From Candidatus Latescibacterota bacterium (lineage in GTDB: Bacteria > Latescibacterota > UBA2968 > GCA-2709665), in contig OZ220733.1 in assembly GCA_965116875.1 (NCBI GenBank), positions 4,800,001 to 4,864,000 on the forward strand: a DNA stretch of 64,000 nucleotides, read 5' to 3'. This document shows positions 1 through 64,000 of this stretch, piece by piece; within the stretch, counting starts at the first letter, position 1; every line of letters starts with the position of its first letter. A model generated the notes under the pieces. It was not told the origin of the DNA. It saw nothing but the letters and a program-made list of their open reading frames with translations, and did no database searches. Both the position numbers and the translations under genes were made by a program.

Positions 1-84
1 TCCTCTCCGATTGCGCATGCAAAGCCCAAAAACGGGGCTTCCTTGATGGAAGCCCCGTTTTTGGGAGGAACACGTGCACGCGGT

Positions 85-1392
85 TCAGCCGACAAAAGCA
101 TCGTATATGGCGCGTACTGCGCGTTTGTAGTCCGCCTCTTCCACACCTACGATGATATTGATTTCAGATGCGCCCTGGTCGATCACCCGGACGTTTACGC
201 TTGCGTCGGCCAGCGCGGAGAACAAACGTGCGGCGATTCCGATACGATGCGACATGCCTTCGCCGACGGTTGCGATGAGCGCCAGCCCCCGCATCAGCTC
301 CACGCGATCCGGCTGCAGAATTCGTTGAATATCGTCGACGAGGCGTTCGCCTTTCCCGTCCAACTGGTCGTCCCGCATGATCACCGACATCGTGTCGATC
401 CCGGACGGGGTATGTTCATAGCTGATATCGTGCGAAGCCACCACTTCGAGCACCTGCCGGCCAAACCCCTTCTGCTGGTTCATCATCGCCTTTTCGATGA
501 ACAGCATCGTAAATGCCGGCTGCCCGGCCACACCGGCAATGAGATCGGCCGTCAATTCCCTCCGGTCCAGAATTCGGGTTCCGGGATCCGTGGGCCGGTT
601 CGTATTGCGGATGTGGATGGGAATCCCGGCCGCACGCACGGGAAACATGGCCTCGTCGTGGAAAACCGATGCCCCCATATAGGCCAGTTCGCGAACCTCG
701 CGATACGTGATTTCACGAACCGGCCGCGCATCCGGAATCAGACCCGGATCGGCCATCAGCAGGCCCGATACATCGGTCCAGTTCTCGTAGACCTCGGCAT
801 CGACGGCCCGCGCCACGATAGCGCCTGTGATGTCGGAACCGCCTCGCGAAAACGTCCGAACTCCGCCGTCCGGATTGCTGCCGTAGAATCCGGGTATGAC
901 GAACATACCGCTGTCGTCAACCCGTTCGCGGATAAGGCGGTAACTCGCAGGGTCCAGTTCGCCGTCCCCGCGAAATCGGATGACCTCCGCCGCGTCGATG
1001 AAGGTTGCGCCCAGAAAGTCGGAGACGACCTGACCGCAAAGATACTCCCCCCTCGAAGCGACATAATCCCTGGATGCTCCGCCGTCAATACTCGTTTTCA
1101 GCCGGTCGAGCAACCGGCAGATATTGAGCGAGATGCCCAGTCCTGACGCCAGCTCTTCGTATCTCGCGCGCATCATCGCCAAAGGTTGCGAAAAATCCAG
1201 ACTCTGTCTGGCCAGTTCGTGGCACAGGTAGAGCAGGTCCGTAATCTTCGTATCCGCATCGTTGCGTTTGCCGGGCGCGGAGGGCACGATAAGACGCCGC
1301 TGTGAGTTGGATTCGATAATCCGCCTGACCTGCGCCACCTGCCGGTCATCGGCCAGTGAACTCCCGCCGAATTTGCACACGACCGTCCCCAT
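85..1392 (-). CDS. lysC: Aspartate kinase (amino-acid kinase domain + ACT domains)
   Basis: KFGGSS, SAPGKR, RGGSDITG and WTDVSG motifs; C-terminal ACT-like QGASEINI. Start placed at the MGTVV ATG (GGAGG upstream); the ORF track extends to 1428. Confidence 0.93.
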   Translation of the reverse strand: MGTVVCKFGGSSLADDRQVAQVRRIIESNSQRRLIVPSAPGKRNDADTKITDLLYLCHELARQSLDFSQPLAMMRARYEELASGLGISLNICRLLDRLKTSIDGGASRDYVASRGEYLCGQVVSDFLGATFIDAAEVIRFRGDGELDPASYRLIRERVDDSGMFVIPGFYGSNPDGGVRTFSRGGSDITGAIVARAVDAEVYENWTDVSGLLMADPGLIPDARPVREITYREVRELAYMGASVFHDEAMFPVRAAGIPIHIRNTNRPTDPGTRILDRRELTADLIAGVAGQPAFTMLFIEKAMMNQQKGFGRQVLEVVASHDISYEHTPSGIDTMSVIMRDDQLDGKGERLVDDIQRILQPDRVELMRGLALIATVGEGMSHRIGIAARLFSALADASVNVRVIDQGASEINIIVGVEEADYKRAVRAIYDAFVG

Positions 1393-1484
1393 ACCCCGAT
1401 TCTGCCTCCATTCGCTCCTGGTCGCCATCCGGTACTCTTCAGTGGCGGACGGGCGCCGGCATTGTGCGATGCGATTTTTTCACA

Positions 1485-2405
1485 CTACGCGGGATTCCGC
1501 TTCTGAACCAGCCGAAGCTCCTTCAGCAACTCCCTCACCGGCGTGAGACCCGGATCGATCCGCAACGCCTCATTCAACGCGTCGATAGCATGTTGCAGAT
1601 CCGCCGAATCATTGCGCCGTTCCGACAGCCGCCAGTAACACAGACCGATGACATGATGCGCCCTGGCTCTGTCCTCGTTCCCGAGAAATTCATAGTCCAG
1701 CGCTTTCCTGGCAAGGTCGACGGCTTCCTCGTAGCTTGCGGACCTGAACGTATAATACGACGCGAATACCCTTGCATGGGCGATCGCGTCGTCTCCCACG
1801 CCATATTCCAGCCCCCGGTTCACAACCTGAAGCGCTTCGGCATAGCGCCTGGCGCTTTCCAGCATCCGCGCGACGTCGGTCGCCTGCCGGCACAGTTTGT
1901 CACGCCAGGCCTTGTCGGCCTCGGTCGGGCGAAATTCGTACTTCGACCAGAGACTGTCCTGTAGCCCCCAGACGTTCAGCACGCTCTTTATAATCCAGGG
2001 ATGACGCGTCGTTGCGCCGGATCGGGCATTCAGGTAGGTATTGTTGTAATAGTGCCGACCCAGCGCACGGACAACAGGCGGGTACCCCGGCGCAACGGAA
2101 TCCACGCGAGAATACAATGGCACCCACTGCCCTTTACCGAGAGAATCCGCACCCGCCAGCAGGGCCTGGGCTCTCAAGAGCTGGCCATGCCGCTTTGCCG
2201 CCTTCCTCCCCGACGGCGTATCCCCGAATTCACTGGCAATCCCGGCGTATTGCTCGATCGTCTGCGGCAGGGAATCCACTCTTTCTTCCAAATCTCTGAA
2301 GACGACATAATACAGCCGCTGCGCCTTTTTCTCCCTGCGCGCGGATTCGCTGTCGCATCCGGCGCAAATAGCCAGACACAGGATGACAGGTATCGCTTTC
2401 GTCAT
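1485..2405 (-). CDS. Putative lipoprotein with C-terminal TPR-like repeats
   Basis: Signal peptide ending in lipobox-like CAGC; helical TPR-like C-terminus (AIDALNEALRIDP). Confidence 0.6.
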   Translation of the reverse strand: MTKAIPVILCLAICAGCDSESARREKKAQRLYYVVFRDLEERVDSLPQTIEQYAGIASEFGDTPSGRKAAKRHGQLLRAQALLAGADSLGKGQWVPLYSRVDSVAPGYPPVVRALGRHYYNNTYLNARSGATTRHPWIIKSVLNVWGLQDSLWSKYEFRPTEADKAWRDKLCRQATDVARMLESARRYAEALQVVNRGLEYGVGDDAIAHARVFASYYTFRSASYEEAVDLARKALDYEFLGNEDRARAHHVIGLCYWRLSERRNDSADLQHAIDALNEALRIDPGLTPVRELLKELRLVQKRNPA

Positions 2406-2525
2406 TACGCATCGCTCCCCGGGTTGAACTCCGGCGCCCTGCCTTGCGCAGGCTCACCGGCGCCGAACAGGTTGTTCGCAACGTCTCTCGGGCGGTCGTA
2501 TTCCATCGGCCGGAACACGACCGGG

Positions 2526-3494
2526 CTACTCGATGTCGGCGCGAATCGGCATCTCCAATGCGCCCTTCCGGCTGATCTTGTCGATCAATCTCTGATTGAA
2601 CTCCCGCGCCGTATGGTAACCCTGGATCTTGAGCTGATAGTTCAATGCAATGGCTTCCGCAATGACCGTGATGTTCTTGCCCGGATAGATCGGTACGGTC
2701 ACCTGTGGAATTTCCACGTCGAGAATCGACACCCAGTCCTCCTCCAACCCGACACGCTCGTAGGATTCGGTCTCGTCCCACTCCACAAGCTGAACCACGA
2801 CCTCAACCCGTTTCTGAATCCGAAAAGCGGCGATACCGAACATGTGCCTGACGTTCAGAATACCGAGACCGCGGACCTCCATGTGATCCCGTAGCGTATC
2901 GCCGCACGTGCCAACCAGTATGCCCTGGAGTTTTCTCGACACCAATACGATATCGTCGGCAACCAGGCGGTGCCCGCGCTCTACGAGGTCCAGCGCGATT
3001 TCACTCTTGCCGATACCGCTTCGACCGGTAAACAGAAGACCGATCCCGTAGACATCGACGAGAGATCCATGGATGGCGGTCCTGGGTGCGAATACGTCGT
3101 CCAGGTAGTACGAGAAGAGATGGGAAAACTTCGTAGTGGAAAACGGAGTGACCATCAGCGGAATTCCGCGCTGCCCGGCCAGATCCACCATAGTCCGCGG
3201 CACCTCGTTTCCGTCGGTAACCACCACGCAGGGGATGTCGAACTGAAACACCGTCTCCAGAACCGTGCGAAGTCTGCGGGGTGAGAGTCCATCCAGATAC
3301 AACATTTCCGAGTTGCCGAGTACCTGTGCGCGATCAAACGTAAACAGACCCACAAATCCGGCCAGCAAGAGACCGGGTCGGTGCACATCGCTGGACGTCA
3401 GCGCGTTTTCCAGGCTGTCTTTGCCGGCGATTAACTCAAGACCAAGCTTTTCGCCGAACTGTTCCATGACTTCGGCGATCGTGATTTCCCGCAC
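2526..3494 (-). CDS. hprK: HPr(Ser) kinase/phosphorylase
   Basis: HRPGL, Walker A GRSGIGKSE, LVADD, HMEVRGLGI and PGKN motifs. Start placed at GTG (VREITI); the ORF track extends to 3662. Confidence 0.95.
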   Translation of the reverse strand: MREITIAEVMEQFGEKLGLELIAGKDSLENALTSSDVHRPGLLLAGFVGLFTFDRAQVLGNSEMLYLDGLSPRRLRTVLETVFQFDIPCVVVTDGNEVPRTMVDLAGQRGIPLMVTPFSTTKFSHLFSYYLDDVFAPRTAIHGSLVDVYGIGLLFTGRSGIGKSEIALDLVERGHRLVADDIVLVSRKLQGILVGTCGDTLRDHMEVRGLGILNVRHMFGIAAFRIQKRVEVVVQLVEWDETESYERVGLEEDWVSILDVEIPQVTVPIYPGKNITVIAEAIALNYQLKIQGYHTAREFNQRLIDKISRKGALEMPIRADIE

Positions 3495-3633
3495 ACGGCG
3501 CTCCTCGATTGAGCATGGCGGCGAGCCCGGATACGTGGCGCGCAAAGACACAATCCGTATGCCCGGGGCTCCGTTGGTCAACCCGCAGACCTGCGCCCAT
3601 AACCTGTAGATTAATAGGTTGTTGCAGGATCCG

Positions 3634-3662
3634 AATATATACCAAAACACCAGGCCTGTCAA
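3634..3662 (-). promoter_or_regulatory. Sigma70-type promoter for the hprK-TPR-lysC unit
   Basis: Minus strand TTGACA-N17-TATATT. Confidence 0.6.
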
Positions 3663-3695
3663 GAAGATGGATTCCGTCGATCAGGGACTTCGAAC

Positions 3696-3724
3696 TTGAC
3701 TTGGTACCGGCCAGAGGCTATACT
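3696..3724 (+). promoter_or_regulatory. Sigma70-type promoter for the membrane-protein pair
   Basis: TTGACT-N17-TATACT, back-to-back with the hprK promoter. Confidence 0.6.
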
Positions 3725-3778
3725 CCGTACATGGGTACACAGCCACGACAACCGGACGGTGGGAAACGAGCATAGCAC

Positions 3779-4987
3779 ATGCGAATCGTCGCCAGCATCT
3801 ACCTCGTCTACGTAATCTGCCTGATCTGCCGCAACCTGTTCGTCCGACGGAAGCTTGCCGCTCCACTGGACAGTCTGCGAGCCAGCCATCTGCATTTCGT
3901 GCCGATCGGAATCGCCGCGGGCATCGTCCTGACGATGGACCACGATCTGGCTGCTGTCGTCGAAGACATACAAAGGGAACTGTTGGGTGTCGTTCTGGTC
4001 TGGATCGGCATTGTCGCGGGTCTTCAGTTCGATTTCAGGCGCCTGGGAAGGCGGGCGTCGCGACACCACGCGCTCGAAGGCCTTCAGGTCGCGGGAACCG
4101 CCGCCCTGGTCTTTTTTCTGGCCCTGTTGTGGAGGCCGGTGCTGCGGTATCAAATGGGCATTGCCGCCGAACCCGCCCTGGTTGCGCTGCTGCTGGGCGT
4201 GCTGGCAACCACGCTACGTATGCCGGATCGGGTTTTTTACGCCCGATCCGAACTTGAAACCCCCAACGTTGATCATGCGCCGGCGGGACCACTTATCTCC
4301 AACGCGTCCGGGATGACGCTTCTTACGATCCTGTATCCTTATTGTGCGGGCGTCGCTGTCGTTGAGCTGGGACCGTTCACATTGGTGAGCACCAGCAGTT
4401 TTCTGGCTCTATACGCGTGTGCGGGTGTTCTTCTGGGGCTGCTGATGACGTTCGTCTTCAGCAGCTTTCAGGAGGACGTCGTGTGCGCGATTATCGCGAT
4501 TGGTATCGTCGCAACGTTCGGAGGACTCTGTGCAGGAAAGGCGATTCCAGGTATTGTCGTTGGGTTCATTTCAGGCGTCTGGTTCATCAACACGACCACG
4601 CGCCGACGGGATGCGCTTGAAATTCTGGAAAAGACTACCGGTATCCTTCAGCCCGTCCTGTTCCTGGTCATCGGCGGACTGCTTTCGACACAGAACCTGC
4701 CAATCTTACGATTGACCGCATTCGCTTTTCTGTTTCTGGTAGCGAGAAGTCTTGCCAGGGGCATCAGCCTGACAGTTGCCGCACGGGTGACCCGCTGCCA
4801 TCTTTCGCTGACCGAAATCATCGGCTCGGCGCTCAGGCCGCTCGGCACATTGTCTGTAGCGCTGGTCGCACAACTGCTCCTGCTGGATTCAGGGCCGAAT
4901 CTGTACGCCCTTATCGCCGCCATTCTCGTTGCAGCCGCTATCGGACAGGCGACCCCGTTGCCCAAACCTCGAGACGTTTCCGCCTGA
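3779..4987 (+). CDS. Polytopic membrane protein, cation:proton antiporter (CPA)-like
   Basis: Many hydrophobic helices; WIGIVAGLQFD and PVLFLVIGG segments resemble Na+/H+ exchanger family members. Confidence 0.55.
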   Translation: MRIVASIYLVYVICLICRNLFVRRKLAAPLDSLRASHLHFVPIGIAAGIVLTMDHDLAAVVEDIQRELLGVVLVWIGIVAGLQFDFRRLGRRASRHHALEGLQVAGTAALVFFLALLWRPVLRYQMGIAAEPALVALLLGVLATTLRMPDRVFYARSELETPNVDHAPAGPLISNASGMTLLTILYPYCAGVAVVELGPFTLVSTSSFLALYACAGVLLGLLMTFVFSSFQEDVVCAIIAIGIVATFGGLCAGKAIPGIVVGFISGVWFINTTTRRRDALEILEKTTGILQPVLFLVIGGLLSTQNLPILRLTAFAFLFLVARSLARGISLTVAARVTRCHLSLTEIIGSALRPLGTLSVALVAQLLLLDSGPNLYALIAAILVAAAIGQATPLPKPRDVSA

Positions 4988-5011
4988 GGCGAATCGTACG
5001 GAAGACATCGC

Positions 5012-6211
5012 ATGAGACGGTTTCTCATCTGCGTCATTTTGTGCGTTGTTGCGTGGGGATCACAAAATGACTTTCCGCATTCGATCCGGCCCGTTGTATA
5101 CGTGGGTCTCATGCTTGTCGTGCCGCTGACCCTGGCGGGCACGTTGGCGGGCTCAGTCATTCCGTTCCACGTGATACCCCTGGTACTCGGTTTTCTGGCC
5201 GGCGGATTCGGATTCCGCCACACGGAGGCATTCGTTGCAGCCTCGCCACTTGCCGAACTGGCCCAGGTCTGGGTGGGCCTGTACCTTGGCGCCAGTTTTT
5301 CCTATCACCGGTTCCTGAGCAAGAAACTCGGGGTGTCCGCGTCAATCTCCATCGGCGCCACGGTGATCCCGGCATTTCTGGCATTTTTTCTGTTGTTGGG
5401 TTTTCCGGTCGTCCAGGCAATCCGCCTGGGTCTTCTTGCCGGGATGTCGGGTCCGATGATCACGCTCATCTCTCAACCTGATCGACGCGAGGGCCTGTCC
5501 TTTTCGATCCTCGTTACGACGTTGGGCCTTTCACTCTGGTTCCTCGCCGACCTCTTCGTGCGCACACCGGGCCTGTATCAGGCCGTACCGTTGGCGATCA
5601 TGTGGGCGGTGGGCGTCGAACTCATCGCGAGGATGACTCACACGGTCAGAACCGGAATGGGCGGCCAGGTCCTCTTCGGCGCAATCGTGGCGACGCTCTT
5701 CGTCTGCGCTCGAACGATGCATATATCCCCGCTCTTTCTGTCACTCGTGACAGGTGTGGGCGTGTCCGCGAGGTCGGGCAGGTCCGGATTTGCGCTGCGG
5801 GGAATGGCGCCTCTGTCGGTTCCGCTCTCGTACGTTGTCCTCACGTATTTTACGGCCGGCCTGGACCTTAACGGTCTTTTGGAACTGTCCGCGCTTCACT
5901 GGAAGATTCTGGGCATCTATGTGGCTGCGATGCTCATTGGCAAGATCGTCGGCGGGTTGACCGCCAGGCGTTGGGCCGGCCTGGACGTTCGAGACTGGTC
6001 GCAACTGCTCCCTCAGGGGTTTTTCGTGTTTGTTCTTCTGCACGAAGCGTTCCCGCCGGAGATGGATCCGGCCGTGCGCAACGGGCTGACCGCCGGTGTG
6101 GTCCTTCTGTGCGGCATCGCCATCCCTGTGCTGACGGCTCCCATTATCTACGTGTACGAGCGGATGGATCGCAGCCGGATCCAGGCCGCCACGCGATCGG
6201 GCGGTTCTTAG
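5012..6211 (+). CDS. Polytopic membrane protein, cation:proton antiporter (CPA)-like
   Basis: Many hydrophobic helices; YFTAGLDL, GKIVGG and LLPQG segments typical of CPA-type exchangers; co-oriented with the previous gene. Confidence 0.55.
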   Translation: MRRFLICVILCVVAWGSQNDFPHSIRPVVYVGLMLVVPLTLAGTLAGSVIPFHVIPLVLGFLAGGFGFRHTEAFVAASPLAELAQVWVGLYLGASFSYHRFLSKKLGVSASISIGATVIPAFLAFFLLLGFPVVQAIRLGLLAGMSGPMITLISQPDRREGLSFSILVTTLGLSLWFLADLFVRTPGLYQAVPLAIMWAVGVELIARMTHTVRTGMGGQVLFGAIVATLFVCARTMHISPLFLSLVTGVGVSARSGRSGFALRGMAPLSVPLSYVVLTYFTAGLDLNGLLELSALHWKILGIYVAAMLIGKIVGGLTARRWAGLDVRDWSQLLPQGFFVFVLLHEAFPPEMDPAVRNGLTAGVVLLCGIAIPVLTAPIIYVYERMDRSRIQAATRSGGS

Positions 6212-6396
6212 AAGCTGTCTTAAAACCCCCAGCGGTCTTCGCGCGGCTGTAAAAGCGCCGGTCGGCGTTGGTCAAACCCACCGGTCTTACGAGATCGAGG
6301 CTGCGCTTGCTCGCCTCTCATAGCCGGATTTTCCCGCCTTGACCGTCACTTTTCCGCTCGCGCTCGGGAACTCACCGGGAATTTCAAAACAGCTTC
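6210..6396. mobile_element. MITE-like element, family 1, copy 1
   Basis: Ends GAAGCTGTCTTAAAA ... TTTCAAAACAGCTTC form an imperfect TIR; internal GCGGTCTTCGC and GGGAACTCAC blocks shared with 23211-23375 and 53515-53618. Confidence 0.75.
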
Positions 6397-6442
6397 CGGG
6401 AATCAAAAAGACCATCCGCAGGCGGGATGGCCGGGCTACACG

Positions 6443-6527
6443 AACAGTCCGTTGATAAAGTCGCTCTGCAGGCCTGCCAGTGAAGTCTTGGCAGGCAGCC
6501 CGGATGGACTTTCTCAACGGGCTGCTA
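6443..6527. mobile_element. Short MITE-like palindromic element, family 2
   Basis: AACAGTCCGTTGATAAAGTC ... GACTTTCTCAACGGGCTGCTA inverted ends; the right end matches (reverse complement) 19021-19050. Confidence 0.6.
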
Positions 6528-6562
6528 ACGCAAGGAATCCAGTCACCGCTGCATACAGGCTG

Positions 6563-7810
6563 CTAATTCAACCAGCCTGACAAGGAAAACGTCTGCATGA
6601 CAAATCGTTCCGAAGCCCCATGCGTGGTCGCGTCGCCACGTCTTCCGAACTCGATTACGTAACGGAAACTGCCTGCGCCCCGGGTCTGGAACGGCAGTGA
6701 AAACCCCAGACTCACGCCAAGCTCGCCGATCTGGGAGTTCCCGTTGGTCTTGAAATACAGCGACCTGTAATGAGCGCCCGCCGTCAATTCGATGCGGCGA
6801 CGCGCACTGCGGCTGTCCGGATCTCCGAATCTGTAGAGAACTCCGCCCGCCAGATCGGTGGTATTGTGGCGTCCTGACTCCGTCTTCTCCCAGAAAGCCC
6901 GTTCGTAATCGAGTGCCGCCAGCCAACGATATCCCGGCCGGTAGGCCAGCCCGAAGCCAACGCTGGCCGGCATTTTCAGATCCTGCGTCGAGCGCGTTTC
7001 CTCTTCAAACCCTATTTCCGCGAAGAAATTCCTCAAAATGCGTGTCTGCGTGACGGTCGTTTCAGCCCGGACCGCGGCGCCGAAGTACCATTTTCCGGCC
7101 CGGTTGTATACGGCGCCAAACGCAGGCTGCACCCCACGGTGAGTGCGTACATATCGATCCTCGCTATTGAGGTGTTCAGGAATCTGACGGTTATTGGAAT
7201 CCAGCAGAAAAGACTTCGAATCTCCGTTGGGCCCGCTGGAGCTGAAGTCTTTCGTCCACGTCTCCTTGATCGTCCCGATTGAGATGACACTCAGGTTTCC
7301 CCCGAGCATCAGACTTCCCCACCTCTGTGCCACACCGAAGGTAAACGCCTGTATCCCGCCCGTTGCGTTCACCCGCAACTCGTAGGGAACCGCTGTGGAG
7401 CTGACGACACTGACGAGGTCGAAGTCCAGGTCCGTCAACGGCTCCAGTCCCGCACCCAGGACCGTACCATTCCGTACGGGCAGCACGATCTGGAATGCGC
7501 CGATATCACCGTCGGAGACCACGTGCCGGCGCTGCCCGTCATCAAGGGAACGCCGTTGCACGAAGAAGCGACTTTGCAGGCCGGCGCGCGTGAATGAGGC
7601 CAGAAGCGCGGGGTTCGCTGAACTGAAGTTCTGGCTGTCGGCAAGCGCGCGGCCCGCGCCTCCCATACCCCTGGCTCGCACGTCGACACGACGTTCGGTA
7701 TCTCCGACTCCATTGAATGAGAAGATTGATTTGGCGGCGGGCGAATCCACCCACGCGCCGACGACCAGAAAACCAAGCAATACAATTGGAACTCTGCCAG
7801 GATGGTTCAC
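6563..7810 (-). CDS. Outer-membrane beta-barrel, FadL/OmpP1-like
   Basis: Signal peptide; ARGMGGAG...NPA motif typical of FadL-like barrels; amphipathic strands and aromatic residues near the C-terminus. Confidence 0.7.
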   Translation of the reverse strand: MNHPGRVPIVLLGFLVVGAWVDSPAAKSIFSFNGVGDTERRVDVRARGMGGAGRALADSQNFSSANPALLASFTRAGLQSRFFVQRRSLDDGQRRHVVSDGDIGAFQIVLPVRNGTVLGAGLEPLTDLDFDLVSVVSSTAVPYELRVNATGGIQAFTFGVAQRWGSLMLGGNLSVISIGTIKETWTKDFSSSGPNGDSKSFLLDSNNRQIPEHLNSEDRYVRTHRGVQPAFGAVYNRAGKWYFGAAVRAETTVTQTRILRNFFAEIGFEEETRSTQDLKMPASVGFGLAYRPGYRWLAALDYERAFWEKTESGRHNTTDLAGGVLYRFGDPDSRSARRRIELTAGAHYRSLYFKTNGNSQIGELGVSLGFSLPFQTRGAGSFRYVIEFGRRGDATTHGASERFVMQTFSLSGWLN

Positions 7811-7832
7811 ATGTTTCCTCGAGAAAACGTGT

Positions 7833-9002
7833 CTATGGATCCGGAGGTGTTGAATAGATCAACTTCAACATTGGATTGTGGAATACGACCCAGTTGACGT
7901 CCCAGTTCCGGCTATCGGTGACCGGCGTGCTGAGCGCAAGACCCATATTGCGCGTCGTTCCCGAGAGCCAGCCCTGAACCAGGCTCTGGTCCACGGCGTA
8001 TGACGCCGCCTGATCGTCGAACCGCCACGTGTTGACGAGAGAGAACGTGGTGTCTCCGGACGCCGGGTCGACGTTGATTCGTTCAACCGAGAATACGAAA
8101 TCACCGAACATGGATTGCGACCGATCGTAGTTCAGCCGCAATTCCGAAGACGTAACCGTAGCCCCGGTGGGTATGCTGTCCGGCAGGTCGAAGCGAAATA
8201 CCGGGCTCAACCGTACGATTGTAGCCAGAACCAGCATTCCGGGTTCAGGACCATCCCTCGCCGCCCAGTACGTATCTTCCGACGCTACCGCGACATGTGT
8301 ATATGTGTTACCGTTGATAGAAAACGTCAATCGCATCTCCGGCAGTCTGTTGACGTTTTCAGGAAGGCTTTCGTCCCGCGACACCAGACTTGTGAAGAAC
8401 CGGGCGTCCGGCGCCGGCTGCAGCAGGACGTCCAACGCCCTGGCTTCGGGGTTCTCCCGTGCAACGGACCACAGGTACGCCGGCGGCAGATCGATCAGAA
8501 TCAGACTGTCCCCCACAGACGCCGCGGTCGCCCCTTCGATCACGGTTGATGCAAGATCCGATGCGGAGTGTCTGAGCGTATCGACAAACTCGTCCAGCTC
8601 ATTCCACGCCTCGTCCGGGCGTCGTATCTCCAGTTCTTCGGCGCCACCGGACGACGCACGTTTCCGGATCCGGATCTGGACGGAGAGACCGGAAAGTTCT
8701 GCCTCGCTCGAGCCGCCGGAGGCAGACAGGAGCGAGTCGGCATCCAACCTGAACCGGAGCAGCGAACGGAACACGAGACCGCTCACTCGACCGACCATCA
8801 GCCGGGAATCGCTCCCGAACCCTCGGCTGAACGTACCCTCAAACCGGGTCGAGCCACCCCTGGAAGGAATCAGCGGAAGTTCGACCACCCGGCCCTGCGC
8901 GCGGGTTACCAGCTCGGAACCGACCGGATTTTCCTGTCTATTGCCACATCCTGGCAGCAGCGCCGCAATCAGGACTGCCGTGCAGAGTTGATGCCGACCC
9001 AT
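7833..9002 (-). CDS. Putative lipoprotein
   Basis: Lipobox-like LLPGC after a hydrophobic stretch; beta-rich; GAGG upstream of ATG 9002. Confidence 0.55.
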   Translation of the reverse strand: MGRHQLCTAVLIAALLPGCGNRQENPVGSELVTRAQGRVVELPLIPSRGGSTRFEGTFSRGFGSDSRLMVGRVSGLVFRSLLRFRLDADSLLSASGGSSEAELSGLSVQIRIRKRASSGGAEELEIRRPDEAWNELDEFVDTLRHSASDLASTVIEGATAASVGDSLILIDLPPAYLWSVARENPEARALDVLLQPAPDARFFTSLVSRDESLPENVNRLPEMRLTFSINGNTYTHVAVASEDTYWAARDGPEPGMLVLATIVRLSPVFRFDLPDSIPTGATVTSSELRLNYDRSQSMFGDFVFSVERINVDPASGDTTFSLVNTWRFDDQAASYAVDQSLVQGWLSGTTRNMGLALSTPVTDSRNWDVNWVVFHNPMLKLIYSTPPDP

Positions 9003-9198
9003 GTTTACGTACCTCGCGACGTTGCCCTTCACGAGCTCTTCCCGATGAATCCGGTTCTCTTCATCCTGTAACGCTCGATTCAATGAAACGTTCCGGTTCG
9101 AATGCTTCCCGACACTCCGTGGATGAAGTTGCTCTGCCGACGAGACAGGGTGACCCGTCCCGGCATTATGCCGCCACTCATTGCACGGGAGTTGAAAG

Positions 9199-9726
9199 TC
9201 AATGGACCCGTTCTATCAGGATGTCAGCCCGTTGTTCACCGGCGGCAATCGGATTCTTAGGGCATGCGCCTTCCATATCTCCTGGTTGCACGCCTACGAA
9301 GCCATCCCGGTCGATCTTGGCAACCATATACATCTCGGGGATCTCGGCCAGGACGATCCCGTCTCCGAACATGCGAGCGACGTCGGATTGGGTAAGGGTG
9401 TAGTGGTAAGGAAACGTGGGCATACGCATCCGTTTGAGGGCGTATGGCGGTCCTCCGTCGGCCCTCTCTCGCGCAATGATGAACAGATAGGCGCCGTCGG
9501 GTATCCTGGACCGTAGTTCCGGCCTGATCCGGATGGTGCCGCGCACGGTCTTTTCGCCCGGTGCACCGGATGGTCTTTGGGCCGTAGAGACGGGCGGATG
9601 CCCCGCCGGCAGTGTGGGCCGTCGCGGCTTTGGCGGCGGATGCGCACCCTCCTTATAGTGCTGGTCGCAGGCAAAAATGACCAGCAGCCCTGCCAGCGTG
9701 CGAATGAAAACCGGGATATGCATCAT
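9199..9726 (-). CDS. Lipoprotein with CycH/CcmI C-terminal-like Ig domain
   Basis: IFAC lipobox; LPAGHPP motif; VRGTIRI..LFIIAR..GPPYALKR..FPYHYTL pattern resembles the CycH C-terminal domain. Confidence 0.55.
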   Translation of the reverse strand: MMHIPVFIRTLAGLLVIFACDQHYKEGAHPPPKPRRPTLPAGHPPVSTAQRPSGAPGEKTVRGTIRIRPELRSRIPDGAYLFIIARERADGGPPYALKRMRMPTFPYHYTLTQSDVARMFGDGIVLAEIPEMYMVAKIDRDGFVGVQPGDMEGACPKNPIAAGEQRADILIERVH

Positions 9727-9798
9727 GAGTTGATGCCGGACAGAAAAAGGGCCGGACTTGCGGAAGCCGGACCGGAGGCGCCTGGTGTTGCCCCATCG

Positions 9799-10578
9799 TC
9801 ACCGGGCGTACACGCCATCGAAAATTTCCTCTTCGGTCATGGTCAGAAGCGCCGGCTCGTCATCGGTGACCGCCACGACATGCTCAAAATGCGCTGAAGG
9901 CAGTCCGTCCCTGGCGGACGCCGTCCATCCGTCGTCGGCGAGTGTGACTTCCGGTTGTCCCAGATTGACCATGGGTTCAATGGCTATGACGATTCCGCGC
10001 CGCAGCCGCGGATTCTTTTCCAGCGGCACATAGTTGGGTACCGCGGGATCTTCGTGCAGGCTGCGTCCGATACCGTGCCCCACGAATTGGCGTACAACGG
10101 AAAAACCGTGCGACTCCACCCACTGCTGAATGGAGCCGCTGACGTCCTCCAGCCGACGGCCTTCATGCGCCCCCTCAATGCCTCTGAACAGGGACTCACG
10201 CGTGACGGTTATCAACTTACGAATCTCGGGAGTCACGTCGCCTATGGCGTATGAGATGGCCTGGTCTCCAAAATACCCACTTAATCTGGCGCCAATATCG
10301 ATACTGACGAGGTCGCCTTCCCTCAGTTCCCTGTGTCCCGGGATCCCGTGTACGACCTGTTCGTTAATCGAGATACAGGTAGCCGCCGGGTATCCCTGGT
10401 ACCCCTTGAAGGCCGGCACGGCGCCGTGGTCGCGGATCGATTCCTCCGCGACCCCGTCCAGTCTGGACGTGGGTACGCCAGGCCGGACCCAATCACGCAG
10501 GGCACGATGCGCAAGCCCGACGACGCGGCAGGCGTCCCTGATTCTCTCCATTTCCCGTTCCGTGCGAAGTGCAATCAA
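9799..10578 (-). CDS. map: Methionine aminopeptidase type I
   Basis: CISINEQVVHGIP, SIDIG, GHGIG..LHEDP, AIEPM and SAHFEH motifs. Confidence 0.96.
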   Translation of the reverse strand: MIALRTEREMERIRDACRVVGLAHRALRDWVRPGVPTSRLDGVAEESIRDHGAVPAFKGYQGYPAATCISINEQVVHGIPGHRELREGDLVSIDIGARLSGYFGDQAISYAIGDVTPEIRKLITVTRESLFRGIEGAHEGRRLEDVSGSIQQWVESHGFSVVRQFVGHGIGRSLHEDPAVPNYVPLEKNPRLRRGIVIAIEPMVNLGQPEVTLADDGWTASARDGLPSAHFEHVVAVTDDEPALLTMTEEEIFDGVYAR

Positions 10579-10699
10579 ACTGTCACCTGTTATCCGAAAT
10601 GGATGCTAGTAGTGAATCGAGAGGTTTAAGTTAACAAAAAGGGGTATGGAAACAAGAATTAAAGGTCTTTCTGTGGATGAAATGTACCAGGTGTGGGAA

Positions 10700-13132
10700 T
10701 CAGGGGAGCCCGAAATAGACTGCAAATACGAGGAAATCCTGAAAGTCGACAAGCCCCGAGGCGTCGAGGTCGAATGTTGGATTTTCCGTGCCGAAAGCAC
10801 CCGCAAAGGCAATAAAGTCGGCAAAGTTGACGGCGCCGTCGTCGTTGAAATCTCCGATCAACGTCTTCCCGACCGTCCATTGCCGACTGACTGAATTCTG
10901 CCCGGCGGATACCACGACCGCGACCACGTCATCCCCTTCCGTTGCGGGAATCGTCACGAGCAGGGACGGCCCGGTCTCATCCACTGAAATGCCGTTAATC
11001 GACCACGCGAAACTCAATTCATCTCCGTCCGGATCCAGGGCCGTCACCGAGAAACGAACCGTCTCCCCCGAGGCGCCGTACACGACCCCGCGGTCCGGGT
11101 CGGTATCCCGGATCTCCGGCGGGCGGTCGACATTCTTCACGTGTACGTTCACCCCGATGAGTACTTCATTGACGCCGTCGCTGACCAGGATCTGAATCTC
11201 GTACGTCCTGTCGCCCTGATCGAACCTCGGGGTCCAGGTCAGGCGATTCTCAACCAGGGTCGCCCCGGCCGGGAGGTTGCCGGACGAAAAGGCAAGTGCG
11301 TCGCCATCTTCGTCTTCCGCATCAATGAGAACCGAAAGCGGCTGCCCTTCCGTGATTGTGGTATCGGGAACCGCGGCCACCACGGGCGGCAGGTTCCCCG
11401 AGAGGGTCTGACCGAAGACCGCCCAGGCGACGGAGGGCGTCGTACCTGCCCCCGTGGCGGAGACCTGTACGACCGTCGTGCCTTTGCCAACCGCCACGAT
11501 TTCAATCGAATCGGTCACCGTGGTGAATGACGAAGGCTCCGCTTGTCCGGGCACGTTGATCGCCCTGCTGCCACTGGCGCGAGCAACGGTCCACGCTACC
11601 GGATTTCCTCCGGCGCCTTCCGCACGGACGGTCGCCCGGTCTGTATGTACGCCGAGCCGTGCGACGGGAACTTTGCTTTCGCCAACCGTCAACGTGAGAG
11701 GATTGGTCTCCCCGTCCACTGATTCCACCGGGGCGATCGTATATTCGTAATCGAAATCCTCCCCTTCCAGCGCGCCCGATATCGGCAAGAACACGATATT
11801 GTCGTATTGTCCCGCGTTCGGGATCTCCAGCCTGGAGCGGACCGGCCGCAGCAGGCCAACCCCGTCGGCATCGATCAGCATGGCCCAGAACTGCCAGCTT
11901 CCCCCGCCGGCCAGGCTGAAGTCGGCTCGTAGGCCGCCCTGCATCCCCTTCGTCGCCACCTGGATGTAGTCGGCAGCCAGATGATCCACCGTACCGGTAC
12001 CGGATGCCTGGCCGCCGGATACCGTCGAAACCGTTCTGACCGAGGCAGCGGGCTGATAGAACACGCCCTCTTCGTAAAACCCCTCTCGTGAGCGGGTTCC
12101 CGTGAAATAATTCCAGATGACGTAACCCGGCAGCGTCCCTGAAATTCCACCGGTGGGTATTGCCGGATCCAATTTCCCGATATCGTACGACGACGGGTTG
12201 CGCTCGCCCAGTCCCTCCCACGTCTCGCGAATGGTCCGTCGTCCAAAGACCTGGTCCAGGTAATGGACGTAGATGCATGCTCCGTACTGGTGTCCGTCCT
12301 GCAGATTGGGCTGCGAGTCGAGGGAAACGGTCGGTGAATCCAGAACGAACCGCGTGTACTGGAAATAATCGTTCACATCGTCGTACGCCACGTCTTCCAT
12401 CCAGGTCGCGGTGGCTTCGTGCCACCACGTCAGGGCTCGCGCATTATAGGCGAATTGTATCGCATGAAAGAACTCGTGCGCGACGGTCACGTGCAGACCG
12501 TCCAGACCCCGGGTCGCGTAGATCCGGTCCGTATAGTCATTGTCGACCGTCAGATAGGCAGACGTCACCGGATTACCGAGCCTTGTGGGCCAGGTTTGCC
12601 CGTACACGCCGGCCGTGCCAAGTTGCTGTATGTACACGTCGAACAGGCCATCGCCGTCATCCAGCGGGTCCCGGTACCCCAGGTTTCGGACCTGAAGCGC
12701 CCAAACGGCATCGAACGTGGCAGCGACTTCCTCGACGTAGTCGGGCACCCGGTTCCGGTTGGCGTCGACCGGCGAAACGGCATGACGGCCCCTCGTATCG
12801 TAGTGGACGCGGAAATGTCCGTCTTCGGATACGATGCTGTCCGTCATTGCCGGGCGCTCAAACACATGGGCGAACGCCTGGCGCGTATTTTTGCTCAGAC
12901 CCGGCCACCGGTTGGCCAGAGCCATGATGACGGGTGTGCCGCAAACCGCTCGCTCGCGGAAATATGGGCTGTCCGCCGGCAGCAGATCGGGCCTGAACAT
13001 CGCAGCCGCCCGGTTGAAGAGTTCGACCTCCGTTTCACGCGGAACCGGAGACAGATCGGGCGGCGTCCCGGCGCCTGCATGGACCCCGCCCATGAGAAAT
13101 GAAGCCATAAAGACACGAATAGGCCAATTCAT
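10700..13132 (-). CDS. Secreted zinc metalloprotease (MXAN_6640-like) with Ig-like domains and EF-hand/dockerin-like tail
   Basis: Signal peptide, CGTP prodomain motif, AHEFFHAIQ zinc motif and downstream EATATWME; Ig/cadherin-like repeats (NLPPVV..DAEDEDGD..WTP); C-terminal DFNDDGAVNFADF and DLDASGLVDFQDF. Confidence 0.75.
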   Translation of the reverse strand: MNWPIRVFMASFLMGGVHAGAGTPPDLSPVPRETEVELFNRAAAMFRPDLLPADSPYFRERAVCGTPVIMALANRWPGLSKNTRQAFAHVFERPAMTDSIVSEDGHFRVHYDTRGRHAVSPVDANRNRVPDYVEEVAATFDAVWALQVRNLGYRDPLDDGDGLFDVYIQQLGTAGVYGQTWPTRLGNPVTSAYLTVDNDYTDRIYATRGLDGLHVTVAHEFFHAIQFAYNARALTWWHEATATWMEDVAYDDVNDYFQYTRFVLDSPTVSLDSQPNLQDGHQYGACIYVHYLDQVFGRRTIRETWEGLGERNPSSYDIGKLDPAIPTGGISGTLPGYVIWNYFTGTRSREGFYEEGVFYQPAASVRTVSTVSGGQASGTGTVDHLAADYIQVATKGMQGGLRADFSLAGGGSWQFWAMLIDADGVGLLRPVRSRLEIPNAGQYDNIVFLPISGALEGEDFDYEYTIAPVESVDGETNPLTLTVGESKVPVARLGVHTDRATVRAEGAGGNPVAWTVARASGSRAINVPGQAEPSSFTTVTDSIEIVAVGKGTTVVQVSATGAGTTPSVAWAVFGQTLSGNLPPVVAAVPDTTITEGQPLSVLIDAEDEDGDALAFSSGNLPAGATLVENRLTWTPRFDQGDRTYEIQILVSDGVNEVLIGVNVHVKNVDRPPEIRDTDPDRGVVYGASGETVRFSVTALDPDGDELSFAWSINGISVDETGPSLLVTIPATEGDDVVAVVVSAGQNSVSRQWTVGKTLIGDFNDDGAVNFADFIAFAGAFGTENPTFDLDASGLVDFQDFLVFAVYFGLP

Positions 13133-13202
13133 ATCGTTTGTTGAACCTGTGCCGGTCCTGACATCGACGCGGCAATGCACGCCCGTCCCGCCGCGACGGA
13201 GT

Positions 13203-13880
13203 TCATGTACCTTGCTCGGCGCCTGTCACGTAAATGCTGTCCGACACGTTTACACCGACGACATGCTGGGTGTCGCCATCCAGTTCAATGGTCATCGGGC
13301 CGTTGAACGGCGCCTTCTCCTGAACGAACAGTGTGACGCCGGGCCGCAATCCAAGCGCCCCCAGATACCTGAGCATCTCGGGACTCTGGTCGTTCACCTG
13401 CGCGATCACGACCGCCTCCCCGGGCTTCACCTGCGTGAGAGGGACGCAATCCGTATCTTCTATATTTCCGTCTTTCGTGGGAATCGGCGCGCCATGAGGG
13501 TCGGTTGTGGGATGGCCGAGAACCTTGTCGATCTTGTCCTCGAACTCTTCAGATATTACGTGCTCAAGTCTGTCGGCCTCCGCGTCGACTTCGTCCCAGT
13601 CGTAGCCCAATGCATCGGCCAGGTACAATTCGAGCAGCCGGTGATGCCTCAACACCTCCAGGGCGACGGCTTCTCCCGCCGGCGTGAGTTCGACACCCTG
13701 ATAGGGTGTGTGCTGAACGAGATTCATCTCAGCCAGCTTCTTGATCATATTCGTCGCGGAAGCGGCCGCCACGTCCATCCGCTCCGCAACCATCGACGTA
13801 TTCACGGTTTCCCTGGGCTCGTGCCCATGTTGCAGTTTGTAGATGGACTTCAGATAGTCCTGCGCGGCCTGACTGAGCAT
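13203..13880 (-). CDS. DtxR/MntR-family metal-dependent repressor with FeoA-like C-terminal domain
   Basis: QDYLKSIY, RHHRLLELYL, EADRLEH and DPHGAPIP motifs; SH3/FeoA tail. Confidence 0.92.
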   Translation of the reverse strand: MLSQAAQDYLKSIYKLQHGHEPRETVNTSMVAERMDVAAASATNMIKKLAEMNLVQHTPYQGVELTPAGEAVALEVLRHHRLLELYLADALGYDWDEVDAEADRLEHVISEEFEDKIDKVLGHPTTDPHGAPIPTKDGNIEDTDCVPLTQVKPGEAVVIAQVNDQSPEMLRYLGALGLRPGVTLFVQEKAPFNGPMTIELDGDTQHVVGVNVSDSIYVTGAEQGT

Positions 13881-13977
13881 GTGTTTCCTTTCGCTGGCAA
13901 TCCTGCGCGGTTACCTGAACCGGCAGTGACATCCGGAAACTATCTTCCACGAACACCAGCCGAAACCGGAAATCGCC

Positions 13978-15414
13978 TTACCCTGATACCAGTCGCCAGA
14001 TCTGTGCAACGAGAAAACAGAGCAGGAAACCCATTCCCACGGGCAATAACGACGAAATGGACGTCCATCTGGCGCTTCGTGTTTCCTTCCAGATCGTATA
14101 TATCGTGGTAGAACACGGATTGTGCACCAGACTGAACAACATCAAATTGACGGCAGTGAGCAGACTCCATCCGCCGGAAGCGAAAATCTGCGCCACCGCG
14201 GCATTGGAGTTTAGTTCAAACATGACCCCGGCGCCTTCACCCATCCCGGTCATCCCCGCACTCAATACCGTCAACATCAGTATGGTGGGAATCACGATTT
14301 CGTTCGCCGGGATTGCGATCACGTAGGCCAGCAGGATGACGCCGTTCAATCCGATAAGCAGGCCGAACGGCTGGCTCCAGTTGATGAAATGCTCCGCGAC
14401 GCTGAGCCCCCCGACCAGGATATTGGAACTCAGCCAGATCACCGCGCCCGCGGGAACCGCAAAGATCACCGCCCGCCACAGCACAATCAGCGTTCTGTCA
14501 ATAATGGAAGTATAGACGGTCTGCAAGACCCGAGGGGGTCGATACGGCGGAAGTTCCAGGCTGAAGGCGGATGCTTCTCCCCGGAGAACCGACCTGGAGA
14601 GGCCCCATGAGACGACAAACGAGAGCAGAACGCCAAATACGGCGACAGCCACAACCGCACCGGCGGAAACCAGGCCGGCGAAATGGGCCGGCGCCAGGCC
14701 TCCGATAAATATCGTAGCCACCAGTATCTGGGTGGGCCACCGTCCGTTGCAGAGCGAGAAATTGTTGGTAATGATGGCGATGAGCCGCTCTCTGGGACTG
14801 TCTATAACCCGTGTGGACACGATCGCTGCGGCATTGCAACCGAATCCCATACTCATCGTCAGCGCCTGCTTCCCGTGCGCGCCTGCTTTTTTGAACCACT
14901 TGTCAAGATTGAACGCGACCCGGGGCAGATATCCGAAGTCCTCCAGTAGCGTAAACAGTGGAAAGAAGATCGCCATGGGTGGCAACATGACGCTGACGAC
15001 CCACGCCATTGCCAGGTAGATGCCGTCAACGAGCAGGCCGTCGAGCCACCAGGGCAGGCCGACTGCCGCGGCCACGGATTTTAACATCGGGTGAACGGAG
15101 TCGATCAACAGACCCGCGAGCATCGCCGAAGGCAGATTCGCGCCCTCGATCGTCAGCCAAAATACCAGCGTCAGCAGAAATAACATGATGGGGAAACCCA
15201 GCCAGCGGCTGGTTACGAGCCGGTCGATCGTCCGGTCCAGATCGAACCGGGCGGCCTCCCCGGTCCGGGTGACGGCGCGGTCTGCGATCTGCGCTGCGTT
15301 TGCGTAGAGCGTTTCCATCAATGAATCGTGGAAATTGGACCCCACTTCCCATCGAAGCTTCGCCGCCAATCGAATCAATTCTTCGGGACGTTTATTTGCG
15401 GTGGAATCCCTCAC
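13978..15414 (-). CDS. feoB: FeoB membrane (gate) half of a split FeoB
   Basis: [26 protein letters not shown] and NPCSTT motifs; no GTPase domain; GTG start overlaps the upstream stop (GTGA) with AGGAGG upstream. Confidence 0.88.
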
Positions 15415-16220
15415 GCCGTGACCTCCTCTCCCTGCACCGGATTACGGTTCAGGTCCCCGAGCTCTCCCGAACTCACCGCTTCCATAATTCGCGTGTCGCC
15501 TTCGAGCAGCCGGAGCGCCACCCATCGCGAGTTCGGAACGTTGGGAAACGCCTCATCCAGCTGAGCCATGAGTTTGTTTACGGCCTTCCTCAATTCAGGC
15601 GGCTCGTTTTTGATGCGTTGCGGCCTGCAAACCGTCCTGCCGGTCGCCACATCACTCAATACCCGCGTCAGCTCAGGCATTCCCTCCCCCCGGCGCGCCG
15701 CTGCAGGTACCACCGGGACCCCCAGATCTCGTGACAGTCGTCGTTCGTCCACCCGTAGTCCCTGGCGTTTCGCTTCGTCTATCAGGTTCAGACACACGAC
15801 TGCACGGTCGGTAATCTCCAGTACCTGAAGGACGAGATTCAGATTCCGCTCCAGCCGCACGGCGTCCACGACAACCACCGTGACGTCCGGACGTCCGAAC
15901 AGGATAAAATCCCGGGCGACCTCTTCGTCGAGACTGGTGGACAGGAGAGAATATGTTCCGGGAAGGTCCACAAGCTTATACCGGTGGCCGCCGAACGCGA
16001 AACCGCCTTCGGCCCGCACGACTGTTTTTCCGGGCCAGTTTCCGGTGTGCTGCCGCAATCCGGTGAGGGCATTGAATACCGTGCTTTTTCCTGTATTCGG
16101 ATTTCCTGCCAGCGCCACGACAAAATCCCAATTCGCCATATTCACGCCGAGTTTGATCAGGTTGCCCGAATGATGGGCCGGGCAGGCCTCGCATCCGTCG
16201 ATCGTTGTCTGCATTTCCAT
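15411..16220 (-). CDS. feoB: FeoB N-terminal GTPase half of a split FeoB
   Basis: [20 protein letters not shown] and NLIDE G-motifs; N-terminal CEACPAHH. Confidence 0.88.
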
Positions 16221-16272
16221 AGTAAACGCTCCATCCGATTCCGATTGCGCCTGAGTGGAAGGTGGCGGTCGT

Positions 16273-17298
16273 TCATTCCACGAGTTGCACCCGAATTTGA
16301 ACCTGACGTGCCTGCTCCTCTCGAAGCGCAATGGTTGTGCCGCGTATCCGGTATGCGGTTGGATCCCCGGAAGGGCTGCGCATGTCCACCTGGATCCGGG
16401 TACCGGGAAGGATCCCCAGGTCCATCAGCCGACGCCGTTCCAGACCGCGGCATGATCCGGACAGTCGGACAACGCGCCCGACTTCGCCCGTTCTCAGGCC
16501 GGACAACAGTTCATCGGACGCTTCTTCTTCGATACCATTGGATACTGCGGTGACGGAAATGTGGTCGGCCAGCAACGGCGCCAGCACATGCTCTTCTCCA
16601 TCTGCCCAGAAGCGCACGCGCTGGGGCAGAACCTCGATCAACTCGATTCGCATCCCGACGTGAAGTCCCTCCGCCGCAAGCTGCGCGTACACGGGCTCCG
16701 GCTCGTCTTCGATGTGTACGATCACCGCCGCAACGCCGACGGGGTGTTCCGTCAGGTGCGTTCCGCGTCTTGGCGCGATGTCTCCGGCGACGGTGGGTAT
16801 GGGGTCCCCATGCGGGTCGTAGACGGGAAACCCCATCCTCCGGTCCAGCCGTTCCACGTCCTCGGTAGACAGATCGTGCTCCCGGCGTTCCGCCTCGCTG
16901 TGCCAGTCGGCAGCCGCCACACCGGTCTCCTCGGCCAGATAGTGTTCCCAGAGGCGGTGAACTCTCAGGATGCGAAGCGCGTAATCCCGACCCTGCGTTG
17001 TCAGTCTGAGGCTACCGCCGTCTGAAACGGTGAGTCCGCGGACCCCCGCCCGTACGAGAAGATCGGACGCGCGGCCAGGCGGGATCCCAAGTGCGCCGGA
17101 CAGGCTTTCGACCGTTGCGATCTGCTGTTGATATTCGCAGTTATATACGTGCTTGAGCAGATCTTCCATCAGGACGCGCTCGGTCAGCCTCCGGGCCCGC
17201 CGCCACCGCCAGAAATATCCCGAGCCCGGCCGGATAAGAAACCATGCGCAACCGAGAATGACGGCTGCGCCCAGAAGCGCTCTCACGGGTTCGATCAT
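16273..17298 (-). CDS. Membrane-anchored DtxR-family protein fused to two FeoA domains
   Basis: N-terminal hydrophobic helix followed by WRWRRARR; [22 protein letters not shown] and DPHGDPIP; C-terminal FeoA signature [26 protein letters not shown]. Confidence 0.85.
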
Positions 17299-17343
17299 CC
17301 GGTTTTCCTTCTGTCAATACCGATTATCCAAAGATAAAAAAAT

Positions 17344-17387
17344 ATTTAGATGCGCCTAAATTTAAGGCAGCACCCTGCATCTGTCAA
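17344..17387 (-). promoter_or_regulatory. DtxR/MntR-type operator palindrome overlapping a sigma70 promoter
   Basis: ATTTAGATGCGCCTAAAT (17344-17361) imperfect palindrome; minus strand TTGACA (17387-17382)-N17-TAAATT. Confidence 0.7.
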
Positions 17388-17760
17388 GTACAAAACCGCT
17401 CTCGAAGAGCCTGTGGGTTGGCATGCCGGTCCGCGCAACCACGGGAAGCGTGATTCAGCAATCCTCAAATCCGGGATAAAACAGGGTCTCAGGACATACA
17501 GGAGCCTCGCGGCCTCCAGACTGACTGCGGAGTTTACGGCGCCTATGACAAGAAAGACGTTGCACAATCCTGAAGATAGGTCGATATTTCGTGAGAATCG
17601 CCGGATTGCGAGACGACGGCCTGCCGCTGATGACCCAGGCGGCCACGCCCGAGCAATGCCGGAGGTCGTTACGAAGCGGAGCAATCGGGATGTACCGCCG
17701 ATGCCCTGCGTGGATACGTCTACAGGCCGAAAAATCCTCTATTACCAAAAGGCTGCTTCC

Positions 17761-18855
17761 GTGAATCGAGTCAAGTCCGGCATCTTCATCATGCCGTTCC
17801 ACCCGCCTGGAAAATCCCTCAGTCAATGCCACGATGAAGACATGGAGCTGGTCATTCGCGCCGACGAACTGGGTATCGACGAATTCTGGATCGGCGAGCA
17901 TCACACCATGGTCTATGAAAACATCGCGATGCCAGAGATATTCATCGGGGCGGCGCTGCGGGAAACCGGCAATATTCGGCTGGGCCCGGCGCCGGTCTGC
18001 CTGCAACAACACCACCCTGCGCTTGTCGCGAGCCGGCTTTCGTTTCTCGACCACCTGTCCCGGGGTCGACTCAATCTCTGCTTCGGTCCCGGCAGCGTTC
18101 CAACCGACCTTGAGATACTCGGTATCGACCCCCAGCACAGCGCCGCAATGGTCGCCGAATCGATCGAGATGATCCTGACGCTCTGGCAGACAGACCCGCC
18201 CTTCGCTATCGATGGCCGGTTCTGGGAGATCCGCATGGAACGCACGATCGATCCGGAGGTCGGCCTGGGGGTTATTCACAAGCCGTACCAACGACCCCAT
18301 CCTCCCATTTCAATGCCGATCAGTTCGATTCACTCGGAAACCGCCAGGGAGGCGGGGAGGCGCGGCTTTCAACCGTTCGGTCACAGCCTGATTCCATCGA
18401 ACACGCTGGCGAACATCTGGACGACATACGCACAGGCTGCCCTGGAGGCGGGTCGCATGCCGGACCGCTGCGACTTCAAGATCGCTCGTGCGATCTTCCT
18501 GGCAGATTCCACGGAAGAAGCGGTGCGGCGCGCAAGATCAAACACGGTCGCGGCGAACTTCACATATATCGGCTCCCTGCTCAAACGCGGGGGCCGCGGC
18601 CTCGGCATGTTCAAACGCGACCCGGATATGCCGGATGCGGACTGCAATCTTGATTACCTGATGGGCGAGCAGATCATTGCCGGTGACGTCGACACGGTCG
18701 TCGATCGTCTCGAATCCCTGCGTACGGAAGTCGGAGACTTCGGAACGCTCGTTATGATGTCGTATGACTGGGACGACAAAGACAGCTGGCTGCGCAGTCT
18801 CGAACTCTTTGCGACAGAATTGATGCCGGCACTGAACCGCGAGGAAAGGCCATAG
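17761..18855 (+). CDS. LLM-class (luciferase-like) flavin-dependent oxidoreductase
   Basis: MPFHPP, WIGEHH, IRLGPA, LDHLSRGR, PYQRPHPP and IAGDVDTV motifs; the upstream extension to 17350 is probably non-coding. Confidence 0.9.
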   Translation: MNRVKSGIFIMPFHPPGKSLSQCHDEDMELVIRADELGIDEFWIGEHHTMVYENIAMPEIFIGAALRETGNIRLGPAPVCLQQHHPALVASRLSFLDHLSRGRLNLCFGPGSVPTDLEILGIDPQHSAAMVAESIEMILTLWQTDPPFAIDGRFWEIRMERTIDPEVGLGVIHKPYQRPHPPISMPISSIHSETAREAGRRGFQPFGHSLIPSNTLANIWTTYAQAALEAGRMPDRCDFKIARAIFLADSTEEAVRRARSNTVAANFTYIGSLLKRGGRGLGMFKRDPDMPDADCNLDYLMGEQIIAGDVDTVVDRLESLRTEVGDFGTLVMMSYDWDDKDSWLRSLELFATELMPALNREERP

Positions 18856-18961
18856 CAGGTGGCATGAACTTCCGCCGCGTTCCACGGACTGAAATTGCGC
18901 TGGCGCCCACATTCAGATCGAGGGGGCAACGAACGTCGGGGCGCCCTTGCTGAACAATAAA

Positions 18962-18995
18962 AAAAAGGCGACGCCGCAGTCGGTGTCGCCTTTTT
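18962..18995. terminator. Bidirectional intrinsic terminator
   Basis: AAAAAGGCGAC..GTCGCCTTTTT between convergent genes. Confidence 0.75.
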
Positions 18996-19020
18996 GAATC
19001 GATGAATCCGGAGTGGGGGT

Positions 19021-19050
19021 TAGCAGCCCGTTGAAAAAGTCCATCCGGGC
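19021..19050. repeat. Isolated end of MITE family 2
   Basis: TAGCAGCCCGTTGAAAAAGTCCATCCGGGC, near reverse complement of 6498-6527. Confidence 0.55.
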
Positions 19051-19121
19051 TACGGCCGGCCCTTGCGGTCGAAAACCTGCGTTGCGCTCCCTCGCCGAAT
19101 CAAAGGATGGGACTTCGCGAA

Positions 19122-19688
19122 TCACTCCATCTTTTTCGCCGATTTAACGGGGTAATCCTTTTCAAACCGCTCCCGGTATTTCTCTTCCCACCCGTCGATG
19201 GACTCCCGAAGCGCCGCTACCATCTGCGGTTCAACCTGAAGCAACTCCTTCATCTTCAGGGGAAACCTCTTGCCGTCCGGATAAAAACTGCCGTCCAAGA
19301 CCAATTCCTGAAGAAAGGGATAACCTGCCACCAACTCACCCGGCGAAGGACTCAGCGGTGTAACGCGGGTGTGGACCTTCAAGCCCATGTAGGCCAGGTG
19401 GCTGAACCCCATCCTGAAACGGACGTGAGCGCCTACCCTGTTGACTCGCACTTTATGGCCGGCATACAATTCGTCCAAGCGCGCCGCAAGCAGCTTCCAC
19501 CCCTGGTGGAATTCGTTCAGCGGCATCGCTTTCTCGCCCGAAAACGCCGCTTCCCGGTCCTTGGCAAGCTGCCTGGCCATCGCGAGGGATTTGTCGTCCA
19601 GCTTTTTTGCCCCGGCATCGACGGAAGGCGCATGGGACAGCGATACGCAGATGAAGATGCCGATCGAAGTCGTAAGAACAGAACGCAC
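19122..19688 (-). CDS. Hypothetical secreted protein
   Basis: GGGGAG RBS before GTG; signal-peptide-like N-terminus; no recognised motif. Confidence 0.5.
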   Translation of the reverse strand: MRSVLTTSIGIFICVSLSHAPSVDAGAKKLDDKSLAMARQLAKDREAAFSGEKAMPLNEFHQGWKLLAARLDELYAGHKVRVNRVGAHVRFRMGFSHLAYMGLKVHTRVTPLSPSPGELVAGYPFLQELVLDGSFYPDGKRFPLKMKELLQVEPQMVAALRESIDGWEEKYRERFEKDYPVKSAKKME

Positions 19689-19901
19689 TATGTACTCCCC
19701 CATTTTAGATGACGAACAAGCGATTCCTGATAGAAAAGCATACCGAATCGTCCGGCGGCACGCAGACCGGATCCTGAACACGAAGGAGAGTAAAGAATAT
19801 GGAACGGTTGCGCAAGCGTTTTCTCGTACACCGAAAGAAAAACCGGCCACCCGCCGATTCCGGGTCAGCGGGTAGCCGATGTGCTTGAAATGCAGGCAGG
19901 T

Positions 19902-20081
19902 TCACGCCGAAGGCGGATCTTCGATATCGAGGAGTAATGGTTGCGATGCGTCCGGCCGGCCCCCGTCCCCGCAGGTGTTGCAACCGGCGGATTCCACCAG
20001 GAACGGACTGACGAACTTCCAGGCCGCCCAGGAACCGCAGGCGACCGCGACACCGACTGCAACTGCAGATTGCCAATCCAA
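19902..20081 (-). CDS. Small FeoB-associated Cys-containing membrane protein (59 aa, not in ORF track)
   Basis: Hand translation from TTG 1 nt after the feoB stop: MDWQSAVAVGVAVACGSWAAWKFVSPFLVESAGCNTCGDGGRPDASQPLLLDIEDPPSA; one TM helix plus CxxC. Confidence 0.7.
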   Translation of the reverse strand: MDWQSAVAVGVAVACGSWAAWKFVSPFLVESAGCNTCGDGGRPDASQPLLLDIEDPPSA

Positions 20082-20082
20082 T

Positions 20083-22317
20083 CTATCCCCCCCATCCCAG
20101 AGCCATCGTGCCCTGATAGGTCACGAGTGCGGCGACGTAGGCCAATAGCGTCATATAAACAAACGTGAAAATCGTCCATCTCCAGGACTGTGTCTCTCGT
20201 CGAATGACGGCCAGCGTGGATGCGCATTGCGCACACAGCGCGAAAAAGACCATTACCGAGAGCGCGACGGGTATATTGAAAACGGAGCGTCCATCATCCC
20301 ATGTCGCGCTGCGAAGTGCGCTGCGCAGGTCTTCCGACGAATCGTCCGTATCGCCGCCGAGGCTGTATATTGTGCCAAGAGTCGCGATGATCACCTCGCG
20401 TGCGGGAAAGGACGCGAGCGTGGCCATTCCGATACGCCAGTCCCAGCCCAGCGGCATGACCGCGGGTTCTATCCAGTGCCCCGCCCGGCCAAGATAACTC
20501 TCATTGAGAAGTTCGGCCGCCATCCGCGCGTCAATGTCCTCCAGCGTCTCCTGCAATTCCACGCCCGACTGCGATGCCACGGCCGTTCGACGACGGCTTT
20601 CGTATTCCGCAAGGGTCTCTTCCGATCTGGGAAAGTAAGCAAGCGCCCACATCGCGATCGTTGCGGCCAGGATGATACTTCCCGCACGCGCCAGAAACGC
20701 CCTGGAACTCTGATAGACCCTCAGCCCGACCGTCCGTTTGTCCGGGACCTTATACGATGGGAGTTCCAGAATGAAAGGGGTTGTTTCCCCCTTCAACAGG
20801 GTCTTCCTCAATGCCCAGGCGAAGGGAACCGCGGTAGCCACACCCACGCAGTACATCGCAAAAAGGGTCAGCCCCTGCAGACCGATCCACTCCCCCAGAA
20901 TGGGTCCTTCCGGGATAAATGCGCCTATCAGGATGGTGTAGACCGGCAATCTGGCAGAACAGCTCATCAACGGCGCCACCAGAATCGTGACCAGTCGATT
21001 CCGCCGCCCTTCAATGGTCCGTGTCGCCATGATTCCCGGCACTGCGCACGCGAAGCTGGACAACATCGGGATGAACGACTGCCCGGAAAGACCGCACTTT
21101 GTGAGAAGCCTGTCCATCAGCAGCGCCGCACGTGCCATATACCCGCAGTCTTCCAGAACAGCGATGAAGAAAAAGAGAATAGCGATCTGAGGCAGGAAAA
21201 TGACAACACCGCCCACGCCCGCTATCACACCGTCCTGAACCAGGCTCTTCAGCGCCCCGTCCGGAAACCAGCCGCCCACCCATCCGGACAGCGCGGCGAA
21301 TAAGCCATCAACCCAATCCATCAGCGGACCGGCCCAGGCGTAGATGGCCTGGAACACCACCCCCATGATTGCGACAAACAGAAGCGTACCCCAGATCCGG
21401 TGCGTAAGTACCCCATCGATGCGGTCCGAATGCGTTTTCTGAAGGTCTTCCGGCTGCGATACGCTTTGCGCAAGCACCCGCCTGATCCAGCTGTACCGAA
21501 CCTCCGATTCAAGAGCGGACAATCCTGATGCCGCGGAAAACCTGCCCCGGGCTTCCTCGAGTTGCCCCCGGAGGTCGTCACCGCGAATCTCGATCAGCCG
21601 GCGTTCTGCGTAGCCTCCTTCGTCGACGATCGCCCTCAACGCCTCCGCGCGACGCAGGAGCGCGTTTCCCGGGTTTTGCGGCTCCAACAGCGGCACGACC
21701 GCATCGACCGCTTCGGGAAATCCCTCGGGAAATCCGGACAGCAGCGACAACCCCGTATGCTGCTCCCCGCGCAACAGCCGTCGCAATTCTCCACGCAGGT
21801 CTCCCAGACCCTCTCGACGATTCGCACACACCCTGACCACCGGAACCCCCAGGCACCTGGAGAGCCGGTCGACGTCTATGCGTATGCCCCGCGCATCCGC
21901 CACGTCGGACATATTCAGCGCAACGACTGCGGGCAGCCCGAGTTCGAGTACCTGCGAGACCAGGTAAAGGTTTCTGTAGAGATTCGAGGCGTCGACAATC
22001 GCAAGAACCGCGTCAATCCTGCGTTCGCGCGGCATGCGCCCCAGCAGTACGTCCGCCACAATCATCTCGTCCGGGGCATGAGCGGCGAGGCTGTAGGTTC
22101 CCGGCAGGTCGACGAGATCCACAATCCTGTCATCTGTCAGCCTCAGCCGACCGACCTTGCGTTCAACGGTTACGCCGGGGTAGTTTCCGACATGTTGAAA
22201 AAGACCGGTAAGACCGTTAAAAAGCGTGGTCTTACCGGTATTTGGATTGCCCACCAGTGCGATTGTAAAGCGCTGATCTACGCCGGTGCGGGGTTCATCG
22301 GACAACTCCGTGGCCAT
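20083..22317 (-). CDS. feoB: Ferrous iron transporter FeoB (full length)
   Basis: GNPNTGKT, DLPG and NMSD motifs; LEDCGYMAR, SFACAVP, CSARLPVY and ELPSY motifs. Confidence 0.96.
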   Translation of the reverse strand: MATELSDEPRTGVDQRFTIALVGNPNTGKTTLFNGLTGLFQHVGNYPGVTVERKVGRLRLTDDRIVDLVDLPGTYSLAAHAPDEMIVADVLLGRMPRERRIDAVLAIVDASNLYRNLYLVSQVLELGLPAVVALNMSDVADARGIRIDVDRLSRCLGVPVVRVCANRREGLGDLRGELRRLLRGEQHTGLSLLSGFPEGFPEAVDAVVPLLEPQNPGNALLRRAEALRAIVDEGGYAERRLIEIRGDDLRGQLEEARGRFSAASGLSALESEVRYSWIRRVLAQSVSQPEDLQKTHSDRIDGVLTHRIWGTLLFVAIMGVVFQAIYAWAGPLMDWVDGLFAALSGWVGGWFPDGALKSLVQDGVIAGVGGVVIFLPQIAILFFFIAVLEDCGYMARAALLMDRLLTKCGLSGQSFIPMLSSFACAVPGIMATRTIEGRRNRLVTILVAPLMSCSARLPVYTILIGAFIPEGPILGEWIGLQGLTLFAMYCVGVATAVPFAWALRKTLLKGETTPFILELPSYKVPDKRTVGLRVYQSSRAFLARAGSIILAATIAMWALAYFPRSEETLAEYESRRRTAVASQSGVELQETLEDIDARMAAELLNESYLGRAGHWIEPAVMPLGWDWRIGMATLASFPAREVIIATLGTIYSLGGDTDDSSEDLRSALRSATWDDGRSVFNIPVALSVMVFFALCAQCASTLAVIRRETQSWRWTIFTFVYMTLLAYVAALVTYQGTMALGWGG

Positions 22318-22327
22318 GGGTTCAACC

Positions 22328-22558
22328 TCAGCTGATCGGACTTAGCCTTACGGAAACCGCATCGTGCATCCGCAAACAGAACCGGGCGTCTTCCACCTGC
22401 ACGACCAGCCTGCCACCGGCGCGAAGCATCCGAACCCTGACCCCCGGACCCACGCCCAACTCCCGCAACCGTGAGGCCAGAGGCGTGTTCCCCTCCACCG
22501 ATTCCACCGTGCCTTCGTCGCCCACGTCGAGTCCGGCCAGCGAACCCCGGAACATCAT
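22328..22558 (-). CDS. feoA: Ferrous iron transport protein A
   Basis: RLRELGVGPG FeoA signature; directly upstream of feoB. Confidence 0.85.
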   Translation of the reverse strand: MMFRGSLAGLDVGDEGTVESVEGNTPLASRLRELGVGPGVRVRMLRAGGRLVVQVEDARFCLRMHDAVSVRLSPIS

Positions 22559-22666
22559 CCGTGACCGGTTCTTCCGACCGGTTGAAATCCGGACGCCGCG
22601 TGCGGCCAGTTGCATCAGACGCGCTACCATTTTACCATCCCTTTCTGTTGTTTCGCCGGAACAACC

Positions 22667-23191
22667 CTACGCACCGATTCGGAGGAGGCACTCGTCTTCG
22701 CAGATCGGGCAATCGGCCTCGTCGTGGCAGAAGTCGCCGGTCTGCCAGAACGCGTTCAGAAACTCCCGCGCCTCTGGCGTATCGGCCAGCAGGAACCTTA
22801 CGAAATTCAGCAGTTTTTCGCTGGTTTCCTCGCTCAACAGGTGCTCTACCTTGCACGCGTCCACTTCCGACTGATGCCCTTCCACGTGCAGTACGTCCTT
22901 GAGAAACTTGCGAACGATGGCGCGCTTTGCCAGCACCAGGTCTACCAGACGTTCGCCACGTTCGGAAAGCCGCAGGAACTTGTTCTGATCCTCAAGAACG
23001 AACTGCTTCTGTCGGAGTGCCTTCAAAGTCAGCGACGCGCTGCCTCGCGTAATGTCCAGATGCCGTGCGACATCCGACACACGTGCGTATCCGAACTGGT
23101 CCTTGAGCTCTCGAATGGCGACAAGGTGATGAGCGACGCTGTGCGTGATTTCATTCTCCTCGAATGCTTTCCACACGTCGGATGATGCCAC
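22667..23191 (-). CDS. DtxR/MntR-family regulator with Cys-rich C-terminal tail
   Basis: HTH ARVSDVARHLDITRGSAS, DACKVEHLLS; ends CHDEADCPICEDEC. Confidence 0.88.
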   Translation of the reverse strand: MASSDVWKAFEENEITHSVAHHLVAIRELKDQFGYARVSDVARHLDITRGSASLTLKALRQKQFVLEDQNKFLRLSERGERLVDLVLAKRAIVRKFLKDVLHVEGHQSEVDACKVEHLLSEETSEKLLNFVRFLLADTPEAREFLNAFWQTGDFCHDEADCPICEDECLLRIGA

Positions 23192-23210
23192 CGCGCCCCC
23201 TTTCCGCCTT

Positions 23211-23375
23211 CAGAAGCTGTCTTAAAATTCCCAGCGGTCTTCGCGCGGCTGCAAAAGCGCCGGTCGGCGTTGGTCAAATCCACCCGTATAGACAAATATG
23301 GTCGGATTCTCCCGCCTTGACCACCGCTCCTTCGCTCGTGCCCGGGAACTCACAGGTAATTTTAAAACAACTTCT
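23211..23375. mobile_element. MITE-like element, family 1, copy 2
   Basis: AGAAGCTGTCTTAAAATT ... AATTTTAAAACAACTTCT TIR; first ~65 bp nearly identical to the copy at 6210. Confidence 0.75.
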
Positions 23376-23406
23376 CAGGCTTCTTAACCAGTCAAATGTT
23401 TTACCA

Positions 23407-23434
23407 ATAATACATACGTTATAAACTTAGTCAA
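23407..23434 (-). promoter_or_regulatory. Sigma70-type promoter of the dtxR-feoA-feoB operon
   Basis: Minus strand TTGACT-N16-TATTAT in an AT-rich patch. Confidence 0.55.
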
Positions 23435-23577
23435 CAAACGGGCGCAAAGTCAAGCGAAATCTGTCGATGATCGGACGTCCACCGTGTCGCACTTGACTTT
23501 TGACGCCCGATTTCGTATACCTCCCGGAACTCCGCCGTGTTCAAAAGGATCCGTGCACCGCTGCAAGGAGTCGGTCG

Positions 23578-26280
23578 ATGACGGAAACGTTCGACTTTGA
23601 GGACGTCGCCAGACTGCCGCAATCAGGTGACAACGTCGCCATCGCGACGCGGAATCTCCCGGCGGGCATCCGTATCCGCTCACACGGATCCGTTCTCCGG
23701 CTGGCTGAGACGATGCTGGAGGGCCACCGGTTCGCCGTGGCGCCCATCCCCGCGGGTGACCCCCTTTTTTCCTGGAATCTCCCGTTTGGCGTCGCATTGA
23801 GGGACATTTCCCCGGGCGACTACGTCTGCAACGCCGGGATGCTGGAAGCGCTCAGCCTCCGCAGCCTGGATTTTCGACTGCCGGCGGAACCCAATTTTAG
23901 AGACCACATCCAACCCTTCCGTCTGAATGAAGATTCGTTCCGCCCCGGCGATCAGATCCCTCCGGCCGAGGGAATCCGTACGTTCGAAGGATACGCCCGG
24001 TGCGCCGCAAGGGGGGTTGGCACCCGAAACTATGTCGTGATCCTGGGCACGACTTCGCGTACGGGAAGCTTCGTAAAGCAATTGGAACGACGATTGGACG
24101 GGGTTTCCGACGCCTATTCGAACATCGACGGGATCGTCGCCGTTGCGCACACTGAAGGTGGCGGGCGGACCGCGCCGAACAACCTGGACCTTCTTCTGAG
24201 AACGCTCTCGGGTTTTATGGTACATCCGAACGTGGGCGCCGCCCTTACGGTCGACTACGGCACGGAGCCGCTGACCAATGCCATGCTGGGCACATATATG
24301 GCGGACAAAAACGCTCCGATTTCCGACGTCCCGCACCGCTTCCTTACCCTGCGCGGAGGATTCGAAGATAATCTCGACAGGGCCCGGGACGTCGTCGTGG
24401 GATGGCTGCCGGAAGTGAACCGGACAACCCGAAGACCGGCTTCCGCGTCCGCTCTCAAGATCGCACTTCAGTGCGGAGGATCGGACGCCTTTTCCGGTGT
24501 TTCGGGTAACCCGCTGGCGTCCTGGGTCGCGAGAGAGATCATCCGGCATGGCGGCTCGGCAAACCTGGCGGAAACGGACGAACTCATCGGTGCGGAGTCC
24601 TATGTACTGCAGAACGTCAAGGACGTGCGCACGGCCCGCCACTTCCTGGAACGCGTCGAAGCATACAAGGACCTTGCCGCGCGCCACGGTACGACCGCCG
24701 AAGGCAATCCCTCCGGCGGCAACAAGTTCAGAGGCATATACAACATCGTGCTCAAATCCATCGGCGCAGCCATGAAGCGACACCCGCAGGTTCGCCTCGA
24801 CGGGGTCCTCGACTACGCCGACGCCATGCGTGATCCCGGGTTCTACTTCATGGACAGCCCCGGGAACGATCTTGAGAGCATTGCCGGACAGGTTGCTTCG
24901 GGATGTAACCTGATCTTCTTCATCACAGGGAACGGCTCCATCACGAATTTTCCCTTCGTTCCCACCCTGAAGGTGATTACGACGACGAGCCGATACGAAC
25001 TCCTCGAAAACGAAATGGACGTCAATGCAGGCGCCTATCTCGACGGCACTCCGCTGGACACGCTGGGGATGCGGATGACGGATCTCACGCTCGACGTCGC
25101 TTCGGGAGCAAAGAGCAAAGGCGAACGCGCGGGACACTCCCAGGTATCGATATGGCGGAACTGGCAACAGACCGACTCCGGCAATATCGAACACCTCCGG
25201 GCGCTCCCCCAGCCCCCCGGGAAACCCGTACCCACCCGGCCGGAGCGCATCGCGCTTTCCGGCACATTCCGGGGCATCGTCACCGCGACCGGCATTGCAA
25301 CGGACCAGGTCGGTCTGATCCTGCCGACCAGCCTTTGCGCGGGCCAGATCGCAAGGATGGCCGCAGAACGCCTCGAGCGGAACGAGGTCGGAAAAGGCCG
25401 GGGTATCTCACGGTACGTCGCACTCGTTCACACCGAGGGCTGCGGCGTGGCGGGCGATGCGACCGAGAAGATGTATTCCCGAACCATGCTCGGCTACCTC
25501 ACCCACCCCCTGGTAAGGCACGCGCTGCTGCTGGAACACGGATGTGAAAAAACACACAACGACTATCTCCGGCACGAACTTGAGCGCGATGGCATCGACC
25601 CCGCCCGCTTCGGGTGGTCGAGCATCCAGCTCGACGGAGGACTCGAATGTACGTTTCGCAACGTGGAATCCTGGTTCGCAGATCGGGTGGAAAGAGATCG
25701 TCCGCCGGAACACAGAGACACCGGTCCGGCGGCGCTGTCTGTGGGCATCCTGACCGAGGGCAGGGTCAGCGACGCGGCATCGGCGTCGTTCGCGATCCTT
25801 GTCCGTCGGCTGGCGGACGCGGGCGCAAGAGTCGTGGTCCCGGACAACTCGGCAATGCTCTCCTCAGCTCCGTTTTCCGATTCCGTGCTTGCGAACGCAT
25901 CGCCGGGGCCCTCCCTCGGGTATGGGCAGACCGCGGAGCGCCCGGGTTTCTACGTTATGGAAACGCAGACGGACCACTGGGTCGAGACGCTTACCGGCCT
26001 TGGCGGCACGGGCGCGCAAATCCTGATCGCGCACGTGGCCGAACATCCAATGCAGGGGCATCCGATGTTGCCCGTGCTTCAGGTCAGCACGGAGCCATCG
26101 GTGCGTGAGGTCTACGCGAGCGACCTGGACCTTGTGCTATCCGACGCGCCTGAAGAAAACGCCCGGCGGACCGCCGGGATGCTCCTGAAAACCGCGTCTC
26201 GAGACTATACAACCGTCTCGATGAGACAGAAAAACACGGATTTTCAGTTCACTCGAGGACTGCTGGGCGTTTCGATGTAA
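23578..26280 (+). CDS. UxaA/GarD-family sugar-acid dehydratase with SAF domain and duplicated C-terminal part
   Basis: DNVAIA SAF motif, GTRNYV, QCGGSDAFSG..NP, NPSGGN, MDSPGND; second copy with HTEGCG and HGCEK; AAGGAG RBS. Confidence 0.88.
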   Translation: MTETFDFEDVARLPQSGDNVAIATRNLPAGIRIRSHGSVLRLAETMLEGHRFAVAPIPAGDPLFSWNLPFGVALRDISPGDYVCNAGMLEALSLRSLDFRLPAEPNFRDHIQPFRLNEDSFRPGDQIPPAEGIRTFEGYARCAARGVGTRNYVVILGTTSRTGSFVKQLERRLDGVSDAYSNIDGIVAVAHTEGGGRTAPNNLDLLLRTLSGFMVHPNVGAALTVDYGTEPLTNAMLGTYMADKNAPISDVPHRFLTLRGGFEDNLDRARDVVVGWLPEVNRTTRRPASASALKIALQCGGSDAFSGVSGNPLASWVAREIIRHGGSANLAETDELIGAESYVLQNVKDVRTARHFLERVEAYKDLAARHGTTAEGNPSGGNKFRGIYNIVLKSIGAAMKRHPQVRLDGVLDYADAMRDPGFYFMDSPGNDLESIAGQVASGCNLIFFITGNGSITNFPFVPTLKVITTTSRYELLENEMDVNAGAYLDGTPLDTLGMRMTDLTLDVASGAKSKGERAGHSQVSIWRNWQQTDSGNIEHLRALPQPPGKPVPTRPERIALSGTFRGIVTATGIATDQVGLILPTSLCAGQIARMAAERLERNEVGKGRGISRYVALVHTEGCGVAGDATEKMYSRTMLGYLTHPLVRHALLLEHGCEKTHNDYLRHELERDGIDPARFGWSSIQLDGGLECTFRNVESWFADRVERDRPPEHRDTGPAALSVGILTEGRVSDAASASFAILVRRLADAGARVVVPDNSAMLSSAPFSDSVLANASPGPSLGYGQTAERPGFYVMETQTDHWVETLTGLGGTGAQILIAHVAEHPMQGHPMLPVLQVSTEPSVREVYASDLDLVLSDAPEENARRTAGMLLKTASRDYTTVSMRQKNTDFQFTRGLLGVSM

Positions 26281-26297
26281 GGACGCAGACGGAACCT

Positions 26298-26582
26298 CTA
26301 TTTCTCAATCCAGTCCTGGAGCGCCGATGCGATTTTCCGTCCCTGGTCCAGGCTCGAAATGTTGAACTTGCTCCGAGGTATATAGGTTCCGTCCCTCTTC
26401 TGGAACCGGCGGATCGTCACTTTTTCCGGCCCGTATTCACCCGACTGCCGGTTCAGGTCCTGGTAGAGGAACATGACGGTCGCCCATGCCCCCTTCGAAA
26501 GCACGTACTTGTCCAGTTGCCTGCAAAGCAGAACGCCGCCTTCCTCGTAATTGACGCTCAATTCGTCCACGGATTCGGCCAT
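26298..26582 (-). CDS. Small hypothetical protein
   Basis: AGGAGG RBS; globular 94-aa sequence fitting between flanking genes. Confidence 0.7.
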   Translation of the reverse strand: MAESVDELSVNYEEGGVLLCRQLDKYVLSKGAWATVMFLYQDLNRQSGEYGPEKVTIRRFQKRDGTYIPRSKFNISSLDQGRKIASALQDWIEK

Positions 26583-26647
26583 CGATCCGCCTCCTTTCGG
26601 CCCGCCAGCGAATTGCTGGCGGTTTTTCCATTCAGTGGATATTGCAA

Positions 26648-27511
26648 ATGAGACTCGGCATTGTCGGCATGTTGCCAGGCGACCCGCGCAGCTTCACGGA
26701 CGATCACTTCGAATCAATCCGAAAACTTGGATTCACGGGCGCGGGATTTCATCTGCCCGGCGAGTTGTTAAACGAAATCTCAGACGAAGACGCGGCCGGA
26801 TGCAGACAGCTGTTCGCGGACCAGGAGGTCGATCTCGCGCAATTTGCCATCACCTATGGCGACTGCCTCTTCGATCCGGACCCGGAGGTTCGTTCCGGAG
26901 TCGCGTCGAAGGTGGTGAGGGGCGCCGCGCTCGCCGCTCGCCTCGGCGCCAACTGCTACCTGATCCGGCCGGGCAGCCGCAACCCCGCCGGCCCGTGGAC
27001 GCCGCATCGCGAAAACCACACACCGGAAGCCCACGCGTTGCTGAACCGCACGTTGCAGGAGATCGCAAACCGCACCGCGGCGCTGAACGTAACTACGGTC
27101 GTGGAAACTCACGTCGTCTCAATACTCAATACGCCCGCGGTGTGCCGTCAGCTCATCGAGTCGGTCAACAGCGCGAACATACGGCTGGTGATGGACTACG
27201 TCAATCACTTCGAATCCATCGACCAGGTCTACTCGGATACCGAACGCCTGAACCACATTTTCGAGACCATCGGCCCGTTCGCGCCCGTCTGCCACGTCAA
27301 GGACGTCGCGGTCGGCAACCGTCTGGTCGTGCATCTCGATGAAGCCGTCCCCGGCCAGGGCGAATTGAATCTTGCCCTTGCCCTGGGGCTTTTTCATGCA
27401 CATCATCCGGACGGATATGCGCTGATCGAACACCTTGGACCGGATCTGATTCCGCTGGCTGCCGCCAACGTCCGAACGATCTCGAAACGTGCGGGAATTC
27501 CCGTCTGCTGA
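26648..27511 (+). CDS. Sugar-phosphate isomerase/epimerase (xylose-isomerase-like TIM barrel)
   Basis: VETH, MDYVN, HVKD, PGQG and IEH metal-ligand pattern. Confidence 0.85.
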   Translation: MRLGIVGMLPGDPRSFTDDHFESIRKLGFTGAGFHLPGELLNEISDEDAAGCRQLFADQEVDLAQFAITYGDCLFDPDPEVRSGVASKVVRGAALAARLGANCYLIRPGSRNPAGPWTPHRENHTPEAHALLNRTLQEIANRTAALNVTTVVETHVVSILNTPAVCRQLIESVNSANIRLVMDYVNHFESIDQVYSDTERLNHIFETIGPFAPVCHVKDVAVGNRLVVHLDEAVPGQGELNLALALGLFHAHHPDGYALIEHLGPDLIPLAAANVRTISKRAGIPVC

Positions 27512-27545
27512 TATAGGCGTCACACCGCACCCGCGACCGGCGGCG

Positions 27546-27758
27546 TCAACCGTTCCGCCTGTTCTTCACGCGCCGGATCCAGGCGCCCACGGCAAGCCCC
27601 AGGCTGGCGCCGATCGTTACCCCGGCGCTCACCCACAGACCGAAGTCGCCGCTTCCCACGCCGAAGACGGAACCCGCGCCGGCGCCGACGCCCGAACCCA
27701 CCGCCATCCATTTTCCTGTTTCACGTTGCCCTTTTCCGACTTCCCGACTTTCGGACAT
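27546..27758 (-). CDS. Small glycine-zipper membrane protein
   Basis: GAGG RBS; GxxxG-rich pair of hydrophobic helices; basic tail. Confidence 0.6.
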   Translation of the reverse strand: MSESREVGKGQRETGKWMAVGSGVGAGAGSVFGVGSGDFGLWVSAGVTIGASLGLAVGAWIRRVKNRRNG

Positions 27759-27974
27759 GGCGAATCCTCTCGCGCGACCCCATCGCCTTCAGACACACGA
27801 AATATACCGGGCGGTACCGACCGGAACAAGGTGAAACCGACACCGGCAGCGAATCGACAATTCCCTTGACAATGCCGTTGATCGGGTTGTAGATATGGAC
27901 CGGACGTTACAATTGAAGCATCTGCCTTCGACGAATCGAACAGTGCACGGAAGCGTGCCCGAAAGGAGCTGAAC

Positions 27975-28835
27975 ATGCAGCCCGAGCTGATCGCGGATTA
28001 TTCCTGTGAGACCGGCGAAGGACCGCTCTGGCACCCGACGGAAAAGAAGGTCTACTGGACCGATATTCCTGCCGGCCGCGTGTTCCGCTACGACCCGGCC
28101 ACCGGAATGCACGAAACCTGCTACACGGGCGGCGTCGTTGGCGGCTTTACGGTGCAGGCCGACGGATCTCTGCTGTTTTTCATGGAACGCGGCGCGGTCA
28201 AGATCTGGCGCAACGGTGAACTCACGACGGTGATCGAGGAAATCCCGGAGGAGCGCGAGACTCGCTTCAATGACGTGATTGCGGATCCCGAGGGCCGGGT
28301 ATTCTGCGGTACCATGCCCACGCCGGAGCGGCCGGGAAGGCTGTACCGACTGGATACGGACGGCACACTTCACCTGGTCATCGATGAGGTTGGGATTTCC
28401 AACGGTATGGGGTTCACGGCGGACCTTCGAAATATGTACTTCACGGACTCGCCCACGCTCAATATCTACCGGTTCGACTACGATCGGGAAACCGGCGACA
28501 TCGCGAACCGCGTGGTCTTTACGACGCGGGCGGAGGAGGACGAAGGGATACCGGACGGCATGACGGTGGACGCCCACGGCTGCGTCTGGTCCGCCCGATG
28601 GGACGGCTGCTGCCTCGTGCGATACACGCCCGACGGCGTGGAAGATCGGCGCATCGCATTCCCCGTCAGGAAAGTGTCCAGCCTCACCTTCGGCGGGGAG
28701 GACTACACGGACATCTACGTCACAACCGCGGGCGGAAACATCAAGCACGAAGACGGCGAACACGCCGGCGCCCTGTTCCGCCTGAACCTGGGCATCCGCG
28801 GCGTGGAGGAATTCTATTCGAGAGTCGGGTTGTAA
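27975..28835 (+). CDS. SMP-30/gluconolactonase/LRE family protein
   Basis: GEGPLW, RFND, SNGMGF, PDGMTVD and TFGG motifs; AGGAG RBS. Confidence 0.93.
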   Translation: MQPELIADYSCETGEGPLWHPTEKKVYWTDIPAGRVFRYDPATGMHETCYTGGVVGGFTVQADGSLLFFMERGAVKIWRNGELTTVIEEIPEERETRFNDVIADPEGRVFCGTMPTPERPGRLYRLDTDGTLHLVIDEVGISNGMGFTADLRNMYFTDSPTLNIYRFDYDRETGDIANRVVFTTRAEEDEGIPDGMTVDAHGCVWSARWDGCCLVRYTPDGVEDRRIAFPVRKVSSLTFGGEDYTDIYVTTAGGNIKHEDGEHAGALFRLNLGIRGVEEFYSRVGL

Positions 28836-28909
28836 CATAACACCGGTGAGTAGACGGGAGACGCACGACGGGAGAGGAAAAACCAAAGACCGCCAGATTT
28901 TTGGAATGC

Positions 28910-28941
28910 AGGGGCGACGGATGCGTCGCCCCTTTCGTTTT
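28910..28941 (+). terminator. REP-like hairpin acting as a probable terminator
   Basis: AGGGGCGAC-ggatgc-GTCGCCCCT followed by TTCGTTTT. Confidence 0.6.
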
Positions 28942-29225
28942 CCATTCCTGATCCGCACAGTTCTGATTTCCTGATGGCTGCGCAAGAATCCCGGTCAAGC
29001 CCTAAACAAACACGGTCCCCCTGTCGTATATTATCGTAGATGCAGGGAAAGCATTTTTTTCGTCGACCTACCCTTGATTGGTTCTCATTTACGGTCACTG
29101 CTGTCCAAGAACCGTGGGATTCTCATAGATATGGTTCGAGAAGTGGCTTCAATTCGCAATCTAGAACGGGTCTGATCCGGATAACGGAAGCCAGGTTTCC
29201 ATCGGTTGGTGTTTGGTGTAACGCA

Positions 29226-29679
29226 TGTCATTCTGAGCGGCGTCGAAGCATTTTTCGCCGCTTCCGTCCCGCGTTGCAGGCGGACGTGCTGCTTCTCAGG
29301 TATCGACAAGTGAAAATCGCACGGGATGATCCGATGCTGCAGTAGATCCTTCGTCGGCCTGGGGGCCTCCTCTGGATGACAGCGGGAAGCCACGTGCATG
29401 ACAATCGTAAAACATGTCATTCTGAGCGCGCTGGCCTCCTCAGGATGACATGTTCTGCGAAGGTGTGGGTTCAGCGTTTTGCCAATAGTTATCGCAAGAC
29501 ATGTCAATCAGAGCGCAGCGAAGAATCTCCCGTATTCTCGAATGTACGTGTCGCATTTGGTCTCTATAGATGAGCTTGTGCGCGGACACTTCAACTGCCT
29601 GATGGCCCCTTCGACCCTACGACAAGCTCAGGACAACGGCTCAGGGACCGCAGGCTCGGGGCAAGTCCTCAGAATGACA
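29226..29679. repeat. Cluster of three TGTCATTCTGAG...CTCAGGATGACA inverted-repeat (REP-like) units
   Basis: Pairs at 29226-29381, 29411-29454 and 29502-29679; the third nests CCTTCGAC..GCTCAGG motifs. Confidence 0.75.
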
Positions 29680-29819
29680 GTCTTCTCGAAGGTAGGACCG
29701 CCTAGTTTCACCAATGGTTGTGGACGATTTTTTCAGCCATTCATTTCGCGTATTTTCGCGATTCTCGTATTCAATACAAATCCGTTTTTGGACAGGTGTG
29801 ATTTACGGTATATAACGAA

Positions 29820-29856
29820 GAAGCCTGATATGCAACAATATACAAGGCTTTATTCA
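29820..29856. repeat. Rpn-flanking repeat, copy D (degenerate, terminal hairpin only)
   Basis: AAGCCTGATATGCAACAATATACAAGGCTTTATTCA resembles the hairpin in copies A-C. Confidence 0.65.
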
Positions 29857-29979
29857 TGCAATTATAAAAGGTGTTTCGGTACACCTATTCAAGGCGAAAT
29901 CAAAACGGGACAACGCGCTTGTAGCGTGCATCGTCCCGCTTTATATCTTTCGATGCGGAGGATTTTCAGGGAATAGAAT

Positions 29980-30246
29980 TCATCTCTCTTCTTCATCCAA
30001 CAGTTGACCGAACGTGTCGAGGCTGGACGCCTGTACCGCGCCGCGGTGCAACTGTTCGAGACGCTTCACGTCGTCGACGTTCTCGATGCGGGCAGCCAGG
30101 GGATGCGAGGCGGGGAGGTCGAATCGGACGTCGAGTACGGCAAGGATACTTTTCCGCAGCCCCTGTTCAATGCCTTGTTCGATGCCTCGTTCGACGCCCT
30201 GTTGGGTGAGGTATCGGGCAAAGGATGATTCACGCAGGAGATCCAT
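29980..30246 (-). CDS. Predicted nested in-frame small protein (RpnS-like) of Rpn copy 1, 88 aa
   Basis: Internal AAGGAGG (30258-30252) followed by GG-ATG-ATG-GAT, in frame with the long ORF. Confidence 0.6.
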   Translation of the reverse strand: MDLLRESSFARYLTQQGVERGIEQGIEQGLRKSILAVLDVRFDLPASHPLAARIENVDDVKRLEQLHRGAVQASSLDTFGQLLDEEER

Positions 30247-30885
30247 CATCCCCTCCTTCGAAATGATATCAGTAATGGTTTCCGGCACATACGCCAGACC
30301 ACTCAGCAACGCCATTCCTGCGAGATAGTCGGCCTTTTCCGGCGGAGCCATTGAATGCGCGTGGGCGGCGCGCAAACATCGGCGCAACCACGCCCGGGAT
30401 GCCATCCCTTCAGGCGGCTTCATCAAAGGAGCGAAGGCGATCAGCCCCTCATGTCCAGCATCGAGAATGCCCTGACCATCCAGTTCGCTCAATCGGATCA
30501 CTTTGTACTGCACAAGCACCCGATGACCCGGATGCGACTGCGAATACTGTCCCGGATCCCGTTTTCCCGCATCCGGACGCAGATAGATGACGCTGGAACA
30601 CACGGGCAATCCGTGGCGTTCGATTGTCCGCCCGATATAGCCGGCCATGCGCCGCGGCATGGGCGGGTCGGTACTGTCCGTCGTTTGAAATTCGGTATGG
30701 ACCAGCGCCTCGCGGTCGTCAAAACGTACTTGAATGAGACTGTCGGCCTGGCTTGCAGAGACCGTAGGCTGCTGCGTGTCAACGACTTCGAGGACCTGAA
30801 CGTCCTCCCGCCCGAGGGTAAAACAGGCAAAATCGTCGGGATAGGTTTGGATCAGGTGCTTGGAAATCGCATCAAACTCTGCCAT
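29980..30885 (-). CDS. Rpn-family (recombination-promoting nuclease/putative transposase, PD-(D/E)XK) protein, copy 1
   Basis: FDAISKHL, ADSLI..HTEFQ, MPRRMAGY and VIYL motifs; C-terminal GIEQ repeats and IENVDD..LEQL tail. Confidence 0.85.
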   Translation of the reverse strand: MAEFDAISKHLIQTYPDDFACFTLGREDVQVLEVVDTQQPTVSASQADSLIQVRFDDREALVHTEFQTTDSTDPPMPRRMAGYIGRTIERHGLPVCSSVIYLRPDAGKRDPGQYSQSHPGHRVLVQYKVIRLSELDGQGILDAGHEGLIAFAPLMKPPEGMASRAWLRRCLRAAHAHSMAPPEKADYLAGMALLSGLAYVPETITDIISKEGMMDLLRESSFARYLTQQGVERGIEQGIEQGLRKSILAVLDVRFDLPASHPLAARIENVDDVKRLEQLHRGAVQASSLDTFGQLLDEEER

Positions 30886-31027
30886 GCAGAACGCCCAGGG
30901 GGAGGAGGAACGGGTCTCTATAAACAAGATATGTGATCAGGACGGAAAGTCAATTGCATCCGGAAAATATCCGATGAATCAAATACGACCCGCGCCCGTC
31001 TCTGGCATCTCGATGTCGACCAATGCT

Positions 31028-31202
31028 TGTTATTTTAACGTATTCCGGCAGAAGGACAATGAGACGGGCAGACAGGAATGTCTGCCCCACCCCGCAATCA
31101 CGACCACGCAACCCCCGATTGCGAGAACGAGCGACCGGCCGGTCGCCCATGCGATATGCAAAAAGCCTGATATGCAATGACATATCAGGCTTTATTCATT
31201 CA
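31028..31202. repeat. Rpn-flanking composite repeat, copy A (diverged)
   Basis: GGGCAGACAGGAATGTCTGCCCCAC, GCGACCGGCCGGTCGC and AAAGCCTGATATG..CATATCAGGCTTT hairpins in the same order as copies B and C. Confidence 0.85.
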
Positions 31203-31381
31203 ATCGGCATAGGTCAATCCGGACCGGCTATCCAATGTCGATGCATCACATTCAGGAATGGCCCGCGACCGTTGCCACGTCCACTTGAATCGTACGGTCA
31301 CCTCTCGTATGTGCCCGACCTCTTTCAGTCCGCTGATTGCTGATCGAGTGGATGTTTGACTACACAACCCGCAATCATCGG

Positions 31382-31660
31382 TCACCCCGGGTTCCTGTAT
31401 AGACGAAGAAGCTGCAGCACCGCCTTCTGAACTTCGATATCCAGCCCGTGTAACGTCTCCTGCAGCAACCTGCCGATCTTCCATTCCTGCTTTTCCATTT
31501 TGTCGTCTTCGAAGAACAGGAAGAGCACGTAGGGTTCAACGCCGAATCCGGCGGCGATCTTCTCCAGGGTGTCAAAGGTCAGGTTGATCTCACCGCGTTC
31601 GATTCCCCCGACGTACCGGTAGTCCAGATCCAGTTTCCTGCCCAGTTCGGTTTGCGTCAG
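31382..31660 (-). pseudogene. 5'-truncated XRE-family HTH regulator (not in ORF track)
   Basis: Hand translation LTQTELGRKLDLDYRYVGGIERGEINLTFDTLEKIAAGFGVEPYVLF...RNPG*; no ATG/GTG before an in-frame TAA at 31690-31688; first helix missing. Confidence 0.75.
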
Positions 31661-31823
31661 TGAAAAGAAGAGACTAAATCGCCCAGCTTATCCGGTTGAG
31701 GTAGCCCCCACGCGCATCGGAAGGTCAACGGGATATGGTGCATCGTGTATTCTTTCGCTTAGATTCGTGCACGCTGCCTGCTGAATTCTTGTGTCGAATC
31801 GTCGCCGATATGCCATCGATTCT

Positions 31824-32046
31824 CGTTGCAAAATGCGACATACGTTGCAAAATGCGACAAATGACCATGAACTAACAATATAAATAACTAATAAACAATA
31901 ATTAAACTATAACATGCCATGGAGATTTTGCCGATTTCGGCGTGCATTTTGCAACGTCTTCTCTATTCGGTCAGTAATTGTCTTCGACTTAACTTACTAA
32001 TATACAATAATTTCTTCGATTCCATATCTCCGGCACGGTTTTTGCA
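31824..32046 (+). promoter_or_regulatory. Sigma54-type promoter with upstream repeated activator-like sites
   Basis: CGGCACGGTTTTTGCA (GG-N10-GC, 32031-32046); CGTTGCAAAATGCGACA twice (31824-31840, 31843-31859); inverted GCATTTTGCAACG (31944-31956); AT-rich spacers. Confidence 0.65.
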
Positions 32047-32132
32047 TTTCGCAAACTGCCGATGCCATCGGACCACATGGACAGTTCGTGTTTTTCCGCG
32101 AGAAGGTGACAAACCTACCAAGGGAGGTCGTC

Positions 32133-32588
32133 ATGATGTTGGTACGCAGAATTGTAATGATCGCATTAACACTGTCGTGCATCTATGCGCCTGTGGCGGG
32201 AGAACCGATTGTCAAGCAAATCACCCTGAAATCAGATGAGGGCGACGAAAGGAAGCGAGATACCGGACTGGCACTCTTGTGCTTTGCTGCCAGTGCAGGG
32301 ATGGCTTACTATTCGCTGCAACAATTCGCGCTGGATAGCGAGGCCGACAATAATCAGACGAATTGTGTTATAGATGGTGGTGACATCGCTTCGTGCGAGA
32401 GGCAGTACCCTAACGAAAAATATTATCTAAAAGGCGCGCTGGCGGCGGCTGGTTCCGGCATTATGTTCGGATTCGGCTTAAAGGCATGGAGCGGCAAGGC
32501 CGAAAAGGCAAACCTGGGCAAGTCATTGATGATCGGAGTAAGGTCCGTTCGTCGCGGGGCTGTGGCTGCAGCGCAGCTGCGATTCTAG
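32133..32588 (+). CDS. Hypothetical exported/membrane protein
   Basis: GGAGG RBS; signal peptide; two hydrophobic segments around a Cys pair; ends in beta-strand-like QLRF. Confidence 0.7.
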   Translation: MMLVRRIVMIALTLSCIYAPVAGEPIVKQITLKSDEGDERKRDTGLALLCFAASAGMAYYSLQQFALDSEADNNQTNCVIDGGDIASCERQYPNEKYYLKGALAAAGSGIMFGFGLKAWSGKAEKANLGKSLMIGVRSVRRGAVAAAQLRF

Positions 32589-32710
32589 GACGTGCCCAAC
32601 ATCGCGCAGACGGGACATAGAGGTGGCCAGACAAGAGGCTGGCGCACGAGGCGGGTCGGTTGAATAACCGATGTCGAACGAACGCGCCGAGTCGTGGAGG
32701 GACCCCCGTG

Positions 32711-33214
32711 ATGTTGACAAAGGAAGGATTAGTGAGACTAGCGATTATCGCTTTGCTGTTCGTCGGTGTCGCGACGCATGCGGACGCTACGAAGCATAAT
32801 TTCAAGGGAAAGTTTCGGCGCGACACCAAGGGCGACTGGTACCCGGCAACCATTGTGATCAAGCCTAGATCTGTCATTATTTCCCATAACGGCTACACGA
32901 TCGCCAAGATTGGTCCCGGCGCCAAGATTGCGGCGGGCATGCACAAGAAGATCGGTAAATCCTACTTGGGCGTGCTGGCCGGGGGTATCGCGACGGCTGG
33001 AGGATTGATTTCAGCAACGTCGATGAAAGACAAGAAAAAGACTGCCATAGCGGCGCTCTTGCCGGTTGTCGGCGCCGTCGTGACTGCTGTCGTTCGTCAT
33101 GAAAACCGCATCCATTTCACGCTCTCTGACAGTACGAAATTACTACTTCAGATTCGGATAGGCGGCGGTCTCGAGGACGAGTTCTATCGTCGGGCCCGTG
33201 ATATGCTACAATGA
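32711..33214 (+). CDS. Hypothetical exported/membrane protein
   Basis: GGAGG RBS; signal peptide (ADA); basic protein with a hydrophobic hairpin. Confidence 0.65.
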   Translation: MLTKEGLVRLAIIALLFVGVATHADATKHNFKGKFRRDTKGDWYPATIVIKPRSVIISHNGYTIAKIGPGAKIAAGMHKKIGKSYLGVLAGGIATAGGLISATSMKDKKKTAIAALLPVVGAVVTAVVRHENRIHFTLSDSTKLLLQIRIGGGLEDEFYRRARDMLQ

Positions 33215-33311
33215 CGGGAAATCCACGCGGGCTGTCTTATCGCGACGAGGACACGACAAAATGCGATAAGCCTTAAATTAGGGAATTCCTCAAGTGCGGC
33301 GTAACAATGTT

Positions 33312-35125
33312 GAGTCCTCTCCGAAAACGGGTGTTATGGGAACATCGTAAGAGTGGTCAGCGTTGGAACTTGAGAAGGAGCGTGTGTCGGAGATAAGGCG
33401 CGTAGGTGCGGCCTAACGCAGCAGGGGCAAGGTACAACGTTGCTCAGGGCGATGATATAGCGGTTTTTCGCAATAAATCTCCACTTATGCGGGTAGCATC
33501 GTGGGTGTTGCGACGTAATTCCGGATTCGAACCAGATTGACCCATAAGGTGCGACAGCGCGCCCACCATTGATGTGGCATCAATCCGCGATAGCGGGTTT
33601 TACCGTTTCGGGTGTAATAGCTCAACTGGAAGATGCTGGCTTCGACGTTATTGCGTCGGTTTCTGATGTGTTCAGGCAGGGCTTCAATCTGTTTACGTTT
33701 AAGGTAATTGTCGATGTGTTGTTCTTTAAAGTATCGGGGTTTGCCATCGATGATGAGTTTGTATTTTCCCGGTTTGTATTCCTGGGCAATGTGCACCACT
33801 CCGGTTTTTCGATCCGTGACGGTGACGCCGTCATCTGTGCGTTCATAGATGAAACGTCCTGGGGTTCCCTGCAAGCCATTGTAATAGAATTGCTTGTTCT
33901 GTTCTTCTGCATACTCGGCGTTGGATGGATCGTGATACGCCCCATCCATTGACACTTCCCGAACCTGTCCGACCACATGCTGTGTGCGCTCGATCGCCGC
34001 CTGCACAAACCCGTTGTCGGGCGCCGTCGCGGGTTTGACGTCAACGTCCGTGATCAAGTTGAGGCCCTCGTCACCACAGGTCTCGGCGAGGTTGACACTG
34101 TATCCTTTTACCTTATCCTCCCCTTTCTTACGAAAGGCCGCATCTTCGTCATCGGGGGACTGCAACGAGGATGCGGAGATCTCGTCAGGCGGCTTGGGAA
34201 GCACCTGTTTGGAGGATGATATCACCGTATATTGGTCCCCGAAAACACGCGCCATCACACCATAGTGATTGCTGTCTTGCTCGGTATAGGTCGCCTGAAG
34301 CCTGCTCAATAACACACCGTATTCCTGTAGCTTCTCCCCTTTTTCAGCACGGGTGAGTCGGTAGACAACCTGATGGGGTTTCACCTTGAGCATTGCGTCC
34401 AGAACCTGCCGATCTCTTGCCGATAATCGTCGCTTCAGGTCCTCGTCCAACGATCCCCAGAACCGGTGTAAGCAACTCACCACCAACTGCAACCGACAAC
34501 ACAACGCAATGTTCGAGCCGATCAACTTACTGTCCATTCGGATTTGCTGACCCAACACACCGAAGGCATTGGCCTGCGTCTTGGTTAAGCTGCTAAAGAC
34601 CTCGCCAACCAGGTCTTGACCGGTGTTCAGTTGATATGCATACAAGGCCTGCTTGAACAGGTAATACGTCGACTCCACAGGCGCCTCATCAGACAGATTC
34701 ATCAATCCCAATGCCCGCATCGCCAGTATGTTGAACCGACATTGCTCGAACAGTTGCGCATCGCTCCACCCAAAGCCCTCCTTCATGATCATCATGGCAA
34801 ACAACTGACGGATGGGCGCATTGGGACGGCCGATGTCGGCATCAAACAACACCGAAAACACATCCTCGTCTATCTTTGACGTGAGGTGCTCGTAAAACAG
34901 ATTATGCCACGACTTCGCATCATTCAACTGCGCCTGTTTCCGATCCGTGAAGTGTGACTCGAAATTCGAAAACAAATCCGGTTGACTGCACGACGCGCTT
35001 TTCTTAAACATCGCTACCGTCCCTCGCTCGTCTTCCGTTTTACATCTGAAACTTCGCATCCTCTTGTCATTTGGAATTTAGCACTTTTTTCTCAATAAGA
35101 AAACTCGACTTTTCGGAGTGGACTC
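33312..35125 (-). mobile_element. Complete insertion sequence (IS1182/IS5-like DDE), 1814 bp
   Basis: TIRs GAGTCCTCTCCGAAAA (33312-33327) and TTTTCGGAGTGGACTC (35110-35125), 15/16 match; direct repeat AATGTT at 33306-33311 and 35126-35131. Confidence 0.92.
33485..35011 (-). CDS. DDE transposase
   Basis: DUF772-like N-terminus (GRPNAP..WSDAQLFE), RMDS, MDGAY and RNNVEASI..KTRYRG motifs. Confidence 0.92.
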   Translation of the reverse strand: MFKKSASCSQPDLFSNFESHFTDRKQAQLNDAKSWHNLFYEHLTSKIDEDVFSVLFDADIGRPNAPIRQLFAMMIMKEGFGWSDAQLFEQCRFNILAMRALGLMNLSDEAPVESTYYLFKQALYAYQLNTGQDLVGEVFSSLTKTQANAFGVLGQQIRMDSKLIGSNIALCCRLQLVVSCLHRFWGSLDEDLKRRLSARDRQVLDAMLKVKPHQVVYRLTRAEKGEKLQEYGVLLSRLQATYTEQDSNHYGVMARVFGDQYTVISSSKQVLPKPPDEISASSLQSPDDEDAAFRKKGEDKVKGYSVNLAETCGDEGLNLITDVDVKPATAPDNGFVQAAIERTQHVVGQVREVSMDGAYHDPSNAEYAEEQNKQFYYNGLQGTPGRFIYERTDDGVTVTDRKTGVVHIAQEYKPGKYKLIIDGKPRYFKEQHIDNYLKRKQIEALPEHIRNRRNNVEASIFQLSYYTRNGKTRYRGLMPHQWWARCRTLWVNLVRIRNYVATPTMLPA

Positions 35126-35255
35126 AATGTTGAGGTCAATTCCCCGCCCGCTATTGAAGAGTGGTTGTTGCAAATCGGAAATGACCCGTCGATCCGGAGC
35201 AGATCGAATTTGTGGACAACTTTAACTCCAGACCACATCTCGGGAGAATAGACAA

Positions 35256-35642
35256 ATGAACCGTACAATGATTGGTTCGATTCTGGGGACAGTGGCAGTA
35301 GTCGTGGTCTCCATTGTAACAGCAGCGATGTACGTCGCAAGGCTGGAGGAACGTGTCAAGAACCTTGAGATCGATTCACAACAGCAAGAGAACAGAACGA
35401 ACATTGCAATCAGGACCTTTGCAAACACACCGCGACCTCGCGGATCACAGGTGGGATTTGCAAATAGTGGGAGTTGGGGGGTCTGGAGCGACCCTCAGTT
35501 CTGTCCAGATGGTTACTACGTTTGCGGATTGAAACAGAAAGTTGAACCCAGACAGGGTGACGGCGATGACTCCGCGATGAACGCGGTCGCTTTTTATTGT
35601 TGCCCTTTAGACCCGCAAGCTGAACCCAACGCAAGTCAGTGA
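35256..35642 (+). CDS. Membrane-anchored coiled-coil protein with one VMO-I (vitelline membrane outer layer protein I)-like repeat
   Basis: TM helix, LEERVKNLE coiled coil, then WGVWS..CPDGYYVCGLKQKVEPRQGDGDDSAMNAVAFYCC. Confidence 0.7.
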   Translation: MNRTMIGSILGTVAVVVVSIVTAAMYVARLEERVKNLEIDSQQQENRTNIAIRTFANTPRPRGSQVGFANSGSWGVWSDPQFCPDGYYVCGLKQKVEPRQGDGDDSAMNAVAFYCCPLDPQAEPNASQ

Positions 35643-35806
35643 TGAGCTTGCCATCGCGGAACCTGCACAACCAAAGACCCCTTGCTCCCTTTGTCTCCAA
35701 CATCTATTTTTGACCTCATTTTATACTCTTCTCTCCGCCCAAAATTCGACGTTAAACTCGGAGGGGGGTTGTCTCACTTTATGATTGGCACGGAGGGAAA
35801 GCTACA

Positions 35807-36385
35807 ATGAATAAGCGAATCTTCAAGCAATGGATTATTCTCGTGATCCTTTTCTATATTGTAGCACTCGTCATCGGAATCATGCTGAAGAACTGTGATA
35901 CTGGCGACGGTGAGCCGTTGTACAATACATTCAAGGACCTCTTGCCATTGATAATTGCCATTCCTGTCGTTTGGCTAGGCTACTGTTTCCACGGTCGACT
36001 TGCCTATCTGAGAGACGTTCGCGAACTGTGGTCAAAGATTGTTGTGGCAGTACAAGAAGCCATCCAATACACTCACCTCAAAACTCCTTCACAGTCGGAA
36101 TTTGGAACCGTGTTGAAGAACCTCAGTATAGCGACGGAAGAACTGCGAGCTATATTTATCAATATTGGCGAAGGGAGGGAAGGGATCGGTTTGTATCCAT
36201 ACGAAAGCATCAAGACCATCCACGCCCAAATATCATGTCTCAGCTTTGGACCGCAATTTACCGAGAAAAACGCGAAGGTGGCACGTAATCAGATAGTTGC
36301 GAGTTGGAAAGAGTTCAGGAAACACTACCTCAATGAGCTAGAGCGAAGTGTTCCCACCGATATTGATAGTCCTTTCTTCAAGTAG
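35807..36385 (+). CDS. Hypothetical two-TM membrane protein
   Basis: GGAGG RBS; two N-terminal TM helices plus a helical domain; AT-rich coding. Confidence 0.75.
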   Translation: MNKRIFKQWIILVILFYIVALVIGIMLKNCDTGDGEPLYNTFKDLLPLIIAIPVVWLGYCFHGRLAYLRDVRELWSKIVVAVQEAIQYTHLKTPSQSEFGTVLKNLSIATEELRAIFINIGEGREGIGLYPYESIKTIHAQISCLSFGPQFTEKNAKVARNQIVASWKEFRKHYLNELERSVPTDIDSPFFK

Positions 36386-36819
36386 GCATATTTGGACAGT
36401 GCTACCAGCAGATAGTAAGTATCATTAACGGGTGAAGGCCTTATCAGGCAATTGTTATTCCAGCCTGCTTGTCTACGGTGGAATTGTTGTCAAATGTCTT
36501 GGATAGGGGAGAGCGCATCCTGGTGGTTTAAGCGGCGCCTCCTGGAATCGCAGCGACGGCGCGCTCTTCGCGCCAACGCCACGTTTACGGCGCCAAAATC
36601 CGCATCGTATGAGCCGTAATGTGCGGGGGCGTGGATTGATTGATTCGTGAAAATTGACAGTCCCAGGTGGCTCCATTGTGCCGATCATGGGCTGCCCGAT
36701 CAGTGCAATCCGTGACAACACTCTCACGTCAAAACACGCGCTCGTTTAGCCCGGGTTGAACGGGGGCTTCTGGGATAAGGGTGTTTACTAAGATAAATGA
36801 CCTGGAAAGGATTTACAGC

Positions 36820-37890
36820 ATGCAATCGCCAATCCGTGGATTCACTAGCTCAGTAACCGTAGCATACTTCATCGCAATTGTCTGCGGGCTGTTCAACGTC
36901 GCATTTGCGCAACTTCCGCCCGAGGTCCTTGCGGATAAATATCTCATGCAGGCGGAACAACTGGCTGAGAAAGATGAATTTGACGGTGCGCTCAGCCTCA
37001 TGGACTCAATCAAGACAATGGAAAAGGATCAAAATATCACCCTGCGTGAGGACTTCCATTTCATGCACGCGAAGTTTGCCTACGCGGCGGGCAGGGCGCA
37101 GACTGCAATGGACGCGGTGAGCGAGTATCTGTCAGCGGGTCGCCGGGGCGAATACTATGACGAAGCGCTGGCGCTGTTGATCAGGGCCGAACAGGTACTT
37201 GCCGACTTTGACTTAACCGCTGCGAAAAAGTGCACGTCGGTTATTCAATTGAGAGATCCCTCTCGTTACACCACCCTTGATGGGAGGTCTGGGAAGCGTG
37301 TTTCTGAAGCTTCCTACTGTTGGCGGGCATTGATCAACCCTCCGGGTTGCCAAATATGGGTCGATAGCTACATGTTCGTTCATCGCAACATGCACTGGAC
37401 GGGCAAGTGTCCGGACGGTCGGGCAGAGGGGAAGGGCACGCTCACGGCAGTTTGGAGTTATGTAGCAGGTTCATACAGTTACGCGGATTCGCTGGGCCAC
37501 CGGGGGCGGTTCATAAAAGGCCGACCCCATGGCGATTGGGATATTCGCTGGTACGAAAACGGGCAGCTTCGTCGTCCAAACGCTGTCTCGACCGATGATT
37601 TCCTGGTTCGCAAGGGTCGATATGAATACGGCAAGAAGCACGGAAAATGGACTACTCGGTATCGGGTGTTTTTCGGTGATACTCGAACGCATAGAGTTCA
37701 AGGAAATACAGGCGAATATTCACAAGGATTGAAGGAAGGCGAATGGTTGTATGGGCGTCGTACTGCCTGTGAATCCGTGACATATCGTGCAGGCGCGAGG
37801 CTGGAGTCCAGCCGTGTTGACTCGGTGGTTTGTCAGCAGAAGCTAAGCAACGTCGAAGGCTATGGTTGGTCGAAATACGGACGGCGATAA
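36820..37890 (+). CDS. Secreted protein with helical TPR-like N-domain and MORN-like repeats
   Basis: Signal peptide (AFA-Q); helical repeat region; WTGKCPDGRAEGKG and G.Y..G.K.G.W repeats. Confidence 0.65.
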   Translation: MQSPIRGFTSSVTVAYFIAIVCGLFNVAFAQLPPEVLADKYLMQAEQLAEKDEFDGALSLMDSIKTMEKDQNITLREDFHFMHAKFAYAAGRAQTAMDAVSEYLSAGRRGEYYDEALALLIRAEQVLADFDLTAAKKCTSVIQLRDPSRYTTLDGRSGKRVSEASYCWRALINPPGCQIWVDSYMFVHRNMHWTGKCPDGRAEGKGTLTAVWSYVAGSYSYADSLGHRGRFIKGRPHGDWDIRWYENGQLRRPNAVSTDDFLVRKGRYEYGKKHGKWTTRYRVFFGDTRTHRVQGNTGEYSQGLKEGEWLYGRRTACESVTYRAGARLESSRVDSVVCQQKLSNVEGYGWSKYGRR

Positions 37891-38007
37891 GGGGGTTTAC
37901 AAGAGATCACGCCGAACTATCGCCTTTTTAGCGATAATCCCGTCTACTACGTCATATGTCAACACAGCCAAGAATACAGGAGCGACTAAAGCCTGACTTG
38001 AGTCTGA

Positions 38008-38176
38008 ATTCCTTCAGAAGGAAAATGAGAAGGGCAGACAGGAATGTCCGCCCCACCCTGCAGAAACCACCACACAATCCCGATTGACTGGGTTTTCAGG
38101 GCGACCGGCCGGTCGCCCCTGCAATACGCAAAAAGCCTGATATGCAACGACATATCAGGCTTTGTTTATTCAGTTT
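38008..38176. repeat. Rpn-flanking composite repeat, copy B
   Basis: 38024-38176 matches 39393-39545 at 151/153 positions by hand alignment. Confidence 0.92.
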
Positions 38177-38302
38177 TACAGCAAAGATCGGCGAACGATT
38201 CGCGACTGGTCTCCGGCGCCAGATCAAAACGGGACAACGCACCTGTAGCGTGCATTGTCCCGCATTTTTCGTTCGATGGGAAGGATGTTCAGGGAATGAT
38301 GC

Positions 38303-38581
38303 TCATCCCTCTTCTTGATCCATCAGTTGACCGAACGCGTCGAGGCTGGCCGCCTGTACCGCGCCGCGGTGCAGCTGTTCGAGACGCTTCACGTCGTCGA
38401 CGTTTTCGATGCGGGCGGCGAATGGATGCGACGCAGCGACGTCGAATCGGACGTCCAGTACGGCGAGGATACTTCTCCGGAGCCCTTGCTCGATCCCTTG
38501 TTCAATCCCCTGCTCAATTCCTTGCTCGACGCCCTGTCGGGTGAGGTATTGGGCAAACGACGATTCACGTACGAGATCCAT
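38303..38581 (-). CDS. Predicted nested in-frame small protein (RpnS-like) of Rpn copy 2, 92 aa
   Basis: Internal AAGGAGG (38593-38587) followed by GC-ATG-ATG-GAT, in frame. Confidence 0.6.
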   Translation of the reverse strand: MDLVRESSFAQYLTRQGVEQGIEQGIEQGIEQGLRRSILAVLDVRFDVAASHPFAARIENVDDVKRLEQLHRGAVQAASLDAFGQLMDQEEG

Positions 38582-39220
38582 CATGCCCTCCTTCGAAATG
38601 ATATCAGTAATGGTTTCCGGCACGTACACCAGACCGCTCAGCAACGCCATTCCTGCAAGATAGTCGGCTTTTTTCGGCAGAGCCATCGCACGCGCGTGTG
38701 CGGCGTGCAGACATCGGCGCAACCACGCCTGTGAATCCAACCCTTCAGGAGGCTTCATCAACGGCGCGAAGGCGATCAGCCCCTCGTGTCCCGCATCCAG
38801 AACCCCCTGGCCATCCTGCTCGCTCAATCGGATCACCCGGTATTGCACAAATACCTGGTGGCCCGGATGCGATTGCGAATACTGACCGGGATCCTGTCCT
38901 CCCGAATCCGGACGCAGGTAGATGACGCTGGAACAGACTGGCAACCCATGGCGCTCGATCGCCCGCCCGATATAGCCGACCATGCGACGCGGCATGGGCG
39001 GATCGGTACTGTCCGTCGTTTGAAATTCGGTGTGAACCAGTGCCTCGCGGTCGTCGATGCGCACGCGAATGAGACTGTCGGCCTGGCTTGTCGAGACCGT
39101 GGGCTGCTGGGTGTCGATGACTTCGAGGACTTCCACTTCCTCCCGACCGAGCGTGAAGCTGGCAAAGTCCTCGGGATAGCTTTGTATCAGGTGCTTGGAA
39201 ATCGCATCAAACTCTGCCAT
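38303..39220 (-). CDS. Rpn-family protein, copy 2
   Basis: Close paralog of 29980-30885 with one extra GIEQ repeat. Confidence 0.85.
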   Translation of the reverse strand: MAEFDAISKHLIQSYPEDFASFTLGREEVEVLEVIDTQQPTVSTSQADSLIRVRIDDREALVHTEFQTTDSTDPPMPRRMVGYIGRAIERHGLPVCSSVIYLRPDSGGQDPGQYSQSHPGHQVFVQYRVIRLSEQDGQGVLDAGHEGLIAFAPLMKPPEGLDSQAWLRRCLHAAHARAMALPKKADYLAGMALLSGLVYVPETITDIISKEGMMDLVRESSFAQYLTRQGVEQGIEQGIEQGIEQGLRRSILAVLDVRFDVAASHPFAARIENVDDVKRLEQLHRGAVQAASLDAFGQLMDQEEG

Positions 39221-39362
39221 GCAGGACGCCCTGGGGGAGGAGGAACGGGTCTGTATAAACAAGATACCGGTTCAAGGCGGAAAGTCAATTGCGTCATGGT
39301 AAGAGTGAACGAATCATTTACAGCCCGCGCTCGTCCTGGCCAACGCAAGGGCGACCCATACC

Positions 39363-39545
39363 TGTCATTCTTGCGCATTCCGGCAGGATGACAATGAGAA
39401 GGGCAGACAGGAATGTCCGCCCCACCCTGCAGAAACCACCACACAACCCCGATTGACTGGGTTTTCAGGGCGACCGGCCGGTCGCCCCTACAATACGCAA
39501 AAAGCCTGATATGCAACGACATATCAGGCTTTGTTTATTCAGTTT
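39363..39545. repeat. Rpn-flanking composite repeat, copy C
   Basis: Four consecutive hairpins: TGTCATTC..GGATGACA, GTGG-type REP, GTAG-type REP and an AT-rich terminator-like stem. Confidence 0.92.
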
Positions 39546-39590
39546 AACAAGTCCGGGCGATGCAGGATAGCCGACGTATTGTTGCCGGCC

Positions 39591-40376
39591 TCAACCCCGC
39601 GCCAGGTCCCGGTAGGCCCTGAAGAGGTCCGCGTAATACGCCGCGAACATCCACCGGTCGCCGACGCCCCGATCGGGGCTACGTTCGGCTTCGGCCGACA
39701 TGTACCCCGCGTATCCTTTCTGGTGAAGCAGCCGGAACAACTCCCTGTACGGGTACCCCTGGCCGGCCAGGTCGTGCATATGCACGTGATCCAGCCAGGG
39801 CCAGACCGCTTCGAGCGCCTGCGCAACCGAACCGTCAACCACGTCTTCGGCCACCGAATTCCAGATCAATCCGAAATTTGAATGGTCCACCCGTTCGGCT
39901 ACCGACCGGCACGACCGCCAGTCGAATTCGCCGTGCAGTTCCAGGCACGGCCTGACAGCCCTAGCGACGCCGTACGCGCAGAGCTCCTGAAGCGCATCGG
40001 CCACCTGAGCGATCGTCTTCTCTCTCGGCACGTCTTTGGGGAAATTGTTCCCGAAGACCCTCACCCTGGGCGCTCCCAGATCCGCCGCGAGATCCATCCG
40101 CGCCTTTGTCTGTTCGATCTGGTCCCGAAGATCGGACGCGTCCTCATCGTGATACCGGTTTCCCGTTGCGACGCTGATGATTTCGATGCCGGCCGCCCGG
40201 CAGTCTGCCACGACCTGCCTGCGTTCGGCGTCATCCAGCGAAGCCTCCACGCCGTGCCCGTGACCCAGATCCGTCCGGAACTCGACGCCCTCGACGCCGT
40301 GGTCACCCAGCGTCTGCAGCAGGTCCCGGCGCGAAAGGTCTTTCAGAACGCCATATGTCATCCAGGAAAGTTTCAT
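39591..40376 (-). CDS. Sugar-phosphate isomerase/epimerase family protein
   Basis: GVEFR, VRVFG, LELHG and HVHMHD motifs; AGGAG RBS. Confidence 0.85.
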   Translation of the reverse strand: MKLSWMTYGVLKDLSRRDLLQTLGDHGVEGVEFRTDLGHGHGVEASLDDAERRQVVADCRAAGIEIISVATGNRYHDEDASDLRDQIEQTKARMDLAADLGAPRVRVFGNNFPKDVPREKTIAQVADALQELCAYGVARAVRPCLELHGEFDWRSCRSVAERVDHSNFGLIWNSVAEDVVDGSVAQALEAVWPWLDHVHMHDLAGQGYPYRELFRLLHQKGYAGYMSAEAERSPDRGVGDRWMFAAYYADLFRAYRDLARG

Positions 40377-40423
40377 CTACAGCACTCCTCCTTTGTAAAG
40401 GCTGCCGCGGAAGCGGGCTCCCA

Positions 40424-41149
40424 TCAGACCACCGGCTCCTTGCCGATCCTCGCGAATCCCTCGGCATACCGGCAGTCGTTCATCCCTGCCATATGCTGCG
40501 CCTCGATGGCGCGGTACCGGTTCAGGACGGTATACACTTCCGGAAGGGGCGGCTGAGCGGCAAGCTTCTTCAACGCTTCGATCTTCTGTTCGAAAACCGA
40601 CGAAATATCCACGTACAGGTCCGGAACGAAACCCGATACCGGTGACGTGCCCATCGTGGTTTCGTAGCATATCACAAGCGGCCGCTGACACGGGGCCCGG
40701 CCGGTCTTGATTCCTCCTGCATTGCAGTAGGAACATGCCCACAATGCGGCCTGCGTGGTCTCCACGTGGTCCGGATGCATCACGTCGTTGATCCAGTGAC
40801 TCAGCACGAGATCCGGTCTGAATCGCCGAACCGCGTCCAGCAGCTGCAGACGGCGGTCGGGCCCCAAAACCAGCGGACTGTCTCCGAAATCGAAGCAATC
40901 GACGGTCGCTCCCAGGATCCCGGCGGCCGCTTCGAATTCCTCCCTTCGCCTCTCCTTGACGTCCTCCAGGGTCAGGTCCGGGTCCTGCGCCCATAGCGCG
41001 GGCGATTCGCACCGCTCTCCATAGGTCAGGTTATGGACGTGTACCGTGCCGCCCGCGTTGACGAAACGTATGATCGCCCCACCCGCGCGCGAACAGAAAT
41101 CCGCCGCGTGTGCGCTGAATACCAGCACCCGCATTCCATCCCCGATCAT
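40424..41149 (-). CDS. PIG-L family zinc enzyme, GalB (4-oxalomesaconate hydratase)-like
   Basis: SAHAADF..RAGGAI, YGERCES..LW, HPDH and PDLYVDIS motifs resemble the GalB subfamily. Confidence 0.8.
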   Translation of the reverse strand: MIGDGMRVLVFSAHAADFCSRAGGAIIRFVNAGGTVHVHNLTYGERCESPALWAQDPDLTLEDVKERRREEFEAAAGILGATVDCFDFGDSPLVLGPDRRLQLLDAVRRFRPDLVLSHWINDVMHPDHVETTQAALWACSYCNAGGIKTGRAPCQRPLVICYETTMGTSPVSGFVPDLYVDISSVFEQKIEALKKLAAQPPLPEVYTVLNRYRAIEAQHMAGMNDCRYAEGFARIGKEPVV

Positions 41150-41278
41150 TCCACGTTCCCTTTCTCGACGATGATTTCAACATCGACCTGACGGCCCGGA
41201 AACCGGGGCGCGACGCGCTCGTGACGCCGGCGCCCCCCCATGCACGTACGGACGGGTGAACCCGGCCGGCCCTGCCAT

Positions 41279-42022
41279 TCATCCATATTCAGGAAGAGAC
41301 CCATCGTCTTCGGGTATGTAGCCCAACAGCTCCCTCGCGTTCGTGAGATCCCATTTCTTCTCGCTGCCACCCGACACACCGTAGAAGATCCCGAAACCGA
41401 CGTGTTCCGTTTCGACAGACCTCCAGACCAGTTGCGCCAGGTCCCTCGGACTCAGCCAGCGGGAATACCCGGGCTCATATCTTGTTCCCGGCGCATCCTC
41501 CCCATTGAAATTCGCCACCCGAAGGCAGATCACACGTATCCCGTGTCGTTCCGCATAGAACCTGCCCAGGGCTTCGCCAAAAGCCTTTCCCGCGCCGTAC
41601 ACGCCGTCCGGTCTTACCGGGCTATCCGGTGTGGAGACCAGTCCTTCCTTCTCGTATAAACCCGTGACATGATTGGTACTTGCGAAGACGACCACCGGCA
41701 CTGCGTTTATTCGCGCAGCCTCAAGGATATTGTACACACCCGGATTGTCGACTTCGAGAGTCGCCTTCGCCACGTCTTCCGCGGTCATGCCGCCCCATCG
41801 CCGGATCGCCAGATGCACGACGGCGTCCACGCCCGACGTGGCTTCGACCATCGTCGCGCGGTCCGCAACGCTGCCGACGACCACCTGGTCATCGGGATGC
41901 ACGTCGTCCGGTACCGTCGAGTGCAGCAGAAGCCGGAAACCGTATCGCGCTCTCAACCTCGACCGGATAGACGTCCCGAGCGACCCGGCGGCGCCGGTCA
42001 GGAATATCTGCTTCTTTCCCAT
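41279..42022 (-). CDS. NAD-dependent epimerase/dehydrogenase, uronate-dehydrogenase-like
   Basis: TGAAGSLG, FASTNH, RPDGVYGAGKAFGE and WLSPRD motifs. Confidence 0.85.
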   Translation of the reverse strand: MGKKQIFLTGAAGSLGTSIRSRLRARYGFRLLLHSTVPDDVHPDDQVVVGSVADRATMVEATSGVDAVVHLAIRRWGGMTAEDVAKATLEVDNPGVYNILEAARINAVPVVVFASTNHVTGLYEKEGLVSTPDSPVRPDGVYGAGKAFGEALGRFYAERHGIRVICLRVANFNGEDAPGTRYEPGYSRWLSPRDLAQLVWRSVETEHVGFGIFYGVSGGSEKKWDLTNARELLGYIPEDDGSLPEYG

Positions 42023-42303
42023 GGCGCGGGCGGATCCTCCGTCGTGGAATTGGCCTGGCGCACGAATTCCTTCATCTGATCCCTGGACTGTGGGAACCTG
42101 ACCGCCGCGATCGGGCCCGTTCAACCGGTGGATCGCGGAAGCAGCGTCTGCGATGACTGAGTAAACACGAATCCTGAAGATACCGTCTCGCTGCCGCGGG
42201 CGCAATACCCTTCGGCCCGGCTGCGACGGGACCGTTGTATATGGTCTCGTTTATGTATATCTTCCATCGGCCCGATGAGCCCTTCAATGTGCGTGGAGGC
42301 GGC

Positions 42304-43065
42304 GTGGAGCCAATCGACATCAAATGGATTCTGGACATGGTCCGTGAAGCCGGCGGTATCGCCCTCTCCCACTTCGGAAGGACGGAAGGCACGCTCAAGG
42401 CCGACAATTCATGGGTCACGCAGGCGGACGTGGACGTTGAAGCCTTTCTCAGGAGAGAGATCGAATCCAGGCGTCCGAACGATGCGATACTGGGCGAAGA
42501 AGGCGCCAATCCGACGCCGTCGTCGCCTGTCGTATGGGCGATCGATCCGATTGACGGAACGCGCGCGTTCAATCACGGCCTTCCGGTCTGGGGCGTGTCG
42601 ATCGGCGTCTTCGAGAACGGTGAACCCGCCATGGGGGCGTTCATTCTGCCGGCCGTTGGAGACGTCTTCTACACGGACGGCGTTTCCGCCTTCTGCAACG
42701 GGCGCGCGCTCACGCCACCAGCACCCGCGCTGGACGCCAACGCCCTGCTGCTTGTCAGCGAAGGCGCATTCAAACGTCTCAGGATCGACTACCCCGGTAA
42801 AACCCTCAGTCTCGGGTCCGCGGCGGCCCATTTGTGTTACGTTGCCAGGGGCTCGGCGGTCGGCGCTTTCGACCACGCGTCGATCTGGGACTATGCCGCC
42901 GGCGCAGCGATCCTGAAGGTGCTGGGCATTCGCTTGCGGTACCTCTCGGGCGGATCGGTGGACTTCGAGGAATTATTCGGCGCAATGGCCGCGCCTGAAC
43001 CCACCCTCGCGTCAACGGACCTACACTTCGACGCCCTGCAGCGCGCGTTTCAGCGCGCCCACTGA
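42304..43065 (+). CDS. Inositol monophosphatase family protein
   Basis: VTQAD, LGEE, IDPIDGT, GSAA and WDYAAG motifs; start uncertain (ORF track 42235). Confidence 0.9.
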   Translation: MEPIDIKWILDMVREAGGIALSHFGRTEGTLKADNSWVTQADVDVEAFLRREIESRRPNDAILGEEGANPTPSSPVVWAIDPIDGTRAFNHGLPVWGVSIGVFENGEPAMGAFILPAVGDVFYTDGVSAFCNGRALTPPAPALDANALLLVSEGAFKRLRIDYPGKTLSLGSAAAHLCYVARGSAVGAFDHASIWDYAAGAAILKVLGIRLRYLSGGSVDFEELFGAMAAPEPTLASTDLHFDALQRAFQRAH

Positions 43066-43081
43066 CTGCCGCCGCGGAACG

Positions 43082-43840
43082 TCAGTCCGAAAGACCGTAG
43101 ATTCTCGCCAGATTCTCCCCGAAAATCAGCCGCTCGGCATCCTCTCCAAGGCGCAGCCGCTGAATCGCCCGTTTCACCTGGATGGGTCGATATTCCGGCA
43201 GATTGGAGCCGAAGACCACCCGTTCCGGCCCCAGCGTCTCCACCGCCCTCCCCACCTCCACCGGAACGGTCTCCTCCGGGTTGTCCGACCAGCGTTTGTG
43301 AAAACGCAGAATGGTCGTGCCCATGTATACGTTCCCAAATTGCGCGCACACAGACAATGCCGCTTCGAAATGGTCCGGAAATCCCATATGATCCAGGATG
43401 ATCGCGGTTTCCGGAACCCGTTCCGCGATCGCCGCTGCCCGATCCGCGCTGCAATTTCCCACCCCCGTATGGATCGAAATGACGATGCCAAGCTCCTGTG
43501 CGGCGTCCGCGAATGGAAAGACCATGGGATCGTCCACCTCGAACTTGTGGATTGCGCCCATCAGCTTCATCCCCCGAGCCCCTCGGGACACATAGCTCCT
43601 CAATAGCGCAACACCCCGTTCCCCCCAGTGCGGATTCATCATCACGCAGGGCAGCAGATTCTGATGCCCCGCTGTCCGTTCCAACAGCCCGTCGTTGTCC
43701 GGATCCTCCTTCGCGTCCGGCATCACCACGGCCATCTCGAATCCCGCTTCCGCCTCGCATTCCAGCAATGCCGCGACGGACATGGGGCGCCCGTACCAGT
43801 CTTCGGCCAGATAGGCCTCGAAATCGCCCGTAATTGCCAT
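43082..43840 (-). CDS. Amidohydrolase-family metalloenzyme
   Basis: GMKL, IHTG, DHMG, VFGSNLP and IFGENLAR motifs. Confidence 0.85.
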   Translation of the reverse strand: MAITGDFEAYLAEDWYGRPMSVAALLECEAEAGFEMAVVMPDAKEDPDNDGLLERTAGHQNLLPCVMMNPHWGERGVALLRSYVSRGARGMKLMGAIHKFEVDDPMVFPFADAAQELGIVISIHTGVGNCSADRAAAIAERVPETAIILDHMGFPDHFEAALSVCAQFGNVYMGTTILRFHKRWSDNPEETVPVEVGRAVETLGPERVVFGSNLPEYRPIQVKRAIQRLRLGEDAERLIFGENLARIYGLSD

Positions 43841-43890
43841 GCTGTGACCCCCTTTCGGCGCTTTCGCGTTCATTCTCAGGCTGACGGCGT

Positions 43891-44688
43891 TCATCCCAGT
43901 TGCAATACCCGCCACCGGTCGTACGACGGACGCATCCTTTCCGGCAGAAATCCGCGCACATTGTCCGCGAGCATCCATTTCAGGCGCTCGTCCGTATTCT
44001 GCGGCTGTTCGCCGTCACTGTGTTTCTGCCAGCTCCCGGCAAGTGTCAATCGTTCGGGCCTCGTCTTGTAGACTCCCCGATGGACCGCGTTTCCGTTCCA
44101 GAAAATCGTCTGTCCCGCTTTCAGATGCATCACTTTCTGCGTTGAAATGTCAGCGTGCCGGTTCTTCAACAGACGATCCCGCTCCTCTTCCGTCCGGTAT
44201 CGCCGGTGGCTTCCCGGCACCAGTTGCAGGCAGGAATCGTCAAGCAGCGCCAGGTGCCACTTCAACGACACGATCGGCCGGTTCAGGATTTCCATTTCCA
44301 CCTCGCGGGATCCGTCCCGTTCATTCTTGCCGAAATCCCGGTGCCACCCACCGCTCCAGTCCACCTCGTCCGGCGACGTGAAGATCAGCACGCCGCCCAG
44401 GCGAAGATCGGCGCCGAGAAGCGGCTGTACATATCGCATCACCGGCTGAGACATCAGATACTCCGCAAAGACCGGTTCTTTGAATTCGGGAGCGAACAGG
44501 CCCCGGATCGCCCACGGCTCTCCTTCCGGCGTCCGGTGCGTGTAGATATCCACCTCCCGGGTGCGTGTCTTCGCCTTCACCCGCCGCGTGGCGTTCAGAA
44601 GCGACGCCAGCATCTCCGGATCGACCGCATCATCCGCGATGAAATAGCCCTGTGTGCTGTACTGTTCCCTGGCCTCTGCCAAATCCAT
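43891..44688 (-). CDS. Phytanoyl-CoA dioxygenase (PhyH) family protein
   Basis: WHRD, LVPGSH and VHRG 2OG-Fe(II) motifs; GGAGG RBS. Confidence 0.88.
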   Translation of the reverse strand: MDLAEAREQYSTQGYFIADDAVDPEMLASLLNATRRVKAKTRTREVDIYTHRTPEGEPWAIRGLFAPEFKEPVFAEYLMSQPVMRYVQPLLGADLRLGGVLIFTSPDEVDWSGGWHRDFGKNERDGSREVEMEILNRPIVSLKWHLALLDDSCLQLVPGSHRRYRTEEERDRLLKNRHADISTQKVMHLKAGQTIFWNGNAVHRGVYKTRPERLTLAGSWQKHSDGEQPQNTDERLKWMLADNVRGFLPERMRPSYDRWRVLQLG

Positions 44689-44758
44689 AGCCCGCATCCT
44701 CCATGATTGACCTGCGAGGTTCATCCCTCAGATTCATGCGACGATATCAACGTGGGTT

Positions 44759-47700
44759 TCACCACTCCTTCTTCCAGAAGATCCCGAGCGAACTCCGGTC
44801 CCGTTCCCGCTCGTTTCCCTCCCGCTGCTGCGCTTCCAGCGTCACGTTCGGCAACAGTTCGTATTCGACCACAACCTCCCTGCCCCTCGCCTCGGATACG
44901 TCCTGCGCGTAGCTGACGAAGAACCGGGACCCGAAATACTTGCCCGCCCGTACCCGGGTTGCCGAACTCCCAAGGCCCAGATCAATTTCCACGACGTCCA
45001 GGTTCAGTCTCCGGCCGATTGTGCGTTTCAACTGGTTCGCAGCAACGCCAAGCACAAGGACGGCGGCCTGGCCCTCCAGGCGGCTCCCGGCCCCGCCTTC
45101 CCCGCTCACCAACCCGGACACGTCGTCGGCCGGCCTGCCTATCAGGAGGTAGGAAAGGATGTCCGATTCGTCCATGGGTGGCATGGTATCGCTTTCAAGG
45201 GAGATATTGGGTTCCAGGAGCGTCCCCCCCACAACGACGCTGATCACCGCGTTCTCATTGGAAACCAGCCTGATCCTGCGGGTTGCTATAATGTAGAGAT
45301 CCGGGTTGATGTCGGCACTGCCGCGGAAGTTGATCTCTCCGCGGTCGATCGCGAAGCTCGTATTCTGAAACTCGTACCGACCCTGCCTGCTGTCGAGAGA
45401 CCCGTACAGCCGGATACCCTCCTTGTCCTTGACCAGATCCACGTCCCCGGAAATCTCGACGTTCAGTTCCCGGTCGCGGATCCAGACGTTTCGAGAAGCC
45501 GATACCCGGACGTCGCAGACCAGATTCCGGAAGAGTGGCGACGACATCCAGGCGACGTCCGTCGGGTACTCGATGAAGTCGGACAGCCTCAGAACCGCAC
45601 GGGACAACGCCACCCTGCCATTCAGCTTACCCGCCTCGAGGTTCCCTTTCAACTGAAGGCCGGCATTGAGGGTGGCCTTGAATGAGGCCAGGTCGACGGC
45701 CTCGAACTCGTTCGCATTCAACACAAGGTCATATCGTTCCAGGTCGAACCCGTCCAATGCCACTTCACCCGTCAGCGTAACTCTGGTCTTCTTTCCGCCG
45801 GTTTCGAAGCGCTCGAGTACGATCCGGTTCCCATCGAACTTCAGATCCGCTTCTGCCTGGTCAAAGTCCGTGTTCAAAGGCACGATCCGGGCCTTTCCAT
45901 CGCGCAGCGTCAGCCATCCACGCTTGAGAAGCCGCTTCGGCGTCCCTTTCACCGTGAGGTCGACCGCCAGAGTACCCTGCGCGCCCTGGACCGCCGGGAA
46001 TACGTGGGGCAGGAAGTTCAGATCGACTCCGGCGGATTTCAATGATGCGTCTACCGGCCCCGGCGGAAACAGATCACCCGGACCGCCCGACGACAGGTCC
46101 AGGGGAAACTGCCCATTCGCCACAGCCTCTCGTCCGTGGGACTGCACCAGTCTCAGGTCCACGGTCGCGCGTTTGTTCCGATATCCTGCAGTTCCCGATG
46201 CTTCTTTCAGACGGACGCCCCCGACAGCTCCGTCTCGAAACGTCAACTCTGTTTTCACATGCGGGTTCTCCGGTGTGCCGGACAGCGCGATCGTACCCGT
46301 AAGCATCCCGCTCAAATCGCCTGCCATCCGCAGAAAGCCGGACCAGATCTCCAGGTCCACGTCGATGAGACCCACAACCACACCGTCCCCCCGGCCGCTG
46401 TGTCCTTGCGCCTGAATCGCCCCGCCGTTCCCGACCATACGGAAACGCTCCACCAACACGCCTTCCCGGGGGCGATACGTAATTTGAGAGGCGCCATCGC
46501 TGCACAGAGACACGCCGCCCACGCCAACCGCGAGGGAGTCCAGCTCGAGGACGTACAAACTGTCCGCCCAGGCTGCGCCGCCCCTGAGGTGGAGTTGATC
46601 GATTTCGTCCGGACGACTGCCCAGGACAAATGAAATCCCGTCTCTACTCAGCCCAAGATCCGCAGACACGTCGTGGACCGTTCGCCCGCCCCATACAAGA
46701 GAATCCGCGCGGACTTCAAGATCTCCCTGTAAGAGTTGCGGCCCCGTCATTCCGAGTTTGACCCCGTGGATCGGGACGCCCTTGTAGTTCACGCTGTCTG
46801 CCAGCAGATCCGCCGTGACAAGGTGTTTCGTCCAGGCGCCCTGGACGCCGGCCGAAAAAGATGCCGGTGATCCTGACAGTCCGTGGCCGATGACACTGTC
46901 GAGCGCCCGCAGGTCCTCGACCCGACCCCGTGCGCGGATGTCAAGACTGTCGCCCGGAACAATCCAGCCGTTTCCCTCCAGACGCGCACGGGTCCCGGCC
47001 AGGAACAGTCGATTCACGATCGTGCGGCGACCCTCTTGAACCAGGCTTGCCCTTGCGCTATCCAGCTTTCCGCCCAGGAACCGCGACGCTCGCAGCATCA
47101 CGTCCGCGTTGGCTTGCGTCGAGTCCGGATGTAATCCCCTGCCGGCGAGTCCAATCTGAAGCGATACGCCTTCCAGGACGCCCGAACGGTTCAGAAGCCG
47201 ATCCACCGCCGCCCCGTCCACCCGCAAGCCCGCAATATAGCTGGGCTGTTTTCCTTCGGGGTCCCAGAACCGCCCGAGATCGATCCGACCGTGTCCCCTG
47301 ACCACGCCGAATCCGTCCGACAGCCGCACCCCGATACTATCGAGACTGACGATGCCCTTCCCGAACGACCCCCGGAGGGCGAGTCCGGTTGCCTCAGGCA
47401 ACCCGTCGATTTTCGCGACATCGAACACCGCGTCGCCGCGCCAGACTCCGGCATCCACCCGTTGAAGCCGGATTCCGCCGGTCAGATCGGTCTTCGGTGC
47501 GCCGGCGCCTGAAAATGAGGAAAGATCCAGGCGATCAACCCGTGCGCTCAGTTCGTATAGCGGCTCCGCTTCCGCCAGTGCGACCGCCAGCCCGGTGAAG
47601 ACACGTCCGGCAGGCCCTTCCGCGGCGAGGTCCATTCCGACTTTGCCTCTTTTGAACGACACGGCCAGATTCGCCGTGTCGACGACGACCCCCGAGAGCA

Positions 47701-48790
47701 TGGCGCGTGAAATTCCCGCGGTGACGTCCGTCTCGGCCGTGAAGGGATCCAGGCCATGCCCCCGTAGTCGAACGGCCGCGTCAAAGTGGGCGTCGAGACC
47801 AATCCGGGGGGCGATTCGCATCAGGTCGATCCCGGTCGCGGTCGCGCGGATGTCATAACCCACGTTGGCCCGCGAGAAGTCGACGTGACCTGAAAGAGCG
47901 CAGACGGTTGACCCGTCGTCGAGTTTCAGGTCCATATTCGCGCGGGTCGCGTCGCCCCACACCCTGCCGACCGCGGCAAGGCTTCCCATCGGGTACGGAC
48001 CGGGAAGAATGCGCTCCAACTCGTCAAACGCGAGCGAATCCGCACGCAGCATGAAGTCGAACGAGGGCCGGGACAACCCGGTCATCGTTCCGTCGATTCG
48101 GACACCGGACCCCGCCGTGTGCAGCCGGATCCCGGCCAGCGTCAATCCGCCATCCGCGAGCATGGTCACACCCGAGAGATCCCGAATTACGATTGGAGGA
48201 TCGAAGACAAGGGAGCGCAGACGGCGCAGCGCCAATTCGTAACCTTCCGGGCCGGCTCGAAATCCCATGACCATATCAAGGCTATCGACCCTGCCGGCGG
48301 CATTCAGTTCAATCCTCCCGTCCACGACCTCCACGTGGCGGATGTGGATCTCCCATTTCGGGCCCTTCTTCCACCATTGCGGGTCCGATTCGGGCAGCAG
48401 GCCGGAAGCAGAATCCGCGGCGGCCGCGCCTGCCGGAAGCCGGAATCTTGGTGCGGTCAACAGGAATTCGTCGACGAGTACCGTTCCTCTTAACAACGCA
48501 GAAGGCCGATATCGGGCTTCAACCGCGTCCACGACGACCAATGGATCCTGTTCTGTGCCAAACCGCACTTGATCCAGGCGGAATCCATTCAATGGGTTGC
48601 CGTGCAGTCGACCGATATCCACGGCCACGCCCAGGTCCCGGGCGAGCCGCTGCTGAACGTACGCGCGCAGATACGGGTTCGCATGACCCGTTGCCAGCGC
48701 GAGCAGACCGAATCCGACGATCACGGCCGCGCCGGCCGAGAGCAGGACGGCGATTTTTACAATGCGTTTCAAGGGGCTCCTGTCCGGCAT
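44759..48790 (-). CDS. tamB: Translocation and assembly module TamB
   Basis: 1343 aa, N-terminal anchor, beta-rich repeats, C-terminal DUF490-like region (ESDILSYLLIG, RAGKYF); follows an Omp85 gene. Confidence 0.85.
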   Translation of the reverse strand: MPDRSPLKRIVKIAVLLSAGAAVIVGFGLLALATGHANPYLRAYVQQRLARDLGVAVDIGRLHGNPLNGFRLDQVRFGTEQDPLVVVDAVEARYRPSALLRGTVLVDEFLLTAPRFRLPAGAAAADSASGLLPESDPQWWKKGPKWEIHIRHVEVVDGRIELNAAGRVDSLDMVMGFRAGPEGYELALRRLRSLVFDPPIVIRDLSGVTMLADGGLTLAGIRLHTAGSGVRIDGTMTGLSRPSFDFMLRADSLAFDELERILPGPYPMGSLAAVGRVWGDATRANMDLKLDDGSTVCALSGHVDFSRANVGYDIRATATGIDLMRIAPRIGLDAHFDAAVRLRGHGLDPFTAETDVTAGISRAMLSGVVVDTANLAVSFKRGKVGMDLAAEGPAGRVFTGLAVALAEAEPLYELSARVDRLDLSSFSGAGAPKTDLTGGIRLQRVDAGVWRGDAVFDVAKIDGLPEATGLALRGSFGKGIVSLDSIGVRLSDGFGVVRGHGRIDLGRFWDPEGKQPSYIAGLRVDGAAVDRLLNRSGVLEGVSLQIGLAGRGLHPDSTQANADVMLRASRFLGGKLDSARASLVQEGRRTIVNRLFLAGTRARLEGNGWIVPGDSLDIRARGRVEDLRALDSVIGHGLSGSPASFSAGVQGAWTKHLVTADLLADSVNYKGVPIHGVKLGMTGPQLLQGDLEVRADSLVWGGRTVHDVSADLGLSRDGISFVLGSRPDEIDQLHLRGGAAWADSLYVLELDSLAVGVGGVSLCSDGASQITYRPREGVLVERFRMVGNGGAIQAQGHSGRGDGVVVGLIDVDLEIWSGFLRMAGDLSGMLTGTIALSGTPENPHVKTELTFRDGAVGGVRLKEASGTAGYRNKRATVDLRLVQSHGREAVANGQFPLDLSSGGPGDLFPPGPVDASLKSAGVDLNFLPHVFPAVQGAQGTLAVDLTVKGTPKRLLKRGWLTLRDGKARIVPLNTDFDQAEADLKFDGNRIVLERFETGGKKTRVTLTGEVALDGFDLERYDLVLNANEFEAVDLASFKATLNAGLQLKGNLEAGKLNGRVALSRAVLRLSDFIEYPTDVAWMSSPLFRNLVCDVRVSASRNVWIRDRELNVEISGDVDLVKDKEGIRLYGSLDSRQGRYEFQNTSFAIDRGEINFRGSADINPDLYIIATRRIRLVSNENAVISVVVGGTLLEPNISLESDTMPPMDESDILSYLLIGRPADDVSGLVSGEGGAGSRLEGQAAVLVLGVAANQLKRTIGRRLNLDVVEIDLGLGSSATRVRAGKYFGSRFFVSYAQDVSEARGREVVVEYELLPNVTLEAQQREGNERERDRSSLGIFWKKEW

Positions 48791-48832
48791 GTTGTATCGG
48801 CGTGTGGCCTCATTCCCGCCTCTCCCGACGGC

Positions 48833-50587
48833 TCAAAATGCCTGACCCAGGCTGAAATGGATCTGACGGCCGGGCTGCGAGGGATCGTCGGAGAGACGGA
48901 ACGCGACGTCGAGACGGGCAGGGCAGATTGGATTCAGATAACGCAATCCGCCGCCCGCCGCCACACGTAAACGGCCTGGATCGAAGGCTCCAAACCTGTC
49001 GGTCATCACGTTGCCGACATCCGCGAATACGGCCATTCCCAGGCCGGAAAACAAACGGGTACGAACTTCGACGCTTCCTTCCAGATGGCTCAGGCCACCC
49101 ACCGGCAGGTCGGACGGATCACGCGGCCCAAGCCGGTTCAGCTTCCATCCACGTACACTGCTGGCGCCGCCCGCAAAGAATCGTTCAAAATTGGGGATAG
49201 ATTCCACGTGCCTGCGACTTAGAATCAACCCTCCCGATACCTTGAGGGCAAACACGCTCCTCCAGAGTACCTTTCTGTACCAGCGGCACTCCCCCGACAC
49301 TTTGAAAAAGTCTCTGTACCCCGACGCCTTTACCGCGAGTTCAGCCAACATGCCCCGGGTCGGATCGAAAAAATCGTCCCGTCTATCCTCCAAGTACTCT
49401 ACCGAAAGCGTTGTACGGGTGCTGTCCGGATCGAAATCAACAACCTCGGTCCTCACCTGAAAGACGACGCGCCCGGTCGCCCGGAAAGTACGTTCCAGCG
49501 CCGCGCTTGCCCCTGCCCGCTTCACACGGATCTCCTCGGGGCGTTCCTGCTCCACGAATCCCGCCATCTCCAGCCACGTCCTGCTTCCGAATATATATGG
49601 CTGCCTGACCGTAATTCTCGCTCGCGCCTCCAGCGCCGACGCCGAAGATTCGGCCGTCAACTGGCGTGCGCCGCCGCCCAGAAAACTCCGGTGCCGCCAT
49701 GCCAGCAATCCCCGCAACTGCTCTTCGGTATCGAATCCGGCGCCCAGTTTCAGACTCCGGGCCGGTCGTTCCCGCACCAGAACGGACACATCCACGGGAC
49801 TCGAACGGGCGACCGTGTCCGGTATGCCCAGCGATACCGACCGGAACGCCTCCGAACGATACAGTTGAAGCCGGCTGTTCGAGAGGTCCTTCCGGCGGTA
49901 GGCGTCTCCTGACCTGAATGTAAGTCCCCTCAGGATCAGATCGTCCGAAACCGTTCGATTCCCTGAGATCCTTATCTTTCCAAAGCGGCATTTCGGCCCC
50001 GGAGTCACACGATACGTCACGTCGGCGCGTCTGTTACGCACGGCCACGTCAGCGGCAACCTCGGCGAAAGCGTGTCCATCGTTCTGAATGATCTCGGCGA
50101 TCTTTTTGAGATCCGACTCCCCGCCCATCCGGGTCAATGGGCTGGCCGGTCTGGTGACCAACGCATCCATCAGACGCGCGCTGTCCCGCCAGGCGTCTGC
50201 CGGCAGGACCTTCAGTCGCACGCTGGAGACGACGACGGGCTCGCCTTCCACGATGCGGAGCCGAATGCGGACGAAACCGGGGCGGTACCGGTCGACGACC
50301 GTGTCCACAACAGCATCGAAATAGCCCTGGTCCTCATAACGCGACCGGATACGCGCGACGTCGGATCGAAACACCGCGGGATCGAACTGCCGGACGTCTA
50401 CGCCCGGAAAAATCTCGTACCAGGGGTTCGCCCTGGTAAACATCAGGAGTTTGAGATCCCCGTCGGAAATCGCACGATTCCCTTCTATCGCTACCGCGTC
50501 GACGATGACGGAATCCGCATCCTGTGCGAAGAGGGCACGGGGAATCACGAAAACAACCGCGGCAACGACGGTTCTGAGGAGAATCAA
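48833..50587 (-). CDS. tamA: TamA/BamA-family Omp85 protein
   Basis: POTRA-like domains; FFAGGASSVRGW; C-terminal HFSLGQAF; start at TTG with GGAG RBS (ORF track 50659). Confidence 0.85.
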   Translation of the reverse strand: MILLRTVVAAVVFVIPRALFAQDADSVIVDAVAIEGNRAISDGDLKLLMFTRANPWYEIFPGVDVRQFDPAVFRSDVARIRSRYEDQGYFDAVVDTVVDRYRPGFVRIRLRIVEGEPVVVSSVRLKVLPADAWRDSARLMDALVTRPASPLTRMGGESDLKKIAEIIQNDGHAFAEVAADVAVRNRRADVTYRVTPGPKCRFGKIRISGNRTVSDDLILRGLTFRSGDAYRRKDLSNSRLQLYRSEAFRSVSLGIPDTVARSSPVDVSVLVRERPARSLKLGAGFDTEEQLRGLLAWRHRSFLGGGARQLTAESSASALEARARITVRQPYIFGSRTWLEMAGFVEQERPEEIRVKRAGASAALERTFRATGRVVFQVRTEVVDFDPDSTRTTLSVEYLEDRRDDFFDPTRGMLAELAVKASGYRDFFKVSGECRWYRKVLWRSVFALKVSGGLILSRRHVESIPNFERFFAGGASSVRGWKLNRLGPRDPSDLPVGGLSHLEGSVEVRTRLFSGLGMAVFADVGNVMTDRFGAFDPGRLRVAAGGGLRYLNPICPARLDVAFRLSDDPSQPGRQIHFSLGQAF

Positions 50588-50819
50588 ATTTCTCCATCCT
50601 GTCTGATGACTCACTGAAACTGAACTGCGGCACGTCGGAAGCCGGCCGTTCGCCGGCACTCCCTATGACGCCCGCCTGTCCTGTCGGTTTCAGTCCGGCG
50701 CCCCGTAGCGGAAGATAGTCCTCCGTACTGCGGGCACAAGGAATTTCTCTCTCGCCATCCATTCATGCCGACCTGTATTCCGCAGCCGAAAGGTCAGAAA
50801 ACCCAAAGGACAGAGCGTG

Positions 50820-50858
50820 AAAAGGCCCCTGTTTCCCGATTGGAAACAGGGGCCTTTT
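50820..50858. terminator. Intrinsic terminator after clpB
   Basis: AAAAGGCCCCTGTTTCC-cgatt-GGAAACAGGGGCCTTTT. Confidence 0.85.
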
Positions 50859-50874
50859 ATCCGCCGAGGGAATC

Positions 50875-53502
50875 CTATCCGCCCGCCACCGCCGCCTGTG
50901 TGGAATTCTCATGTCGCAACGCAAGTTCGCCGTCTTCCAGATCCACGCGAACCCGCGCCCCGTCGACAATATCGCCGCCAATGAGGCCCCGGCCGATTCG
51001 CGTTTCCAGCTCACGCTGCAGGAACCGCTTCAGGGGGCGGGCGCCGTAGACCGGATCGAATCCTTCACGGGCGGCGAATTCCCGCGCGGCATCGGTGATC
51101 TCCAGTTCGATCCGCCGGTCCTGGAGGCGCTCTCGGAGATCCGCGGTCATCAGATCCACGATTTTCGCAATCTCAGCCTGCGTCAAACCCTTGAAAAGGA
51201 CGATATCATCCACGCGATTGAGAAACTCAGGCCGAAAATGCAGCCTCATCTCCGCCATGACCGCCGTGCGGGCTTCGTCGTGGACCTCCCCGCTTTCCGC
51301 GACGCGATCGACGATGTGGGAAGCGCCGATATTGGACGTCATAATGATCACGGCGTTCTTGAAGTCGACGGTTCTCCCCTGGGCGTCAGTCAACCGCCCT
51401 TCGTCGAGGATTTGCAGCAGCACGTTGAACGCGTCGTGGTGGGCCTTTTCAATCTCGTCGAAGAGAATGACCGAGTAGGGTTTCCTGCGCACGGCCTCGG
51501 TCAGCTGTCCCCCGTCCTCGTACCCCACGTACCCCGGAGGCGCGCCCACGAGGCGGGAAACCGAGTGCCGCTCCATGTATTCGCTCATGTCGATGCGCAC
51601 CATATTGTCTTCGGAATCGAATAACGCCTCCGCCAACGCCTTCGCCAACTCGGTCTTGCCGACACCCGTGGGACCCAGGAAGATGAACGAGCCGATCGGC
51701 CGGCGCGGGTCCTTGACCCCCGCCCGCGCCCGGATCACGGCATCGGCCACCAGTGACACGGCTTCGTCCTGACCCACGACGCGCCTGTGCAGGATCTCAT
51801 CCAGCCGGAGGAGCTTTTCCCGCTCGCCTTCTACCAGACGCGTGACGGGGATCCCGGTCCAGCGGGACACGATCTCCGCGATCTCGTCCCCGGTCACCTC
51901 TTCCCGGAGCAGCCGGCCGTCTGCGGACACCCGCGCCTCTTCCGCCTCCAGCGACTGCTCCAGTTCCGGCAGGCGGCCATGACTCAACTCAGCCAACCGG
52001 TTCAGGTCGTATTTCCGTTCCGCGTCTTCGATGTCTCGTCGCACCGCTTCGATCTGTTCGCGAAGGTTGCGAACCGTGTCGATCACCTTCTTTTCGGATT
52101 CCCACTGGGCCCGCATCGCGTCGGCCTGCGACTTCAGATCGGCCAACTCCTTGCGAAGATCTTCCAGTCTCTGCGCGCTGCCCTGATCCGACTCCTTCTT
52201 CAGTGCCGCCTCTTCGATTTCGAGTCTCATCACCCTGCGGGTGACCTCGTCAAGCCCCGCCGGCATGGAATCGATTTCCGTGCGGATCATCGCGCAGGCC
52301 TCGTCGACGAGGTCGATCGCCTTGTCGGGCAGAAACCGGTCCGATACGTACCGGTTGGAGAGCACCGCGGCGCCAACCAGCGCGTTGTCCTGAATACGTA
52401 CCCCGTGGTGCAGTTCGTACCTTTCGCGAAGCCCTCTGAGAATCGAAATGGTATCCTCCACCGACGGCGCATCCACCGTCACGGGTTGAAACCGCCGCTC
52501 CAGTGCGGCGTCCTTCTCGATGTATTTGCGGTATTCGTCCAGTGTTGTCGCCCCGATACAGTGCAGTTCCCCCCGCGCCAGCATCGGTTTGAGCATGTTT
52601 CCCGCGTCCGCGGACCCTTCCGTACGTCCGGCGCCGACGATATTATGGACCTCGTCGATAAACAGCAGAATGCGGCCCTCGCTTTGCGCGATCTCGTTCA
52701 GGACGGCCTTGAGGCGCTCCTCGAACTCGCCTCGAAATTTCGCGCCCGCCAGCAGTGCGCCCATATCCAGCGAAAAAACCGTACGCTCTTTCATCCACTC
52801 GGGCACGTCTCCTTTCACGATCCGCTGGGCGAGTCCTTCCACGACGGCCGTCTTTCCGACGCCGGGCTCCCCGATCAGGACCGGATTGTTCTTGGTCTTG
52901 CGGGACAGGATGCGCACGACCCTTCTGATTTCCGCATCGCGACCGATCACCGGATCCAGTTTGCCGTCGCGGGCCTGCGCGACCAGGTCCACACCGTACT
53001 TTTCCAGTACTTCGCATGCGGGTTCCGGATCGGGACTCGTCACGCGCTGATTGCCCCGTACGCGGGTCAATGCAGCGAGGAAGGCCTCCTTCGTAACACT
53101 GAACTCCTGCAGGATCCGCCCGGCCACGGTATCCGGCCCTTCCTCCAGCAGCGCCAGGCCCAGGTGTTCCACGGATACGTACTCGTCCTGCATCCGCTTC
53201 GCCTCCGCCTCGGCGCCCAGAAGCATCTTCCGGAGGCGCGGCGTCACGAACATCCGGCCGGGCTCGTGGTTGCCTACCGCCTGCCGCGGTCGCCGGTCAA
53301 GTTCGCTTTCCACTTCCGTCTTGAGGGTATCGGCGTCGATATCCATCCGCGCCAGAATACGCGGGACCAGGCCGTCGGACTGCTCCAACAGCGCGAGAAA
53401 CAGGTGTTCCACGTCCACCTCCGGGTGCCCGTACCCCATAGCGCGCGTTTGTGCGTCCCGAAGCGCCTCCTGCGATTTCCGGGTCAGTCTGTCCGTATCC
53501 AT
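50875..53502 (-). CDS. clpB: ATP-dependent chaperone ClpB
   Basis: Two Walker A motifs ([16 protein letters not shown]), middle coiled coil, GYVGY and YGARPL; AAGGAGG RBS before MDTDRLT. Confidence 0.97.
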
Positions 53503-53514
53503 TTGGGCCTCCTT

Positions 53515-53618
53515 GGAAGCTGTCCTGAGATTCCCGGCGGTCTTCGCACCTGCCTGCGCAGCGTATTGCGCTGCAGTCAGGCCCGTCGGGAACTCACCGG
53601 TCATGTGAAACCAGCTTC
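53515..53618. mobile_element. MITE-like element, family 1, copy 3 (internally shortened)
   Basis: GGAAGCTG ... CAGCTTCC ends with GCGGTCTTCGC and GGGAACTCACCGG blocks. Confidence 0.65.
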
Positions 53619-53928
53619 CTGCTTGTTCACAATGATTCCGCATCCGGATTCACCGTACCGGGTCAGGCTCTATACTCATGCTTCCCCGGATTCCACAAGG
53701 CTCCACCGGCCAGTGGATTGCCATGAATCGTACGGATGCCGCGTGAGTCTGGTTTGCTGTCACCCCGGATACCTTGCAATGATCGTGCCAGAATGATGTA
53801 CAAGACAGAGATCAGGACAGAAACCCGAATCGGGCGAGAGAGAGCCTCATTCGTCGAACGCACGACGTCACGCCATCTGGAATCGTCTCTCGGTGCTGCG
53901 GCTTTTGCGGAATTGAGGTGAATTGGGC

Positions 53929-54147
53929 GGTTCGACACGCTCAGGGCAACCCACATAAACCTGCGCCTGCAAACTGAGCCGCTCCCTGAGCTTGCGATCC
54001 CTGAGCCTGTCGAAGGGTCGAAGGGTCGGCGAATGACGAAGAAGAACGCAGACGGGTTACGAAACACGGGCATTTCGACATTTCGACACCCTTCGACAGG
54101 CTCAGGGACCGAGCTCAATGCAGGCATGCTTGCTTCGACAGGCTCCA
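53929..54147. repeat. CCCTTCGACAGGCTCAGG-type REP cluster
   Basis: Several direct and inverted copies (TCCCTGAGCCTGTCGAAGGG / CCCTTCGACAGGCTCAGGGA); related motifs at 29606-29650. Confidence 0.75.
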
Positions 54148-54329
54148 CACAAGCAATAACCACGTATCGAAATGCTCAGCGTAAACAGCGCAGCGGGATT
54201 GGATGGATCGGCGGAATCGCGGCGGCATCTTTACCGTCCAGAGCACTTGACGTTGAATTTATCTCGATCATCACGTATCTTTCGAATCGTTCATACCCCC
54301 AACTTCCATTCCGTCCGGAGGATCGCCGG

Positions 54330-55163
54330 ATGAAATCCGACACAGAGGCCCTTTCGGTATTCGCACCCGATCTCTTCGCCGGGAAAACCGCTCTCGTTAC
54401 CGGCGGCGGGCGGGGAATCGGCAAGCGGACCGCCCTCGCGTTTGCGCGGCTGGGCGCTCAGGTTGTGATCGCCGGCCGCCACGCCGAAACGCTCACTTCT
54501 GCGGGCGAGGAAATCGTGTGCGTCGGCGCGCGATGCCTCGCCCTGCCCGTCAATATCCGCGAAGTCGAACAGGTTGATCATCTCCTCTCAACGGCGCTTC
54601 GCGAATTCGGCGCAATCGACTACCTGGTCAACAACGCGGGCGGCCAGTTTCCGGCGCGTCCGCCGGACATCACCGACGGGGGCTGGCGGGCCGTTGTCGA
54701 TCTCAACCTGAACGGCACCTGGAACATGTGCAGCCGCTTCGGACCCCATATGGCCGCGAATGGTTATGGATCCATCGTCAACATCGTACACGTCTATGCG
54801 CTTGAACGGGGAGCGCCGCCGTTTGCCCACTCCGGGGCCGCCCGGGCAGGCGTGGTCAACCTGACCAAGACCCTGGGATTCCACTATGCCCGCAAGAACG
54901 TCCGTGTCAATGCCGTCGCTCCCGGATTCGTGGACACCTCGGGCCTCCGGGAACATGAATTCGGGCCGCTTCAGAGAGAAAACTTCGAATCGCAGGCGCT
55001 TTGCGACGTTCCCGCCGGCCGGTTCGCGGACCCGGACGAGGTTGCCGCGATCACGCTGTTCCTCTGTTCTCCCGCCGCGGCCTACATTACAGGGACGACG
55101 ATTGTCGCCGACGGCGCACTGTCACTGGGCAACTGGACGCCGTGGATGGATCCCGAATCGTAG
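54330..55163 (+). CDS. SDR oxidoreductase (dienoyl/enoyl-CoA reductase-like)
   Basis: TGGGRGIG, NNAGGQF, HSGAARAG and NAVAPG motifs; GGAGG RBS. Confidence 0.9.
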   Translation: MKSDTEALSVFAPDLFAGKTALVTGGGRGIGKRTALAFARLGAQVVIAGRHAETLTSAGEEIVCVGARCLALPVNIREVEQVDHLLSTALREFGAIDYLVNNAGGQFPARPPDITDGGWRAVVDLNLNGTWNMCSRFGPHMAANGYGSIVNIVHVYALERGAPPFAHSGAARAGVVNLTKTLGFHYARKNVRVNAVAPGFVDTSGLREHEFGPLQRENFESQALCDVPAGRFADPDEVAAITLFLCSPAAAYITGTTIVADGALSLGNWTPWMDPES

Positions 55164-55165
55164 CA

Positions 55166-55205
55166 AAAAAATACAGAGAGGCCGGGGGTTTCCCGGTCTC
55201 TCTGT
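55166..55205. terminator. Terminator hairpin between convergent genes
   Basis: AAAAAAT-ACAGAGAGGCCGGG..CCCGGTCTCTCTGT. Confidence 0.7.
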
Positions 55206-55354
55206 CTGTGTGGTCTCCACGGTTTGTCTGTTCGAATTCGAGGCAGACAACCATATGCCGTTTTGGCACATTCTCGGTGTCAGTTCGGCATAATATGCCA
55301 AAATGGCGTATTATGCCTTGATGCGCGGATGCCGGCTTCGGCGTCGTACCCGGG

Positions 55355-56161
55355 TCAATATCCGATTCGCCGCAAAAACGCGTATGTCCCGGCGCTTCGC
55401 CTGGCTTCGCTGACGGGGTCGTCGGCGCCCGGTACCGGGTTTCCCGGACAGCTGGTTACCCAACGCGAAAAACCGATCTCCACCAGCGCGTTTCGAATCG
55501 AGACGAAATCCAGGTCCACACCCTCCCCCACGTCGCACCAGACCGGATCGTATCGACCTCTTTCATCCCGTGAGCACGACGTGTAATCCTGAAGGTGCAT
55601 GTAATTCAGTCTGGGACTGAAGTCGCGTATCGAATCTGCCGGATCGTAGCCCCAGAGCCTGGCGTGGGACACGTCGATACAGAGCTTTGCCTTGCGCAGC
55701 CGACCGGCGTAGAACTTCCAGTCGGCCGCTGAGTCCACGAGCGTATTGGTATGGATGTGATAGCTGATCTCCAGGCCCAGCGTTTCCGCGTATTCCGCCC
55801 ACGCTTCCGCGCCCTCGGCGGCGGCGGCCAGGTCATCCTCGTTCACGGGGCGGCCCGCCGGTTTTCCGCCGCTCATGAACATAAAGCAGTCGGCGCCCAC
55901 CTCGGCGGCGTAATCCATCCGGCGCCGGTTGCGTTCCACGTGCGCCCAGTCCCGAATATCCGGCGAACCACTGGCGGTATAGACGGCCATCGGCAATCCG
56001 GCGTTCCCGCACATCCGCCGCAAACGGGAAGGCGGCCCCAGCCAGTCCGCGGACATCCTTCCTTCCCAGCCGTCCCATCCGGCCCTGGCCAACTCCTCCA
56101 GCGCCCGTTCCAGATCCGGCTCCTGCCATCGGAGCGTGCTGTATCCCAGCCTGAATTCCAT
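55355..56161 (-). CDS. Sugar-phosphate isomerase/epimerase (IolE-like TIM barrel)
   Basis: YHIH, IDVSH, YMHLQD and VGEG motifs; GGAGG RBS. Confidence 0.85.
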   Translation of the reverse strand: MEFRLGYSTLRWQEPDLERALEELARAGWDGWEGRMSADWLGPPSRLRRMCGNAGLPMAVYTASGSPDIRDWAHVERNRRRMDYAAEVGADCFMFMSGGKPAGRPVNEDDLAAAAEGAEAWAEYAETLGLEISYHIHTNTLVDSAADWKFYAGRLRKAKLCIDVSHARLWGYDPADSIRDFSPRLNYMHLQDYTSCSRDERGRYDPVWCDVGEGVDLDFVSIRNALVEIGFSRWVTSCPGNPVPGADDPVSEARRSAGTYAFLRRIGY

Positions 56162-56201
56162 GGTTCCTCCCGTCTGCGCATAGCGCGAAGGCAGCGGGTA
56201 C

Positions 56202-58694
56202 CTAGCGTCCCCGCCGACCCAACTCCTCCTGTGCGCGGCGAAACAGAGCGATCAGACGCGTGCGCGTATTCTCGTCCCTGAATACGCCGATCTTCTCCGC
56301 CCACGCGACGCCGCCCTCCAGATGGGTCAACAGATATTCTCCGTCGGCGGATTCGAACGCGCATCGTCTGCCCACGTCGATGTAGACCGGCGATGAGTGG
56401 GCCATTACGGGACCGGCGTCCGTGGCGTATTCGCCCCAGCAGCGGGCAGCCACCCAGCATGACTTTTCAACTTTCAACGCCTGCTTCAGTGTGACCGCCC
56501 TGCGGTCCCCTGCCGCCTGCTGTCTGGCGGCGCGTTTCCCGTTCACGATCAGTTCCACGGCGGTCAACGGCCACACGCTTTCGGCAGCAGCGACCACTTC
56601 CACTGTCCCTCCGTTTCCCTTCAGTGCGATCTCCCCTCCCATCGGCGTTCCGTCGACGCACAGATCGATCATTGCCCCGGTACTGGCGAACGTCGTGCCG
56701 CGTTTTACAGCTTTACACCAATTTTCAAATGTAAACGCTTCTCCGCGTGCGAGTTTAGCATAGGTGCGCGAACCCCCCAGAATGCGCTCGTTCGACATTT
56801 TGTCCGTTCCGCCGACGATCGGGAGTTTCTGCCCCGAATTCAACCATCGATAGTACCCCCGCTCTCCGGCGCCGATCCGCTCGCCCTGCCAGATCCAGCA
56901 CATCTCCGCGGCGTCGGCCTGGCCCAGCAGGATATTGGCGGCATTCTCGAAATCGGGCGTGGGCATATGCGGCATGATCACCAGGCCCCCCTGCTTCCGG
57001 CACGCTTCGGCCCAATCCGCCATCAGAACCTGGATCTCGCCGCCGATCCAATCCTCCTGCGGCCCGCCGGTACACATCGGCGCCACCATTTCTTTCAGCC
57101 CCAGCAGGCTGATGTGCCCCAGCACGTGCTGCCGGTTTTCCTGGCTCACCCAGATCTTGTGGAACTCGCTGCTCGTTGGCGCCAGGCCGCCCGTAAACTC
57201 CTCCCAGCTCGTAAACAGTCGGCCCCACTGACTGGCCAGAAGATTCACGACGTTGAGATCTTCCCCTGCGGCTTCGAGATGGGAGGACTGCGACGACAGG
57301 AAGTGCACATGGGTGTCGCCGGAATAGAATCCCCGGTCTTTCATGTCAAATGCGCGTTCAATATCCAGAGCGAGATCCCGCTGACCCGGCTTGATCTCAA
57401 TCAGACTCCGCACGGGCACATACTCGAATCCTCGCGCCACCTCCACGTAAACCGGTCCTACGGGAAGTTCCACCTGGCAGGTTCCGTCGATATACGCGTA
57501 CGGGGTGCCGCGCACCTTGCAGTCGCCGCCCATGTCCTCGAACCACGCTGTATTCACGTCGGCCTGGTGGCCGTGGGGCGCGAAGTAGGCCCCGTGTGGA
57601 GACCGGAAGTGAATCCGGCATCCGACCGGACGGCCGATGGCGGCGTCGTTCACACTGACGTGTACCCACTGCCGGCCCGCGGGCGCAACGAGGTCCACAC
57701 GCGTCGCACCGCTCGTTACGGTCTTCTTGTCCAGAACGTCTCCCCATCGGAACGCCTCGCTGGAATCTCCGCACCGGATGCTCAGCCGCCCTTCCCGCGA
57801 GCCATGGACCTCGAGATAACGACCCTCCTGAAACGCCTGCCCTCCCGACCCCCACCCCGCCTCATCTGTTTCGAGGAAATCCGCGCCGGGCACGTAGAGC
57901 CGGTCCTGTCGTGCGATCACGCCTCGATCCATATCGGCCGCGATCTCCTCCCCGCCTCCGGTCGATACCGCCACCTCGCTGCGCGGATGCCAGGCCAGCG
58001 GATCCCGTTCCTCCTGGCAGAGCGTGATGCCGCCCAGGGCGACTGCAGCCCCTCCGGACGCCGACACCTCAATTCTCGTTATGGTCTTCCCCGGATGCGG
58101 ATTGACCCAGTCGTACAGCCACCAGCCCGACAGATCGCTGCTTTCCGACCTTACGCCCACCTGTGCCGCGCCGTACGGCATGCTCCGGTCGTCCAGCCCC
58201 ACCGGGAGAAACTCACGGCAATTCCGGCAGAGAAAGGGATGGTGTCCCCACGGCACGAACAGGTCGTGAATCTCGAAACGCCGTCTCAGATCCTGTCCGA
58301 CGCCGGTACCTGAATCGTAGCCGATCCGGTACCTTCCCACAACTTCCCCCGTCCCTTCAAGACTCGCGTCGGCGCCGCGGACCGGCGTACAGACGTGAGC
58401 GAACAACACCCGGCGCGCCTTCCGGCCGACGTCTATGGTCACAGACCCGGCGCCATTCCAGTCTGCCCGACCTGAAACCACGATGAAGGCCGGCTGGGGG
58501 GAACGCTCCTCACGGTCGGCGAGGGCGAACGGGACCCCCCAGAACCGGCAGTTTCCCTCCGGCAGCCGGTGCAGCCCGCTCAATGCCGTCGATCCGTGCG
58601 CGGACGGCCACAGGTACCCGTCCGCGGTCTCGATATTCTCCGTCCCGCAATTGTACCAGGGGCTCAGATCCAGCGGATGAAAAATGTCTGACAT
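56202..58694 (-). CDS. CehA/McbA-family metallohydrolase, paralog 1
   Basis: RGFEY, SGDTHVH, GHISLLG, GGTDK, RTYA and AHSSPVY motifs (PHP-like core) plus N-terminal beta domains. Confidence 0.8.
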   Translation of the reverse strand: MSDIFHPLDLSPWYNCGTENIETADGYLWPSAHGSTALSGLHRLPEGNCRFWGVPFALADREERSPQPAFIVVSGRADWNGAGSVTIDVGRKARRVLFAHVCTPVRGADASLEGTGEVVGRYRIGYDSGTGVGQDLRRRFEIHDLFVPWGHHPFLCRNCREFLPVGLDDRSMPYGAAQVGVRSESSDLSGWWLYDWVNPHPGKTITRIEVSASGGAAVALGGITLCQEERDPLAWHPRSEVAVSTGGGEEIAADMDRGVIARQDRLYVPGADFLETDEAGWGSGGQAFQEGRYLEVHGSREGRLSIRCGDSSEAFRWGDVLDKKTVTSGATRVDLVAPAGRQWVHVSVNDAAIGRPVGCRIHFRSPHGAYFAPHGHQADVNTAWFEDMGGDCKVRGTPYAYIDGTCQVELPVGPVYVEVARGFEYVPVRSLIEIKPGQRDLALDIERAFDMKDRGFYSGDTHVHFLSSQSSHLEAAGEDLNVVNLLASQWGRLFTSWEEFTGGLAPTSSEFHKIWVSQENRQHVLGHISLLGLKEMVAPMCTGGPQEDWIGGEIQVLMADWAEACRKQGGLVIMPHMPTPDFENAANILLGQADAAEMCWIWQGERIGAGERGYYRWLNSGQKLPIVGGTDKMSNERILGGSRTYAKLARGEAFTFENWCKAVKRGTTFASTGAMIDLCVDGTPMGGEIALKGNGGTVEVVAAAESVWPLTAVELIVNGKRAARQQAAGDRRAVTLKQALKVEKSCWVAARCWGEYATDAGPVMAHSSPVYIDVGRRCAFESADGEYLLTHLEGGVAWAEKIGVFRDENTRTRLIALFRRAQEELGRRGR

Positions 58695-58853
58695 AGGCTA
58701 CACGCTCCAATCTTGTGGGGTCATTCCAAAATCAATTGACGCCCGGCAGCTTTCTCCGTACTCTCACACGACCGTTGAATCGCGTCCACGACCCGCACCG
58801 CCGATCCGCTGATGTCCGGAGCCGGTGTGCTGCATTGGCCAGGAGCAAAACCG

Positions 58854-59594
58854 ATGGTTATCGACAGCCACGTTCATCTGCGGCACGGCAACGCGGAGCG
58901 TACGGAATACACCGCTCGCCAGATCGTTGACTCCATGGATGGCGCGGGTGTGGCCAGGTCCGTCGTCTTCGCCATCTGCACCACCGCGTTCGACGCCATC
59001 TCGCGTGCCCGGACCGCGCACGAGTTGTATCCGGACCGCCTGATCCCCTACGCGTACGCGCTGCCCAACGCGGAACGGTCCATCATCGGATGCATCGAGG
59101 AAGCCATCACCGTCATGGACTTCAAGGGCATCAAGATACACGCCGGGGAATGCACCCTGGCCGAATACGTGACGGACCCCGTACTTGAACTGGCCGGCAG
59201 ACATGGCGTACCCTGTCTCATCGACTTCATCGGCCGTCTCGACGACCTTGAACGCATGGCCCGCGCCTTTCCCGACACCCCGATCATCGTCGCCCACATG
59301 GGCCGGTACCTCTGTACGGACCGTGGACTCATCGATCGATTTCTGGGAATCGCCGAGGCGTACGGGAACGTCCATATGGACATCAGCGGCGTCGTATTGA
59401 TCTGGAAGATCCGCGAGGCCGTGGAGCGCCTGGGGCCGGAACGCATCATCTGGGGTACCGACGGGCCCTATCCCACGCCCGACCTGGCAACGTACATTAC
59501 GACCGATCTCGCAAAGGTCCGCGCCTCCGGACTCCCGGAATCCGATCTTTCCGCCATTCTCGGTGGAAACATCGCACGGCTGCTGGCGCTCTGA
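58854..59594 (+). CDS. Amidohydrolase-family metalloenzyme
   Basis: IDSHVH, GIKIH, AHMG, WGTDGP and GGNIAR motifs; AGGAG RBS. Confidence 0.9.
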   Translation: MVIDSHVHLRHGNAERTEYTARQIVDSMDGAGVARSVVFAICTTAFDAISRARTAHELYPDRLIPYAYALPNAERSIIGCIEEAITVMDFKGIKIHAGECTLAEYVTDPVLELAGRHGVPCLIDFIGRLDDLERMARAFPDTPIIVAHMGRYLCTDRGLIDRFLGIAEAYGNVHMDISGVVLIWKIREAVERLGPERIIWGTDGPYPTPDLATYITTDLAKVRASGLPESDLSAILGGNIARLLAL

Positions 59595-59820
59595 CACAAC
59601 GGCCATGTCAATAAAACACGATACAATATCGTTCAATTGAGGTTGATACAGGTATCTCGCGTTGAAAACCGTACTGCGGACGGGAAAAGGGCTGGGGCGC
59701 AGCCGCAGTACCGACGGCGCGACTTCACCCGCGACTCCCGCACACCGAACACGATGACAGGGGACTTCTCAACACTTTTTCTTGACAAAAGTCCGCGTTT
59801 GTATATTTTTCCTCCGCTGC

Positions 59821-60000
59821 AAGGGTAGAGGCGCGGGTTTGCATGAGTAGCCGGCAGTGGACGGCGGACCCACAACTGCCGGACCAAAGGGCAAACCTGC
59901 CGAAGCCCGAGACTCCCGCCGCCGGGATGAACGGGCTGGGCTGCTGGATAAGATCCAGCGGACTGTCACGGGAAACAGCGTCCCGTGGAGCGCTCTCTTG
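59821..60000 (+). ncRNA. Lysine riboswitch (L-box) aptamer
   Basis: AGAGGCGC start, GAGTA/AAAGG internal loop, GCCGAA junction, complementary kissing loops CGGCGG (59862-67) and CCGCCG (59916-21), GGACTGTCAC..GTGGAGCGCT end; upstream of asd; TTGACA at 59782. Confidence 0.92.
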
Positions 60001-60022
60001 CGACGTGGCCCGGATCGGTCGA

Positions 60023-60063
60023 AGCCGGCGATGTCTCTACCTCTGGACATGCCGGCTGTTTTT
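60023..60063 (+). terminator. Riboswitch expression-platform terminator
   Basis: AGCCGGC(G)ATGTC..GACATGCCGGCT-GTTTTT; its CTCTACC (60035-41) is complementary to GGTAGAG (59824-30). Confidence 0.75.
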
Positions 60064-60100
60064 GTGCCGCCGACAACCCTCACTCACAGAAGGAACGGAA

Positions 60101-61183
60101 ATGAAAAAACTCAAAGCAGGCGTTCTGGGCGCCACCGGCATGGTCGGTCAGCGTTTTGTCTCACTCCTGGAAGACCATCCCTGGTTTGAAGTCTCTGTGG
60201 TGGCGGCCAGCCCGCGGTCCGCGGGCAGGTCGTACCGTGAAGCGGTCGCTGGCCGCTGGACACTCGACTCTGACATTCCGGCCGATATCGCCGGTCTGAC
60301 GGTCAGGAACGTCAACGAAGTCGACGCAATTTCCGGCGAGGCCGATTTCGTCTGTTCGGCGCTGGATATGGAAAAAGAGGACATCCGCAGTCTCGAGGAC
60401 GCCTATGCCAGACGGGAAACGCCTGTTGCGTCCAACAATTCGGCCCACCGCTGGACTCCCGACGTGCCGATGCTCATGCCCGAGATCAACGCGGGACACG
60501 TGGCCGTCATCGAGGCGCAGCGCAGGCGCCTGGGTACACGGTCCGGCTTTGTCGCCGTCAAGCCCAACTGTTCGATACAGCCCTACGTTCCCGCATTTGA
60601 GGCGCTTGCGGACTTCGCACCCCGTCGCGCGTCCGTCTGCACCTACCAGGCCATCTCCGGCGCCGGAAAGACATTCCGGTCCTGGCCGGAGATGGAGGAC
60701 AATATTATCCCCTTCATTGGAGGAGAAGAGGAAAAGAGCGCAATGGAACCGCTGAAGATCTGGGGCGAGATCCACGACGGTGAAATCCGTAACGCCAGCG
60801 GCCCGGCGATTTCAGCCCAGTGCATACGCGTACCCGTCAGCGACGGTCACATGGCTGCCACGTCGGTGTCGTTCGAACGGAAGCCATCCCGGGAGCAGGT
60901 CATCGATTCCTGGCGGAAATTCCAGGGGGACCCGAAGGCGGCCGCGCTGCCCTCGTCGCCAAAACCGTTCCTGACGTATTTCGATGAAGAAGACCGGCCC
61001 CAGACCCGGTTGGACCGGGACGCGGGGAACGGCATGGGCGTTACGCTCGGCAGGCTGAGGGATGACAACCTGTTCGACTACAGATTCATCGCCCTGAGCC
61101 ACAACACCGTTCGGGGTGCGGCGGGCGGCGCCATTCTCATGGCTGAACTGCTTGCGGCCGAGGGATATCTGCAGGCAAAATAG
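60101..61183 (+). CDS. asd: Aspartate-semialdehyde dehydrogenase
   Basis: GATGMVGQRF, PNCS, YQAISGAG, RVPVSDGH and HNTVRGAAG motifs; AAGGA RBS. Confidence 0.96.
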   Translation: MKKLKAGVLGATGMVGQRFVSLLEDHPWFEVSVVAASPRSAGRSYREAVAGRWTLDSDIPADIAGLTVRNVNEVDAISGEADFVCSALDMEKEDIRSLEDAYARRETPVASNNSAHRWTPDVPMLMPEINAGHVAVIEAQRRRLGTRSGFVAVKPNCSIQPYVPAFEALADFAPRRASVCTYQAISGAGKTFRSWPEMEDNIIPFIGGEEEKSAMEPLKIWGEIHDGEIRNASGPAISAQCIRVPVSDGHMAATSVSFERKPSREQVIDSWRKFQGDPKAAALPSSPKPFLTYFDEEDRPQTRLDRDAGNGMGVTLGRLRDDNLFDYRFIALSHNTVRGAAGGAILMAELLAAEGYLQAK

Positions 61184-61224
61184 CGCCATTTCGCGACGCC
61201 CCGCCGACGGTTCCGGACCGGCTT

Positions 61225-63726
61225 TCAGTGAGGGACCCCGTGCCGGTGCATCCTGCGATGGATGGCCTCCCGCGCCTCCAGAAACGGCCGCTCAAGGTAT
61301 GCCATGTGGTCCTCCTCCCCGTGGTGGTGGGTGACCTCTCCCGGCCGGTGCTGCCGGCTGTTGAGTTGCATGTATGAGATACAGCCGTCCACCAGCGTCA
61401 ACATATACCTCGCCGTTTCAGAATTGAACATCCACCATTCGCCGCCACAGGAAATGTAGACCGGTGAGGTATGCGCCATGATCCCGCGACCCCAGCCGTC
61501 CAGGTGCGGGACCGCTTCGAAATAGCCCGGCCCCCCGCAGCGCGCTGCCAGCCACGAGTGCCCGCCCACGTCGATATCCGCTTTCACACGCAGCTTTCGC
61601 GTACCTCCGGGCTCCTCCGTTGAAGCAACGACCCGACCGTTCTGTACGATCTGAAGCGTATGGATGGGCAGCACGCTTTCGGCCTCCGCAACGGCTTCGA
61701 CCGTACCCCCGTTACCCGGGAGCCTCATCGTGTCGCCGATCTCGTGGCCGTCCACCGTGAACCGGATGATCGGCCCCCCGCTGTGAAAGGTCCGTCCGGC
61801 GGCCATGTTCCTGCACCAGGTTTCGTAGGTGAACGGCTCATCTTCCGGGATTCTCACGTACGTCCTGTAAATGCCCACGGGCACGTCGCTGCTCATCTTG
61901 TCGGTGCCGCCCACAAGCGGCAGCCTGTACCCGCAATTGAGGTAACGATAGTATTCGTGATGATTGTACGCGGTATGCCTGAGCATCTCAACCGCGTCGG
62001 CCCGCCCCGTGGCGATGAGCGCCGCGGGCTCGCCGTTGGGATTGGGCAAATGTGGAATGACGACGGTTCCGCCCTGCGCGTGACATCGGTCCGCCCAATC
62101 CGACATCGTCACTTCGAGGGTTCCACCCATCTCCGCTTCTCCCGGACCGTCGGAACACCAGGGCATCACGGTCTCTTTCAGACCGAGCAGAATCAGGTGC
62201 CCCAGAAAATGCTGCCTGTTTTCGGAACCGACGTAGACGATGCTGCTCCCGTCCGGTGACACGCTCGCCCTGCCGGTGAACTCCTCGGTGCTGGTAAAGA
62301 GGTTGCCCCACTGCGAAGGCAGCAGGTTGACAACGTTGAGGTCCTCCCCCTGCGCCTCGGTGTGGCTTCCCTGCGTGGAGAGAAAGTGGACGTGCGAATC
62401 TCCGCTGAACCATCTCTCGTCATTCATGCGGCACCAGCGTTTCAACCGCAGTTCCAGTTCCCGTTGCCCGGGTCTGATCTCCACCGCGGTTCGTAACGGT
62501 TCGTATTCGAATCCCCTCGCCACGTCCACGATGACCCTGCCTCTTGGCATCCAGCCCTGACAGGCGCCGTCCGTGTACGCGTACGTAATCTGACCCAGCC
62601 GGACGTCGCCGCCCACGTCGATATGCCAGGTACCCAGGTTGGAATTCACATGCGGATGGTGACCGTGCGGCGCGTAGGGTATCCCCTCGGGAGACCGGAA
62701 GTGAACCCGGCAGGGTACGGATTGCCCCGTCTCGTCGTCCACCACGCGTGTGTGCACCCAGTTGCGGCCGCGGTTCACGACCTCGACCTTCAATGCCGCG
62801 GTCTCGACGCTTCCCTGCTTTTCCAACTCACCCCAGTTGACGGCGCCGAGGGTCTCGTCGCCCTGCGTCACCGTGACGGTTGCCGAGGGTATCGCGGCCA
62901 CCTCGACATAGGCGGGACTGCCTGACGGATTCTGCGGTTCCCCCCATCCCTTCCTGCTGTCCCTCAGGAACGATTCCGACGACTGCTCCGGCAGCGGAAA
63001 GGGGTACGTGGCGATACCCCGGTCCACCTTCACGTCCAGGTCGAACGGATTTTCAGCGTCCTCGCGCTCCCGCAGCGTGATCAGCACCTCCCGCGGGGCC
63101 TCCCGGGAAAACGGATGCTCGTCGACGTGGCCCAGCGTGATGCCGCCGATGACGAACCGGGGACCCGCGGGGATCACCTCAAGCCGTTCGATGACCCGAT
63201 CGGGGTGTGAATTCTCCCAGACCCAGAGCGTAAAATCCCTCGATCTCCCCTGGTACGCTTCGGTCTGCCTGCGCCCGGCGTCACCCCACCGTCCCTCGTG
63301 GCGCGGCAGCATGCCGTCGGTCCGGTCCTGCACCGCAACGAAGGGAAGCCCGGCGGACGCGGGTACGGCGCCGATCTCGAACCGGTCCCGGATGGCCGCC
63401 GAAACGACAACGCCGCCTTCAAGATGGAATCGATATTCCGCCACCCGTTCGCCGATCGGACCGTTGTCCGGAATCCGCGAATCGAGCAGCCGGTGCGCCA
63501 CGATGACCCGCCGCGCCGTCTTCCGGACCTGGATCGATGCCGGCTGGTCCGGAATTCCGTCGCCGAAACCCAGCAGACAGGGTGCTTTCTTCGCGTCATC
63601 GCTACCGATCAGAAACGGCAGCCCCTGGTAGTGCCGGACGCCGGCAGAAAGGTCCCGACTCTCGCCGAGATGCTCCTGTCCGGCGTTGCACATGCCGGAC
63701 AGATCCAGTGGTTCGTACGCGTCCAT
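61225..63726 (-). CDS. CehA/McbA-family metallohydrolase, paralog 2
   Basis: Same architecture as 56202-58694: RGFEY, SGDSHVH, ENRQH.LGH, GGTDKMS and AHTSPVY. Confidence 0.8.
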   Translation of the reverse strand: MDAYEPLDLSGMCNAGQEHLGESRDLSAGVRHYQGLPFLIGSDDAKKAPCLLGFGDGIPDQPASIQVRKTARRVIVAHRLLDSRIPDNGPIGERVAEYRFHLEGGVVVSAAIRDRFEIGAVPASAGLPFVAVQDRTDGMLPRHEGRWGDAGRRQTEAYQGRSRDFTLWVWENSHPDRVIERLEVIPAGPRFVIGGITLGHVDEHPFSREAPREVLITLREREDAENPFDLDVKVDRGIATYPFPLPEQSSESFLRDSRKGWGEPQNPSGSPAYVEVAAIPSATVTVTQGDETLGAVNWGELEKQGSVETAALKVEVVNRGRNWVHTRVVDDETGQSVPCRVHFRSPEGIPYAPHGHHPHVNSNLGTWHIDVGGDVRLGQITYAYTDGACQGWMPRGRVIVDVARGFEYEPLRTAVEIRPGQRELELRLKRWCRMNDERWFSGDSHVHFLSTQGSHTEAQGEDLNVVNLLPSQWGNLFTSTEEFTGRASVSPDGSSIVYVGSENRQHFLGHLILLGLKETVMPWCSDGPGEAEMGGTLEVTMSDWADRCHAQGGTVVIPHLPNPNGEPAALIATGRADAVEMLRHTAYNHHEYYRYLNCGYRLPLVGGTDKMSSDVPVGIYRTYVRIPEDEPFTYETWCRNMAAGRTFHSGGPIIRFTVDGHEIGDTMRLPGNGGTVEAVAEAESVLPIHTLQIVQNGRVVASTEEPGGTRKLRVKADIDVGGHSWLAARCGGPGYFEAVPHLDGWGRGIMAHTSPVYISCGGEWWMFNSETARYMLTLVDGCISYMQLNSRQHRPGEVTHHHGEEDHMAYLERPFLEAREAIHRRMHRHGVPH

Positions 63727-63760
63727 ACCGGTTCCCCCCTGTCGATGCGTTCCGTCTACG

Positions 63761-64000
63761 CTATGTCACCCGGTTGCGCGGGTGACCCTCCAGAAACGCA
63801 ATGACGTTGTCCACGGCGCCGCCGTTCAGCAGATCGACCCCTTCCGGGGTCATATCGGCGCAGTGAGGCGTCAACACCACCTGTTCGCAGGTCAGCAGCG
63901 GATGAGACGGCGGTACCGGCTCTTCGTCGTACACGTCGATGGCTGCGCCAGCCAGACGTCCGGTCCGGAGCGCGGCAACGAGCGCATCCGTGTCGACCAC
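63761..64000 (-). CDS. D-isomer-specific 2-hydroxyacid dehydrogenase, C-terminal part (truncated by window edge)
   Basis: LAGAAIDVYDEEP and LTPH motifs. Confidence 0.88.
   Translation of the reverse strand: MVDTDALVAALRTGRLAGAAIDVYDEEPVPPSHPLLTCEQVVLTPHCADMTPEGVDLLNGGAVDNVIAFLEGHPRNRVT

Follow-up and report, generated by a model that had tools for sequence, protein, structure and literature searches.

We hypothesize that the region between two convergent conserved genes in the window (the whole 64,000-nucleotide stretch of DNA analysed here) is probably a recombination-shaped, hypervariable hotspot holding a tandem array of two genes of a divergent Rpn-like family, and not a composite element. 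The array would have originated in a long-ago tandem direct duplication of a unit of about 1.35-1.4 kb, made up of the terminator hp3, the rpn terminator hairpin, the rpn gene, its promoter and REPs, and both genes would since have been retained under purifying selection. The cargo now lying between them would have arrived later, in this genome only and piece by piece, as AT-rich orphan genes, an IS1182-family element and a 2.7-kb segment also duplicated 230 kb from here, beside a decayed third copy of rpn; hp3, a putative bidirectional terminator of the site, would have been copied at each addition of DNA. Direct repeats would render the site prone to deletion and replacement, and hence explain why empty and variable alleles are scattered among relatives.

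A preliminary description gave the order of the locus as D-rpn1-A-[6.8-kb cargo]-B-rpn2-C, and this order is found at the positions listed in Table 1. The two open reading frames (29980-30927 and 38303-39262, minus strand) encode proteins that are 85% identical; the conserved start is an internal ATG (M15 of the longer frame). As described, the similarity of the rpn units takes in the promoter and the 3' hairpin (29818-31202 versus 38130-39541, 82.3% over 1414 columns), and TTGACT-N16-TATCTT lies exactly at 30953-30926 and 39288-39261; the number of promoter-like matches upstream of the rpn genes does not exceed the shuffled expectation, the support being conservation between the paralogs. The cargo is AT-richer (45-58% GC, compared with 59.6% for the genome). 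Repeats B and C are identical at 151 of 153 positions (98.69%), and 95.4% identical over a longer 173 nt; A is diverged (90-92% to B and C over 72 nt, and 72-81% to C in two 100-column windows of the upstream repeat), and D (29789-29860), at just 64% identity, retains a degenerate form of the last hairpin.

Table 1. Features of the locus, in window coordinates
Feature	Position	Strand	Details
SMP-30/gluconolactonase-like gene (lactonase), left flank	27975..28835	+	Pfam SGL, E 1.3e-75
MITE-like dispersed repeat between lactonase gene and hp3(D)	29077..29799		genome-wide copies
hp3 copy D, degenerate native terminator	29821..29850	+	left flank homologous to left-hand hp3 of relatives
rpn1 3' terminator-like hairpin	29894..29942	-	88% identical to 38218-38266
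rpn1, divergent Rpn-like protein, 301 aa	29980..30885	-	start at conserved ATG; dN/dS 0.14 versus rpn2
Putative internal RpnS-like frame of rpn1	29980..30246	-	from conserved ATG; AAGGAGG 5 nt upstream
rpn1 promoter-like hexamers TTGACT-N16-TATCTT	30926..30953	-	conserved with rpn2
Repeat A	31042..31202	+	hp1 31067-31092, hp2 31129-31148, hp3 31163-31192
Left part of cargo: orphan ORFs, AT-richer, for small proteins that look membrane-bound or secreted	31203..33304		model and DNA searches
IS1182-family insertion sequence	33305..35131	-	transposase 33485-35059
Cargo, right part: segment duplicated at second rpn locus (locus 3, genome 4.571-4.579 Mb)	35438..38123		DNA identity; 3' part of VOMI-like ORF, 192-aa membrane ORF 35807-36385, 369-aa ORF 36781-37890, hp1 and hp2 of B
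Repeat B, chimeric	37977..38180	+	hp1 38033-38058, hp2 38099-38118, hp3 38133-38162
rpn2 3' terminator-like hairpin	38229..38263	-	14 pairs, then T-rich tail
rpn2, divergent Rpn-like protein, 305 aa	38303..39220	-	start at conserved ATG
Putative internal RpnS-like frame of rpn2	38303..38581	-	conserved internal SD and ATG; predicted homodimer
rpn2 promoter-like hexamers TTGACT-N16-TATCTT	39261..39288	-	conserved with rpn1
Repeat C	39346..39549	+	hp1 39402-39427, hp2 39468-39487, hp3 39502-39531 (terminator adjoining TIM-barrel gene)
Xylose-isomerase-like TIM-barrel gene, right flank	39591..40376	-	Pfam AP_endonuc_2, E 1.1e-24

Judged from their divergence (dS 0.47, dN 0.066), rpn1 and rpn2 are paralogs of long standing, conserved by purifying selection, in a family that is multi-copy and patchy across genomes; rpn2 is 83% identical to rpn3, and the rpn1-type 3' hairpin is also kept in the third and fourth paralogs. 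By sequence comparison, repeat B is chimeric, combining sequence of the locus-3 type and of the C type: on its left, positions 1-96 match locus 3 at 92.7% identity, and its near-identity to C begins at 38024. The idea that the B/C pair marks a recent insertion of an rpn unit therefore fails on the age of rpn2 and on the chimeric structure of B, and since B is chimeric the B/C identity reflects recent homogenisation, probably through gene conversion or unequal recombination over a short tract of the adjacent repeats.

What had been taken for one composite repeat proved to be three elements that can be told apart and whose distributions across the genome differ widely. The palindrome hp1 (about 25 nt) occurs in 76 clustered copies on both strands; seven lie within 3 kb around the genome's only Y1_Tnp-like (RAYT-like) ORF, which is flanked by copies of opposite orientation; hp1 is a genome-wide REP of the genome's RAYT-like system. 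Resemblance to known REP/RAYT systems (palindromic, many-copy, clustered repeats flanking the ORF in opposite orientation) is offset by the RAYT-like match, which is partial and marginal (23.4 bits, cut-off 23); hp2 and hp3 do not belong to that system. A second dispersed palindrome, hp2, is found at 33 genome-wide positions. Of the 15 genus genomes, 13 have hp3, and in these it matches this locus only: one copy in three of the four empty alleles (G006, G011, G014), two in most occupied alleles (G003, G004, G005, G009, G010), and three plus the degenerate D in the window's genome, where the hp3 of repeat C occupies the same position as that of the empty alleles. The native terminator of the site is hp3. 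The proposed association of the repeat with rpn genes holds in part: hp1 and hp2 are abundant genome-wide, but as a pair in the A/B/C geometry they stand solely beside rpn copies (four of six hp1/hp2 co-occurrences, the other two differing in geometry). Within 400 bp of all rpn copies there are four of each, compared with 0.10 and 0.04 expected by chance, which hints at more than coincidence, though the four sites are linked by duplication. Around the rpn pair lie ordinary repeats of the genome together with duplicates of the site's own terminator, rather than transposon ends, and the suggestion that the repeat is an element end falls with the abundance of hp1 and hp2 and the native role of hp3.

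The cargo as a whole was found nowhere else, and its parts differ in age. Its left part gave no Pfam, NCBIfam or PADLOC matches, and these 2.1 kb have no DNA match in 14 other genomes of the genus; a Logan contig bridges 30860-33390 with zero differences. The insertion sequence is assigned by NCBIfam IS1182 (E 1.9e-26, below the cut-off) and Pfam DUF772, and has a second, 95% identical copy at genome position 5.394 Mb. The right part is 91.7% and 90.8% identical to locus 3, whose homologue is interrupted by a 5.2-kb piece with an IS1595 transposase; when 35140-38000 was compared with the other genomes of the genus, short dispersed repeats were the sole matches. On these sequence comparisons the cargo is a recent patchwork found in this genome only.

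Both flanking genes have an ortholog in 13 of the 14 genus relatives (the lactonase gene as a single copy). The empty site predicted earlier exists: in four of the 13 relatives with both genes, the two lie about 150-210 bp apart. Seven relatives carry intermediate alleles with gaps of 1.3-5.2 kb, and the remainder comprise one split allele and one contig break. Empty alleles are polyphyletic on the lactonase+TIM tree, nine of whose 11 inner branches are well supported. Direct repeats of local sequence flank rpn units in three lineages with differing extents (B/C here, hp2-hp3 in G003, about 130 bp in G007, arranged hp3-rpn-hp3), which simple tandem duplication alone does not produce; published rpn arrays are described as tandem direct duplications with variable ends, of genes that are not autonomous (PMC10400941, section 5). 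The site resembles an integration hotspot: its flanks are conserved, a single genus carries empty, intermediate and large alleles, GC is low, and IS, MITE and REP elements have accumulated there along with orphan genes (the MITE-like repeat left of D recurs dozens of times in the genome, in part or in full, at up to 91.9% identity over 729 nt, and the copies have a common sharp end ...CCGTTTTTGGACAGGTGT and then unrelated flanks); it differs in having no integrase, tRNA or att site, and defence systems beyond the rpn-like genes were not detected at the locus.

That the two units serve, in the absence of an integrase, like the arms of a composite transposon that captured or can delete the 6.8-kb cargo as a unit was the preliminary interpretation, and we regard it as very improbable and largely refuted. 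The units do bracket the cargo in direct orientation, hp3 copies D and C enclose the entire island, and the island is missing from relatives; yet the cargo is a mosaic whose right 2.7 kb recurs alone beside a different rpn copy, the outer ends have no terminal inverted repeats, the arms are old paralogs (82% identical) and not recent copies, and the literature holds no evidence of transposition by Rpn proteins (PMC10400941, section 5). Still less credible is an assembly artefact behind the B/C duplication and hence the flanks of rpn2: near-identical 153-bp repeats lie 1.37 kb apart and neither B nor C is spanned by a Logan contig, but B and C differ in their outer flanks and at two internal positions, G004 and G007 share the rpn-repeat-TIM layout, contigs of run X2 (which may be the assembly's own source) match with zero differences, and X2 depth is about 10x in bins free of dispersed repeats (rpn1 10.8-11.9, left cargo 10.4, rpn2 9.8-11.6).

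A less remote, though still rather unlikely, explanation is that rpn units are non-autonomous cassettes carried by dispersed or local repeats, B-rpn2-C being one: flanking direct repeats would recombine to release a circle with rpn and one repeat, which would re-integrate at a homologous repeat, or, for MITE repeats, the MITE's transposase would move the pair as a composite. Such mobility would fit the flanked units and polyphyletic empty alleles at this site, and the rpn unit inside an hp1-bearing repeat array in G005 and G010, where the window's genome has none. The model is kept alive by MITE-rpn-MITE modules in G026, from another genus, a departure from Rpn genes as published, for which PMC10400941 reports no identifiable terminal repeats or target duplications. 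Among the elements listed there, 15 of 46 rpn-like genes have a 121-bp MITE-like element on both sides, three downstream only and five upstream only, always in the orientation of the gene, with 0.017 per gene expected by chance. In the modules read, the downstream copy begins 2-5 bp past the stop codon, and 113-345 bp separate the end of the upstream one from the ATG; outer boundaries are sharp, flanks are unrelated in most loci, and 63 solo elements among the 100 of 128 positions listed mean that potential targets exist. These modules resemble MITE-bounded composites such as TIME-COMPs (PMC13367494) in the two direct TIR-bearing copies, sharp ends and many solo copies; they differ in carrying an rpn-like gene in place of a resistance gene, no cognate transposase was identified for them, and their transposition is putative. 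The likeness does not extend to the window's own repeats, which have neither TIRs nor solo copies. Against cassettes, 23 of the 46 G026 genes have no listed element (100 of 128 positions listed), a search for an empty site of a G026 module recovered none, and the element's short flanking target, apparently TA by eye, fits composite moves and single insertions alike. This genome offers no second target, because hp3 is confined to the locus and hp1-hp2 pairs of that geometry never stand alone; rpn2 has long been resident; rpn3 is accompanied by the pair on a single side, through a segmental duplication; and six of nine same-genus rpn loci have no hp1 within 1.5 kb, five having neither hp1 nor hp2.

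Curated models do not support the label rpn, but the proteins share hallmarks of the family. Pfam gave no match for either protein, including any Rpn-type family, and PF04754 none in this genome; TIGR01784 scores 25.9 and 15.9 bits (cut-off 52.1), and across the family 21 of 34 proteins match it at E<=0.01, C-terminally and always below the cut-off; hhalign finds no significant similarity to E. coli RpnA (probability 0.4%); and none of 121 sampled genomes of the phylum has a model-passing Rpn. The suggested defence locus found no support, as no defence genes were detected in the cargo or around the locus. The proteins nonetheless share with E. coli RpnL/RpnS (PMC10400941, PMC5350276) a length of about 300 aa, a patchy, multi-copy family in which tandem arrays occur and many copies are broken, an N-terminal domain that in fold comparison (for rpn2) matches only PD-(D/E)xK nucleases (Z 5.0-5.5), and a C-terminal three-helix domain with variable 4-residue repeats, (Q/R)GIE here and KGIE in RpnC (PMC10400941), whose number differs between copies. 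D62 and E79-F80-Q81 are invariant in the family, and the nearest named ESM Atlas clusters are DUF4351, Rpn-family and DUF2887 (0.96-0.97). We expect, from sequence and modelling, that each gene would act like RpnL/RpnS: the full-length product as a putative PD-(D/E)xK-type toxic nuclease, and a small C-terminal product of an internal start as an antitoxin pairing through the variable-repeat helix, and the system would probably serve in defence against phages. The internal ATG of rpn1 lies 15 codons upstream of the repeats (8-20 in PMC10400941), AGGAGG-N5-ATG is present in all 36 distinct full-length copies, and the Glu codon within this SD is GAG in 36 of 36, versus 47% elsewhere in those genes. 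The rpn2 C-terminal domain is predicted to dimerise through the repeat helix (residues 243-272) with an ipSAE of 0.74, compared with 0.06 for the best control; in the tool's calibration, 20 of 30 solved homodimers and one of 23 single chains reached the mark. Runs agree in at least 94% of contacts with pLDDT of at least 86, and, because a like structure (RpnA_S) is already solved, the prediction indicates likeness.

The genome is a single contig of 5.45 Mb and 59.6% GC, of which the window covers 4.800-4.864 Mb. The locus within the window (order D-rpn1-A-cargo-B-rpn2-C) is best read as a variable hotspot in which a divergent Rpn-like gene of toxin/antitoxin type forms a tandem array that is old; the repeats flanking the rpn units are best read as REPs plus a duplicated native terminator. 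What the preliminary description observed here is confirmed, and its interpretation is supported in part. Both rpn ORFs are present as described, with proteins 85% identical, and the similarity of the two units runs past the genes (82.3% over 1414 columns); promoter-like hexamers and 3' hairpins were likewise found. A, B and C are direct repeats, B and C agreeing at 151 of 153 positions and A being diverged (90-92% identity to B and C over 72 nt), while D keeps the last hairpin alone in degenerate form (64% identity). The cargo, the 6.8 kb from A to B, is AT-richer at 45-58% GC.

Positions of the features discussed, in the window or in the genome
Feature	Frame	Position	Strand
~720-bp MITE-like dispersed repeat	window	29077-29799	
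rpn1 unit, extent of similarity	window	29818-31202	
3' hairpin of rpn1	window	29906-29938	
rpn1 ORF	window	29980-30927	-
Promoter-like hexamers of rpn1	window	30953-30926	
Repeat A	window	31042-31202	
IS1182-family element	window	33305-35131	
Right stretch of cargo, as queried	window	35140-38000	
Segment also present at locus 3	window	35438-38123	
Dispersed repeat, ~145 nt	window	35655-35800	
Dispersed repeat, ~68 nt	window	36650-36718	
369-aa ORF	window	36781-37890	
Repeat B	window	37977-38180	
Start of the C-like part of B	window	38024	
rpn2 unit, extent of similarity	window	38130-39541	
3' hairpin of rpn2	window	38230-38262	
rpn2 ORF	window	38303-39262	-
Promoter-like hexamers of rpn2	window	39288-39261	
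Repeat C	window	39346-39549	
Tandem array of ~379-bp repeats	genome	1,729,550-1,731,250	
Y1_Tnp-like ORF region	genome	2,122,501-2,125,500	
Locus 3 region	genome	4,566,001-4,582,000	
Locus 3 (rpn3)	genome	4.571 Mb	
Fourth rpn copy	genome	5.037 Mb	

What had been described as one composite repeat is real as copies A to C, but it is made of three different things: a REP (hairpin hp1), a palindrome (hp2) and a native terminator (hp3). There are 76 genome-wide copies of hp1 (GGCAGACAGGAATGTCTGCCCCACC) with at most 3 mismatches, on either strand and clustered, and seven of them lie within 3 kb around the sole Y1_Tnp-like ORF (153 aa), in opposite orientations on its two sides. As in REP/RAYT systems, hp1 is a short palindrome with many dispersed copies, some of them flanking a Y1 transposase gene; hp1 and this ORF form a REP/RAYT arrangement in a Gemmatimonadota genome, the Y1_Tnp score being marginal (23.4 bits against a cut-off of 23). 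The second hairpin, hp2 (GGGCGACCGGCCGGTCGCCC), occupies 33 positions genome-wide. Within its own genome hp3 occurs in A, B and C only, and a pattern search of the 15 genus genomes found it in 13, every time inside this single locus. Its number per allele is one in the empty alleles of G006, G011 and G014, two in G003, G004, G005, G009 and G010, and three in the window's genome. In the empty alleles it stands ~60 bp past the stop of the TIM-barrel gene, preceded by an A-run and followed by a T-run; this position, the two runs and the call of a terminator scan, which flags hp3, point to a native bidirectional terminator that was copied locally. A reading of the hp1-hp2 pair as a MITE was ruled out, the pair having neither terminal inverted repeats nor solo copies. 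Left of D lies a ~720-bp MITE-like dispersed repeat that ends sharply in a conserved sequence (...CCGTTTTTGGACAGGTGT) and has dozens of copies, whether full or partial; at other places in the genome, several of these are followed by an hp1 REP within ~50-250 bp.

The locus occupies the gap between two convergent genes, one lactonase-like and one encoding a xylose-isomerase-like TIM barrel, each of which has a single-copy ortholog in 13 of 14 relatives. The empty site that had been predicted exists: the flanking genes are ~150-210 bp apart in G006, G011, G013 and G014. They are 10.8 kb apart in the window's genome, and intermediate alleles with gaps of 1.3-5.2 kb occur in G001, G003, G005, G008, G009, G010 and G012. 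In G004 the two genes lie on two contigs, each ending in rpn, and in G007 they are 345 kb apart with an rpn copy beside each; there, a multi-copy IS-like repeat borders the break next to the TIM-side copy; the split may therefore be IS-mediated, and a large rearrangement appears to have its breakpoint at the locus. Occupied alleles differ in their mix of rpn remnants (G003, G005, G010), full rpn (G001, G007) and hp2/hp3 copies. In G005 and G008, where the interval was read, the stretch from the lactonase gene to the left hp3 carries an ECF sigma gene, a zf-HC2 anti-sigma gene and a 282-aa gene, and the conserved 3' end of the 282-aa gene is common to G001, G009, G010 and G012; the sigma/anti-sigma operon is missing from the window's genome. 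On a midpoint-rooted tree of the flanking genes (14 rows, 9 of 11 inner branches well supported), the empty alleles are polyphyletic, with G013 sister to G007, G014 sister to G010, and G006 and G011 apart, which indicates that the content of the site was gained or lost several times. Recombination between direct hp3 repeats would restore an empty site with one hp3.

Within the window's locus the rpn genes are old, the B/C likeness is young, and the cargo is a patchwork. Divergence between rpn1 and rpn2 amounts to dS 0.47 and dN 0.066 (dN/dS 0.14), and that between A and C is akin to it (72-81% identity). B is chimeric: over its first 96 nt it matches locus 3, a second rpn site, at 92.7% identity, and the rest is a near-copy of C. 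Locus 3 holds a decayed rpn3 with one internal TAA and a 91-92% copy of part of the cargo, broken by 5.2 kb with an IS1595-type transposase, in which the 369-aa gene is split. Since rpn2 and rpn3 are only 83% identical, this duplication stopped at hp2, next to an rpn copy that was already there. The surrounding region is a decayed island with a dockerin-like ORF, adjoining a TonB-dependent receptor gene. A fourth rpn copy in the genome is a C-terminal fragment. The IS1182-family element in the cargo has a second copy 95% identical to it; for the left 2.1 kb of the cargo the 14 genus relatives give no match, and short dispersed repeats are the sole matches of the right stretch in the other genus genomes. 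As a query the right stretch gives matches in all 15 genus genomes (20 in G001 alone), and nearly all of those listed outside its own genome fall on its two short dispersed repeats. The 369-aa ORF has a signal-like N-terminus and repeats of a G-x-W/Y motif that, by eye, resemble those of MORN/YwqK type; it matched no family at the thresholds used. In the order of events that we propose, a tandem duplication of the rpn unit would have come first, followed by the arrival of the cargo, duplication of the cargo's right part at locus 3 and IS insertions, with homogenisation of B and C last.

The rpn genes belong to a family, identified here, that comprises over 1,500 proteins, for the most part labelled 'hypothetical': 1523 of 7998 candidates scored are homologs at E<=0.001, none with a precomputed Pfam domain, and their source names point to Gemmatimonadota, most being 'hypothetical' and one an Rpn family protein. 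The family is found in 36 of 61 related genomes (13/14 in the window's own genus, 21/21 in genus g6, 1/1 in g15) and is absent from the 14 remaining genera; genomes with the family have 1-52 matches each, and several of the matches contain stops. Hallmarks of the Rpn family are conserved acidic residues and an E-x-Q/K motif in a PD-(D/E)xK nuclease domain at the N-terminus. Here D62 and E79-F80-Q81 do not vary among 34 sequences, and the N-domain of the AF2 model (pLDDT 73) has only PD-(D/E)xK nucleases as structural matches, at Z 5.0-5.5 only; the nearest named clusters of the ESM Atlas, at 0.96-0.97, are DUF4351, Rpn-family and DUF2887. Foldseek against the PDB gave nothing at E<=0.001, and phmmer against PDB sequences one chance match only. 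Against TIGR01784 (cut-off 52.1 bits), rpn2 scores 25.9 and rpn1 15.9, both matches being confined to the C-terminal part; of 34 family members, 21 match that model at E<=0.01 and none above the cut-off, no member of the 34 matches an Rpn-type Pfam family at E<=1, and PF04754 has no match in the genome. A TIGR01784 search of 121 sampled genomes of the phylum, meant to supply canonical Rpn proteins for profile comparison, returned no model-passing Rpn, and hhalign of A1 against E. coli RpnA gave no significant match (probability 0.4%, E 0.16) in a weak test with one target sequence and Neff 1.7.

As sequence signals and as a structure prediction, the traits of these genes match those of RpnL/RpnS, the long toxin and intragenic short antitoxin of E. 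coli, as described in the available part of PMC10400941, where the internal start lies 8-20 residues before hypervariable 4-residue repeats. The copies read carry from ~1-2 to at least seven (Q/R)GIE repeats on the C-terminal helix, one fewer in rpn1 than in rpn2, and all 36 distinct full-length copies, from two genera, have AGGAGG-N5-ATG 15 residues before them. The Glu codon within this signal is GAG in 36 of 36, against 47% elsewhere in the same genes, a figure that is not a probability since the copies are related. For the C-terminal 92 aa a homodimer is predicted, with the repeat helix as its interface (residues 243-272; ipSAE 0.74, against 0.06 for the best of 3 controls; contact agreement >=94%, pLDDT >=86). 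In the calibration, 20 of 30 solved homodimers came up to the pass mark, as did 1 of 23 single chains; as a like structure has already been solved, the prediction shows likeness, not binding.

Two forms of mobility have to be weighed against a resident array. The proposal that the rpn units frame the cargo as a composite element is not supported: the unit was found at no other site, its outer ends lack inverted repeats and its content is a patchwork. A composite transposon needs arms and cargo as a unit at a second site, whereas here one segment alone recurs, at locus 3; it needs terminal inverted repeats at its outer ends, and none links them here; and its arms supply a transposase, whereas these encode a PD-(D/E)xK-like protein. 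The available part of PMC10400941 reports that no autonomous transposition was found for Rpn proteins. In the window's genome hp1 and hp2 each lie within 400 bp of rpn at 4 places, against 0.10 and 0.04 expected, but both are abundant genome-wide, and the four sites are not independent, being linked by duplication. The ordered hp1-hp2 pair occurs in the window's genome beside rpn copies only. Of 9 rpn loci from genomes of the genus, 3 have hp1 close by, and two of these are apparently one orthologous site (G005, G010). At the orthologous place in the window's genome lies a tandem array of ~379-bp hp1-bearing repeats without rpn; in G005 and G010 an rpn unit is embedded among these repeats.

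Repeat-mediated mobility of the rpn cassettes themselves is the stronger rival, drawing on G026, a genome of genus g6 with 46 rpn-like genes and 128 copies of a 121-bp element that has terminal inverted repeats and a strong fold. Among the 100 of 128 positions listed, the element stands on both sides of at least 15 of the 46 genes, downstream only of 3, upstream only of 5 and on neither side of 23, against a chance expectation of 0.017 per gene. It is always oriented as its gene, its downstream copy begins 2-5 bp past the stop (seven loci read and one tandem pair), and these MITE-rpn-MITE modules have sharp outer ends and, at most loci, unrelated flanking sequence; tandem rpn pairs occur at 4 of 20 loci. 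The element has no match in the five sister genomes, and for the one module followed (L047) an empty site was not recovered, its flanks being themselves repeats and the sister genomes ~70% identical. In a comparison with mismatched-flank controls no more than 2 of 20 same-locus pairs lay above the controls' 95th percentile because the element is common to many loci, and the position census was used instead. On balance we consider repeat-mediated mobility the less probable reading, one that still deserves some weight. In its general form it holds that Rpn-like genes of Gemmatimonadota have defined ends, as repeat-flanked cassettes (MITE-rpn-MITE, or here REP/terminator-rpn-REP/terminator) moved or exchanged by flanking-repeat recombination or transposition, with the nuclease perhaps promoting breaks, and in that form we think it unlikely.

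If true, this would be the first defined mobilisation unit for a family called 'putative transposase' for decades with its ends unknown. The modules of the sister genus conflict with the statement, in the available part of PMC10400941, that rpn genes are without identifiable terminal repeats or target duplications, and the titles and abstract openings returned by a literature search contain no description of MITE- or REP-flanked rpn genes. MITE-rpn-MITE modules make the spread of rpn genes, a long-standing question, directly testable, and the genomes that carry them are the best test ground for repeat-mediated mobility. The gene-within-gene layout of RpnL/RpnS is extended, as sequence signals, to a phylum in which the curated models detect no Rpn at all. 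The flanking repeats add a caution for mobile-element calls based on repeats, as a REP, a second palindrome and a native terminator that was duplicated can together look like the end of an element.

A role in defence had also been suggested. With PADLOC, 12 locus proteins gave two marginal matches only (E 0.0026 and 0.0067), and 19 neighbouring ORFs are by Pfam housekeeping genes (Feo, sugar-acid metabolism, TamB/BamA, ClpB). The Logan contigs of run X2, a run that may have been the source of the assembly itself, break at repeats, with none across B or C; two apparent contig joints (29538/29539 to 38033/38027) were rejected as deletion junctions because their sides are 27-32 nt and derive from REP/MITE copies elsewhere. 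Run X1, with short and partly diverged pieces only, was left out. The contigs of X2 show zero differences from the assembly and bridge 30860-33390, and depth is ~10x across rpn1, the left part of the cargo and rpn2 in bins free of dispersed repeats.
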